A stretch of 64,000 bases of DNA from Tubulanus polymorphus (taxonomy: Eukaryota > Animalia > Nemertea). The stretch's first letter is position 1; each line of letters starts with the position of its first letter. The notes below the pieces were generated by a model that searched no databases, was not told where the DNA came from, and worked only from the letters and a program-made list of their open reading frames with translations. The translations under genes and the position numbers were made by a program. The stretch covers positions 3,162,001 through 3,226,000 of the forward strand of contig NC_134036.1 in assembly GCF_964204645.1 (NCBI RefSeq). Direction: 5' to 3'. This document shows positions 1-64,000 of the stretch, one piece after another.

Positions 1-1584
1 ACATTGATCCGACATTCTTATGTAGGCTCCAACTACAAGTATAAATGACAATTGCCCTTTTCTTCGCTTTATCCAATATTGCAACACATTTTCTCAAAAA
101 TCTAATTGCTGCTTTGAAACTTTCGGGTGTTTCTAACACTGCCATATATTAACTCAAGCAGGATATAATTTATTAATTATTAGTGACAGGTTGTATTTTA
201 ATCATAGATAACAGTTTATTAAGGAGTACACGATTGCTATATATTCAATATTTCAAGCACTTCTCTCTATTAATCTATAATATTAACTGTTTACTAATTG
301 ATCAAGTATCGATATTAAGTATCGGTCTGATCTGTCGTTAATTCACTCATTTATTAATCGGGTAATTGAGCATCCTCCTCGGCATAGATTCAAACCTGAT
401 GGCGTCATGAGATTCGCTACAGTATGAAACCCTGCAACACTAACGCGGGTGTGCCGTTTCATTTAGGCCTGGGTTTTCCAATTTATAGTTTATCCTCAAT
501 GCGCAATCTGATTAGGGTCGCAAGTTTTTGTGTGTCAAACTTGTGCTTGCAGCTGCGCACCTGGGTCTAGTGTGGCAGGGTTTCGTGCCGTGGCCGAGTC
601 TTAACGATGGCATCAGGTTCAAATCCCTGCCTTGGGGGGAGAACGCTAATTGATAAGCACTCTTCTTCATCAAATCATTAGTCGTAAACAATTTCCGAAA
701 TGACGGACAATTGAAGTCTGGTTTAATAATGTCATCTCATCCCACTCATACTAGCATCCAGACAGGGAAGTATCTGTATATCGCAGCAGCAGCAGCAGCA
801 GCAGCAGTAAGAGTTAGTTGATAGCGGTACACCGGCGACAGCGATGTTGATGCCGGTATTGGTTTATAGTTCATATCTAGCTACCACACCCATTTATACC
901 AGTTTGTTACAGCTTTATCTCTCCGCTGACATATTCATCATCGTAAGTTCTACCTCTCAATGGTGTCATCGACACCCGGATCATTAACTCTAACTGTACG
1001 TGGACCATAGATGAACGAATTAGTCGTAATTTTTTAGAGTCATGCTGTTATATATCCATGTGAGAGTTACTACAATTCTAGAATTGGCGCGGATTGATAC
1101 TTGAATAAGTGACATTGACGATCAGTGGAGATATATCCACCAGGTTTAAGACGCATGAATTGCTATCGTCGCGGTGTATGAGTTTTACAGCTGTTTTTAC
1201 AACCGCGGATGGATGACAGTAACTAATGATTCGACTTGATCTTCATTTTCTCGAGGGATCTGGCGAATGAATGATGTTTTTTTTTTCTTCTTTCAATCGC
1301 GCGGTGGTTGCTCGCACCTCTATGGCGCGTATTCTGGATTGATGAGATTTTCGATTGTGTTTTTAAGCGTCGCGTAGCTAGCTGTTCGGAATTCTTGAAA
1401 TTGCGTCTCTCGAGGGGTATTGTTTATTTTGTGTCAACTTCGATTTATTTCTTTTCATCGGAGTCGCGGTGATGTAGCGCTTTCAACTCGGTCAGATCTG
1501 GATTTCGTAGATTTGTGTTCAGCACTGAACGGTAAATTTTTGTAGTCGTGTAAATATGTGATGGTCAGGATGAGAAAACCATTC

Positions 1585-2045
1585 TTTTAGCCTGCTTGGC
1601 CGAAAGGCTATTCGGGCATATGCTGTACCCCCGGGACCAGTTGCACAGTCTTGAGTTAAGTCCAAAAGTGGTCTTTAAGACTGGTCTTAAGTTGGTAGAT
1701 TGGCTTGACTATGGAACTGGGACCAGTTGCACAGTCTTGACTTAAGTCCAAAAGTGGTTTAAAATCTTAAGACTGGTGCTTAAGTTGGTAGATTGGCTAT
1801 GGCTATGGATCCATGTTGGTCTTAGACTGGACTTAAGTCTAAGCTATGACTATGCGACCGTCTTTGTGGTGGTCTGGCATGTGTATCTGTGCATCAGATT
1901 TCTTGTGAACACAATTTTTGACAAGTCGTCTTCGAATTTGGATATGTTGTGTATGACCAAAAAATTCTCGCACAATATTGATATTGGTAATCGGATCCAA
2001 GATGGCCGATTGGTGGCCATTTTGGTTTTTGATCTGTTGCTTTGT
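1585..2045 (+). mobile_element. HINE/Helentron-like non-autonomous element interrupted by a MITE (1633-1862)
   Basis: Starts TTTTAGCC...GGCCGAAAGGCTA and contains a CAAGATGGCCG-type unit like the 15.4-16.6 kb array. The inserted piece has GGGACCAGTTGCACAGTC (duplicated at 1719) and an inverted GACTATGCGACC end. Confidence 0.5.
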
Positions 2046-5000
2046 CAGTTTTGATGTCCGTTATACCAGTAATGGTGTCTACTACATCATTAGTGATGTT
2101 TTATACATCCATAATGATGTTTCTTGCATTTCTAGCGATATGCACTACATCTGTCAATAGTGATGTATCCAGTTTCTATATGAAACTATATTCATTTCAT
2201 GTCACACATTCAAACCCTCATTAAACCAAGACATCTCTAGGATCTGATATTTCAATCGAATTTCTGGAATTTGAACAAATTTGAATCTTCCACTCGTTGC
2301 ACCTCTTCGCAGTGAGTTAACCCCTTCATATGTCGGTGTCTATTATTTTCGTCATCCGCGTTTTCGTCGCCGATGGCAAAATCTTTCCAACGTTCGCCGA
2401 TGTGACTGTTGTCGATTTATGAAACGAAGTATAATCATCACGCCCAAACGCATCGCGACTACATCGCCGTCGCCATCATCATCAACATTAATGGAACGGG
2501 CAATGAATAGAGATCACTGCTCCATGTGACACAGATGATTATAGCGATTTCGTCTCATTGGATTTTTTTGTTGTTGTTTTTTTATTTCTCGCGAGCGAAG
2601 CCATCAGGAATTATGTAATGATTTACGAATCGTAGATATGTTTCGCCATCGGGAATTGACGTATTGGATTTAGGAAATATTTGCGGTTTGGTTAATGTGA
2701 AATTGATGAGGTATTTTGTTATCGTTGATGGTTTTTATAAAGTGCAGTCATGCAGCAGGTAAACCAGTATTCTATTTGTTTGAAAGCTGCCGTTGACACT
2801 TGTTGTGCCAATATTATTGTGATTAGGCTGTCGACCATTTTACTTATGTTTGTCCCATTTTTGATACATTTTGACGTCACTTCTCTCCATAAAGCACCAT
2901 TGGGATGCTCACGCCCGTAGCCTGTCATGTCTTCCGGGGTTTTGATTTTCATGAAAGTGAATTTTTTTTTTAGCCCATGCAAATGCCGGGTCCTGCTAGT
3001 ACTCTTGCGCAGGAAAATTTTTTGAAAATTAGATATGAAAAGAACAATTTCCCAACTTCTAGCATATTTAGGCTAAAGCTAGCTTCTTTTTCCTACAAAT
3101 CTACCTCAAATCAAGTAAATTTGGAAGCATGTGAACAAAAACAAGTGAAAACTGTTACTCATCTGTAAATCTTTTGAAATCGATGCTCAAATGTTTGGAA
3201 GGCCTGGGGGGACTTTGTCAATGAGCCTTCGAAATCCCCCTCCCTAAATACTGGCCTGGTGTTTACACAGTTGTTTGTTTGGAGGATAGCGATGCTTTAG
3301 TCATTTGATTCTTATGTCCAGAACACATTTATCAGTGAGCCATCCGTGGTCATATCTCTCATTAACGTAGGTGTCATTGCGTTGCATGACGACTCCTTTC
3401 CCTCCAATACCTGGACATTTTTCAATCAAGCGTTATTACTTTCCCCGCGGTTATCGCGCTGGTGGACGCATTATCACCTTTGATGTAGCTAATATCTCAT
3501 TACGGTCGACGTATACGTAGGTACCACCCTCATTTCCACGATGGTGAAAAAGTTACAGACCATCGACCGGATAATTCTTGGACTTCGTGTTGTCACCCAC
3601 CACTGTCACGGGCACATCATTTACATATGAGGGAAATAGTTCTGACTTCAGTGACTGTACCAGACCTTGTAACAGGGGTCAGTCGCTCAAAAGTTGGTGA
3701 GAGTTAACCAGTGGATAGTTGACATAGTGACAATTCAAAGTTCATTGTTACTATGGTATTTATCGGCCGGTTATCTTTAACTAACTTTTGAGCAACTGGT
3801 CTTTCCAACTAAAGCTCCTAAGCCGATGAAGCATAATTGTCTTAAGAATCAGAACCTGGCCATATGATAGCTCAGGATACCTCTTAAACAGGTCTTGCAG
3901 TTTCCAACCTCCTCAGTCTTGTCAGCCTTATAAGTCTTGTCAGGACCCCATCTGGATCCTCTGTCAGGTCAGTCGAAGTTTAATGAAATCTCCATTTTCC
4001 ATCTACGGTACCATCGATGTATATTCATCATAGGAAAGGCTTACATCTGAAGAAGAAGGCAATTACAAGACCTTCATCTTGTTAAAGTTGTTACCAACTT
4101 CAAGCATCTTTGAGATGCTGCAAGCAACAGATGATTTATATATATAATATCATCTCAGGTAGTTTATCAATCAGGATTGATGGATTACGACTTCATATTG
4201 TCAGGCTTTCGGAATGTAACGCGATATAAAATGAAGATGCGAGGCAGGAGAGAGAAGAGAAGATGCGGAAAACATGATAGACGACGAGCAATGCAGATAG
4301 TGAAGGGGAGATATTGAGGAGGAAGCCTATGTAGTGATAAAGGGCATGAGAATGTTTAAATGTCAATCGATATAATTAGTTGTATAGGAGTCGTCATCGC
4401 TTACGTGCGACAACATTCTCAGAAAATTCTACTCCACCCAAAATTGTTTCGGAATTAACTCATTGATTCCGTCTATTCGGGTAATGATATTACCTCGGTT
4501 CGGGTTTCAATCCATGAATTTATGAGGTATATATTCATCGGTGGCGGTTCGATTCGCTATTTATAGCCGCGTCGACGCTATTTTTGGCGTGGCAAATTCT
4601 CGATCGATCGATCATGATCACGAGCGATCAAATCATATTTTTAAACACTGAATGATCGCGTGAAGCTTGAACGACAATTTCTGTATCGATGACTTGATCA
4701 ATTCATCACTCGAATGTGCTCTAAATGTCTATGGGTGTCACCTAACTTGGTATATTGTCGTTACGGTTTCTATTTGCTCTTGAATTGTCCATGGTACGTA
4801 CAAGATACTAGCTCAAAACCAACGGCAAAAATATTTTGATTGATCACGCGCATCTATGGGACGCACATCAAGCCCTGATTCGGCCGTCCCAACATCTAGC
4901 GTATGCCATCTTTTAGTTACAGTGCTATGTCACTGATGTATCTTGTTGTTCTGGTGCTATGTTATAGTTGTCTACTCTTTTATGACCTCCGTCCGAAATC

Positions 5001-6312
5001 TCCGGTTGGCTCCACACAAAATCTGAATCACACCACCTTGACTGAAAGGAGGTTCTGGACACTCCAAAAAGTCACGTGGCCAATAATAGAGTATGATTGG
5101 AGGCAAACGGATTCTCCGATCTGATAAAAGAGTACGCCCTTTGAAAAGAGCAGCTCTATTTAATTAGTAGGTAATGTCCTTTTCCAACATTAATTGGAGC
5201 ATCATTTCAGGCGATATAAGATACTCAATTGCAGATACGTTCGATTAGAAATTTCATCAGCTCAATACAATATCCACGTCAAAGTTATTGACGTATTACG
5301 TGATTTTTTTTTCAACCTCGGCAGAGACTTCTTACTCGAGGCGGTAAACGACGGAATCGGATCGATTTTTTTTCCCCGTTCTTTCATTGTTCGTCGGTTG
5401 CTGGCTCTGTGTCTTCATCATTCCATGCTCTCTCTCTCTCTGCTCTTGCTCTCCGCATTCACTGCTTACCTTTTATAGAAAAAGGCTGTATTGATGCTTG
5501 ACAAATCAATGTAAAGGTTTTGTTAATTTAATCCCTGGGATTTATTTGTTGAAATATCTCTGGTTTTATATGCAGCAGCAGCAGCAGCAGCAGCAGCTAT
5601 CCATTGTGTGGAAAACCCGGATGCAACAGGTTTTGTGCGCTGATCTAGCATTTGTCTAATGTCTATTTCTATGGGGTCACTTTTTTCTATTCCACCCCAT
5701 TCAAAGGAGACTTTTTGGTAATCCTTCAATACATGGTAAAATGGATCTAAAAACAATGTTTTCACTTCAACTGGCCATCTTTGTTGGTCCTATTAAGACC
5801 TATATCAGGTGTGTACTACAAAAACTGCTAGTTAGGCCACCCGACATCCTCTCAAGCAAAGTTGAAATTAGTTCACATTATTTTTTGTAGTTCATCTGAA
5901 ATTGAAATGTCTTGGTAATGTCTTTATGACTTGAATATCAAAGTCTAACTGAATGGTATGGGAAAGAAATGATCTCAATATAGAAACAACCTCTCTCTGA
6001 GAGTATCGCTGCCGCCTGTTCATGTTATATGCAGGGCCGTATACCATTAGCTTGTTGTTTATGTCAACTCCAGAAACTGCGGGTTTACGATCGTGAAGAT
6101 GACACTGAATTACTCTGATCGATTGCCTTCTTAATTACGTTGTTGATCGTCGTCGCGTTGTGCTCTAGTCTGTAATGTGTTAAGACACTCTACTCGAGAC
6201 TTATCGACTTAAGATTCTCTACTTTAGACACGTTAGTCGATCGTTAAATGTTTCATGTTCTAAATGAAAGAGAAAGAGGAGACCATGTTTTTTTTTCAAA
6301 GAAATTCGTCTG

Positions 6313-6417
6313 GGCCCGGTTTTATAGACCGGTATTACCTTTAACCTGGGGTCTAACTAAATTGAAAATGAATTAAATTAGCCCCCTGGCTCAAGGTACC
6401 AGTCTGTAAAACCGGCC
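6313..6417. mobile_element. Palindromic MITE (family of 62545-62652)
   Basis: GGCCCGGTTTTATAGAC...GTCTGTAAAACCGGCC, internally palindromic. Related copies at 35696-35805, 62545-62652 and (partial) ~14538-14612. Confidence 0.8.
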
Positions 6418-7369
6418 AATCAAGTAACTAATCTGTATATCAAAATTTTACAGATATAAGTACTGTAAAGTTATATATAATTGCATTGAAAAATTGCGAC
6501 TTTTGTATCTTGTTGTGCCTTCGTGCGGACATACATTAATTGTTCAGCATGGTACAACACCTCTATTTTCCATCTCTTTCTTATAATCTTTCCTTTTTCT
6601 TTACTTCCTTCCTCCATCTCTGCCCTTTTCCCATCCTTCTTCCGATCATTGATTCAATAGAAGGGCAGCCTTTTCTATCGACGGAACTCTTTATTCCTTC
6701 AAACCGACGGCTGGTAGCTTCGTTCGTAGATTCAGAGTTTCCATTTTCGTATCTCGTCTCGTCTCATTCGTCTCCGTATGATGACAGAAAGATGGAAGAC
6801 AAATGAAGATGTACGGCACTTGTCCGACTGCTTTTAAGAGGTTTCTTCGACGGTAAACAAGATCTGAATCGATACACGTTGACAATCTGACAAGGCACGT
6901 TCTTAAGTATTCTAATCGATGGAAATCGAATGAAGGTCAACTTAACGTGAACCTTCTTGTCATTTCAACCTAACAACAATATATCTATCTATACGAAGCA
7001 TCAGGACCTTGTTTCATATAGCATTAAAGTGATCCATTCCAGTTACTTGAATTGAACAATGATCGATCTTAGAAAAGAAGATCCTTCAATAAAAGATGAC
7101 TGCCTTTTGAATCCGCTTATAAATTGGCGACTAGTAATTGGATCTTATCATCCATGGTTTCTGGAAGAGTTCTAGATCTAATAATTAGTAGGCAATTTGA
7201 TGATGATGGTGATGTCATAAGGGTACTTCCAGAGCCAGCCATCTTTTATGCAATACAGTAAACAATAGATTAATCAAAAAGATGGGTTGGAAGAATACAG
7301 CGATGTCGGAAATGACATGTCCGAAAAAACTTTTATCCTCGAACGGCCGAATATGTGAAGTTTAAAGTT

Positions 7370-10300
7370 ATGAAAACTCGCGTTTCGAAAACTAGTAGTT
7401 CCGTAGATAATGCTAGTGGTACACAAACTGCTGCTGCGAATAACGGCAGCAACGACCTCTTGCGGCCGTTGAAAGAACTACTCTATAAAGCTCAGCGAGC
7501 GCAACATTTCGATGAAGCGGGTCTCGAACGGTTGACCGTACCGGAGGTTGTGAAGATATTCGACCTAACAACGTCGGTGCAGTGCGGTAAAGATTTCCTC
7601 GGCACCGTTTTTAAAGAGTTACACTGCGCCCATTCGATCGTGTTTTTGACGCCGGATTTGTTGAATTTAGCCGTATTACCTTATTGCCTTCCGCGTCACG
7701 TCAACATCACCGAACTCTCGAAAACAACAACATCGTCTTCAGCATCATCCGCGAAATCCGACCAGTCGTCGTCGGCAGCGGCGACTTCGTCGTCGTTGTT
7801 GAATCGATTGTTGCCGCGATTGTTCCCGTTTCGAGCTGCGTCGACCGCATCGTCGACCAACGGCGACGACCTGTTGGTCGATTACCTCGACGACGAAGAC
7901 GAAATCCGCGGTCCGTTCATGTTGTCGGCGAATTCGCAAAAACGCGTCGAATTCCTGTCGCAGTACGTGCTGACGAGTCGACCGACCGATCAGTCGATCG
8001 ACGAGTTGTCGACCGTTGCGAGTTCATGCGGCACGAACGCTCCTCGAGTTGACGCCCCTGAACGGATGAGAGCGAGCACGGATAATTTCGCGGCGATTTC
8101 CAGCGTTGTTTCCAATCGAGTTGACGGCAACGATGACCCGCTCGTTCCCGTCGTAACCATCGACGCGGTTACTGACGACAACGAAGATGACGACGATTCC
8201 GTCCGCGTCGGAATTTCCCGATCACGTTTCCCAAGTTTCGGAAAAGCGATCTTCACGAAAAGTCGACGTTTGTCACCGTTTTGGCCGAAATCGTACCACG
8301 GACTGTGGCGCACGCCCGAGGACGAGTACCCGCGGTTTCTGTTGGATAAACGCCGCGGCGCTGCGCTACCGTTACACGCCACAAACTTCGTCTGGAGCGA
8401 GAATCCGAATTGTTTTTTCATCCGTCCCGGAGAACGTTGTTTCGCGAAGGATGTCCCGTTGAAGCAGCCGGCATCGACCGGTTTATTCAAAGGCTTATCG
8501 ACCGGTTCAACCGGCGGTGGTTTCTTCAGCCTCGGGAAAATTCACGTATCGTCGCTCGTCACGAAAGCAACCGTTCATCACCGCCAAACGGCGCCATCTA
8601 CGAACAATCAAGGTAGTAATACCGATGATGGATTCGGCGCGTTCAAGAAAATCGCGTCTCGACCTCAGGATTTCAACCAAGCGGGAACGTTCGCACATAA
8701 TCGCTTATCAGAGACGGTAAGCAGCCCTAAACCGGTGCGGGAACGCGCCCGCGGGCATCGCGCCGGGCCCGTCAACGTGCACCATCATCCGGGACGGCCG
8801 CGTTCGGCGAGTTTACCGTCGACGAAACTCGCCGAGTCGATCGCCGAGTTTAAAACTCGTCTGCAGCGTTATAAGATCGATAATGATTCGGTGCTGCCGG
8901 ATTTCCTCGAGGATGACGAGTCGTCTGACGTCGCCGCGGAGACGACACGACTCGGATCCGTCGTCAATCTGATGAAAACGACGCGTCGCGTTAGAGATTT
9001 ACGTCGTAAATTCCGTCGCCAGGAAGGACTGGAAGTCGCCGGTGCCTCTCCGCCTCCGCCGGCCGGTTTAACGCAGAGTCGCAGCGAGGATTCACTCGAG
9101 CAGCAGCAGCAGCGCAGGCAGTATTATCGCGAGGACGGACGCAACAGCATCGACGACGAGGTCGCGAGGACCGAACCTCGTCGACTTCAACGACAATCAA
9201 GTTTCGAGCGGTCGTTGTCGCAACAAAGCGCAGCCATTCCGATGATCGTTACCCCCGACGACAACGACGAAGAAGAATCGAAGCGATCTCAGCGATTGCC
9301 TCCAGATGGCATCGAAGCGTCGTATTTACAATCGCCGAGTTTATCTCCGACACACGTTGATCCGCTCGCGAAGCCGGGGATGGTGACCGTCTCCGTGCAG
9401 GTGGACAGCGATGAGGATTTCACGGACGCCACAGGCGGCGCTGTCGAGTCGGCGTTACGCCATGTGCCGTCGTTGAAGACACGGTTCGGGGCGTACCACG
9501 GTAAAAGTCGCGACGGCAAATTCAAACGGCGTTTATACCAACGCAATAAGAAAACGTTAAGCGCGCCGGAAATGCAGAAACTGTACAAACAAGTATCGCG
9601 TTCGATGAGTATACTGAAAGAGAGCATGGACATCCCGGACGTAGCGTCGATGTCGTCCTCGTCCGGCGGGAATGACTCCTCCGTGCGTCGCTCCCGTAAA
9701 CCGAGCGTCGAAACGATACGCGAGTCATCGGCTCCGACGCCGACGCGCGAATTTTCGATGTCAATGCCCGATATTTCAAAGGTGCCCGCCGAACAGACGC
9801 TCGTGTTCAACTATCGGCATCAACCGTGCTCGCAGTATTGGATGAAGGATGTTTTAGGACTGGTGTTTTTTCAGGTAAGTAGTGTCGGTTTTGTTGATAC
9901 CATAGGCCTTACGGTTCCAACTTTTTTCCAAGGTTCATTGAATGCAGAAATAGATTCAAAGTTGTTTTTCAAACGCTTGTCCTTGCTGTATAGACAGTTT
10001 TTTTAGTGGCGGGGCAACTTCTTTTGCTTTACCGTCATACTTGATGGAAGCCCTAACATTCCCTAAATCCATCCTTTCCAAGTTTCGATGAATGCACAAA
10101 TAGATTCATGGTTTTTTCCAAATGGTTGTCATTGCTATATAGACTGTTTTTTAGTGGTGGGGTGGAGCAACTTCTTTTTGTTTTTGTTACCGTCATTCTG
10201 TGACGGAAGTCCTACAATTCCCTGACTACATCTTTTCAAAGTTTTAATAGATTCATAGTTTGTTTTTTTTCAAATGGTTGTCATTGCTATATATTTCTGT

Positions 10301-13300
10301 ACCTTTTCAGTGACTCGAAGTCGTTCTTCGATTTCACATCGGTTTTATTTCAGCTTACGGCTCAGAAACGATTATCCTTACTTTTAAAATTTTGCCGTTG
10401 TAGAAACCGACGTCGGAGTTGATGGCCGCGATACAGTTAGGTATTCAACAGAGCATCGGTGGCTTATCGTCGAAACCCGAGCGCGACGTGTTGATGCAGG
10501 ATTTCGCCGTCGTGGAAAGTGTCGTCTTTCCGGGGTAAATATTTCAATAATATCCTCCTTTCCTTTGCCCTCTCCCCTCCTTCCTCCGCTAGTACTATGT
10601 CAACGTTTGAATTATTCTCGAACTTGAAACTTAATTGAGATCTATCAACGATTTCTCAAATTCTACGATTCGGTAAGAATCGTTTTCAATTTATTGAAAA
10701 TATTCTAATTTTGCGCAGCCGGAATAGCTGGTACACCACAACCCTATCAATTAAATGTATAATCAGCGCGTGAAGATTTATACTTAGTTACGGGTATCAT
10801 AGTTGTCCCGGAGGTTACTTGACAACTTTACATTTGATCTTAGGCTGAATTATTGCGGGTTTTCTTTTGTCTGTTCTTCCTGAATGTTAGGCCTATGAAT
10901 GTTGTTGTTGTTTTTGGTTTCACTGCTAGGAGGAGGCTTAGAATTGTGCTGATGACATATCAGGCGCAGTATTCTTGTTGTTCCTCTAAGGTTGTGGGTG
11001 ATGTCACAAGGAGATCTATGAAGGCAGACATCTCTTTCGTAAAGGTGTATTAGTGCACCAGTTTATTCATAATGTTGGCCATGTTTTCTTTCTCTTGCGA
11101 CTTTCAGCACGAAAGATGATCCAATTTCTCCCTGCTGTTGACGAAGTTGTCGTCTTATTTCCAAGTAAAAACATTCAATTCTATCATGAATTTCTTCTTT
11201 TCTGTCTACAGCGAAGGTAGTAATTTGACTCCGGCTCATCACTATAGTGATTTTCGTTTTAAAACGTACGCTCCGGTGGCGTTCAGATACTTTCGCGAAT
11301 TGTTTGGTATCCAAGCAGAGGATTTCTTAGTAAGTAACAGTGTTCGGGGTTTAAAGCGCCACCCCTGTCATCTTTACATCCACCCCTCTTTATCAGTACG
11401 TGGTTCAATGAAAAATGTATAAATCGAAACATTTTGATCCTAGAAATTTTTCTGATTCACTCGAATTTCGCGTAATCGCATGAAAGATTTATAGAGGCAG
11501 CCATCCATCTTACGGAAGCGGCCATCTTTTCTACTAGAATGGCCGCCACACGAAATCAGCATTTGAAGCTATGCACGTTTTGTTTGTATTTTCCACCACT
11601 AGATGTCACTATGTAACGAATCGTTGGTTGAACTGTCGAATCCGGGAGCGAGCGGGAGCGTGTTTTACATATCGGCCGACGATGAATTCATCATTAAAAC
11701 TGTCATGCACAAAGAGGCTGAATTCTTACAGAAACTGCTGCCCGGTTATTACATGGTGAGTACTTACTGAAGATGGACTATCATACCAAAATCCAGACGT
11801 ATTTAAAACCTTTCCGGAGCTGACTAATTAATTGCTGGAGATGATTTTAAGAAATTCCACCCCAGTGTATTGAATAACAGTCATACCTCTATAATACATC
11901 TGCCCCATGGTGCGGTGTACTGTTAGTTAATAATATATCACTATGTTTGACAGGTGCTGCCATCTTTCAATAGAGATAAAAACTTATTACATCAATACGC
12001 CTTAATGCGGTGTACTAGTCATCATTGATTTATTATACATTGCACTGCGGTGTAGACGCGCTGAAAGGGTTAAATCTTTGCGTTTACAATGATGTTATCG
12101 ATTTTTTTTTACAGAATTTGAACCAGAATCCACGTACGTTGCTGCCGAAATTCTACGGTTTATACTGTTATCAGGTAAGGGATCAATCATACGCCGTACA
12201 GCGAGGAAATATTTTTCTCTTGAAAAAAAAGTCAGGTAATTTTGTATAAGAAAAAAAGAAAAGCTACAAATCAGGGAAAAGTCAGTAAAATTTGTTCAGA
12301 TTGCTAGATCGCACGTAATATCAAACATTTTCCGCCTATGTCTTTTGTATTTGACTGTGTTAATTGACCGGATTCTTAGCAGACCATGTCAGGGATAAGC
12401 CAAGGAAATAAGTTGAGATAATTTAGATCACAGTAAAAAAGTGGCCACCCTGATTATGATAGATACAATATTGTGTTTTTCGTTGCGTTGACAGTGCGGC
12501 GGGAAAAACATTCGATTCCTCGTGATGAACAACCTGCTTCCGACGTCGATAAAAAAACACGAGAAATACGACCTGAAGGGCAGCACGTACAAGCGTAGAG
12601 CTTCCAAACACGAACGAAACAAAAAAAGTCCGACGTTGAAAGATCTCGATTTCGGCGATAATCATCCGGACGGAATCTTCCTCGAGGCGGAGACGTACAG
12701 CGCGCTCGTTAAAACAATCGGCAGAGATTGTCGGGTAGGTGATTAATGGGGTCGGTGGGTGCAGTTATGCGGAGTTTCTAACCATCCGTGCTTGAAACTC
12801 CTTTGATTTTTGCAAATTCCAGAAACTCCTTTAAAACTCATTAATTTTGAGAAATGGGCAATTTGAAATTTTTATTTAGTTTTTAGTTGTATGCTACAGT
12901 TGTGATTCGTTTTTATGTGTTTTGTATCTGCAGGTATTAGAAAGTTTTAAAATCATGGATTTCAGTTTACTGTTGGGCGTCCATAATTTGGATCTAGCCC
13001 AACGAGAAAAGGTACGTCAGATTTTTTTTAACGAATCAATCTTATTTTCGATACGTTAATAGCTTTTTCCTAATGCTTTTCTGATATTTGCCTGTTTTGT
13101 AGAAAGAACTGGCGAAATTAGAAGAGAAATCGCCGACTGACGACATGAGTCCAACAGGCGCTGGGACTCCTGGTCGACGTAAGTACTCAATAACCATAAT
13201 CAAGCCTGATTATCACTCCGCGTCTGAAAATATCAAAGATATACTCAAAATACAATTCGTTTCGAGTTAATTCGCAGTTTAACTACTTTTTTCGATGTCA

Positions 13301-16300
13301 AATTACTATCATTCTTGTCGAAAAAAATCACTAGGAAAAAGACAGAAATGATATAGTCGCTTCCGCATAATTATCAATTTGAATTTATGTTAGAATTTTT
13401 TCGACAAAGAAAAGTCTAGATGAAAGTCATTAAAAATTATCCAAATTTTGATCGAGGAGACCTGTCATCTGATAGAATATCTAATGCAGCATAGGCTCCT
13501 CATCGCTCAATTTATATCAATATCTTGTCTCTCAGTTTTTCGATGGGTTAATTACTTTTTTCTGGGGCGTTTTATTAAGAAGTAACTGAATTTTGATCGA
13601 GTTGTCCTATCATTATCCGTGCTGTATGATAGGAAAGCTGGTAACACAGGCTCACTCCCCATTCATTAGTCAATGTCAATACGCTGTCTCTTAATGTTTT
13701 TCAATGATTTTAATGCTTCCCTCTGGTTTTTCCCGTTCGTAGCTCTACAAAGAGGTAAATCGGTGAAAACTCGTTTGGCGAATTTTTCAACTGCGCTCGA
13801 ATCGATTCAGGCAGAAGACAGTGAACCGATCGAGGTCGAGGACGACGCTGACATTCCGTAAGTTATTTTAGGCTCGAAATTATTCGCGTTTAAGGGAAGT
13901 TATTTTCTTCAGAAATGTAAACTGAAGTGAAGGCCAACTCTAGGCAAATCTAGGCAAAAATCTGCAAGGCACCGCTGTATTCAAACCACAAGAACAAAAC
14001 ACAAGATTACTAGCAGGGCATGGTTCCACAGTTGTGTGTTAGAGTTAACTCTGAGTTAAAGTTCATTCATTTTCAATGTTTTAACTCTATAGAGTCAAAT
14101 TTAACTCAGAACCGTGGAACTTGGTCCGCTATTTAGCTATTTACAGCCAATTGAATCCCAAAAATATAAAAATACTCACAGAATCAGAGTAATTCCTGAG
14201 TTAATTTTCGATTAAACTATTACCTATTATTATTAAACTACTATCTTTGACGTTGATTTACTTGAAACTGTCTACACTTAGTAGAGATATCAGATATTCC
14301 GATCTGCTATGTTTATTGTGTTTTTATTTACAGACCGGGTGGTATACCGGCTCGTAACGCACGCGGAGAACGTCTGCTACTATACGTCGGTATCATCGAT
14401 ATTCTACAGTCGTATCGATTTAAAAAGAAATTCGAGCACACGCTTAAAAGTATCGTCCACGACGGGGTGAGTTATAGCCAACAATGTGAATACCTCGCTG
14501 TGAACAGGCGGCCACTGACCTGGGAATACTCGGAAAACTTTAACCCAGGGGCTAACTCAATTCATTTTCAATTGAGTTAACCCCTGATAATACCTGTTTA
14601 TAAAACCAGCCCCAGGGTATCAGAATAATCAAGTATGAATTTTACCAAAAACCTGAAAAACTCAGGGAATTCGAATCATGCTACTGACCACGTGTTTCTT
14701 TTTCAATATGTGAAGCACGAATTGTAACATTTGTAGCCTAGAAGTTTCTTTTGATTGACTCAGGGGGAATTTGTTGTAATCACTTGAAAATCAGGGGAAA
14801 CTCAAGGGAATCGTAAATGGGCGGAAAGTGGCGCCGCCCTTTATGACATCATCTAATTGATGTGGTAATGTCATAATAGGAATTCCTGGAAACTGACCTG
14901 ATTATTTTCTCTATTTCTAGGATACTATATCGGTACATCGACCTAGTTTTTATTCAGAACGATTCCGCAATTTCTTCAGTCAAACCGTGTTCAAGAAAAT
15001 ACCCTCACGTAAGTAACAACAACCGTACGGCGCTTGTGTTTACCTTTAGCCCTGTCCCTCGCGTACGGAAATGCGATAGCTTTGTCTTCATTTCCCTTCT
15101 GACCACCCCCTCTTGATTGAAATATATTTTCCATGTTGAATAAGCTGCTGTATTATGACAGAATCGAGATGTCCACAGATGAACTCATAAAGATTTTTAG
15201 ATTCAAACCGGTCTCGATGATTTACGTTACCGAGATGTGATAATCTGTCATTTGAATGCTCGTTATTTGCCAAACATCTGAGTGCTACTGTTCCTTTTTT
15301 GGTGGCATTAAAACTAACAGCATTTTAGGCTGATGTATATATAAATACATCTATTCATAATGATTGTGTGTTTGCATCGCCTCAGAAGTCTATTGCTCTC
15401 ACTTTTCATTCATTCCTCAGTTTTTTAGAAGTCTATGCGCATGTGCAACCCAAATTTTGGGATGATTGGAGTCAAGATGGCCGACTGGCAGCCATTTTAA
15501 CTTTGCCAAAATCACTATGTTTGCTTATTTTTTCAGTTTTCGTACAGAATTTTGAAAATTCTTTGTTCAGTTATCTTGATATTTGGTATGTACGTGTAAC
15601 TAGTCTAGCCACATGTGCAGCCCAAAAAGTGGGTTGATTAGAATCAAGATGGCCGACTGGCAGCCATTTATGCTTGAAAACATCGGCGCTTCTACATGAT
15701 TTTCAGGTTTTGATGCAAAATTTTGAAAATACTTCAATCAACTGTCTTGATATTTGTTTTATGATTGTATCTACCATAGTCACACCTGCTGCCTAAAACA
15801 TTTGCATGTTCAGAATCAAGATGGCTGACTGGTAGCCATTTATGCTGGCAAAATCATGACTTTAACGCATTTATGAGGTTTTCTGGGAAAATTCTGAAAA
15901 TGCTTTGATCAATTAGTTTGATATTTCGTGTGTACATGTTACTACTCGAGCTTCACCTGCAGCCTAAAAATTGGATTGATTGGAATCAAGATGGCCGACT
16001 GGCAGCCATTTATGCTTGCAAAATCAGCACCTTTGCAAATTTTTAAGGTTTTAATGCGAAATTTTGAAAATTCTTTGTTAAGTTATCTTGATATTTGGTG
16101 TGTACGTGAAACTAGTCTGGGTACATGAGCAGCCCAAAAATTTGGTTGATTGTAGTCAAGATGGCCGACTGGCAGCTATTTATGCTCGCCAGAATCAGCA
16201 CATTTACTAAAAAATATTCAAAGGTATTGATTTTGGCATACAAAAATGGCTACGAGTCGGCCATCTTGATACTGTTGACATAAATTTTTTTTGCAGCAGG

Positions 16301-19300
16301 TGTGACTATGGTAGATACAATCATAAAACAAATATAAAGACAATTAATTGAAGTATTTTTAGAATTCTGCATGAAAACCTTAAGAATTAGGTTTCCGTAT
16401 GAAATTTTGAAACTGCTTTGATCAAATTGTCTTGATATTCATGTTATAATTGCATATACCATAGTTACACCTGTAACCCCAAAAATCAGCTTGATCAGAA
16501 TCAAGATAGCTGACTGGCGAACAGTTTTGGTTACTAAAATCAACACTTGTATAAATACTTTGATCAATAATTGTCTTGATCAGTAACAGGATGGCTGGCT
16601 TTAACGGAATTGTCAGATTGTTGAGCATTTCAACCAAGTAGGCATCGCGTCCCTATATAAATACCCTTTCGTATGATAGACTTTTTCTTGTGTTTAAGTT
16701 GCTTTTTGTTTAAATCATATTTCTATTCATTTTATTTTCATTTTGTATTTTTCGTCATTTATTTTCTTATTATTTTTTCTTTTTCCTTCTCCGCGACCCG
16801 CGATCGTTTGCCTCTATAATCATTCAATGTGCTCAGATCGATGTAAGTTTCGAATTACGTAACAATGCATTTTGTGCTGCGGCGGATCTGTTTGTTGTGT
16901 ATAGGTGTGGTGCGTAATCCTTCCACCAGAGGGCAGGCCAACTTACCCCATTGACATTGCCAAATCTAGTCGAAATAGTCAATGTTTTAAATACGCGATT
17001 CGTAGATAAATTCGTGATTAATTATGTCGTAGTTTATCACGTTCATGGGCCCTAAAATAATCAAGGCCCGAGATGAACAGAATAAGTTGTGAAAATTAAC
17101 TAAACCTTTTGCCAATCGGCGACTTAACAATTCATGTATCATATCAAGTTATCAACTTCGTCTTATCGTTTATAATCTCTCCATATATATCAACTTATCG
17201 CTTATCACGATATCAACTAATATCTGTTCGACACTCATTTATCTTATCCACAAAAACCGAAAGAACATCAATCTCAAACAAACAGTGTGTACGATTTTTT
17301 TCTCTTCAATTCACACAAATTTCTTTTCCTTCCACGAAATTTCGGAACGGTCTCTCGGCGGTCTTATTTCGACTGATTTATTTTTATTGAGAAGCGTTTT
17401 CACATTATCTCGTCCTTACTTTGTAGAACAGTGTATTTATGTTGATTGTAATATAGTGGATTTGAATTCGTAGTATTCACAGGAAGCACTTCGTGTCTAA
17501 GCGCGCGCGTGCACACACACATACACACTTTATCATACACATGTTTTAGAAATATTTTTTTGTTGGATATTTTTTTCGGAGTTTGTTTTTGATAGCGTTG
17601 AGGTCACTGTTTTCGGTATATATATGTATATATAGTATTGTCAGTTATATATGAAATGACACTAATGATTTGTCTATTGCGTTTTGATACTGTCCATTTG
17701 TGAATCCAAGAGTGCCAGAATTTGTTACAATATCCAGAGCTGCCAACTGTTCCTGATTTTCAGTATTTGTTACTATTTGAGAACAAGCAATAATTTGCAA
17801 ACAGAAATATGAAAGGTGTTACTGAGGGTCTTAATGTTGATTACTGATTAATTTGAACATTTTCCTTCATATTTCAATGAAATGTTACTGAAATTAATTC
17901 AATTCATTACTGATAGGATTTTTCAGAGGTTGGCAGCCCTGCACCCAGCAGAGAGTAGGCACAAGTAGGCATGGAGTTATCCATAAGATTACTCCGGTTA
18001 ATTGGAAATAATTTAATGACTTGTTATTGAGTAGATATCTGACGTTGCAAAGTTCTGCACTCTTGGCAGCATTTCTTTTTATAAATTCTTTTTCCTTAAG
18101 ACAGTTATATTTTAACTCTAATATATATGCAGCATATATGGCTTCAGACCCAGTTCTACATTTGTGAGACTGTTCTATGAATATTGAACAGTGCTAAACA
18201 GTCACTGATGCCCACTGACCTGGAAAACCTTGAAAACTCAGGGAAAAAACTCAAGTGGGAATTTTACAAATTTTACCAAAAACCTGGAAAACACGCGGAA
18301 TTCGGATAATGCTATTGATCGTGTGATTCATAAAAAATGAATAATTTTATGACATCTTAAAGCTAGAAATTTCTCTGATTCACTCAGGGCGAATTTTATG
18401 TAATCACAGGGGAAACGCAGTGGTTTGTAAATGGGCTGAAAGTGGTGCTGCCAGTGTTCAATTCAAATTCTCATCTTATTCATCCTAACGACTCAGTTCC
18501 TTAAACTGGCACAGCTGTTAAACTGGGTCCTTACCCGCCATTCGTTTTCGACGATGAACCCCGGAAATTATAAATCACGAGAACTTAAATCACACAACTG
18601 CGGAACCGGGTCGTGTCATGTAATAATGTTTATTTTCTCCATGTGGTGGCGCTACTTACTACAGATGGCGGCGTTCGTGAATTTAAAACGAATTGTTGTT
18701 GTCGTGTGCATTTCATTATTATTACTATTATTATTATTATTATTTTATTTTCTTCATATCTCTTTCTCTTTTTTCTCGTGAACAGTTGACCAACCACAGG
18801 TGAAGGGAGTACACGTGCGTTTTCGCAAATTGGTCCATTTAGGTACGAGTTATGCTCATCCATAAAATCAATATCTCTCATCATTGTCATCGTCGATGTA
18901 TTACTCTCCTTTCGCTGTGGACCACTCGCCTTCCAATAGAGACCGACCTCCGCGGCCAGCTTCACGGAAAAGTTTCACTGAATAAGTTCACGATTAGTTT
19001 TACTAATGATGATTCTTAATCTTCGATGAGCTCTGTTTTGGCTACTTTGCGTTGTCAGTAGCAGGGTGGCCACTGACCTGGAAAACTCCTGGAAAGAATC
19101 TAGTAGAAATCAGGGAAAAAACTCAAGGAATTTTACAAATTTTACCAAAGACCTGGAAAACTCAGGGAATTCAGATAATGCTATTGACCAAGAGTTTCTT
19201 TATCAGTACATGATTCTTTATCAGTACATGATTCAACGAAAATGCATGAATTGTAACATTTTAAACCTAGAAATTTCTCTCATTGACTCAGCGGGAATTT

Positions 19301-22300
19301 TATGTAACCACATGGAAAAATCAGGGAAAACTCAAAGGATTTGTAAATGGGCAGACAGTGGTGCCACCCTGTGTAAAAGCAATGTACCAATTCGTCAAAC
19401 CTAACCTCTATTCTCAGCTGAAACTTTTTCACGAAATCTGGTGGACCCTGTCCTGAATCAAAGGCATGATGTCGGATGATTTTGCGCAGGCTGAACCACT
19501 GCGAAAGGAGAGTAATACAGCTACTACTACTAGTAATACTACTACTACTATTATTACTATGGCGCCCTCTTTGTTTCATTATATATACTACACATATTTA
19601 TATATATGTATATATTACATAGAAATTTGTAATTGTTTTATATACAAGCCATTATTCGCAGAGCGCCACCTTTTATTATCGAAGTTTACTTTTCTACAAA
19701 GAACGAAGAAAAACAATTGGCATTTTTGGCGTTTTAAACAAAATTATTTTTGGCTGTTATTGAGAAGAATATTTGGCTGTTTTTATTTACCCAAGAAAAA
19801 GAGGTGCCTTAAATTCGCTGTACATTTTTTTACTCCGAAGATAGATTTAGAATACTTTTTTTAGTGAATATTTCCGACGTATCGCGGCGTAGTTCAATTT
19901 CAAATGAAAAGAAGTCGGAAAAAAATCTCATGCGGAATTCCTGAATATATTCATTCTTCAGGATAGTTTGAATTGAAAATGAACTACACCGCCGTATTGC
20001 TACAGTAGTACGACTTATTAGTATCGGGATGGAAATACCTCACTTGCCACAGCTGGAATATGAGAACATTTCAATGAATACGACAACCAAGAATCGATTA
20101 ATTTGCACGCTGTGGAAAGTGAGGTTTAGAAAGTGTAGAAATAGGATTTCTTCTTTTTTTTCGATAGTGATAATTAATCAAGAGAATTAATTACTGGTGT
20201 AGATGATTTCTGTAAATTCTGTGATTCAATTGCTAATCATTCGACCATAGATCATTCATTTAGAAGGCAGAACATTTTTTTTGCTTAGCCGCCCGATTAA
20301 GAAATGAAATCTATATATCATATATATTTTTACGACAAGACGAATGCTACTTTATAGGTTAACTAGTTTATCAGACGTATGGAGCTTTTGTTACTAACAC
20401 ATATGCAGTAGAATCTGGTTAGTAGCGAAGGATTGTGCGTCTAATGAACTAGTATTCTATAAAGTACTATTCATCACGTATTTATTCGACAACAGGTTAA
20501 TGCGGCTCCTCTACAAATTTTCTCATGTTACTTAATTGATTATTAGTCCTTAGAAAAAAATTTGCCGCTTCGATTTCTCGATGATGAAATTCATGTAGCT
20601 AGAAAATTGATTTCGAATGAAAATTTGAAATTCGAATACCACTGCATTGTATATAACTTCTGTTCTGTTTTTGTTTCCGTACAAAGCGAGAGTTGAACTG
20701 GGTATGTAAATACGTACACCCTCCCCTGGAGGTGGTCGCCGCCGGTTTGGTATATTCGTACACCTCCCCCTGGTGAATTCCCTGTATATAAACGACACCT
20801 ACCCCTCGGTTGCCCGGTTACTCTTCATTTCCCTGAATTAATCTCCGTTTAAGTCGATCTTCGAAAAGTATTTCGTGTGAAATCGAATTGTAAAATTCCC
20901 AATATTTGCCGCACTTTTTTATTTCAATATCGTGTTCATGGTGATTTGACCTTTTACTGTCCTTCAGGTGACCTCGTAATAGTGACCTTGTCGAGTCATG
21001 TCTTTTTATCATTTCCAATCTTGGTTCAGTTGCCCCTACTACTAAGCATCGAAATACATCTAAATGGGTGTCCCAGTCATAGACATTTTTGGAACAATTG
21101 AATTCTCTTTACCTAGCCCTAGCCTCCGGTAACCAAACCCTTCAGATATTGTAGTGAGAATGATGTCTGGATGATCAGGTTTTTAAAAGTTTCCTTTTTC
21201 TAAATTCGGGACCGGTTCCACCATTCAATTTGACTCTGAGTTATCTCCTTGAAAATGAACTACATGTAATTGTAACTTAAGATAACTCCTAACTGTTGTT
21301 CGTAGATCATATTCACCTATGATAGTCTCGGGTGAAAATGCTGAACGTTTGTGAGATATCGCGAAAGAATACTGGTAAAATATGTAATGTCTGAAGGGGT
21401 TGCCCGGGTACTGGCTACGGATTCATATTCCCTCTTTCAAGATTTCACGAATTGAAAATAACTCGATTGAAAAATTGAAACTGCTTTTTCTCAGGTTGCA
21501 TTTTATTAATTTCGCTTCTGTTTTTGTAATACAATCCAGCTGTTTTGACTTAGTTGCGCGGCAGTGATTTTGATTTTCAGTTTCAGTGATGTTATATTTG
21601 CAGTGCCTGTGTCGTACGTCGTACGAAGAAACTAAGCATTTTTTTCGTAATAATTTTTTGTTGTTTTTCAGCCTACGGTAAAAATAATATAAAAATGTAT
21701 ATTGTATATTTGTATATGTTTTTTCTTTCCGAAACAATTTGCTAATGATTAATTTGCTGGGATTTTCTTTTTGTATTTCTTAGGCAGGTTTCGATTTCGG
21801 TTCGGGAATAGCGATTCCGGATTGCAAACTCTTTACCGGCCGTTTCTATCAGGTTTACAAAGATTACACGCCTCTGGAAAAGGTATAGAGCGTATTCTGA
21901 TCGAAATGAAGGCGCCAGAATAGAATTTCGGAATCAGAAAAGACCAATTGATACCTTCCAAACTCTACTGGCCGCTTCTGTCAGGTTTACACAGATTATG
22001 CTATTCCGGAATTGGTAGAACAAGTAATTCTGATCGAAATGATCGCGCCAGAAGAGAATTCGGGAATCGGTAGAGACCAATCGAAACCTGCCTTGTTGTT
22101 CAAATACTTTCCAACTATCAAAGTTTAAGTCTCAGTATATGAGTGCAGTCACAGTTATTTCGTAGTAAGCACTGATTATTCAATACCGTATCAATGTTTT
22201 ATGTAGTTGATGGAACACAGGAATTCATGAAATAAAAAAACCCTATCCTAGACCTACACTGCCCCCTGGTGGCTCGGTGTGACTTTACGAATGCTTCCTA

Positions 22301-25300
22301 ACAGACGTTTTTACTGATCTAATAAATGAAGAACACGCTTCAGTCCGTCCTCTCACTATATCACTGACTGACGTGCTTCGTATTTTGTGTATGGAACCGT
22401 CCAGAAAATCTAATTACATGTTCGCAGTCAAATTTGTCTTTTAAAACCCTCAGATTCTAACTGATAACTGTGTAAAAAGATTATTTGATAACATGATGAT
22501 AGAATTTGCTGTGCTGTTTCTGATAATAATAAAAAACAACTGAACCTCAGTTTTGGGCAAGAAAAAATATATTGATATTAATAGTCCCTTCTGTAAAAGA
22601 TGCTGCCCTCCGAAATCAGACTATGACATCATAGAATCAAATGAGAATATGCAATTATTACTGGGTGATTTGTTGATGTCATTGGGTCTTTGGGAAGTTG
22701 CCATCTTTTACAAAGGGTCAAAAAGGTTAGTTGAAAATAGGAAGATTTATAACATTTTATAAAGTGAAAATACTCCTGAAATTGTAGAAATTGATTTCAT
22801 GTCCGTAAGTGTCAGTCATTTCGTTACAGTTATTCATTGTGGCACAATCTATTTTCAATTTTGTTTAGCGTTGAAGCATTCTCCCTCAAAAAAGAAAGGA
22901 TATCGACCTCGGTCTGCGTCGCAGGCCGCGACGTCCGACATCGAACGAGTGAAAGACCCTCGAGAACGTGCCGCTACAATGGACGATCCTGGTAAGACTA
23001 TCAGAAAAGTGGCAGGGTCCTTTATTCTGCAAAATCCTCTTGAAAACTCGGTATATCCAGGAATGACTGATCCGTAGGGACCCTGGATGGCTGCTTCCAT
23101 AAATCCCTGTATAACAATGTTAACTAGAACGTCATTTTTTAGGTTCGACTCGACTATTTTCATTACAACAATCTTTATTTATGTTCCATAGCGATGGGAG
23201 CAATCGGAGGTCGTCCGGATCTGTTACCGGAGACGTCGACTCCGCCTCCTCCATTCGACGAGGCGACTAATCAACCTCAACAATCAACTAGTCCACAAGA
23301 TAAAGATATCAGGTAGCAAATGAATTCCGTTCGTCGATGTGTGGTAGGTTAGATTTGTGTTTTTGAAACGTCTTTATTTGATTCCGTTACAGGAATAGTG
23401 GTGGCGCCGGTAGTGCTATGACTAGTCCCGTACACAACGGTGTTAATTACGGACTATCTCCGGCCCCGTCGGTCACGGAGTCGACTCCGACCCACACGGA
23501 TTTCACCGAGGGTACGCCAAGTTATACAACCTCATCTCACAGTCTGTGTAGTGATACTTTAGGTAATTGTATGTGTGAATGTCCCCATCTCTCTGTCTCT
23601 TAATGCCTTCTCCCAACTCGATAGCTTTACACCTCCCCCTGACTATCTGGCACTCCGATCTATCACTCCGTCTTTTTTCCGTCTATCCAATTTATACCTT
23701 CATCTGTCTCAATTATTTCCACTGTCACACCTTCGCCTGATAAGATCTTAAACTTCTGACTGCCCGAACCCTTAATAAGAGAAACCAGCAATATCCATTC
23801 AAACAACTGAGATTTTTATTACATTTCGCGCAGAATCCTTCCACCCATCTTCGGAGATTATTTGAATGATAACAGTTATAGTTGGGGTTGCTAATTCGCA
23901 CTAGGAACCTCTCCAGTAGGGATATAAATAGAGGATAGAACAAAATGAGACAAAACCTACTGGCCTTATTCTCTACCACTTAATTATTCATCACTTGATC
24001 TGTTTGGCCTTCTAGTATTTCTTAACTCCTCTAGACCTCAATTCTACCTCATATTTCTGCCCAGCTCTCCTATAACTCATTCTTTCCATTCTTCATTTCT
24101 TCTCCGTATTGCTCCATGCTATGTAGCGTACTAGTTACATCGTTGTTGTAACTATGTTGTAACCTCCTTCATTATTATATATCTATATTAACATCAGCGA
24201 CGACAAAATCATTCTCAATCGGCGTCGTTATCACTCATGATACAGTAAACTACGAATATAGCTGAAATCGTTCATAATTTCTTGCGATGTTTCCAGAGCA
24301 ACAACCGGTAACAGGAAGTAACGAAACCGTACAGCAACGTAAAACGAGTAAATCGAGCTCAGAAGGAAAATCGGGATCAGACGTCGTAAGTATTCTAAAT
24401 TGTCACAAATTTTGAATCCGAGCACGCACATATACTACACACATACACTTAGATCATAGAACGAATTCCACCTATAAGCACAAAATATCCTACTATTACA
24501 AATATATTATGATTATTAGATTGATTAAGTTATTGATTTATCCATAATCCTTATTTGATATGACATGATTATCTTGTTATTTGCATATATCATACTCCCT
24601 GGCAGTGATTATAACCTTGATGGCAGAGTCCCCTGATGCCAACAGGTTTGAATCCTGGCGTTTGATGATTATAATCCGCACTGCACTGATGATTAGTTGA
24701 AATGTTTCTTTAATAATATCTCCCCCATATTGCTGATTATTTGTTGTTTAGATCGGTTGGATTTTGATTTTGCATCCTTATCATCAAGCGTGAATGTATC
24801 AGTCCTCTTTTCTTATGCTTCTTCTCCCGTGCGTTGTCAGAGGCCTTTCTCGACCACTTCGTAGATAGAAAATGGCTTATTCCGATAGATTGAAATTAGT
24901 CGCATCTTCACTCATATCTCCATAAGACCTATCATTTCTCTTTGTAACGCTTGAGTAATATGTTTTCGAGTTTCTTCAAGTCCTTTTGCCAATTCGGTAA
25001 TGAGGCCACTATCTTAAACTTTGGTCTAGTAGACATTTTCATAGTGTCATTCATGCTTATGAGGTTTTGCGATAAATCTACATTTCTACCGCTTATTTCA
25101 ATTATGCCTATGATTGTACTATCTGTGAATGTGCATTACGTTCATTTTACTGATTTCGACCTTATTTCGTAAGCATTAGAATTCAGTTTGGTACGTATCA
25201 ATCGGAGTTGTGCGTAAAACAGTCATGTTGTTCGATGATGATCCTAAACTCCCTCTTTTCTCAACTTTGTCTTCCTTGGATCATGATTCGAAAGATAACC

Positions 25301-27974
25301 ATTCAGGTTGTTGTGCGCCAGCGATGATCGTTCTCTTGCGATACCGATATTTCTACAATTGTTGTGTCCTCTTTCAAACATGAGACTCATAAAATTTGAA
25401 GTTAGTTCCCATCAAGCCACTCCTAATAACCCCGTATGCTTTCTATCCTTCCTCCTGGTGTATGTGAATTGTGGGTTCGTCTGTAGTTTTAGGGCTACCT
25501 TTTATTGTAGACGGCTATTCTCTTTTTTTTATTTTGCCTGCAGGATGTGTAGTGACTCCTCTCCTCTCCTTGTAATCTTAATCCCGATTGGTAAGCTCTC
25601 CTCTCCTCATAAATACATATATATATACCTCTCTCCTAAAGCACACCACACACATACACATACAGTAGACTGCTCCTTACTCTGCATCAAAGTCATTTGG
25701 AGGAAATTGCTCCTGAAATTGTTGAATTTACCAAATTTCTTTCTCCATATCACGCTGATAGTTGATACTTGCGAAGTAAGGTGTCGCAACCTACCGTACA
25801 TCAATGTGGTGTGCTGAAGAACCTTGTAATTTCGTAGATTGATGTTGTAATATGTTCTAATGTGCTAACCAATAATGATGTACATCGCTTCTATAATATA
25901 TATGATGTATACTAGATATATGTGATAATTTCTGTTCTGTGCTTCATTGTGCCCAGTCATGACTTGAGCCAAAAGTTAATACGAACTTTGATAAAGAAAT
26001 CTTAAGATTGTTAGATTGTTTATCTTTTAGCTTAGACTGGCACTAATTATTTAAGTCATGACTTCGCAACTTGCATCTTGTGCCTCAAGTCCTTACTCGT
26101 AATCATATCCTGGATTAAGCTTCTGATGAAATCTTCTGAGCTGTATTTTTTTTAAACAGTGTGAGCGCTTGACTAGAATTCACAAATACAAATGATAGCA
26201 TTGCTATAGCTATTGAATGTGTAGTCAAATTATTGCTCAAAATCAATTGTAGACCATTTAAAAACTTAATAAATTCAATATTATAGCAACGCTAATATTC
26301 TGCCCACTACACAACGGTTATGTTATAACAATGAACCTGTTTATTGGCTCTATTTCATAGATGGGCAACCTTCACAGAAAAGATGGCGGCCTCCGTACGA
26401 CATCATCAAACTGAGTTTAGAAATTTAATTCGTTCAAATGTGATCATAGCGATGTCCATAAGAGGCTGTCATCTGAAAAATCTCATTCCCTTAATCATAC
26501 CATGTATATATATATAGCTATTATTTATGCGACAATATGTTAACGTTATTTTTAACTGATTTGTCCCATTACTCGAAACTCACAGATTTATGTTGTAAGT
26601 AACAGAATTATTATCATTAATTTTAACTATTTTCGTATCATCACCTTTAATTATATGTGTATGTCTCCACTGGGTGTAGGTTAGGGCATACGGTTTCTCT
26701 TAAACGTGATGTGTTGGTCATTGTCTCTATCTAATACTACCATTTAGAAACAATCAAACTGTTTCTGCTTTGCCTCAATGCCTACATTGGCTACAGTTCC
26801 GCACTTGTGGGTCAGTCATATTATCTTTACACTAGGCTCCACAATTATTGTTGACTGGCTCGTAAAGAAGTTTATCTAGCTCTGCTCCAGTTATATTTTG
26901 GTCAGAATTAGTTGAATTTCAGTTTTTGCAGTCACTTTTTGTATTGCCATAGACTTTTCCAATTTTCACAGCAGCCAAGTAATTTAATTCCGCGAATTTT
27001 GGAAGATTTTCAGTTTCCCAGATCCACAATTGGAACTCATAGCTGCCAAACCGTTCCTGGGTTGCATTATTTTGTCCCAAAAAAATGCTGATGTGATATG
27101 TGAACGGAAATGTGAAAGATGTTACTGATGGTCATAACTTTACTGATAATTTGGACATTTTCTTTCATATCTCAATGAAGAAATGTTACTGAAAAAATTT
27201 AATTTGTTATTGATAGCACTTCGCAGAGGTTGGCAGCCCTGGGAACTTACAATACGTTAACAGTTCTATCAAACACTTCCACATAAGGCAGAGTCTATCT
27301 AAAAGTGGTTGCATTATTGTCTTAAAGTTTTGGTTGTTTTTTTGTTTCTGGTTCTAATGAATTCATGTTTTAAACTTACAATGTTTTTGTGTGCTTACAC
27401 TGTGTTTGTTTTGTTGATTATTTACCATTATTTGGTTAATTCATGATATTTGAGCTTTTTTGACGGCGGTTGATTAGAAAAAAAAACTAACTACACATTT
27501 CGTGTAAAATACTTAGAATGATATTAATAGATTGTAGGATTGAATGAATATTATGCTTTGGGGCCTCGTTTCATAGACTGGGAATCCTGAGGATTCAAAC
27601 CTTTATATCTTGCTGTGAAGTCATAACTGTCAGAGAAATTTCTAATTTCCTTCATTGCAAATTCTCACTCGATATCTATGAAATGCAGGCTATTTGAGTA
27701 TTTCGCATAATAGCAGGTTTCATCATAACCCTTTCAGTGCTGACTGATTAATACCCAAAAAATGCAGAAGATAATTTGAGAATTTTTGAAAAATTTCACC
27801 CTAGTGTGTTGAATAACAGACATACCGCTATAGTGTGACTACACCGCAGCAATGTCCGTCACTGATTTATACACTGCACTGAAAGGGTTAAACCTCGATA
27901 GTTCATATATATTTTTTCAAATCTGTGTTGTTCGTTTTTTAGACGTATCTATGAGGTCGACATGGCGACGGTAA
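7370..27974 (+). CDS. PIP5K1: Phosphatidylinositol 4-phosphate 5-kinase type I (multi-exon)
   Basis: In-frame GT-AG exons: 7370-9874 (long alternative first exon), 10404-10534, 11212-11329, 11603-11755, 12115-12174, 12495-12734, 12934-13011, 13103-13178, 13743-13857, 14334-14466, 14921-15008, [18786-18842 cassette], 22869-22991, 23192-23312, 23393-23562, last exon probably 27943-27974. Translation shows [91 protein letters not shown] and KKFEHTLK (Glu in the activation loop, type I). Kinase exons are secure; first and last exon choices are less so. Confidence 0.95.
9915..10290 (+). repeat. Degenerate ~150-bp tandem repeat, about 2.5 copies, intronic
   Basis: Blocks AATAGATTCA and TTGTC(A/C)TTGCT(A/G)TAT recur three times; TTTTTAGTGG..GGGG and TTACCGTCAT recur twice. 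Confidence 0.7.
14017..14127. mobile_element. MITE with GTTCCACAGTT/AACCGTGGAAC inverted ends
   Basis: Closely matches 50401-50508. Related copies at 29511-29619 and ~52700-52800. Confidence 0.75.
15324..16668 (+). repeat. HINE-like element carrying a ~171-bp tandem array
   Basis: A CAAGATGGCCGACTGG-like core occurs at 15473, 15645, 15817, 15987, 16157 and 16502 (spacings 172, 172, 170, 170, 345). One monomer at ~16225-16385 is inverted. Confidence 0.8.
17735..17941. mobile_element. hAT-like MITE, CAGAGCTGCCAAC...GTTGGCAGCCCTG
   Basis: Imperfect 13-bp terminal inverted repeats; second copy at ~27038-27241. Confidence 0.65.
18786..18842 (+). CDS. 57-nt frame-preserving cassette exon of PIP5K1 ([19 protein letters not shown])
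   Basis: Long pyrimidine tract then AACAG|TTGACC...CATTTAG|GTACGA. Phase 1-1, open, and joins ...KKIPS to [10 protein letters not shown]. Confidence 0.7.
19062..19371. mobile_element. hAT-like MITE, CAGGGTGGC...GCCACCCTG
   Basis: Terminal inverted repeats and internal GGAAAA(A)CTCAGGGAA-type repeats. Related copies at ~18200-18454, ~14505-14840 and ~12170-12451. Confidence 0.75.
21782..22093. mobile_element. MITE with 15-bp TIRs and an internal tandem duplication
   Basis: AGGCAGGTTTCGATT (21782-21796) and AATCGAAACCTGCCT (22079-22093) enclose two diverged ~130-bp copies of a TCAGGTTTAC..CTGATCGAAATGA..GCGCCAGAA unit. Confidence 0.75.
27729..27887. mobile_element. piggyBac-like MITE, CCCTTTCAGTGC...GCACTGAAAGGG
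   Basis: 12-bp TIR with ATAA/TTAA flanks; related copy at ~11805-12071. Confidence 0.65.
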
Positions 27975-30796
27975 CAGCGTGATTGCGTATGAGATCGACG
28001 AGATGTTTCCATAGCGACGACCTGACTTTTTCTCTTCTTCCGCCATTTCGATGTCGTCCAGCGACGGAAGCACGCGTGGAGCACTGAAACACGACATTTC
28101 TTTCAATCGCGACGGTTTTTCTACGCACGCGCGAATACATTATCGAATTCAATGATATTCCTCTTCTTCGTGATATTTACGACGTTAGATATTGATATGA
28201 ACTCACTAACTCTCGCCTGAGTGAACATCATGTTCTTCTCTTAATAGTCAATTTCCAGTAGAATGTATATGTGTGTATATATATATATATATCATAGAAG
28301 CCACACGCAAAAAAATCAACGATTTTTCGGCGGGAAATATTTGTCAGAGAGATGAAATGACAGTGTGCATCGATTATTTATTATCTATGAAGGTGATATG
28401 AAAAGATATGTATACCATGGTAATAAGTCATATGATTACCTTTCGAATGAACATACGCCATAGAGGAATTCTGACAGTGACTCGGAAAATTGTAATCTGT
28501 CATCGCTTGCTGCGTAACGGAATAGACATTCTGCTGATAAATTCAACAGAAAATTGCAATCAAATCAAAGTACATGTACTGAAATAGCGTTCTTAAGCCA
28601 TAAATTGGACCTCGGGATTGAGGTATTTTCAGTGTTTTAAGTGTTCAAAAGCCTATATGACACATAGAACGTTTGCTCGCCGTGTAAATTTGCCAGGTTT
28701 TATCTGGTCGGGTAGAAAAATCGTTATCTACGGGAATTCGATTACCTGTTGTTGTTCTATATGTAAAAGCCACTCTGATTGGTCCATAGACATTGGTATA
28801 TCAGCGATCTGACCGATGAAAACTGTTATACTAAAACATATGCTCTTGATAATCGAGTTAAATGATATGAATGATAGAAAAAAATGTTTATCATTATATT
28901 AATTGCAGCAGCCCAGAATCCGCTTTCAAACTCAACTGTCAATTTTTACTTGTCGTTATAAATATACATCGTATTTGAGATCGTCAATGTCCGATATTTT
29001 CTTTGTGAATATGATTGAAATTTCTACCAAAATGAATTGTCCTGCTACATTTGATATTCAATATTGTAGTTTATTGATATAACGATATTTTAGAAAATCA
29101 ATTTCTTAGTAATAGAGATAATACAAAAGAAATTGTATGAATGTCAGACCCATGCTTTACTCGTGGCGAGGGCTGCTTAATTTATGCCTGCATTTAAGTA
29201 GCTAGAATTAAGCATGTGTGGAACATTGTTAAGAAGATGTCGTTCATGTATGTGGACATCAAAGCTAATGATTTCTGGGCTGTGCGTTGTGCCAACTGAA
29301 AAAAACAGAATGGCAATCATCGAAGTGTGCATGATTCTCATAAAAAATACAGGGTCAATATCTAAGGGCAACAATGTTATGATTTTAAGATAAACGCATT
29401 ACTAGTATAGTCGAATGTAATAAACTAAGGGTGAACTGATACTTACACAATCGAGTGATGTTTGATTGCTACACATAGTATTTTAATGATTGTAAAAAAG
29501 AATTCCACTGGACCCAGTTCTCCGGTCTGAGACATTTAAAAATGACTGAATGAGCTACGATGTACATGTAATTCCAACTCGTTGAAAGTCGAATTTAACT
29601 CAAACTCTAGAACTGGGTCTTGATTTTAGCGTGAGAAATGAAATATATGTTTAGAGGTCAATGTTTTCGAATTCATATACGAGTATTTGTGATGGACTGC
29701 ACGAAGAAAATCTTTATTGTATCTTCCATAGTTTTTCTGCATTTTGTGAGTGCCAACCGCGAAATGGTTGAACAGAATTTTATTGATTACGAGGTTAGAA
29801 TGTTGAGTACTTGTTATTGTGATAGAGTAGTGCACATCCATATTTAGAATGAGACATTGAGCACTTGTAACGATAGACTTTTCGAATTCTTATCATTTTA
29901 AAGTAATCTTGTAAATGGGATGGCTGCCTTTATAAATCTTCCTATGACATCAAGGATTATCGAGATGACTTCCTTTTTGTTGACGAAACAAATCAATGGG
30001 CAATTTGAAGGAGTTTCATGGAGGTAGCCATCTTTTCGGGTAAGGTCAAAAATACTACATCAATTTGATGATAGTCATATACATGCTTCCGTGGATAGAT
30101 ATGCTTGTAATATTTATCAACTGGCGGTTTTAGACATCTTTAGATATCAGAGAAGTTTAAAGGAATAAAAAATTGTGATGGTTTTCCCGTGTAGATATAT
30201 TTACCGATGAATTAAAGAATCTAAATTACGTAAAAGTTAATTTATCGTCGTTATTAGGATAAGTTGAATTAATAATTATAAAAATTATTATAAAGATATC
30301 AATCGTAATAATGCTAGCTCTTTAAAATGAAATAGTAACAAACCTTAAGTTAACAAAATGTGATAGTAACCAAAAGCCATATAGAATACAGAAATACGTG
30401 TAATACGAAAATACTATCAAATCAACGATTTAAAAAGCTTTGTACATGTATTAGAGGAAGCAGAACATTGACACTGATTAGTTAAGAAGCAATTTTAAAA
30501 ATGGCTCATAAGATGTACCTGTTATAGAAAATATAGTAGGCTTTTTAATTGGAATGCTCGACCCAGTTCTGCAGTTCCCTGTTAGAAGTTGAAAACATTT
30601 GAGAAACAAACTAATTTTGACACTCATGTCTAACATCATCCACAGAACTGTGGCTAGTTTCACGGAACGGATTTAAACCTTAATGAGATATCAAGTCATT
30701 CCGGTTATCAACGTTATATCCTTGTATATTTGAAAGTTATAAACGTTTTATAAAATTACATTCAAATCTGCTTCAAAGGAGTATGCGCATTGTATA

Positions 30797-30971
30797 CAGT
30801 AGGCCCCGCTCGAGTCGGATCCATTCAACTTGGATAACCATTCAACTCGGATGTTTGTTGAATTATTTTTGTGATGGTGTATATGAAAAACATGATATCC
30901 AACTAAGGATATCACTCATGTCGGGCATATTTTCACGGTTCCAAAAGGTCTGACTTGAGCGGAGTCTACTG
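30797..30971. mobile_element. Tc1/mariner-like MITE with TA target duplication
   Basis: TA|CAGTAGGCCCCGCTCGAGTC...GACTTGAGCGGAGTCTACTG|TA. A second copy (32084-32261) is nested inside another MITE (31947-32306). Confidence 0.75.
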
Positions 30972-33052
30972 TATTCACTTTTCGGTAGGCACTTTTCAAA
31001 ATAAAAACAATAGAATTCTAAATGATGATATTGTCATTATGCGTGAACTGATATTTCGTTTTAAAGCTTGCAACTGCTTTTGCGCTTAGAAAAAATTAAC
31101 CGTGCCACTTTTTCGTATTAGAGATATTTGAATGACGATGGCTTGAATGACAAGACTGATGTTTTGTATCCGACTACACAGTGTATGCGTATCCATGATT
31201 TCTAATTGTTACTCTAGTTAGATCTAAGCTACTGCGGTGATTTTATTAGCAATAACTTAGTATCTTGATCACAACATTAAACTGCTAGTGAGAAGATAAG
31301 TTTGAGATGAGTAACTCGTGATACTTTTGATTGTATTGGCTCCTCTGTCGTTATCTATTCTGACTGGAGTTGTGATGTGTGTCGGCTCAAATTGATGTCA
31401 CTAACAACATTACTAACTGAATTCGACTTCATTTGCTTCATTCACGTCTTGTTCTAGATCGATAAGCTGTTTGTCATTCTCATTCTCTCTTCAGCCTGGC
31501 CCGCAGCAAGTTTATTTACCTCTTTCCGCCTAATGCCGAATTAATTTATTTGATAATCGATTAATCTAGTATTCATATCTCTTAATTAATAACGGTGGCG
31601 CTGATGATGATGATGACGATGATGATGATGAGGATAAATGAATTAGTAATTTATTAAGCGTAGATTTTATTCCCCTTCGGTCCGGTTTCAGGAAAAAGTT
31701 TAACTCAAATTTCTGGTCTAATTGCCTTTGACCTCTTTGCGTCGTCAATGAGGTCAACAATTCAAACTGAACCGATTTAACCTTAAACTTTTTCATGAAG
31801 CTGCGCCCTGTCTCCTCGATGGCGACTCTGATGATTGTAAACTGTTCGTAAAAGGGGCTGTAAATTTTCCCGACAATATCAGTAGGCGTAACTAATACGT
31901 GTATTTATTTATTGTGTAAAGAACAGATGTTATTCCTCGCCTGCCCGGGCCCAGTTTCACTTATACTCGCGCTTTAAAAAGAACATCTCAGAACGATCCA
32001 TGAAAATAATCTCGATATAGCTTTATTTATTTATTGTCAATTAAACAGTTTCGAGATTTGTAATGGTGACAGGAATCATTACACAGTAGACTCCGCCCAA
32101 GTCTGATCCGATCAACTTGGGGATAACCGTCTAACTCGGATGTATTTTAGAATATTTTTAGTGACTATATATGAAATACATAACATTCAACTCGGATATC
32201 ATTTAAGCCGGATTCATTTTAACGATCCCAAAAGATCCAACTTGAGCAAAGTCTACTACTGTATATCTATCGTTGTATTTGTCGTTTTTGTGAGTGAAAC
32301 CGGGCCTGCTTTGGGGTACACGCTACCCTCTCGCGAACTAGGAAGTAATAAATATGACTGAGTGTATAAGTCCTCGAGGTTATTTTATAGTTATAGATAT
32401 ATACGACCTATATATTAAAAAAGAATATGTATTAAGATAATAATACTAATAATTATTATTATAATGATAATGATATTATGTATAAATAAGACAGCCGTGT
32501 ATAATGTATAAATGATGAGAATATAGAGACACATTTCTTAAAGAAACTAGAAAAATTATGAAATCATTGATATTCAAGTTTATTTTCTTTCCTTTTTCAC
32601 CTTCCCCCTGTTGGCTCAGAGCTGGTTCTCTCCCTCATCTCTCTGGTCAGTTCTAATCGACTGGTTTGGATTCAACGGGTAAAATTCGACTTGCCAGTAA
32701 AATTATATCGTCAAATTCACCGACGTTTGTTGCAGAAACGAGGAGGATGAGTCTACTATATTCTGGGCATTTGTTTCACGTTCTTTTCGTCGGAGATTTC
32801 ACTTTTGGTTTTCACGCTCCCTGTTTAATTTTGTTCATGAACTGCTTAATCCATCGTATTGATTTCTATAGTGTGAGTTAAGCGTCGTTTGCACCGATTT
32901 AAGCTCGATTCAAAATGTGATGAATTCGCTTAATTTTCTGATCTAACTCTGTAGTTAAATAGTTTTTCTCAAATTGGTAACTACATGTTAACTTCACTTC
33001 TTCAACTTCTCTGTAAAACCTAGATCTATTCCTGAACCTGCCGTATGCTGCT

Positions 33053-35498
33053 TTAGCCCAGAGTCTTCAATACCCCGCCGATAACTGGTAAATAATTCTC
33101 GTATTTTAACAGTCTTACGTTGTTCGGTCTCTGCTGGGTAAACTGAAAAAAGAAACATTCTCAAAAGGCAGGGGTCTCGGTAAAGAAATAGTGGCTAAGC
33201 GCAATATCGAGCCTAGTAAGTGTTTGGCTGAGTGGGACACGATTAAAAAACATTTATGCAATTTGAAATATCTTAGAATTCACACGCCCCCTCTGCTTAA
33301 TCTACCCCTGCGCAAACCCTCTGATTTTAAAAATGGGTCAATGATTCTTACCACACAACTGTAGGGCATACGATGTATATAGTCCACCAGTCGTTCATTG
33401 CCAGGAAATAGCATTCCGGTAAAATATGTTTTTGTGAGGTTGAATCGTTTTGTATGATGGTTCATCATCGTCATCATTGTCCGGTAGCTTTCGTTTGCTA
33501 AAGCGGCCATCAAATCATCGGGGTTCGGCTCCGTAATATCTAAATGAATTGATATACCAGTGTTAGATCGTCATATGTGCACTATTCGTTTATATATACG
33601 CGGACATGTTGCAAGGAAGTTAATGATGATAAACTGGTTTACTTGGGTTTATTTAGAAACATATCGCAGACTCTGTCTCCCTTACTCTGTAAAAATTGAG
33701 ATTGCAAAAATTGTACCCGAGTTTGTGTCAAATACTTAAGAGGTTGACCGATTAGAATATGTGATAAGGATAATATTTGATACCTTCTTTCTCCTAATCG
33801 ATGGGATCATTTTTTCAAACTGCAATAAGATTTGTTATCAGTTCATGGCTGCAACTTTTAACCTCAGCAGAAATGAGAAACAAGGTATCAATCTTTGCCT
33901 AAACTCTGAATCGTGGCTAGGAAAGTAAAATATAGGCCGCGTACCGTTTTGAATTAGTTTACCCATCGGGAAAACTTCCACGACAAACGGGTAAAATATG
34001 CTGATAGCTCGAGTGTCGACATCACCGTACGATTCAGGAATGGCTTCGGTTAATGTAGTAGAAATATTGGCCGGGTCTCCGTCTTTCGAAGCAGCAATAA
34101 TTTCATCTATAGTCTGTAGAATATCGGATACAAATATTGCAAGTATTACGCGTAGGAATAGAGTAAATGCTCTTTTCCAAGACACCCGAATGTCATGGTT
34201 GCTTTACATCGCAAAAGGTGTACCTTCTTACATCAGGACCTTAACACTATTAATTTAGAGTTGGTTAGGAAGTTCTCAGTACGACTTGAGTGAAGTGAAA
34301 TCATAGGGGTATGGGTTCTAAGGGTAAGGTTTAGATACAATACCTTGTATCCTGTTAAAGCTCTGCCCAATGAAGCCAAATAAACGCCGCCATATCCCAA
34401 CACCTTCTCCAAGAACTTACAGCTTCCATCTTCTTTGACCTGTAGGAAAACATCAATATTTGGAAAGTACACAATGTCATGGTCTCGTGTTTTTAAAAAT
34501 TTGCGAGTAAAACCTACTTTGTAGATTTCAAAAGAATCTCCCATACTACAGACGAGTGCAGGGAATAGGGGATCAGGCTGAGCGCTGGGGTCCTTTGGTG
34601 GCGCGTAACCGAACGCTCGTTTCAACAGAGCGGCAATGTCCGGATCGGTATAAGGCCGCATGGAGTCCGCCTCGTCCATCTTCGCCAACATATGATGTAC
34701 ACTTTTACCCAAACACTCCGATTTCTTCAACCGCACGAGCCTACAGTAATGATTTCAGATACAGTTTAAGTCATTTATAATGAATTTGGCGTTGAATGGT
34801 ATTTCCATCGAATTTAAGTTAGATTGAGTAAATTTGTTCTGAGTGCCGAGCGTGGCACTAAAAAAATGAACGCGTTATTACGACCTTGGAGTAACGTAAC
34901 ATGTGACAAAATGCCCTTATGATTACTGCACCGGGTATGATACAGAGTAGGGACAAAAATAGGGTACTTACTCGTCGGTATTGAACACGTTTTTAATTTT
35001 TTCCAACGTATCTTTCCTCAAACAGCCGCTACAGACGACGGTTACGTCAGTATCTTTCACAGCACATATCCTATCCTTGACCTCTTCGAGACCTGGGACG
35101 AGATTCGCGGCCGATATTTTTGCCAAGTTGATTTTTAAAACGTCGCCATTGATTTCATTTTCAGAAGCCTGTTGAGTTAATAAGCGGATTGGGTCAAATG
35201 TTGGGTAAGTGTTCTTGAAGTACAGTTCACTTCACTTAAAGTTGATAAAGTTGCCAGTGATTGATTCTAACCCAAAAGTCTCACAACAAATGCAACTTAC
35301 CGTAACGTACGCAACTGAAGATGCTAATTCACCTGAAGAAAAAGAGGTGATTAAGTCAAGACGATGCTGTAGAAATAAGTGTGACCCGAGTATTCTAAAC
35401 TTACCGACTTCTACGCACACTACGTGACCTGGTCTTTTGCATCCTGTCGCAGGGTAGGGAAACTCGTCTTCCTGCAGGAGTAGCACTTCCCCGGACAT
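33053..35498 (-). CDS. Divergent pantothenate kinase-like (type II/fumble fold) protein, 377 aa, probable pseudokinase
   Basis: Exons 35498-35405, 35332-35301, 35213-34972, 34740-34518, 34439-34344, 34113-33945, 33539-33352, 33142-33053 (1134 nt, open, all GT-AG). Segments are colinear with PanK motifs: VCVEVGGELAS~DIGGTLVK; VVCSGC~ATGGG; RLKKSECLGKS~KLDELDCLVKG; LFPALVCSMGDSFEIYKV~PLLVVNIGSGVSILAV; GYGGVYLASLGRALTG~SLGGGTFLGLCSLLTG; TIDEIIAASKDGD~SFEEALEMASKGD; DDLMAAL~EDLARAT; TYFTG~VVFVG; LLKYENYLPVIGGVL~FLEHEGYFGAVGALL. Minus-strand AATAAA at 32579-32584. Confidence 0.8.
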
Positions 35499-37819
35499 GT
35501 TATTGTTGGTTCGTTGATAATCTTAAAATCCAAAAATCAAACGTTTTGTCAATAAAGAAGTAGGGAAAATAACCTTAGATACAAAGTAGCTAAATAATTC
35601 GTGGAATAATGTAGGATCCAGTGGATGCTTTGAGCTCTAAAGCGACCCCCCAACCCCCCCCCCCCCCCCCCGGCTTCCCTTAAGAAATTCTCCTTGGGCC
35701 GGTTTTACAGACTGGGATTACCTTTAACCCGAGGGCTTACTTAATTCTTTTTCAATTGAGTTAGCCCCCGGGTTAAAGGTTATACCCGTCTATAAAACCG
35801 GACCCTTCGTATTATTCATTTTCAGTTTTTTCACACGCATCATTTCAAAATTCAAGATATTCATCAAGATTTTGAATATGTTAAATGATCAAGAGGTACC
35901 TAGAACGCTCAGAAAACATGAAACTGAGACTAAATTTTTCAGAATTTTCTTGGAAGTTCCTGGAGAGCATTCCCATTGTAAATCCTGGATTTGCCCCTGG
36001 AATTCTAGGCCTAGGTTATGCGAGTTTTGACCAGCAGTTTCACTATCCATAGTGTAGGCCTACCGGTAACTAACGTAATTGAGGCATGTGGTCCAGCAAC
36101 ACCCGCATTATTAGACCCATTAAGAAATTTTAACATACCTCTGAACGAGTGCTGGTACGCATATAAACGCCTATTATGGAGCCTAAGAAATGAAATACAT
36201 TTTTAGCTAGAACACACACCATAAGAAACCAGTTTGAATAGTTCTATATTAGATTATTGTAGTTACGGAACTGCGATATGAATAACTACGTGTGTACCGG
36301 TTATTTACTTTCTGTTCATGGGGTCAAAGGACACACATTTAAGGTCGATAGTACTAAGTAGTACTGACTGGTTGATTAAGTTTATTTGACATTAAGCAGA
36401 AGGGGAATGGTTCTTCTTATGGAAAAATGTCATGAAAAATTGATGAATAGGCCTAGAGGGAGAAAATGAAAGGAAATCTGGGGTTTTAACTGCTATTCCA
36501 GCGGCAGAAACTATCCACTTGCCAGCCCGATCTGCTTTTGTGGGACTCGTCGTTCGTGCATCGATTTTGAGGGGGCCACTTTTCAGGTTGCTAGTTTGCG
36601 GGTGTGTGTGACCTGGGCCAGACAGAAAATCATACTCGGTGATCTTATGCAATCGAATAATTAGGAAAATTCTACAAAAGATGCACTTTTGGATGTATGT
36701 CTCTAGTCGAAGCGCGCCTCAGCTCTACCGGCGTCAACTCCTTCCTATACACACCTGTGGGAGTATGTATACTGTCTTGTGGCGGCATCTAGGTCAGGTA
36801 TCGATTGTTCATGTAAACTGGCAGCCCTCCACATAAATACGTTGTCCCCGATTGTTTAGAATCCACGTTTTATTATTTATATTCACAAATAACTCAATAA
36901 ATGCTGCATTCTTTGATGTTCATCAGTATCGTTCACACATAAGTAAGTTTGCTCGATTTGTATATATATTTGTCGAATTCTTAGATAAATAGAGAATATT
37001 AAAAACTGACACACTGCGCACGTCTACTGCCTACTACTACACCTACACCTACATTCACCGACACTAGTGACTTGATAAGTGAGGTCATATACTGGTAAAC
37101 CTTAAACATATATGAAATTAGCAAAGATGTGTTGTGAAGAAGCATTAAATTTTAGCATGTGCATTATATTGTCAACAATGTTCTTATGGGTTTTGGAAAC
37201 TTCTGAAAAATGGGAATCATTTCCCAGGCCTTGGAAAACAGCTATGGAAATCATGTGTTATTCTCTATGGCAAAGATATGGTAAATTAGAAAACGGTCTC
37301 GAAATTTCCGCCCAATTTTCTGTCCTTTGATGGCAACCAGCAGAGGTGTCACTTTCCAAGTAAGATATGTTCATAGCCACTACAAATTTGAATCAATCTT
37401 TATGAAAACCCTCTGTCAATTCAATTTTAATGCCACAGATTTACTTAGAATAGGCATATGAAAAAAGTTGGCCAAAGTGTACTTATGGGGTATGGAAATT
37501 CATTATCTTCTGGTATTGAAAATGAACAAGGTTGGCCCTAAGAACCCTTGGTTACACTAATGCGTTGTGAGTGTGAGAGCCTAAACGGTTTTTAGAGTGA
37601 TTTCTAAATGTCTGCTGAGCATTGATAAAATGAATGATATGCTCGTGTAGGTAATAGTCATGTATGATATTAAACTTAATCGTGATTAATTGTTTTTTTT
37701 TTCTTTTCTTTCATTATAAAAGCTGCTTGGTTTTATTGTTTTGTAACGAGGTTTTTTCTATTTAATTCCCACCACCATCAGAGACACTGAACTGATTGAA
37801 AAACCTGATCAGTACTAAG

Positions 37820-38869
37820 CTACACTGGCAGTTGTGTTAAAGTTCGAAAAAACTGCTTATTTACGATACAATACAGAATGAAATTAACACACGAATTAAG
37901 ATCACTCGTAACGAATGATATGTCCATCGCTAATTCCCAAATAACCGCATTCGGCAACGCGTACGAACGCACTTTAGAAAACGTGGCAGGTAGTTCTAGA
38001 ACCAGGAAGGTTACACTCATCGATATTACCATACGAGTTGCTTTAGAATCACCTGTCAACAGTTTTTGTGAGGTTCCGCCTAATTGTTGGCGTTGTTTGA
38101 ACTTCACGTACAAGGTTACGATGAGGGCTGTATTTATCAAGAGTACCGCCCCGGAAGGAATTATCAACCTAAAAATCGGTCCTATCAGTTTATTACACAA
38201 TAGATATAATGTTTCGTATTTGTAAACAAGTCGAGTATTAGGTCCGTGACAGGGGTCAATGTATTCTTCTATTTTAAGGGTCAGGGGGAAATAAACGGGC
38301 CAAATAAAGAAAAAAGCGGTAGCCACGCCGATGATTCGGTTCATGCGCTTTTTCGTCCACCATTGACTCGCTTTTAACGGATATAAAACAGTCAGTAATC
38401 GTTCTATTTGTATCAGAACAGTCAACCAGTTGCGCTGATACATGAATCCAAAACGTATAATGTGAGTCCCGTACACAAACATTTTCGGGTAGATGTGGTA
38501 AGGATCGATAAAAACCTTATCACCGTAATTGATGTAGAAAATCGAATACCTCAAAGTGTCTGACAGAAAGTGACCGAACAGCATGCCGATGTCGGCCATT
38601 GCCAGATATTTTAACAAGTGTATTGAAGGATGTGAAGACTTGAGCTTGGTAAACACGACGATATTTAGAGTGTTCATCACCCAGCCCGCGAGCATAATCG
38701 GAGTTAGCACGTATAGGTTGATGAAGAAACGACCAGACCATTCAGCGTATTGCTGCGCGCAAGCTTCTTCGCGGGTTACGTTTGGTACAGCAGTCATTGC
38801 TGTTTGCGGTGTTGAGAAGTCATCGAAATTTGTGAAATCAAGCACATTGAACCACGAGTTTAACAGCAT
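37820..38869 (-). CDS. Intronless class A (rhodopsin-like) 7TM GPCR, FMRFamide/sex-peptide-receptor-like subgroup
   Basis: 349-aa ORF with seven hydrophobic segments: TM1 GWVMNTLNIVVF, TM2 LAMAD, TM3 IERLLTVLYPLKA, TM5 LIIP..LLINT, TM6 FLVLELP, TM7 NSCVNFILY, helix 8 NKQFFRTL. N-glycosylation sequon NVT in the N-terminus. Confidence 0.9.
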   Translation of the reverse strand: MLLNSWFNVLDFTNFDDFSTPQTAMTAVPNVTREEACAQQYAEWSGRFFINLYVLTPIMLAGWVMNTLNIVVFTKLKSSHPSIHLLKYLAMADIGMLFGHFLSDTLRYSIFYINYGDKVFIDPYHIYPKMFVYGTHIIRFGFMYQRNWLTVLIQIERLLTVLYPLKASQWWTKKRMNRIIGVATAFFFIWPVYFPLTLKIEEYIDPCHGPNTRLVYKYETLYLLCNKLIGPIFRLIIPSGAVLLINTALIVTLYVKFKQRQQLGGTSQKLLTGDSKATRMVISMSVTFLVLELPATFSKVRSYALPNAVIWELAMDISFVTSDLNSCVNFILYCIVNKQFFRTLTQLPV

Positions 38870-39800
38870 CCATCTTCAGAATGTAGCGTAATCATAGCTA
38901 CGAATTCTATAAAGCTATCCCAATACTCGCGTGTTCTTTGTTCCCCTGGCTTTCGAAACAATCTGTTTTTCTTCACATCTCGCACTCACGGCTTCTATGC
39001 CTATTTTCAGTCGATCGCGAACGTCACAGTCGCTCTACAATAATATACCGCAGTCTAAAATTGTAACCCGCAAACTTCAATGGAATCGGTTGACTGTCTA
39101 TCCGTGGTGTCAATGTGTAATTTGTAGATATGTACCGTACTACGCGTACTGGCTTCTCCTCTTTTATCTTACGAGAGAATGAATTATACCTGACTGGTTT
39201 TTCTGGATATGTATCCTGATGTTTCGCGGCTCCATTCGTTCTATCACACTAGCTTTAATCGTTTTTATTTTACGACTGGGCTGGATAGAACTAAGGTTAG
39301 AAAATTGATTCCTTGTTTTTTCTTGTCTGCTCAGCTTTAAAGTCGATCCCTTCCCACTGCCTATCTGTGTCCAAATTATTTTTTTAGATCATGATCAACC
39401 ATAATAGACCCGGCAGTGTTAGAAACGAACTTATTACAAATTTTTATATCAGTTTACAAAATGACCCTTTCAATCAGGAGAAACAAGGTATCATTTTATT
39501 TTAGCCTAAATGGTTCTCTTAGTAAAGACATTTCGGTATCCACTATGCTCTTTGTATCATTTAACACTTCGATCCATCTTAACAGGAATAGTGATTTATA
39601 GAGACCCATAAACCCCATGAGCCATAGTATAAATGATAATCCATGTATGGTTGAACCGTATGGATTGAACTGGATTAAGTCCATCATTTACTAATTAATT
39701 ACTTAATGAATAGGCTTCTGATTTTTGCAGTTGTCTCCTTCACCAAAACGATAGCTGCTCGATATTTGTAAATAAGTCGTCCTCAAAAAACAGTACAACA

Positions 39801-44642
<4,842 letters not shown>

Positions 44643-45029
44643 CTGTAGTGTATTATATAGGGATTTTTAATAAATTGAAATTCTATTTCGTCTTCTAGGA
44701 AAACTTATTCTCGGACTTATTCACTCGGGAGAGATCGATCTTAATTGTCGTGTTGTCACTGTACACTTAAATTACTCTCTGATATAAGTTCTAGAAAAAA
44801 GTTCCGAAAGATACCAGTGCACAATATTGGTACCATTGGAAGGTTATGATCCGTTTCACTGGATTATTAGATATCTTGTTCTAGAGTTTCGTACATCGAA
44901 CGGGAATAACAGACGAATTTTTCAGTGGATGAGTTGTCGTCGCTGTTGATCCGTCCATTGACCATTGTGACGTCATTACGAGAATGCGAATAGTCGGCGA
45001 ATATGTTCGAATGTTTACCGGTCACAATC

Positions 45030-45315
45030 GGGCGGACCGGATGGCTTAGTCGGTCGGCGACTAGCGTGTCACCGCTGTGGCCCAGGTTCGAGTCTCGGAG
45101 GAGGCGGGTCAGGATGTGGCAATTGATCTCCGGTAAGCGGGCGAGTCGAGAGTACTGTCCTCCCTGGAATGAGGTTGCTAATGCGTGAGTCCTACAGAAT
45201 ATCTGGCGTGGGGTAAATTATGTTTAATTCAGTCGTTTCTGGCTGAATTATTTATTTATCCCACAATGCCGGTCCAGGTTGCGGAGTAATTCCCCCAGGG
45301 ACCTTCGACTTTTTT
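45030..45315 (+). ncRNA. tRNA-derived Pol III unit (SINE or small RNA) with an internal hairpin
   Basis: A-box TGGCTTAGTCGG (45042-45053), B-box GGTTCGAGTC (45085-45094), ~70-nt hairpin 45203-45272, T6 run 45310-45315. No complete cloverleaf. Confidence 0.55.
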
Positions 45316-46822
45316 ACAATATTAGTTTGTTATTTTAAGTTTAGTGATGAGGGTTTGGGAAATTTTTATATTTATTTAATTCCTCGAACTGAAGAAATCC
45401 AAGCGAGAATTCGGTGGTATCTGCATGCAACGCGGACGGTGATCAATCACAGGTCTTTCTCAACTGATGACAAAATTTCGATGATTTTTTAACGTCACCA
45501 AATTCCAATCAGAGTAGATGTTCACGCGGCAATGTCTGGTGAACGTCTGTATAAAATCGGCTTCAAAACGACTCTATCCAATAGAGAATAACTCACCGGA
45601 GACCTGACATACGCTCTACTACACAATAGTGCCGCGTGACTGCACAAACCCTTAAGCAAACTTCAATATCCTAAAGCAAAACTCGAAAATAGTAAAATTC
45701 AGCCGGTACTATAGTTCAAAACCAGACGTAAATAGAAGGGAAATCTACACTAAAGTTTGTTTGATAGTTTAGATAAAATTTCAGCGTACAATTTTAGGCT
45801 AAAATCGTAGCATTCGATATTTCTATCTTTAACAATATGTGTCTCTATGAATAGTCGAATTAAACTCGATGACCTGTAAGCCTTATTGAAAATGTTTGGC
45901 ACGAATTGAATGGTTCTCGAGGATTAGCGTCACGTACTCGGGTCTGTCACAGGAATGCGCGATCGAGCTTTCTGATTGATCCAATCCGGTCGCATCGATG
46001 ATGCACCGTCGCTGATTGGTCGACGTAGGTATTAGAAGCGCGGTTCGAGCCTCCCGATGCCAGTCCGAGAACCGATGTCCAGTGATGAAGGTCTATAAGA
46101 GCTCTGCAACAAGGCGTGAAGAACGTGTGTGGCTCCAAGCGAACAACTTACTAATTAGCGGCTGATGATGTTAGGAGAGACTGGAACGTGAAGGAATTTG
46201 TGACGCCTAGCGATTGAGAACGCAAGATGAGACTGACGGCTGTGGTGCTGATGATTGCGTAGGAGATCCCGATCTGCTGCTGCTGCTGCTGCTGCTACGG
46301 CTGCTGCTGCTGCTGCTGCTGTTGATGTCGGATACTCAGTTGCTGATGAGGACGAGTTGCTGTTGTTGCCGATTTCCGATGTTCTATTTCAAATTACACA
46401 CATTTTGATCAGGTTAGAAATTTCATATAGAATTCAAAACTCTGAATCAAATCTTGCGAAAATTATCGCGTTTTGATTGTTGAACCTAATTCGGCTTAAT
46501 TTGAATCGAAATATTCTAGTTCAGATTTCAAATCGCTTTCCTCTGGATTATATTAGTCGCAATTTTATACATTATGAATATTGTCTTTTTAGGGGTAAAC
46601 CGAAACCAGTTCGCTTCTACTGACAACTACATGTACACGACTCGTTTGTCGCAACGTTCTGAAATAGTTTGATGCTGCTAATGCTGCATTGGGAACCGCA
46701 TCAACCCACATTTTTCGGTATCTATACACTAAGATAAGGTAATTATATTAAACTGCACCCATCCGGAATCGTTTTCCAGTTCATCCGATTTCTTTTTCAG
46801 CCGGCAATATTTGAGTTACAAC

Positions 46823-47218
46823 AAACCTCGTGACACAGGCTCTACTCCGACTACGGCACCATCTTCAAACCTCGAGACGCAGACTCTACTCCGACTACGG
46901 CACCATCTTCAAACCTCGAGACGCAGACTCTACTCCGACTACGGCACCATCTTCAAACCTCGAGACGCAGACTCTACTCCGACTACGGCACCATCTTCAA
47001 ACCTCGAGACGCAGACTCTACTCCGACTACGGCACCATCTTCAAACCTCGTGACGCAGACTCTACTCCGACTACGGCACCATCTCCAAACCTCGAGACGC
47101 AGACTCTACTCCGACTACGGCACCATCTCCAAACCTCGAGACGCAGACTCTACTCCGACTACAGCACCATCTCCAAACCTCGAGACGCAGACTCTACTCC
47201 GACTACAGCACCATCTCC
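46823..47218 (+). repeat. 44-bp minisatellite, 9 copies
   Basis: Unit AAACCTCGAGACGCAGACTCTACTCCGACTACGGCACCATCTTC, head-to-tail with no spacers. Confidence 0.95.
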
Positions 47219-47539
47219 ACTCCGTCTTTATTTCGTTTTGCCGCATGTTATAAAGAAACGTGTAAATAAATAAACGTCTGTCTATATATAAATTATTCGT
47301 CTTTACTTAAAATCTCTGTCTCGGGCACTTTGCCCCGGAAAGGACTCTTCCGCTTACAACTTCTCACGTTCAAGGAAAGGACAAAGTCAAAAAGGAAAGG
47401 AGAAACGCAAAGTACAAATCAACGCATTTATTCCAAATTCAAAGTAGGAATTTCTTACAGTTTGTTTGCAAAAGTAAAATTCAACATTTTATTGAAACAT
47501 CAAAAATAAAATTTATTTTATTTAATCACCATTAAATAA

Positions 47540-47609
47540 AATTATGGGATTTGAACCACCAACCATTCGACTAGCAGTCCAGCACCCTACCAACTACGCT
47601 ATAGGGACG
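47540..47609 (-). pseudogene. tRNA-Ser(GCT)-like degenerate sequence within a repeat element
   Basis: Minus strand reads TAGCGTAGTTGGTAGGGTGCTGGACTGCTAGTCGAATGGTTGGTGGTTCAAATCCC: A and B boxes and a GCT anticodon-like loop, but the acceptor stem does not pair. Confidence 0.5.
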
Positions 47610-48184
47610 TACTGACAGCATAGAGAGGAACTCCTATTTATCCATTGCTTAAGCAAATTTCATTTAAAAAAATAATGCCATCTACCGGGCGAGACAGGAA
47701 CTTTAGTTCCTATCTCAACCCGGTAGATGGTAGGAGAGATGAGAATGAGAGGAGAGAGTGAGAGATGAGGAGATGAGAGTGAGAGATGAGAGAAGATAGA
47801 AAGATTTAGAGAGAGGATAGGATGGCATATCACCTGAACTTCCTTGTTTTCTATCTAGGATGCTGTCAGCAGTTATACAGTTAGTTTTAAGTACAAACAC
47901 ATATTTATCCCATCAGCAGCAACGTCATCACATAGTAGGTCCTCTAGGACATAAAGTTCACTATAACTGAAGTCAAGTTCTCCCAATATTTGTTCGTTTG
48001 TTTGTTTATCCTTTCGCTGAGTTCGAACACTGCCCACACGTATTTATTTATCCAGTTGATGTAGTCCTGATCATCAAACACAAACGTCAATAGTTCCACC
48101 ATATTGATGACAAACATCCTAAAAAATATAAATGAAACTTAATAGATTTGAGGCCACCAAACAGAGTTATAGTTAAGTCTAGTT

Positions 48185-48800
48185 ACCGGTGTATCTAAGG
48201 TACCCCCAAAATGAGGGTCAGGGGTCAAATATTTTTTGTCTCCGATTTCGATGAAGTTTAGTATAGTCATGTATTCTGGGGTGCTGATCACAGATCTGAA
48301 AGAATTTTTAGGATCCGAGGCCCCAAAAATGAGAAATTCGAATTTTTGGGGGGACCCCTAAATTTTCGAAAGGCCTTGGACCCCATAATTTTCGAGATAT
48401 TCAAAATCTGATAGCAGATTTGGAATTAGCACCCCTGAAAATAGTAAGGACTAAAATTTTAACCAAATCGAAGAGATTCGATTTTTTGGCCAAAAATGGC
48501 AAAAATCTAAGGTGTAAGTCCAGGAGTTTTTTTTCGGAGAAAAATTTTTTTTCTCCGATTCCTTCGAAACTTAGTAGGAAGATGTATTCTGAGGTGTAGA
48601 TTCCGGATCTGCAATCAGATTTTGAATCGGAATTCATCTTCATGACCAATTTAGGGTTTTAACGGCCAAAATATGCACCCCAAAAATGGGGTACAAAGTC
48701 AAAAAATTTTTGGGCCCTATTTTATCAAAATTTAGTACTGACATGTTTTTTGGGGGTGCTGATCACGAATATGGAGTTGGTTTTTGGATACAAAGCCCCC
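48185..48800. repeat. Repeat element with ~160-bp monomers in mixed orientation
   Basis: CCGATTT..AAA(C/T)TTAGTA..ATGTATTCTG(G/A)GGTG-like units lie forward at ~48241, 48554 and 48716 and reverse-complemented at ~48427-48472. Confidence 0.6.
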
Positions 48801-50400
48801 GAAGACAACAGAAAGAGTAAATTATCTTAGATAAGAATATCAATCAAAATCTGTCAGTTCAATCGTTCTGCTGTCGGTTTTTGGATACACATATAGCCGC
48901 ATCTTATGTTCAAATCAATTTAGTGATAGTTGAATTTTGGCTGCAAGACCAAAACTGCATAAAATCTAGTATCTGGCAACTGGTATTTTGACGCGAACTA
49001 TGATATAACTATGATGAAGGTCCAATGTTAACATATATACTACAATACATTAAGAAGAAGGCTATATTCACCTGACTGCTTGACTGAATTCGAATTCGAT
49101 AAGTCCATGTTGTTAGAAGGTGAATCCTCCAGTCAGTTTTGTTCCGTTTGATATTTCCTTCCTTCACTGGATATTCCGTGAATGTCAAGTCATGATAGGT
49201 CGTTTAGAACAATGTCTGAAACTGCTGGTAAACACACACTTAGAATTCACCGTTCAAAGTTCTATGTACAGGCGACATCCATGGAATGACCAAGATATCT
49301 AAGGTGTCTTCACGATGTCTCAAAGATTCTGAAATTAAAGAAAACAGATGAAATTAAGATTCAAAGAAATGCAGAGTTCTCAGTAGTGCCGATACCAATG
49401 AAACTTGTACAGTGCAGGGCCTAGTTTCACAAAAAAAGTTTACCTCAAATTTTTGGTGTAATTGCCATTGGTTACTTCGTGTTTTCAATGAGAAAACAAT
49501 TCAAATTAAACTGTTTTAGGCCAAAACTTTTTCGGTGAAACTGAACCCAGGGGATTGTTGAATAGTTGTGACGTGAATAAAAAAAAATGTGGACAGCTAT
49601 TGGTACCTCTAAGTTGTAACTAGTCTAACTTCTAAGTTGTAACTAATCTAAGCTCACATATTTTGAAGGTTTCTGAACAGATTAACTGCACTTACGTATG
49701 GCATCCTTTCCAAACAATCGCATTCCTGCCTTCTGACAAACACATCTTAGGTGCAGCAATGACCGAAGCAATCAAACTAAGATTAATATGGCGCTCCACT
49801 TTGACTGTAATTTCGAATCCAATAACTGTGAATCCAACTGGTAGCCTGTAAAGTTTTTCAAAGTTACATAGTGAAATATGGTCGAAGTCCTTACTAGCTG
49901 CTCAATCAGTCCCACTCTCTCACAACTCCGATTCCCGTGAGCATATAGTATACAACAGTGAGGCATACCTATGTCCATCCAAACAAGAATCTGAATCATT
50001 TCATGATGACTGACTACACCCTTTCAGTGCCGGTCTTAGATGACCTTCGTGGCCGCTGTTTTGAAACGATTGTCATATGATGGTTCAGCGCATTCATTTA
50101 TATTATTCACACAACCAATAGGCCTACATGTACATCTCTAACATCACGTCTCTAGCGTCTATTATCGAGAAGTTGTAGTAACTGTTTGGAATAGGGTTTT
50201 GGGAAACTGGTTACTAGAAGTAACTAGAAAAACACGTGGACACAAAGCAACGTTGTGGAAAGAGCAACGTCGTCCAGCACCGGATTATTTGATTGATAGA
50301 TCGGAATACAAGCTACATCCCTTTAAGAAATCGAGGCACTAAGCTATGGATGGAACAATATTAACGAAATCCACCTAAAACCCCGTATTGCAAAAACCTG

Positions 50401-50508
50401 GACCCAGTTCCACAGTTGGGAGTTAGAGTTAACTCTGAGTTAAAGTTAATTCATTTTCAGTGATTTAACCCAGAGTTAAATCTTAACTCGGAACTGTGGA
50501 ACTGGACC
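50401..50508. mobile_element. Harbinger-like MITE with CTG target duplication
   Basis: CTG|GACCCAGTTCCACAGTT...AACTGTGGAACTGGACC|CTG. Confidence 0.8.
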
Positions 50509-51258
50509 CTGTGTATAACAAAATGGGACAATAACTGAATTGAACCATTTGTAAATAGTTCCTTCTTTGAATGTATCAAACATGCCTCCGTCTCATTAAT
50601 CCACATCGCAATAAATCGGTCTGCGACTCAACCCTGATATCACAATTTCTACAGAACTATTGAAAATCTCAGAAAGAAAAAACAAGGATATCAACATTTG
50701 CTCGTTCGATGTTTGTTTTTCCACTGTTTTTTGGACCGGTATGAATATCTTGAAAAATTTGACAAAACTGTATTTGATAAAAGGGAATTTACCGAGATTT
50801 TAACAGTTTTAGGAAGAATCACCCGATTATAACCAACGAAAGCAAATGTTTTGGTGGAATTCTATGGTAGAATGTAAAACACTTTGTACGTTCAGTGAGG
50901 TAGATTATATGGTAGGTTCAGTGAGGTAGATTATATGGTTGTTAATGTAAAGTTTAACGCGGAACTAGAATTGGCGATTGATGTTCATCGCTGCTGATGG
51001 AACGGCGCATCCTACTGATCACTTTGAAAACTTTCACCCTCGAATCATAAACAGTAAACAACCCGATTATTGATTTTATTCACTCGCAGTTTTATTGAAT
51101 CTGATTATAACACGAGATTTGACGACTGAGTCACAAATATAAATTCAATTCGAGCTTTTTCATAGTCAGTCAGTAACATGACTGCGGTTCAGTTTCATAA
51201 TCGGTTGTATCCCAAACACCACAAGTATATCCGATTTTAAATCATTATCACCAACGAT

Positions 51259-51791
51259 TTAGGAACAAACTCCTTTACAGGGGTTGCCGTTACAACACTT
51301 CGAAGCACCGCCGGCACACACCATACCCGTGGTCGTGCAACCTATATCAAAAAGAAAAAAAAACATGAAAAGGAAAATTGAATTTGGAAGTTGAATACAA
51401 TTTTACTCAAATTGAAAAAGTTTTTGAACCCCAAACCCGACTTAGATGTAAAACCGGCGATGATCCCGACAGTGAAGATGATAGATACCCCTCGTTCATT
51501 TCGACATACAGATATACACGCATGTTCATAAATATTGCATGTCAATTAAACTGATTTTGTTGGAATATAAGTATATAATATAATCTCTGAAATTCAATCC
51601 ATCAAATTAATTCGATCAATGTTCAACTACTAAATTTATGCTGATAATTGCTACTTTAATCCAGAATAATTTATTAGATCCTATGTTATTGTGTATTATT
51701 TTCCCAGTTGTTACTCACCTGCAGCAATTGATGCGGCACTGACCACAATCCCAACAACAGCACATACGCGAGTCATTAAATAAGCGAACAT
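51259..51791 (-). CDS. Secreted inhibitor-cystine-knot (knottin) peptide precursor, 51 aa, nemertide-alpha-like
   Basis: Exon 51791-51719 encodes MFAYLMTRVCAVVGIVVSAASIAA (signal-like) and ends CAG|GTGAGT. Exon 51341-51259 follows a long pyrimidine tract and TAG and encodes GCTTTGMVCAGGASKCCNGNPCKGVCS*. Six Cys in C-x6-C-x6-CC-x4-C-x3-C spacing. Minus-strand AATAAA at 51091-51096. Confidence 0.85.
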
Positions 51792-54700
51792 TTTCAGCGT
51801 CTAGAATTTGAATTGAATATACATACTACTAATTTGGCATTGTAGGGCATCCCAAATATTCTGATTATTCAACAGTTCTTAACATGCTCGCAGTGCTTGC
51901 TGCGTCAGCAAAAACTGATGATAGTGCAAAGCAGCGGTAACGAATTCTCTGCATGCTGGTTTGAATACCGTACTTATATGAAGCGTACAGAGTGTTGTCA
52001 AAATTAGTCACATCAGTTCGTTACAGTGAGAATAGAAGTAATGATTGATTCAGTGGATAATTTGAATGTAAAATCCGATTTGAAGTCGCTTGCATTTTGT
52101 ATCACAGAAAGACGGAAACAGGTTTCTGTCTCTTTTTTCCGTATGTGATGTATATAATATAGATAATCACTGAGTATGAGTACAATAGATAATCACTAAA
52201 AATTCATTTTTGTCTTTAGAACACGACAGTCGTGTGATTGAAATTAGTTCCTCGCCTCAGTTATAAGAAGAAATTGGTTATGAATTTTATGCAGTTTAAA
52301 TAGCAAAATAGCCATCGGTTAAAATACTTAGAATTAATACTATATTAGACGGTATGATCGGTCATGGAAAAATCATCAAGCGCTTGCTATCGCGGTATAC
52401 GTTTGTTATCTACTTACGGTTTTGCCTTCCAGTTAAAGTTTGGTTGCTGCATTCAATAAAGGAACCTTTATATAGAAATTTCGCTCATCAATTTTACACT
52501 CCAGATATTTAACACACTATTTGCTTTCTACTCAGGTTCTTTTCACTTTGCCAGGATCTAATTTCAGCAATTGAATCCAGAGAAGGGACGGGTGAAATAT
52601 GAAACTATTTAATATTCTAATATTAATTTTACTTAATATTCAGAACCCAATATAATCTAGTCTGATAAACGTATATTTAGCGTCGTCATGTTAAACCCAC
52701 AAAACTGTGAAACTGGATTCAGAGTCAAATTAACCAACGAAACTGTGGAACTGGGTACAGAGTCGAATACAACCCACACAACTATGGAACTGGGTTCTGC
52801 GTGAAAATAACTCTTTACGACTGGAGATCTTGGGTCATGGTCGTATTTGACCTGAATCGAGAGTTATAAACTAAACGTAGGAACTTCATCTGCGAAACTC
52901 CTAAACTCCTAAATTACCAATAGTTCAGAACATCACTTCAGATGACATGAAAATAGTTTCTACTTCGATATTTTATGAACCGATGAGTCGCTCAGGTATA
53001 AACCTGACTTTTTTCAGGGGTAGTTTCCGTTTAATAAACCTACACTTCATAAACCTGAACTTCATCATTATCCATAAGTGAACCTTTTATCACAGGACTA
53101 CGAAACAGAAGTCGTACGTCTAATTATGTAATTATATAGTTTTCCCTTCAACCTTGTGAGCTCATCCGTCACTTACATTGAAAATATATAGGACTGGCGT
53201 TTAGCAAAAACAGTCAATGTAAAATCGATGACGTAAACTCTTTTCACAAAATATTAAAGTATTACGTTTATATAGTCTGATGTGGTATTGTTTTTGTCAT
53301 TATGACGGCTTGGCAGTCATTACGGGCCACAAATGTCTATAGATAGTGACCAAATATTCCTTGCGCGCCCCTTTTTCAAAAAGCTAGATCCACCCCTGGG
53401 TCACTCCACCCGGTTGCAGTGAAATATCATCTAACATCTCAGCCGCAGTGAGAGGTCTCTTCATAATATTCTAAATGTATGAATCTTGTTGGATTGTCTC
53501 TTCCAATTTCCTTATTTCATTATTGTTATTATCATTATTATCATTCTGACTTACTTTTCTTTTTTCATTTCGTTTTGGTTGGCTTTTCCGATCCTTACTA
53601 TCTCAATTATCAATATTTATAATTTTTTACAACTTTTTAAGGTGCCATCATCTTTAGAACCTTAGGCTTGCTTTTGGCATCCTTGGAATTATTTATAACC
53701 CATTAGATTATTATATATTATAACTAATTTTTTCTATTTCTAAAGTTTCTATGTTAATATGAAATTTCAATTCATCCAGAAATAAAGAATATCAATATCA
53801 ATATCAATATCAATATCGATATCAATTGTTCGATCCATCCATAGCAGCTGTGACCGATTCCCAATTGGCTTAGTTAAAAACGACATATGATATAAAACTC
53901 GACTAATTCGCGCACCTAAAGCAGTTTCAAACAATGAAGTAACTTGATCTATTTCTGTAGTTGAATGTATACGTACTTTTTTTAGGTAATTTTTATTCCA
54001 TTCAAATGGTGGGAATTTGGATCCACTTTCACACTTAGCAAACCTTAAATATCAAACATGAAATTTCATGAATTCTACGCGGTAATCGATACTTCAAACG
54101 GTAAGCTGAGAACATGACGCCTGAAGTAGATCTCTGCTGAGTAGCATTAAGCATTTATTCTTTGTAGAGAATAATCATAATCTATTATCTATTTTGAATT
54201 GAAATAATTGACTCTAAATAGCTCACACATCAAGGACATATGTAATACTTTTCACCGCAACATACATTACATTATAGCCTATATCCGACCCCCAGGCTCC
54301 AGGAAACGGAAACAATCAGGGAACATGGAGAATGATAAAATTGCATCAGTATATCTTTTTCATCCAGTAATCAATTCGCCAAAAGAAGAACAGACAACTG
54401 CAGCAATCACTGGATAACGACTACACATATAGAGGCATAAACGTGCCTCACAACAATCGGCAGATTACCCCTTTTACCCAGGCCTATCACCACTGTTCAT
54501 TCAATTCGCTTGATGACTAACCGGCACGGACGGATCCAGTGGCAAAGGAAAGGAGGTACACTTTTATTAGGGCCTACGCCGCAATTTCGTTGTTCACGTA
54601 CACAATTATTTGTTTAGATCTTCAAGAATTAGTAAAACAGCCGTAATTGCCAAAACATAATTTTGGTATTTTTTCAGTTGTCCAGTGATAATTTTGATCA

Positions 54701-56904
54701 TTATTCAAAAAATATTCATTCCGGAATATTTAAGGATGGAATTTCCAGGTGTCCGGACCACATGAACACCCCCTGGATCCGCCACTGCCGTAAGATGTAC
54801 ACGTATTCCATCGCCGCAGGTTTCACGATTACACGATTTTCCCGGAACAACTGTTCACGCGGGTGCCAAGTGACACAAAATGAATTCTTATCCAAGTAAT
54901 GATCATAGTTTCACCAAGTAGGAAAAGACGATGTGGCATGGAAGTGACAGTTGTCCTCAATTTACAATGAAAATATCGTCCTTACCTTTTAAAAACCTTC
55001 TCTCCATTCAACAACAGTTCCATCGATTGTCAAACCATTTCAGCCACACAGAATGAATATTCTCGATGAGTTTCCTCGTCTTTTACTCCATCAAATACCA
55101 TAAGCAACGACACCACCTGAAATTTATGATAGCCATCATCAGGCAATTTATCTCGGAACTGGAGACCTCGGTTGATAACTTCTGTGACGAATAGTCATCT
55201 TGAAAGCAGTAGAGGAGAATTATCCTACAATGGCATTCTTTATGTCCCTTTCGGCTTGGAAATCGGTTTTGCCAGAGGGGAGAATGCTAGTGGGGTACAC
55301 GGAGAGCAACAGTCGCAATCGAGGATTCCACGTATGGCAGGCGAGGATCCACCAGGCTCGGTAGTTTTTACTCGGTCGTCCGCGTTCGATTTCTTCTACA
55401 TTCCAATCAAAACCGAATGAATTATTAATGAAAGCTATAACGATATCCGAGTAGAAAACGAATTTATTGTACATTCGGTAGGACCTGTGATAATATATTA
55501 TATGGATTCGGGAGTCTAAACATTCACTGAAAATATACTGGCTTTGACAACGTTCGTCACGCCATGTGGTGGGATAGCTGATGTTCGGGATTCCCCATTA
55601 AAGATCCATTAATCATATGGATGATGAGGCCATAGAGGGATTAAAGGAGTTTCCTTTTTCTATGAACAATCTTCGTCACTATATCAATTTCATCATCCAC
55701 AGTATGTTCGGAGGATTCATCGGGGTTGCCGTCATTTGTGGAAGGTTATGTGCCTTTGATTAAGAACAGTAAAAGAAGAGGTGCAAGTTGTTATCTCAAT
55801 AAAGTCTTTATTAAATATATTATCATCGTTATACAGATAAAATGGCTACAAAAACAGATGAAATGGCAGTTTCCCAAAGCCTTGTTAGGAGCCATGGCCC
55901 ATATGCAGAAAACTATAGTGCCTTACAAAATAACATCTTCGGAATGAAGGAGTTGAATTTGTTTCCTCACTGTTCAGCAATTTCTTTCTGCATAAGGGCC
56001 TAGCAGTTCCGAGTTTTTAATGTATTACCATCCAGAACTGTGGAACTGAATCCTTAATGTAAATTATTAGCAAAGGAAACAAAACTGAAGATGAAAAAGC
56101 GTGTGGAATGCGCTTTAAATCGTTAGAAATTATTTCAACAAAAATGAAATTGCAAGTTACACATTAATATTGTTATAGGAATAAAAGAAAATAACACAGT
56201 TAGGAAGTTTTTTGATACTAATTTGATTGAAATATCTTTTTTGTAGTTGTTCACAGTAGAAGATAAAGAATGAACAAAATATCGTAACACACAAAATAAA
56301 CAACTTTTTCTTTACATCAACAACATTCGTAATCTTCTCTTTATGATTTAACCACCTCAAATACGTTCTAGTAATGTCGAGTGGAAAATGATGAAATGAA
56401 ATCGTCCAGCTCCACAGCTGAGAGGCTTAGATTTGACCATGATTGTTTACTGCACGATTGTCAAGATGAAACCAACTGTGGAACTGGTTGAGAAAGATTA
56501 TGAAATAGACTCTTGTTAGTTTCAGCTTGGAATTATTATCTTGGCACGATAACTACTCCAAGTTTCCGGGCAACTAAAGAAAATACCAAGCATACCAGCG
56601 CGTGAAAATGCAGGCGGTAGGATAAATATAGCTACGAGCAAAAATTCTTTTTCATTGGAATATTGATTTATGACAACTTCCAATTCCCCACAAGGAAAAA
56701 CAACATCGTTTTGATTATCCGAATATTCAATTTAATTTTGTCATACATGTGCATGTAGATGTACGTGTAATTTAATCACGATAATGTCGGGAATGAGAAA
56801 GCCGTCATTATGGTAACTAATCACAATTTGTTTTATGGTAGAAACTTGCAGCCTTGAAGGCCTGCAGCGATGTACAGCATGATCAGATGTGGAATGCAGA
56901 ATGG

Positions 56905-59900
56905 TTAGTCATGTTTAGTGTGCGGCAGACCGGGTTCAGTTTTAGACTTACAGCAACAACAACAACAAATCAGCAACATTAACGACACGATTGCGGCACT
57001 TATACCTCCAATGACTGAGTACCGGACATTCGCGGACGTAGAACCGGACATAAACTCCTGTTGAGAAGAGCAAAAACATTTTGATCATTTTTCAAGGTTT
57101 TGAGATTTTTTTAGAATTCATAGTCAACGAGTTCTTTAAAGGGTAATCATGAGAAGATTCCAAAATGCTAAATTACCTTTATTTTCAATGCTATTTGACT
57201 CGTAAATTCATCACTGAAACAGAAAATTGAAAATTGTTATGATACTCTACTAACAAACTTGGGGTTGAGCCAAAGAATTATACTAAACTTATAGCAATAT
57301 CACAGGGAACAAGCCAAATGAGATAGAAGTGTAATGAAGTATTGTCATTCAATTTTCACGTCATATTAACAAGCTTTTGTCTTCCGTGAAGCGCGACCTT
57401 CGATAGAAAATATAGCCGTACTTTTATTCTTAGTATTTCTCATGTGAATCAGTACTTATGTATTTTCGATTAGAAATCTAACTTAACGACGAACGAAAAA
57501 TTCGGCAATTTGATAATCTTTCATTATCTGGTTGAATACTGTAATGAAACTTACAAAGGAGTTGGCTCCACGGCAACTGGGCCGTTCTTTGAATATTTAT
57601 ACGTATTTTTAGGGAAAGCTTCCAAATCGGTAAAAGTAATCGTCCGACTGGGCATCGGAAACAAGTATTGTTTGCCTTTCCTAAACCTGCAATCGATAAT
57701 AGAATACAGCTGCATTTTATTCTAATAATGACCATAAAACTAGCATACATCAATAGCGATGAACAACTGATATACTTACAGGTAGATTTCTGGGCATTTT
57801 TTTACGCCGAAGCGTTTCTTCAATCTGGTATTAGTTTTTGTATTGACCATAGCCGTGTTTACATATTCATGCGAGAACCTGCAATAAATGAGGAGGAAGT
57901 CAGTAAAGGGATAATTCTGAATGACCTGAGAAAAAAGACGACTGTATTTCTCGGGCACTTTTTTGAATTATCAAAAATTTCGTCCTCCATTTGCTATCAA
58001 CTTACTGAGTGGCCAATGTTTCAAATGTTATCTTCATGTTTTCCTTTAAACACTCACCATCGTGGCTGCAAAAAATCAAAGACAATGTTGAAAATACTCT
58101 TCTGATAGGTGCAAACGAAATTATCCTCTGAATTAGTTTTTAAGGCCATCTTCAGACTAAGGGTGGGGCATAGTGATTGGGATAACCAGACATCATGCAG
58201 CTATGGTGGAAGAGCAATGAACTGGAAGGACACGCATGTTTCGCAATAACCAATGAACAGAATCGTTGCAATAAGTTCTGCAAAAGAGCAAATGACCAGC
58301 TGTGCTTGGAGATGATAACTTACAAGATAACAAGCCAGTCGCCGGTGGTTGCTCCGGTAGCCGCTTGTGTTTCATGTTCGAACGAATCGTCGTTCAGCGA
58401 TTTCAATTGCGGTTCATGTCTGGCTACATCTTCTAGATGGTTTAGAATTGCTTGTGGTTTCATAGTCAAATGAGCTGAGAAAAGACGGAGATCATGTTGA
58501 CGAGTACAGGTGAATGAAAAAATACGTTAAGTAAAGTCCAACGCACACAGCACAGATGTTCGATTTGAACATTTTTATCGTTTGTGGGTAAAATCTTAAC
58601 TAAAAACGTATCGTTAAAAAAAGTATTTTTTGCGTTTATGAGACAACGGTTTTGCCGTGTGCGTTTGGTTTAATGAATGAAAGGGCATTAACGATGATCA
58701 ATAAATGGTTTGTGGCTCATATGGAAAGCTACTCTCCTCTCAAAACTATAGAAGTGGCATCCTATTGATGATACTTTCAGTAAGTGCGTTCATGACGATC
58801 AACAAGGGGTGGATTATGATTCAAATAATTTCCCTAAGTAAATGTACTTACGATTTATATAGACTGGCGTTGTGTTTTTTCTGTACAACAAAACAACAAA
58901 GTTTACGCTCAATCGTAACGCCACGTTTTGGTGAAGTGCATCGTCAGTAACGTGAACAGCCCGAAAATCTGCCAAAAAACATAACATCAGGATGAATTGA
59001 ATGATTTCAAGTTTGACATAGTATTGATTATGGTCAATATTGTCTATCTATAAAACAGTTCAATGATATCTTCATAGATGCGCTAACAATTAACATATAC
59101 TAAACAGCAGGGCCCGGTTTCATAGACTGAGTATCTAAGTTATCCCTAGGGATAAATCCTCAATCTGGTTAACAACCACCATAGTAACAATGAGAAACCA
59201 TGGTTATAACTGACAAATTTCAAAATGTTCCCAGGGACTCTTTTTCTTCCATATCTATGAAACCCAGTCCAGGATATTATTGCGGCTTAATCGAAATGTG
59301 CAAAAAAAGTAGAGACCACAAAAGAATAGATGAACAATGGCCACTACAGGAAGTTAGCGCTTCAGTGAAGGCATCTGCCCTCAGACAAATAAAATCAAAT
59401 AGAGCAATGTAGCAGTAGAAAAGCCCGGACACTCTGAAAATATATAATAAGTTTAAAACCTAATATACCCAAAATTTGTATGATTTATTCAAAATTAAAG
59501 CCAAAAGAAACGACGTTTCGAACTCTCGCTAATTCGCTTCTAAATCTTCTAAACTTTGTACAGAGTGAGTTAAAATTATTAGAGCAATGTGGCGCATTGA
59601 TGAAACTAACAATTCTATGAATGATCATCATCATCAATATTATTCATTGATCATAATCATTGTGAATTTAATGGATTGCCGCATGTAGCCCGCAGGCCGT
59701 TGTTGAAGCAGATGCCACCACGACCATTATTTCATTATTTCCAGAATATATAGCAATGTGTTTGCATCTATAACACGAACATATGGCAATAATAGATGAC
59801 TTCTTGCAAACAATAAAAACGTATGGATTGTTTCTACATGATTCATAGTCTAGATTATTTGATATATGAATAGGTTGTGACTTGAAAAAAATCTCATTTA

Positions 59901-62177
59901 CATAAAGTAAAATCGATTAAGCAGTAGTACACAGGTTGGTCTCTGTATGTCGGTGACAATGCCATGAAATGTCTACTGCACATTACAAGCCAACCTTGTG
60001 ATGATTTCAATATCGTCAATTATTTGACAACATCTTTGTAATTTGAATTTATTGATATGAAATTTGATGAATCTATGAATGAATCCTTTACCTTCGAGGT
60101 CGGTATTCTCAGCAATGTCCACTAGAACTTCAGAAGCGCGAATACATTCTTGGCTACATTTTGTGTTACCTGTAAAAAAAGCTCTATCATCGTTAACATA
60201 ATCTCAGTTTTTGCATGAGTAGCAAGTTCCCTTGAGGAGGACTCCTTCACCTGAGTTGAGCCCAGTTTGACTCCGTTATTCTATTTACCTAACAGGACTA
60301 GCACCAATGGAGTCTGGGAGACCAACTGTTCCAAATCTTCGGATTTAATTTCTGGTAATCTTGGCCGCGGTCGTTCGGGAGTAACAACAGGCGGCTGCTG
60401 TGTGGTTTCTGGTACCTTTGGAGGCTGTTCAGTGGCTTGCTGGACCACGGGAGGTTGTTCTGTAGTTTCCTGGACAACCGGTGGTTGATGGGTGGTTTCT
60501 TGGACGACAGGTTGTTCTTGGCTTGCAGTACTAGGCTCGACGATTGGTGGTGATGCAGTAGTTCCCTCTTCACCGGGGTCTGCTTCATGTAATTCTTGTT
60601 CTTCAAATGACGAGGGCTCCTCTTCTTCACTTGCAGGGTAATACTCGTCCTGGTTAAATTTAAAGGGACGCCAAATGAAAGATTTGGTGATGAGAGCCGT
60701 TTACAGCCGTTTTTTAAAATCGATTCCAGAGAAAATTTAAATGTTGGCTATGCAGTGAAAGTCCGTTATAACGCCATCGTTTGTAATGGCACTACTCACT
60801 TAAGGCCACAATTTTTCCGAGTACAATTTGCTCAATCTAACTCACATTCAATGAAAATGTCATTCTTTATAACGCTGTTAAATTCTTTTTAACGCCATGT
60901 TTTTCACTGGACAGTGGCGTTATGAATGACTTTTGAATATCATAAAAATTTGGTCCTCATCTTTGAGTTTTTCTTGCACTTTGACATAGATTATTGCACC
61001 CATTTGAAAAAAGCGATATGTGGAGGAAAATTATCTTCATCTAATCAAATATCTATAAATATCGTAAGATGTTTTTCTCGTTTTTGTCTCCATCATATCG
61101 CATGGGAGAAGTTATTAGTAAGCGTTATAGGAATTTTGTAATAAATGGACCAAGTAAAGTTCGACCAGGACAAGGTCTTCTACTGATCAGTAGTGACTGA
61201 GAGAATGGCCACTGGGCATGAAATTAACCAGACACAGCCATCTTCATTGAGAATTCCACATATCGAAAAACTGGATCAGCATCGTGTATAATGCGTGTAC
61301 ATATATACATATGTACAGTAGAATTGTTTAATTCGAATCTCACATTTATCGGTTTGACTCACAATCAATAAATACATTTCTCGACAATATCAATGAACGA
61401 TTCGATAAACCCTGTATATTTTCATTTCGAATGGCCAGATGTCAACCTCAACAAGTACGCTCTTGAGTTTATAGCAAGTGGCTATTGCTTTTGTGTCAAA
61501 TTATTGATAGCCAATGTTTATATAGAATACAAGCAACGTATCATAGTGAAGAATTATCAATCCAATTATGTTACAATTAAAATAGAATCCCATACAAACT
61601 ACCATCAAAAATTCGTTTCTTTTAAGAAATACGTTACGTGTAGACTACCCGTAAAATGAGGGGGAAAACCGGATATAAAACGGCATAGTTTTGGCTCCGT
61701 TCCGGTCCGTCCCTAATTCACACAACATTCAATTTGAAATGCAAACGGAAGAACGATGCATCGTGATCTAAATAAATCGTATATGCGAACCATTTAAACT
61801 TATTTTCTCTGGATGTATTATAGCTTGACCTACCTACTGACGCGTTCATCTAGTTCTCTAGACTTGTTCAACTAAGTCAAGCTATTTATTATATATTATC
61901 CATGAGTGGAAATAAATCTAAATGGTTCAATCACATAGAGAAACTTGGATAGAAGAATTTACATAATTCTATTCGAATCAATATATTATTGAAATTTGCA
62001 GTCTAGCCTCAAACTAGCACCGGCCAAGCACGATTAAAAGTATCGAAATTTTTGTGAAAATAATGAATTGAGAAATGTTCTAACCTCTGGATTTAGTTCC
62101 TCTGACGTCGGCTCCTCCTGAGAATGAGTTAGCGTCGCTGTCAACACCAGAATCAGCAGCAATAGCGTCTTTTTCAT
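56905..62177 (-). CDS. Thioredoxin-domain-containing ER membrane protein (TMX/TXNDC-like), 426 aa
   Basis: Exons 62177-62085, 60649-60289, 60169-60092, 58968-58852, 58474-58324, 58065-58006, 57878-57780, 57686-57555, 57213-57177, 57057-56905 (1281 nt, open). Signal peptide MKKTLLLLILVLTATLTHS; Trx-like signature LNDDSFEHETQAATGATTGDWLVIF; RLKKRFGVKKCPEIYLFRKGKQY; VEPTPFD; TM helix VIGGISAAIVSLMLLI; tail CCCCCCKSK...HTKHD*. Confidence 0.88.
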
Positions 62178-62544
62178 TGCGTATTTTCGGCGGACGGAGA
62201 ATACGTGGCTAATGGACGCAGCCATGTTGGAAATGGTCCGGTTGAAACCTTTGCGCCATCTGCTTTGCTTGGCAGCTTCGATGGTTAATTGCTGGCAACC
62301 ATTCAATTAGAAAATGGTTTCGCGCACCAATTCGCCATCTATCGAATATTTTACGAGATATTGCACTAGATCTATCGTTTCGGGTTCGGGAACTACATGT
62401 AGTAGACCTTTCTCCTGATCGAGGCACTGTCCCCAATTTTGCCAAAATCTTAAACTATACTGCGCATTGGCTGGTGGGTGGAGAAGAGTGGCGTGGGTCA
62501 CAACAAAATCGTTTTCTCCTACAATTTCAGGCCATAAACACCAG

Positions 62545-62652
62545 GGCCGGTTTTATAGACTGGTATAACCTTTAACCCGGGGGCTAACTCAATTGACAAT
62601 GAATTGAGTTAGCCCCCGGGTTAAAGGTTATACCAGTCTATAAAACCGGCCC
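62545..62652. mobile_element. Near-perfect palindromic MITE with CAG target duplication
   Basis: CAG|GGCCGGTTTTATAGACTGGTATAACCTTTAACCCGGGGGCTAACTCAATT-gacaatg-AATTGAGTTAGCCCCCGGGTTAAAGGTTATACCAGTCTATAAAACCGGCCC|CAG. Confidence 0.85.
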
Positions 62653-62944
62653 CAGGCTTCTTAATGAAAAGAATATGTCCTTCAAATAGCGATTTGGGAT
62701 TTGCTTCTTTAAACCATAAGAGGTTTAGTTCAGAATCCTTCATATAGTAGAATCCATGCTTGATTCAAAAATGATTGCAGAATTGCCAAGAATAGAGAAT
62801 CAGCGATATTCTCCGAAACGAGAAGTAGCATAAGTAAAATAAGCAGGAAATTTTACAGGAAAAATGTTTCTTTTTATTTTCAGGTTGAAATCGTTTTTTA
62901 TGAGAACAGAATTAATCGACTTTTCATCCATATCATCATTTTGA

Positions 62945-62978
62945 ATAATAATTAATAAAAATAATAATTATAATTATG

Positions 62979-63015
<37 letters not shown>
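62945..63015. repeat. (AAT)n microsatellite
   Basis: Direct read. Other simple repeats: (CAG/CTG)n at ~783-807, ~5572-5596 and ~46275-46321; (ATATCA)n at ~53790-53825. Confidence 0.9.
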
Positions 63016-64000
63016 TACATAGCACATATGCCACTCTTTACTGGCCATCACGACGCAAATTGATTAAGTTGACCGATGTAGTTCACAACATGCGGGACGA
63101 AGTGCTTGACAATACAGCAACTTGATTCCAGAATATATACACATCACCGACCAACTTTTTAAAAACATGTTCTTAAGGAAATTCAAGGGTTTTCATCGCC
63201 CCCTATACCCGCTAAAATCAGTAAACAGTTTTCCTTATTGCCCGAACGGAAACCACTAATCGATTTATAAAACAAATAGTTATGATGGACTGCTGCCAGA
63301 ACTTAAAACGCACGCAACGATACAAAATGGCACAAACCAATAAAAATGGCTGCCTCTATGATTCTTCCGATGACATCATTGAAAATAAAATTACAGTACA
63401 GAATTCAATTTAATGTCATAAGGAAAATAGTGGCATGGCAAGGGGAGGTGCACATACCCCTAAGATGTCAAATTGCCCTCAAATTTTATGGGAAAATGAA
63501 AAACATTAACTATAGAATATCAACTGTTTCAAAAATGAACTCAGTACTTTTCAAGGTAATGTTTCCAGTTGATCAGGTGGCCTTGTAATTATATGATAAT
63601 TATATTTTGAGGGTGCACCCTCCCTGAATCAGATCCTAACTCTGCGCCCCTGTATGGTAATAAGTTATGTCACAGGGGAATTCATGAAGGCAGCCATACG
63701 TTCAGAACCGGTCAATACATGTATGCTGCCCACATGAGTAAATGCCGCCTTTTCAGAAAACAATGAAAACCGTTTATAATTCATTCTATTTTGACATATG
63801 CATCATGTATGACCAACCTCTCGATTCTCAAGGCAGAGGGAAAATCCAGGGGCGGATTTAGGGGGTGGTCTTGGGGGTCTGGACCACTGCCTTTCCATTG
63901 AGGTTGCCCTTTACGTTAAAACTGCAAATTTGACACTCTCTCAAAATGTGCATCTTTAAGGATGTATTTCTTCAAAAATATCTTAACACCGAGGGTGGGA

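Follow-up and report, generated by a model that had tools for sequence, protein, structure and literature searches.

The window analyzed here, a stretch of 64,000 nucleotides of the Tubulanus polymorphus (Nemertea) genome (contig NC_134036.1, positions 3,162,001 to 3,226,000), carries on its minus strand (35498..33053) a gene of eight exons (Table 1). The splice model was derived from the sequence and re-derived by exact spliced matching. The seven introns are all of the GT-AG type, and no stop codon or frameshift was found across 362 codons. The product is identical, letter for letter, to XP_074661335.1, recorded in RefSeq as "uncharacterized protein LOC141913991" and designated P0004 below. 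The gene is present in a single copy in T. polymorphus, and the protein cluster of P0004 consists of the genome-derived record only. Thus, the open frame of eight exons proposed for this place in the sequence-only reading, an earlier interpretation based on the letters of the window, was borne out by the spliced matching and by the identity to XP_074661335.1. The length proposed for the product (377 residues) was wrong, since the spliced product and the RefSeq entry both comprise 362 residues.

The GC content of the coding sequence is 46%, versus 37% for the introns. Intron 4 (34440-34517; 78 nt) continues the frame of the flanking exons with no stop codon. An additional exon candidate at approximately 33791-33826 was rejected because its inclusion breaks the frame. 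The N-terminus encoded by exon 1 can be aligned with the N-termini of the paralogues described below. Reading the lengths of exon 1 against the sequences places the intron between exons 1 and 2 at the same position within the phosphate-1 loop as in the paralogue P0002. The frame ends with a TAA codon at 33055-33053 and is not followed by a phosphatase domain.

Table 1. Exons of the window gene and members of the stand-alone family in T. polymorphus
Feature	Position	Strand	Length (nt)	Content
Exon 1	35405..35498	-	94	Start ATG 35498-35496; N-terminus and first half of degenerate phosphate-1 loop (..VEVG)
Exon 2	35301..35332	-	32	Finishes phosphate-1 loop as G32-E33-L34 (kinases: G-G-T/S)
Exon 3	34972..35168	-	197	Remaining N-terminal ASKHA lobe; S89-G-C-L92 for TGGG (phosphate-2)
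Exon 4	34518..34740	-	223	K113-K114 for Asp137-Glu138; family-specific segment ML..M.E....PYTD; SMGDSFE for NIGSGVS
Exon 5	34344..34439	-	96	F191 for Arg207; K-V-L for G-T-S; start of helix 200-211
Exon 6	33945..34113	-	169	Length as in P0002 and P0005; Y243 and family-specific segment PFVVEVFPMG
Exon 7	33352..33539	-	188	Length as in P0002 and P0005; long helix 277-302 and retained adenosine-motif Gly312
Exon 8	33053..33142	-	90	C-terminal strand and helix; stop TAA
P0002, P0003, P0005, P0006	contig C9			Four tandem genes
P0001	contig C3			Intronless
C6, C11, C9b				Loci known from rough HSPs

Pantothenate kinase fold of the product

Comparison of the whole P0004 protein with the Pfam Fumble profile (PF03630) gave a score of 44.3 bits (E = 1.7e-11), residues 113-358 being aligned with positions 90-333 of the profile, for a gathering cut-off of 28.5 bits. 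None of the exons taken singly reached significance with this profile, and a six-frame Fumble scan of the T. polymorphus genome missed the locus, which shows the extent of the divergence of the gene. The score obtained with NCBIfam TIGR00555, the equivalog model for type II pantothenate kinases (PanKs), was 31.5 bits, below the cut-off of 247.6 bits. BLASTP comparison with the Fumble-positive paralogue P0001 returned an E value of 6e-29 over 346 residues.

Structural comparisons led to the same family. VIA-align superposed the P0004 model (residues 11-361) on yeast Cab1 with a Z score of 21.9 and an rmsd of 4.3 A over 278 aligned residues; the Z scores were about 18 (~17.9) for PANK3 and PANK1 and at most 14.9 for other ASKHA families. 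The best 34 Foldseek matches of the model were all type II PanKs. The model produced independently by the ESM Atlas (pTM 0.79) matched PANK4-type clusters across residues 2-362 with a TM score of 0.79, and the two nearest structural clusters in that resource are of the PANK4 type. AF2 models had a pLDDT of 57 with an alignment of four sequences (poor) and of 68 with an alignment of six sequences (better). The lobe encoded by exon 3 reached a pLDDT of 75-90 over most of its length, and the monomer model was poor at residues 199-269, where much of the predicted interface discussed below is located. The sequence-only reading had claimed that the frame and the core of type II PanKs are colinear from end to end and had proposed a HMMER comparison with Pfam Fumble and a superposition on PANK3 as checks. 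The Fumble match obtained with the full protein, the BLASTP alignment with P0001, and the Cab1 superposition uphold the colinearity, and the PANK3 superposition brought no refutation of the fold. P0004 is almost certainly a member of the PanK-fold family.

A stand-alone PanK-like family and a canonical PanK

Coenzyme A synthesis, the first step of which is catalyzed by PanK, is served in T. polymorphus by a normal PanK, the gene for which is complete and located at C2:34920-37367. P0004 is only 17% identical to this canonical enzyme, and the exon boundaries seen in the two genes differ. No match to DUF89 (PF01937) was found on the contig of the window gene, in agreement with the claim that the gene lacks a C-terminal phosphatase domain, and the only match in the genome lies at C1:8862036-8863378. 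The latter gene is not a split-off PANK4 phosphatase, a possibility that was ruled out by its assignment to the ARMT1 type (human ARMT1 6umq, 252 bits); no Fumble exons were detected in its vicinity. A Fumble-DUF89 fusion of the PANK4 type was not detectable in the T. polymorphus genome.

The search for paralogue expansions proposed in the sequence-only reading revealed that the genome contains no fewer than nine PanK-like genes of the stand-alone type in addition to the normal PanK (Table 1). The idea of a lone degenerate PanK copy was thus correct as to an intact, stand-alone, and degenerate gene, and incorrect as to its being alone, since the window gene is the most diverged of at least nine. 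It is unlinked to its paralogues, all of which lie on other contigs. Exon 4 of the window gene, compared with its own genome, gave weak matches only at other Fumble-like loci. The window gene and the family have in common an eight-exon plan (P0002, 106/53/167/247/93/169/188/96 nt), indels relative to the canonical PanK (including an insertion before the FG motif and a deletion in the N-terminal lobe), and the family-specific segments PYTD, FPAL, LTG, and PFVxE. Family proteins comprise approximately 360 to 370 residues and have no DUF89 domain. P0004 is 24 to 28% identical to its nearest paralogues. Two of these, P0002 and P0003, are named "4'-phosphopantetheine phosphatase-like" by NCBI, and the family probably derives from the PANK4 lineage, which we regard as a lead.

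The pantothenate-binding residue Arg207 is absent from the entire family. It is replaced by Ile or Met in six aligned members and apparently by Tyr or Met at the three loci known from rough HSPs. In contrast, the Asp-Glu pair is kept in all members other than P0004, and the DxGGS motif is kept wherever the N-terminus is readable, that is, in the aligned members except P0003, which has a short N-terminus, and at locus C11; P0004 has neither. The paralogues also keep the S/TGxG motif and score 122 to 149 bits on PanK models, versus 31 to 44 bits for P0004, and their dN/dS ratios are 0.11 to 0.21. Judging from these motifs, the sister genes resemble kinases in which the substrate pocket has been rebuilt. 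P0004 is the most altered member of the family, and in it alone the ATP loops and the Asp-Glu pair are missing as well. The loss of Arg207, listed in the sequence-only reading among the changes of the window gene, is therefore a family trait, whereas the losses of the phosphate loops and of the Asp-Glu pair are particular to this gene.

Loss of active-site residues and selection on the reading frame

Residues of P0004 were mapped on a family alignment anchored on the canonical PanK of T. polymorphus and on the PANK1, PANK3, and Cab1 chains, with the roles of PanK active-site residues taken from PMC8366970. The phosphate-1 loop DxGGT/S is replaced by E30-V-G32-E33-L34 (EVGEL). This loop had been read as EVGGE, which was a mistake: the spliced protein contains one Gly because the junction of exons 1 and 2 yields a single Gly. 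The other replacements that had been proposed were all recovered on the family alignment. These are S89-G90-C91-L92 for the phosphate-2 loop TGGG, K113-K114 (context KKSECL) for Asp137 and the catalytic residue Glu138, SMGDSFE (173-179) for NIGSGVS, F191 for Arg207, and the VFPMG region for ASSFG. The alignment did not restore the catalytic Glu or the Arg. Ser195, the other pantothenate contact, is replaced by E179, and the GTS/GGG segment is lost. Among the retained residues are Gly312 of the adenosine motif and Y243, the equivalent of Tyr258'; the equivalent of Tyr254' is lost (I239). The cleft has acquired new charged residues, namely, E33, K113, K114, D176, and E179. Four paralogues share 111 invariant columns, of which 61 have been lost in P0004; the loss was preferential in the active site, where 4/15 columns were kept versus 46/96 elsewhere, although these numbers are small.

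Since both phosphate loops, the Asp-Glu pair, the NIGSGVS residues, and the GTS/GGG segment have been lost, P0004 is very probably not a pantothenate kinase and, judging from its motifs, ATP is most likely neither bound nor used, although the retention of Gly312 speaks against this. It is also likely, at a lower degree of confidence, that the protein is not a kinase of any sort.

The terminal branch of P0004 corresponds to 2.16 substitutions per site and is two to four times longer than those of the paralogues, which measure 0.49 to 0.96 from the shared node. In comparisons with the paralogues, pN (0.52) was lower than pS (0.76). The dN/dS ratio was not usable for the window gene because synonymous sites were saturated. 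In a simulation of neutral drift, only 0.5% of the frames were still uninterrupted at 70% identity, and all 1,000 were closed at 50% identity. Neutral drift is thus an improbable cause of the open frame at the divergence of P0004, and, since drift to 70% identity closes 99.5% of the frames, nearly all of that divergence arose while selection was keeping the frame open. The earlier proposal that an intact frame at such divergence implies selection is upheld by this simulation.

No orthologue of P0004 was found in other species by HMMER with a piece spanning exons 4 and 5 or by word-index searches. The HMMER query (exon 4, the in-frame intron 4, and exon 5), run against 1.84 billion representatives, returned its own protein only, indicating that no relative exceeds roughly 35 to 40% identity in that stretch, which leaves room for an orthologue. 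Word-index searches with P0001, P0002, and alignment A1 returned T. polymorphus proteins only; the A1 search says little, as it was saturated by chance candidates and missed even P0002 and P0003.

Predicted dimer and possible functions

The homodimer model of P0004 had an ipSAE of 0.69, versus 0.33 for the best control. This score lies above a mark that, in benchmarks, 21 of 30 proteins solved as same-chain pairs and none of 23 solved as single chains attained (17/29 and 0/30, respectively, for eukaryotes). The contacts agreed by at least 92% between runs, with a pLDDT of at least 76 for the partner. The predicted interface comprises residues 201-210, within the helix 200-211 that begins in exon 5 and is part of this modelled surface, as well as residues 260-269 and 280-302; these segments come after the GGG motif and lie around the loop equivalent to ASSFG. 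Retention of the PanK-type twofold dimer is thus predicted for P0004, although the score may reflect the memory of solved PanK dimers by the model, and residues of the interface showed no excess of conservation with the paralogues over other positions (P = 0.38).

We consider it somewhat probable, at approximately 0.6, that LOC141913991 is an intact, stand-alone gene of the PanK fold that has evolved at an accelerated rate and encodes a non-catalytic dimer. The pantothenate-binding Arg207 has been replaced throughout the family, and P0004 alone has also lost the phosphate loops, Asp137-Glu138, the NIGSGVS residues, and the GTS/GGG segment, evolving two to four times faster than its paralogues, with preservation of the fold, the open frame, and, as predicted, the PanK-type twofold dimer. 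According to this scenario, the dimer would bind a ligand or a partner, without catalysis, in or around the remodelled cleft, which bears the new charges listed above. The more specific proposal that P0004 acts as a homodimer with a binding or regulatory function and no catalysis is put forward tentatively, as the most likely of the roles considered.

Alternatively, P0004 could be the dead subunit of a heterodimer, modulating or completing the interface site of a competent paralogue or of the canonical PanK. The active sites of type II PanKs are drawn from both protomers, and apicomplexan PanK1 and PanK2 associate obligatorily into a heteromer that has a single complete site, according to PMC8366970 and bioRxiv 10.64898/2026.01.22.701186. 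At least eight possible partners that keep the Asp-Glu pair and, where the N-terminus is readable, DxGGS are encoded by the genome, the PanK-type interface is predicted to be kept, and Y243 corresponds to Tyr258', which stabilizes the site of the partner. However, the equivalent of Tyr254' is lost, interface positions are not preferentially conserved with the paralogues, identity to the canonical PanK is low, the homodimer already scores well, and the window gene lies on a contig of its own with respect to all paralogues. We therefore regard a heterodimer as unlikely. A functionless or nearly functionless relic, i.e., a fast-evolving duplicate that recently lost constraint or a hardly expressed gene model with a frame left open by luck, would account for the failure to find an orthologue in other species, for the longest branch of the family, and for the loss of more than half of the paralogue-invariant columns. 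The seven canonical introns and 362 uninterrupted codons, the rate at which drift closes frames, the coding-type GC excess over introns, and a predicted fold confident enough for an end-to-end PanK match all argue against it, making a relic very unlikely.

The least probable explanation is that P0004 is still an enzyme, its active site having been rebuilt, acting on a new substrate or performing a chemistry that dispenses with the classical ASKHA phosphate loops. The cleft gained charges rather than just hydrophobic filler, the frame was maintained, and the sister genes look like kinases with altered pockets. Nonetheless, P0004 has lost the catalytic base and the GTS segment along with the two phosphate loops, and we know of no ASKHA kinase that works in their absence. 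The length of the branch fits a release from catalytic constraint, and the TIGR00555 score falls far below its cut-off. The non-catalytic dimer remains the preferred reading. In its boldest form, a PanK fold freed from coenzyme A metabolism would have expanded into a family of several genes, and P0004 would be a dimeric cytosolic sensor or carrier, devoid of catalysis, that binds an acyl-CoA-like or lineage-specific small molecule in its rebuilt cleft rich in charges. This form is distinctly unlikely; if true, it would make P0004 the first animal pseudo-PanK that stands alone and has its own function, and would provide evidence for a role of the PANK4-type kinase-like domain independent of the DUF89 phosphatase.

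Relative to canonical type II PanKs (PANK1-3, Cab1, and the worm gene), P0004 displays the same two-lobe ASKHA fold, colinearity, and a predicted PanK-like dimer, but every activity-defining motif is changed. The kinase-like domain of PANK4 (4'-phosphopantetheine phosphatase) resembles P0004 in combining the Fumble fold with inactivating changes, which the sequence-only reading located at Glu138 and Arg207. PANK4 keeps the phosphate loops, which are destroyed in P0004, and its C-terminal DUF89 phosphatase does its known work, whereas P0004 ends after the Fumble domain. In amniotes, the kinase domain of PANK4 was inactivated by evolutionary mutations (PMC9352595). Apicomplexan PanK2 likewise stands alone as a homologue of type II PanKs; its nucleotide motifs deviate, residues of its active site are missing, and its retention is explained by its pairing with another PanK in a PanK1/PanK2(/14-3-3) heteromer (PMC8366970). 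PanK2 is required for genuine PanK activity, its residues complementing those of PanK1 one by one; T. polymorphus has a complete canonical PanK, and the degeneration of P0004 is far more complete. Mycobacterium tuberculosis CoaX is reported to be a pseudokinase of PanK type III, able to bind pantothenate and involved in the regulation of depupylation (bioRxiv 10.1101/2024.03.29.587195). As described there, CoaX provides a precedent for the reuse of a stand-alone PanK homologue as a non-catalytic, ligand-dependent regulator, but it is bacterial, belongs to another PanK type, and is said to respond to pantothenate, whereas P0004 lacks the pantothenate contacts.

According to PMC8366970, the reason for the retention of seemingly inactive PanK homologues by many organisms is an open question; the same holds for the role of the pseudo-kinase domain of PANK4. 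The value of the family is comparative and biochemical, and nothing yet suggests a new class of mechanism. A single genome offers a natural series comprising a normal PanK, approximately eight genes that keep the catalytic machinery with an altered pocket, and one gene that is fully stripped yet intact. Comparison of ligands and partners across this series could show what work other than that of a kinase the PanK scaffold performs.

Gene structure and surroundings

The splice model derived from the sequence (window, C12:3162001-3226000 of the 268-Mb assembly G000 of the palaeonemertean ribbon worm Tubulanus polymorphus) contains eight exons on the minus strand, with GT-AG boundaries at all seven introns and a terminal TAA codon (33055-33053). 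The eight-exon open frame proposed in the sequence-only reading was recovered, although its length is 362 rather than 377 residues. A full HMMER search with exon 4, in-frame intron 4, and exon 5 as the query retrieved one protein among 1.84 billion representatives, P0004 (RefSeq XP_074661335.1), and no other relative. P0004 (362 residues) is identical to the spliced model and served as the reference sequence for the database and folding steps that followed its identification. Intron 4 (34440-34517, 78 nt) preserves the reading frame and contains no stop codon, forming a single 167-residue ORF with exons 4 and 5; its retention would add 26 residues to P0004 and not truncate it.

No functionally linked genes were seen near the gene. 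The upstream neighbors are a putative GPCR gene at 2.3 kb and a kelch-repeat gene encoding an acidic, low-complexity C-terminal part. The first of two MITE-like inverted repeats is located ~200 bp upstream of the start codon and adjoins a run of C residues (window ~35647-35672).

Coordinates of the gene, its neighbors, and PanK-related loci (window positions unless a contig is named)
Feature	Position	Strand	Description
Exon 1	35498-35405	-	spliced model
Exon 2	35332-35301	-	spliced model
Exon 3	35168-34972	-	spliced model
Exon 4	34740-34518	-	spliced model
Exon 5	34439-34344	-	spliced model
Exon 6	34113-33945	-	spliced model
Exon 7	33539-33352	-	spliced model
Exon 8	33142-33053	-	spliced model
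MITE-like repeat	35696-35804		51-nt arms, 84% complementary, 7-nt loop
7TM GPCR ORF	37820-38869	-	intronless, 349 aa; rhodopsin-family and Srw-type matches
Kelch-repeat gene	40507-44151	+	multi-exon; Kelch_4 and KLHDC2-type matches
MITE-like repeat	62549-62647		similar second copy, near window end
DUF89 gene	C1:8862036-8863378		ARMT1 type
Canonical PanK	C2:34920-37367		motifs intact
P0001 (XP_074646750.1)	C3:5980853-5981956	+	intronless, 365 aa, PanK-like family
PanK-like locus	C6:4729400-4730870		divergent; Asp-Glu kept
PanK-like locus (C9b)	C9:14270560-14272790		divergent; Asp-Glu kept
P0006, P0005, P0002, P0003	C9:14590179-14610268	two per strand	tandem PanK-like genes
PanK-like locus	C11:10621300-10625300		divergent; Asp-Glu kept

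PanK fold and residue losses

Single exons of the gene had no match in Pfam, and a six-frame scan of the whole genome with Fumble (PF03630), the type II pantothenate kinase (PanK) family, did not flag the locus. The HMMER comparison and PANK3 superposition suggested in the sequence-only reading were both positive for the whole protein. P0004 scored 44.3 bits against Fumble (cut-off, 28.5; residues 113-358) and aligned over 346 residues with its paralogue P0001 (24% identity; E, 6e-29), which matches Fumble end to end (133 bits). The model supplied by the ESM Atlas itself (pTM, 0.79) superposed on Fumble clusters (TM, 0.79; residues 2-362). AF2 models based on four and six sequences reached pLDDT values of 57 and 68, respectively. 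The top 34 Foldseek matches of the former were all type II PanKs, and VIA-align placed the latter closest to Cab1 (Z, 21.9; rmsd, 4.3 Å; 278 aligned; model residues 11-361), followed by PANK1/PANK3 (Z, ~17.9), S. aureus PanK (~17.5), and other ASKHA kinases (Z, ≤14.9). Together, these profile scores, alignments, and models confirm the predicted PanK-like fold of P0004.

Residues were aligned using the worm's canonical PanK and PANK1/PANK3/Cab1 chains as anchors. The canonical protein retains MDVGGT, ATGGGA, YDELD, NIGSGVS, YRRVSGTSLGGG, and ASSFG. In P0004, E30, G32, E33, and L34 occupy the DxGGT motif, S89-G-C-L92 replaces TGGG, K113-K114 replaces Asp137-Glu138 (human PANK3 numbering), and S173, G175-D176-S177, and E179 fall in NIGSGVS. 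Arg207, GTS, and Tyr254 are replaced by F191, K194-V195-L196, and I239, whereas Tyr258 (Y243) and the adenosine-motif Gly (G312) are kept. The motif substitutions first proposed all reappeared except EVGGE, the actual sequence being EVGEL. Roles of Glu138, Ser195, Arg207, and the Asp137-Tyr258' and Glu138-Tyr254' pairs are those described in PMC8366970. The PanK equivalog model TIGR00555 gave 31.5 bits, versus a cut-off of 247.6. By its sequence, P0004 has lost catalysis and belongs to a PanK-like family specific to the worm.

Stand-alone PanK-like paralogues in the genome

The paralogue expansion that had been suggested as a check exists in the same genome, as found by the genome Fumble scan, scans with exon 4 and P0004, and protein searches. 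Each tandem C9 gene of solved structure (P0002, P0005, and P0006) has eight exons of lengths close to those of the window gene, the 169-nt and 188-nt exons being identical in P0002 and P0005. P0004 also shares family indels and family-specific segments with its paralogues. P0001, which keeps DxGGS and Asp-Glu and is intronless while its siblings have eight exons, resembles a retrocopy that has remained intact. HSPs at the C6, C11, and C9b loci follow the segment order of the family's exons. Throughout the family, the Arg207 position is occupied by another residue: Ile or Met in six aligned members (Met in all four tandem genes) and, apparently, Tyr or Met in the three divergent loci, as read from rough HSPs. 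Asp-Glu is kept in all members except P0004, and DxGGS wherever the N terminus of the others is readable. These paralogues score 122 to 149 bits on PanK models; pairwise dN/dS values of ~0.11 to 0.21 (P0002, P0005, and P0006) are rough because dS is near saturation.

As claimed from the sequence, the gene lacks the C-terminal phosphatase domain of PANK4. The single match to PF01937 (DUF89) in the assembly, on contig C1, lies away from it and is an ARMT1-type damage-control phosphatase gene (human ARMT1 6umq, 252 bits) with no Fumble exons detected nearby. Since this lower-bound search of the assembly detected no PANK4-type Fumble-DUF89 fusion, the worm may lack PANK4 as such. P0002 and P0003 are named "4'-phosphopantetheine phosphatase-like" by NCBI, and the ESM Atlas structural clusters nearest P0004 are PANK4-type. 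Several family motifs are presumably closer to PANK4 than to PANK1-3. A PANK4 origin of the family is a lead only, drawn from names, motifs, and models.

Selection and candidate roles

The terminal branch of P0004 reached 2.16 substitutions per site, compared to 0.49 to 0.96 for the paralogues from the shared node, in an LG+G4 tree that had the canonical PanK as its root and weak basal support (38 to 65). Among columns invariant in four paralogues, P0004 keeps 50 of 111, comprising 4 of 15 in active-site motifs versus 46 of 96 elsewhere. Of the alternative readings, an enzyme with rebuilt chemistry is the least probable. Under neutral simulation of the CDS (substitutions only, indels ignored), an open frame survived in 0.5% of cases at 70% identity and in none of 1,000 at 50%, P0004 being 24 to 28% identical to its closest kin; GC content is 46% in the CDS and 37% in introns. 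On these comparisons, nearly all of the divergence must have arisen while selection kept the frame open and spliceable. The earlier argument from intact frame to selection holds for nearly all of this divergence, but leaves room for a very recent death, and we regard a relic as improbable, if slightly less so than rebuilt chemistry.

The P0004 homodimer model had an ipSAE of 0.69 versus 0.33 for the best control, passing a mark attained by 21 of 30 proteins whose structures were determined as one-chain pairs and by none of 23 determined as single chains (17 of 29 and 0 of 30, respectively, for eukaryotes). At least 92% of contacts agreed between runs, with partner pLDDT values of at least 76. 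The predicted interface comprises residues 201-210, 260-269, and 280-302, plus 33-34, 91, 93, and 176-177, positions that displayed no special conservation (p = 0.38). The model supports self-binding but does not show it, and the high score may reflect the predictor's prior exposure to this family, since PanK dimers are solved structures. A dead subunit acting in a heterodimer is unlikely, though the least so of the alternatives. The most likely role of P0004 is that of a non-catalytic, putatively dimeric protein that would bind a ligand or a partner.
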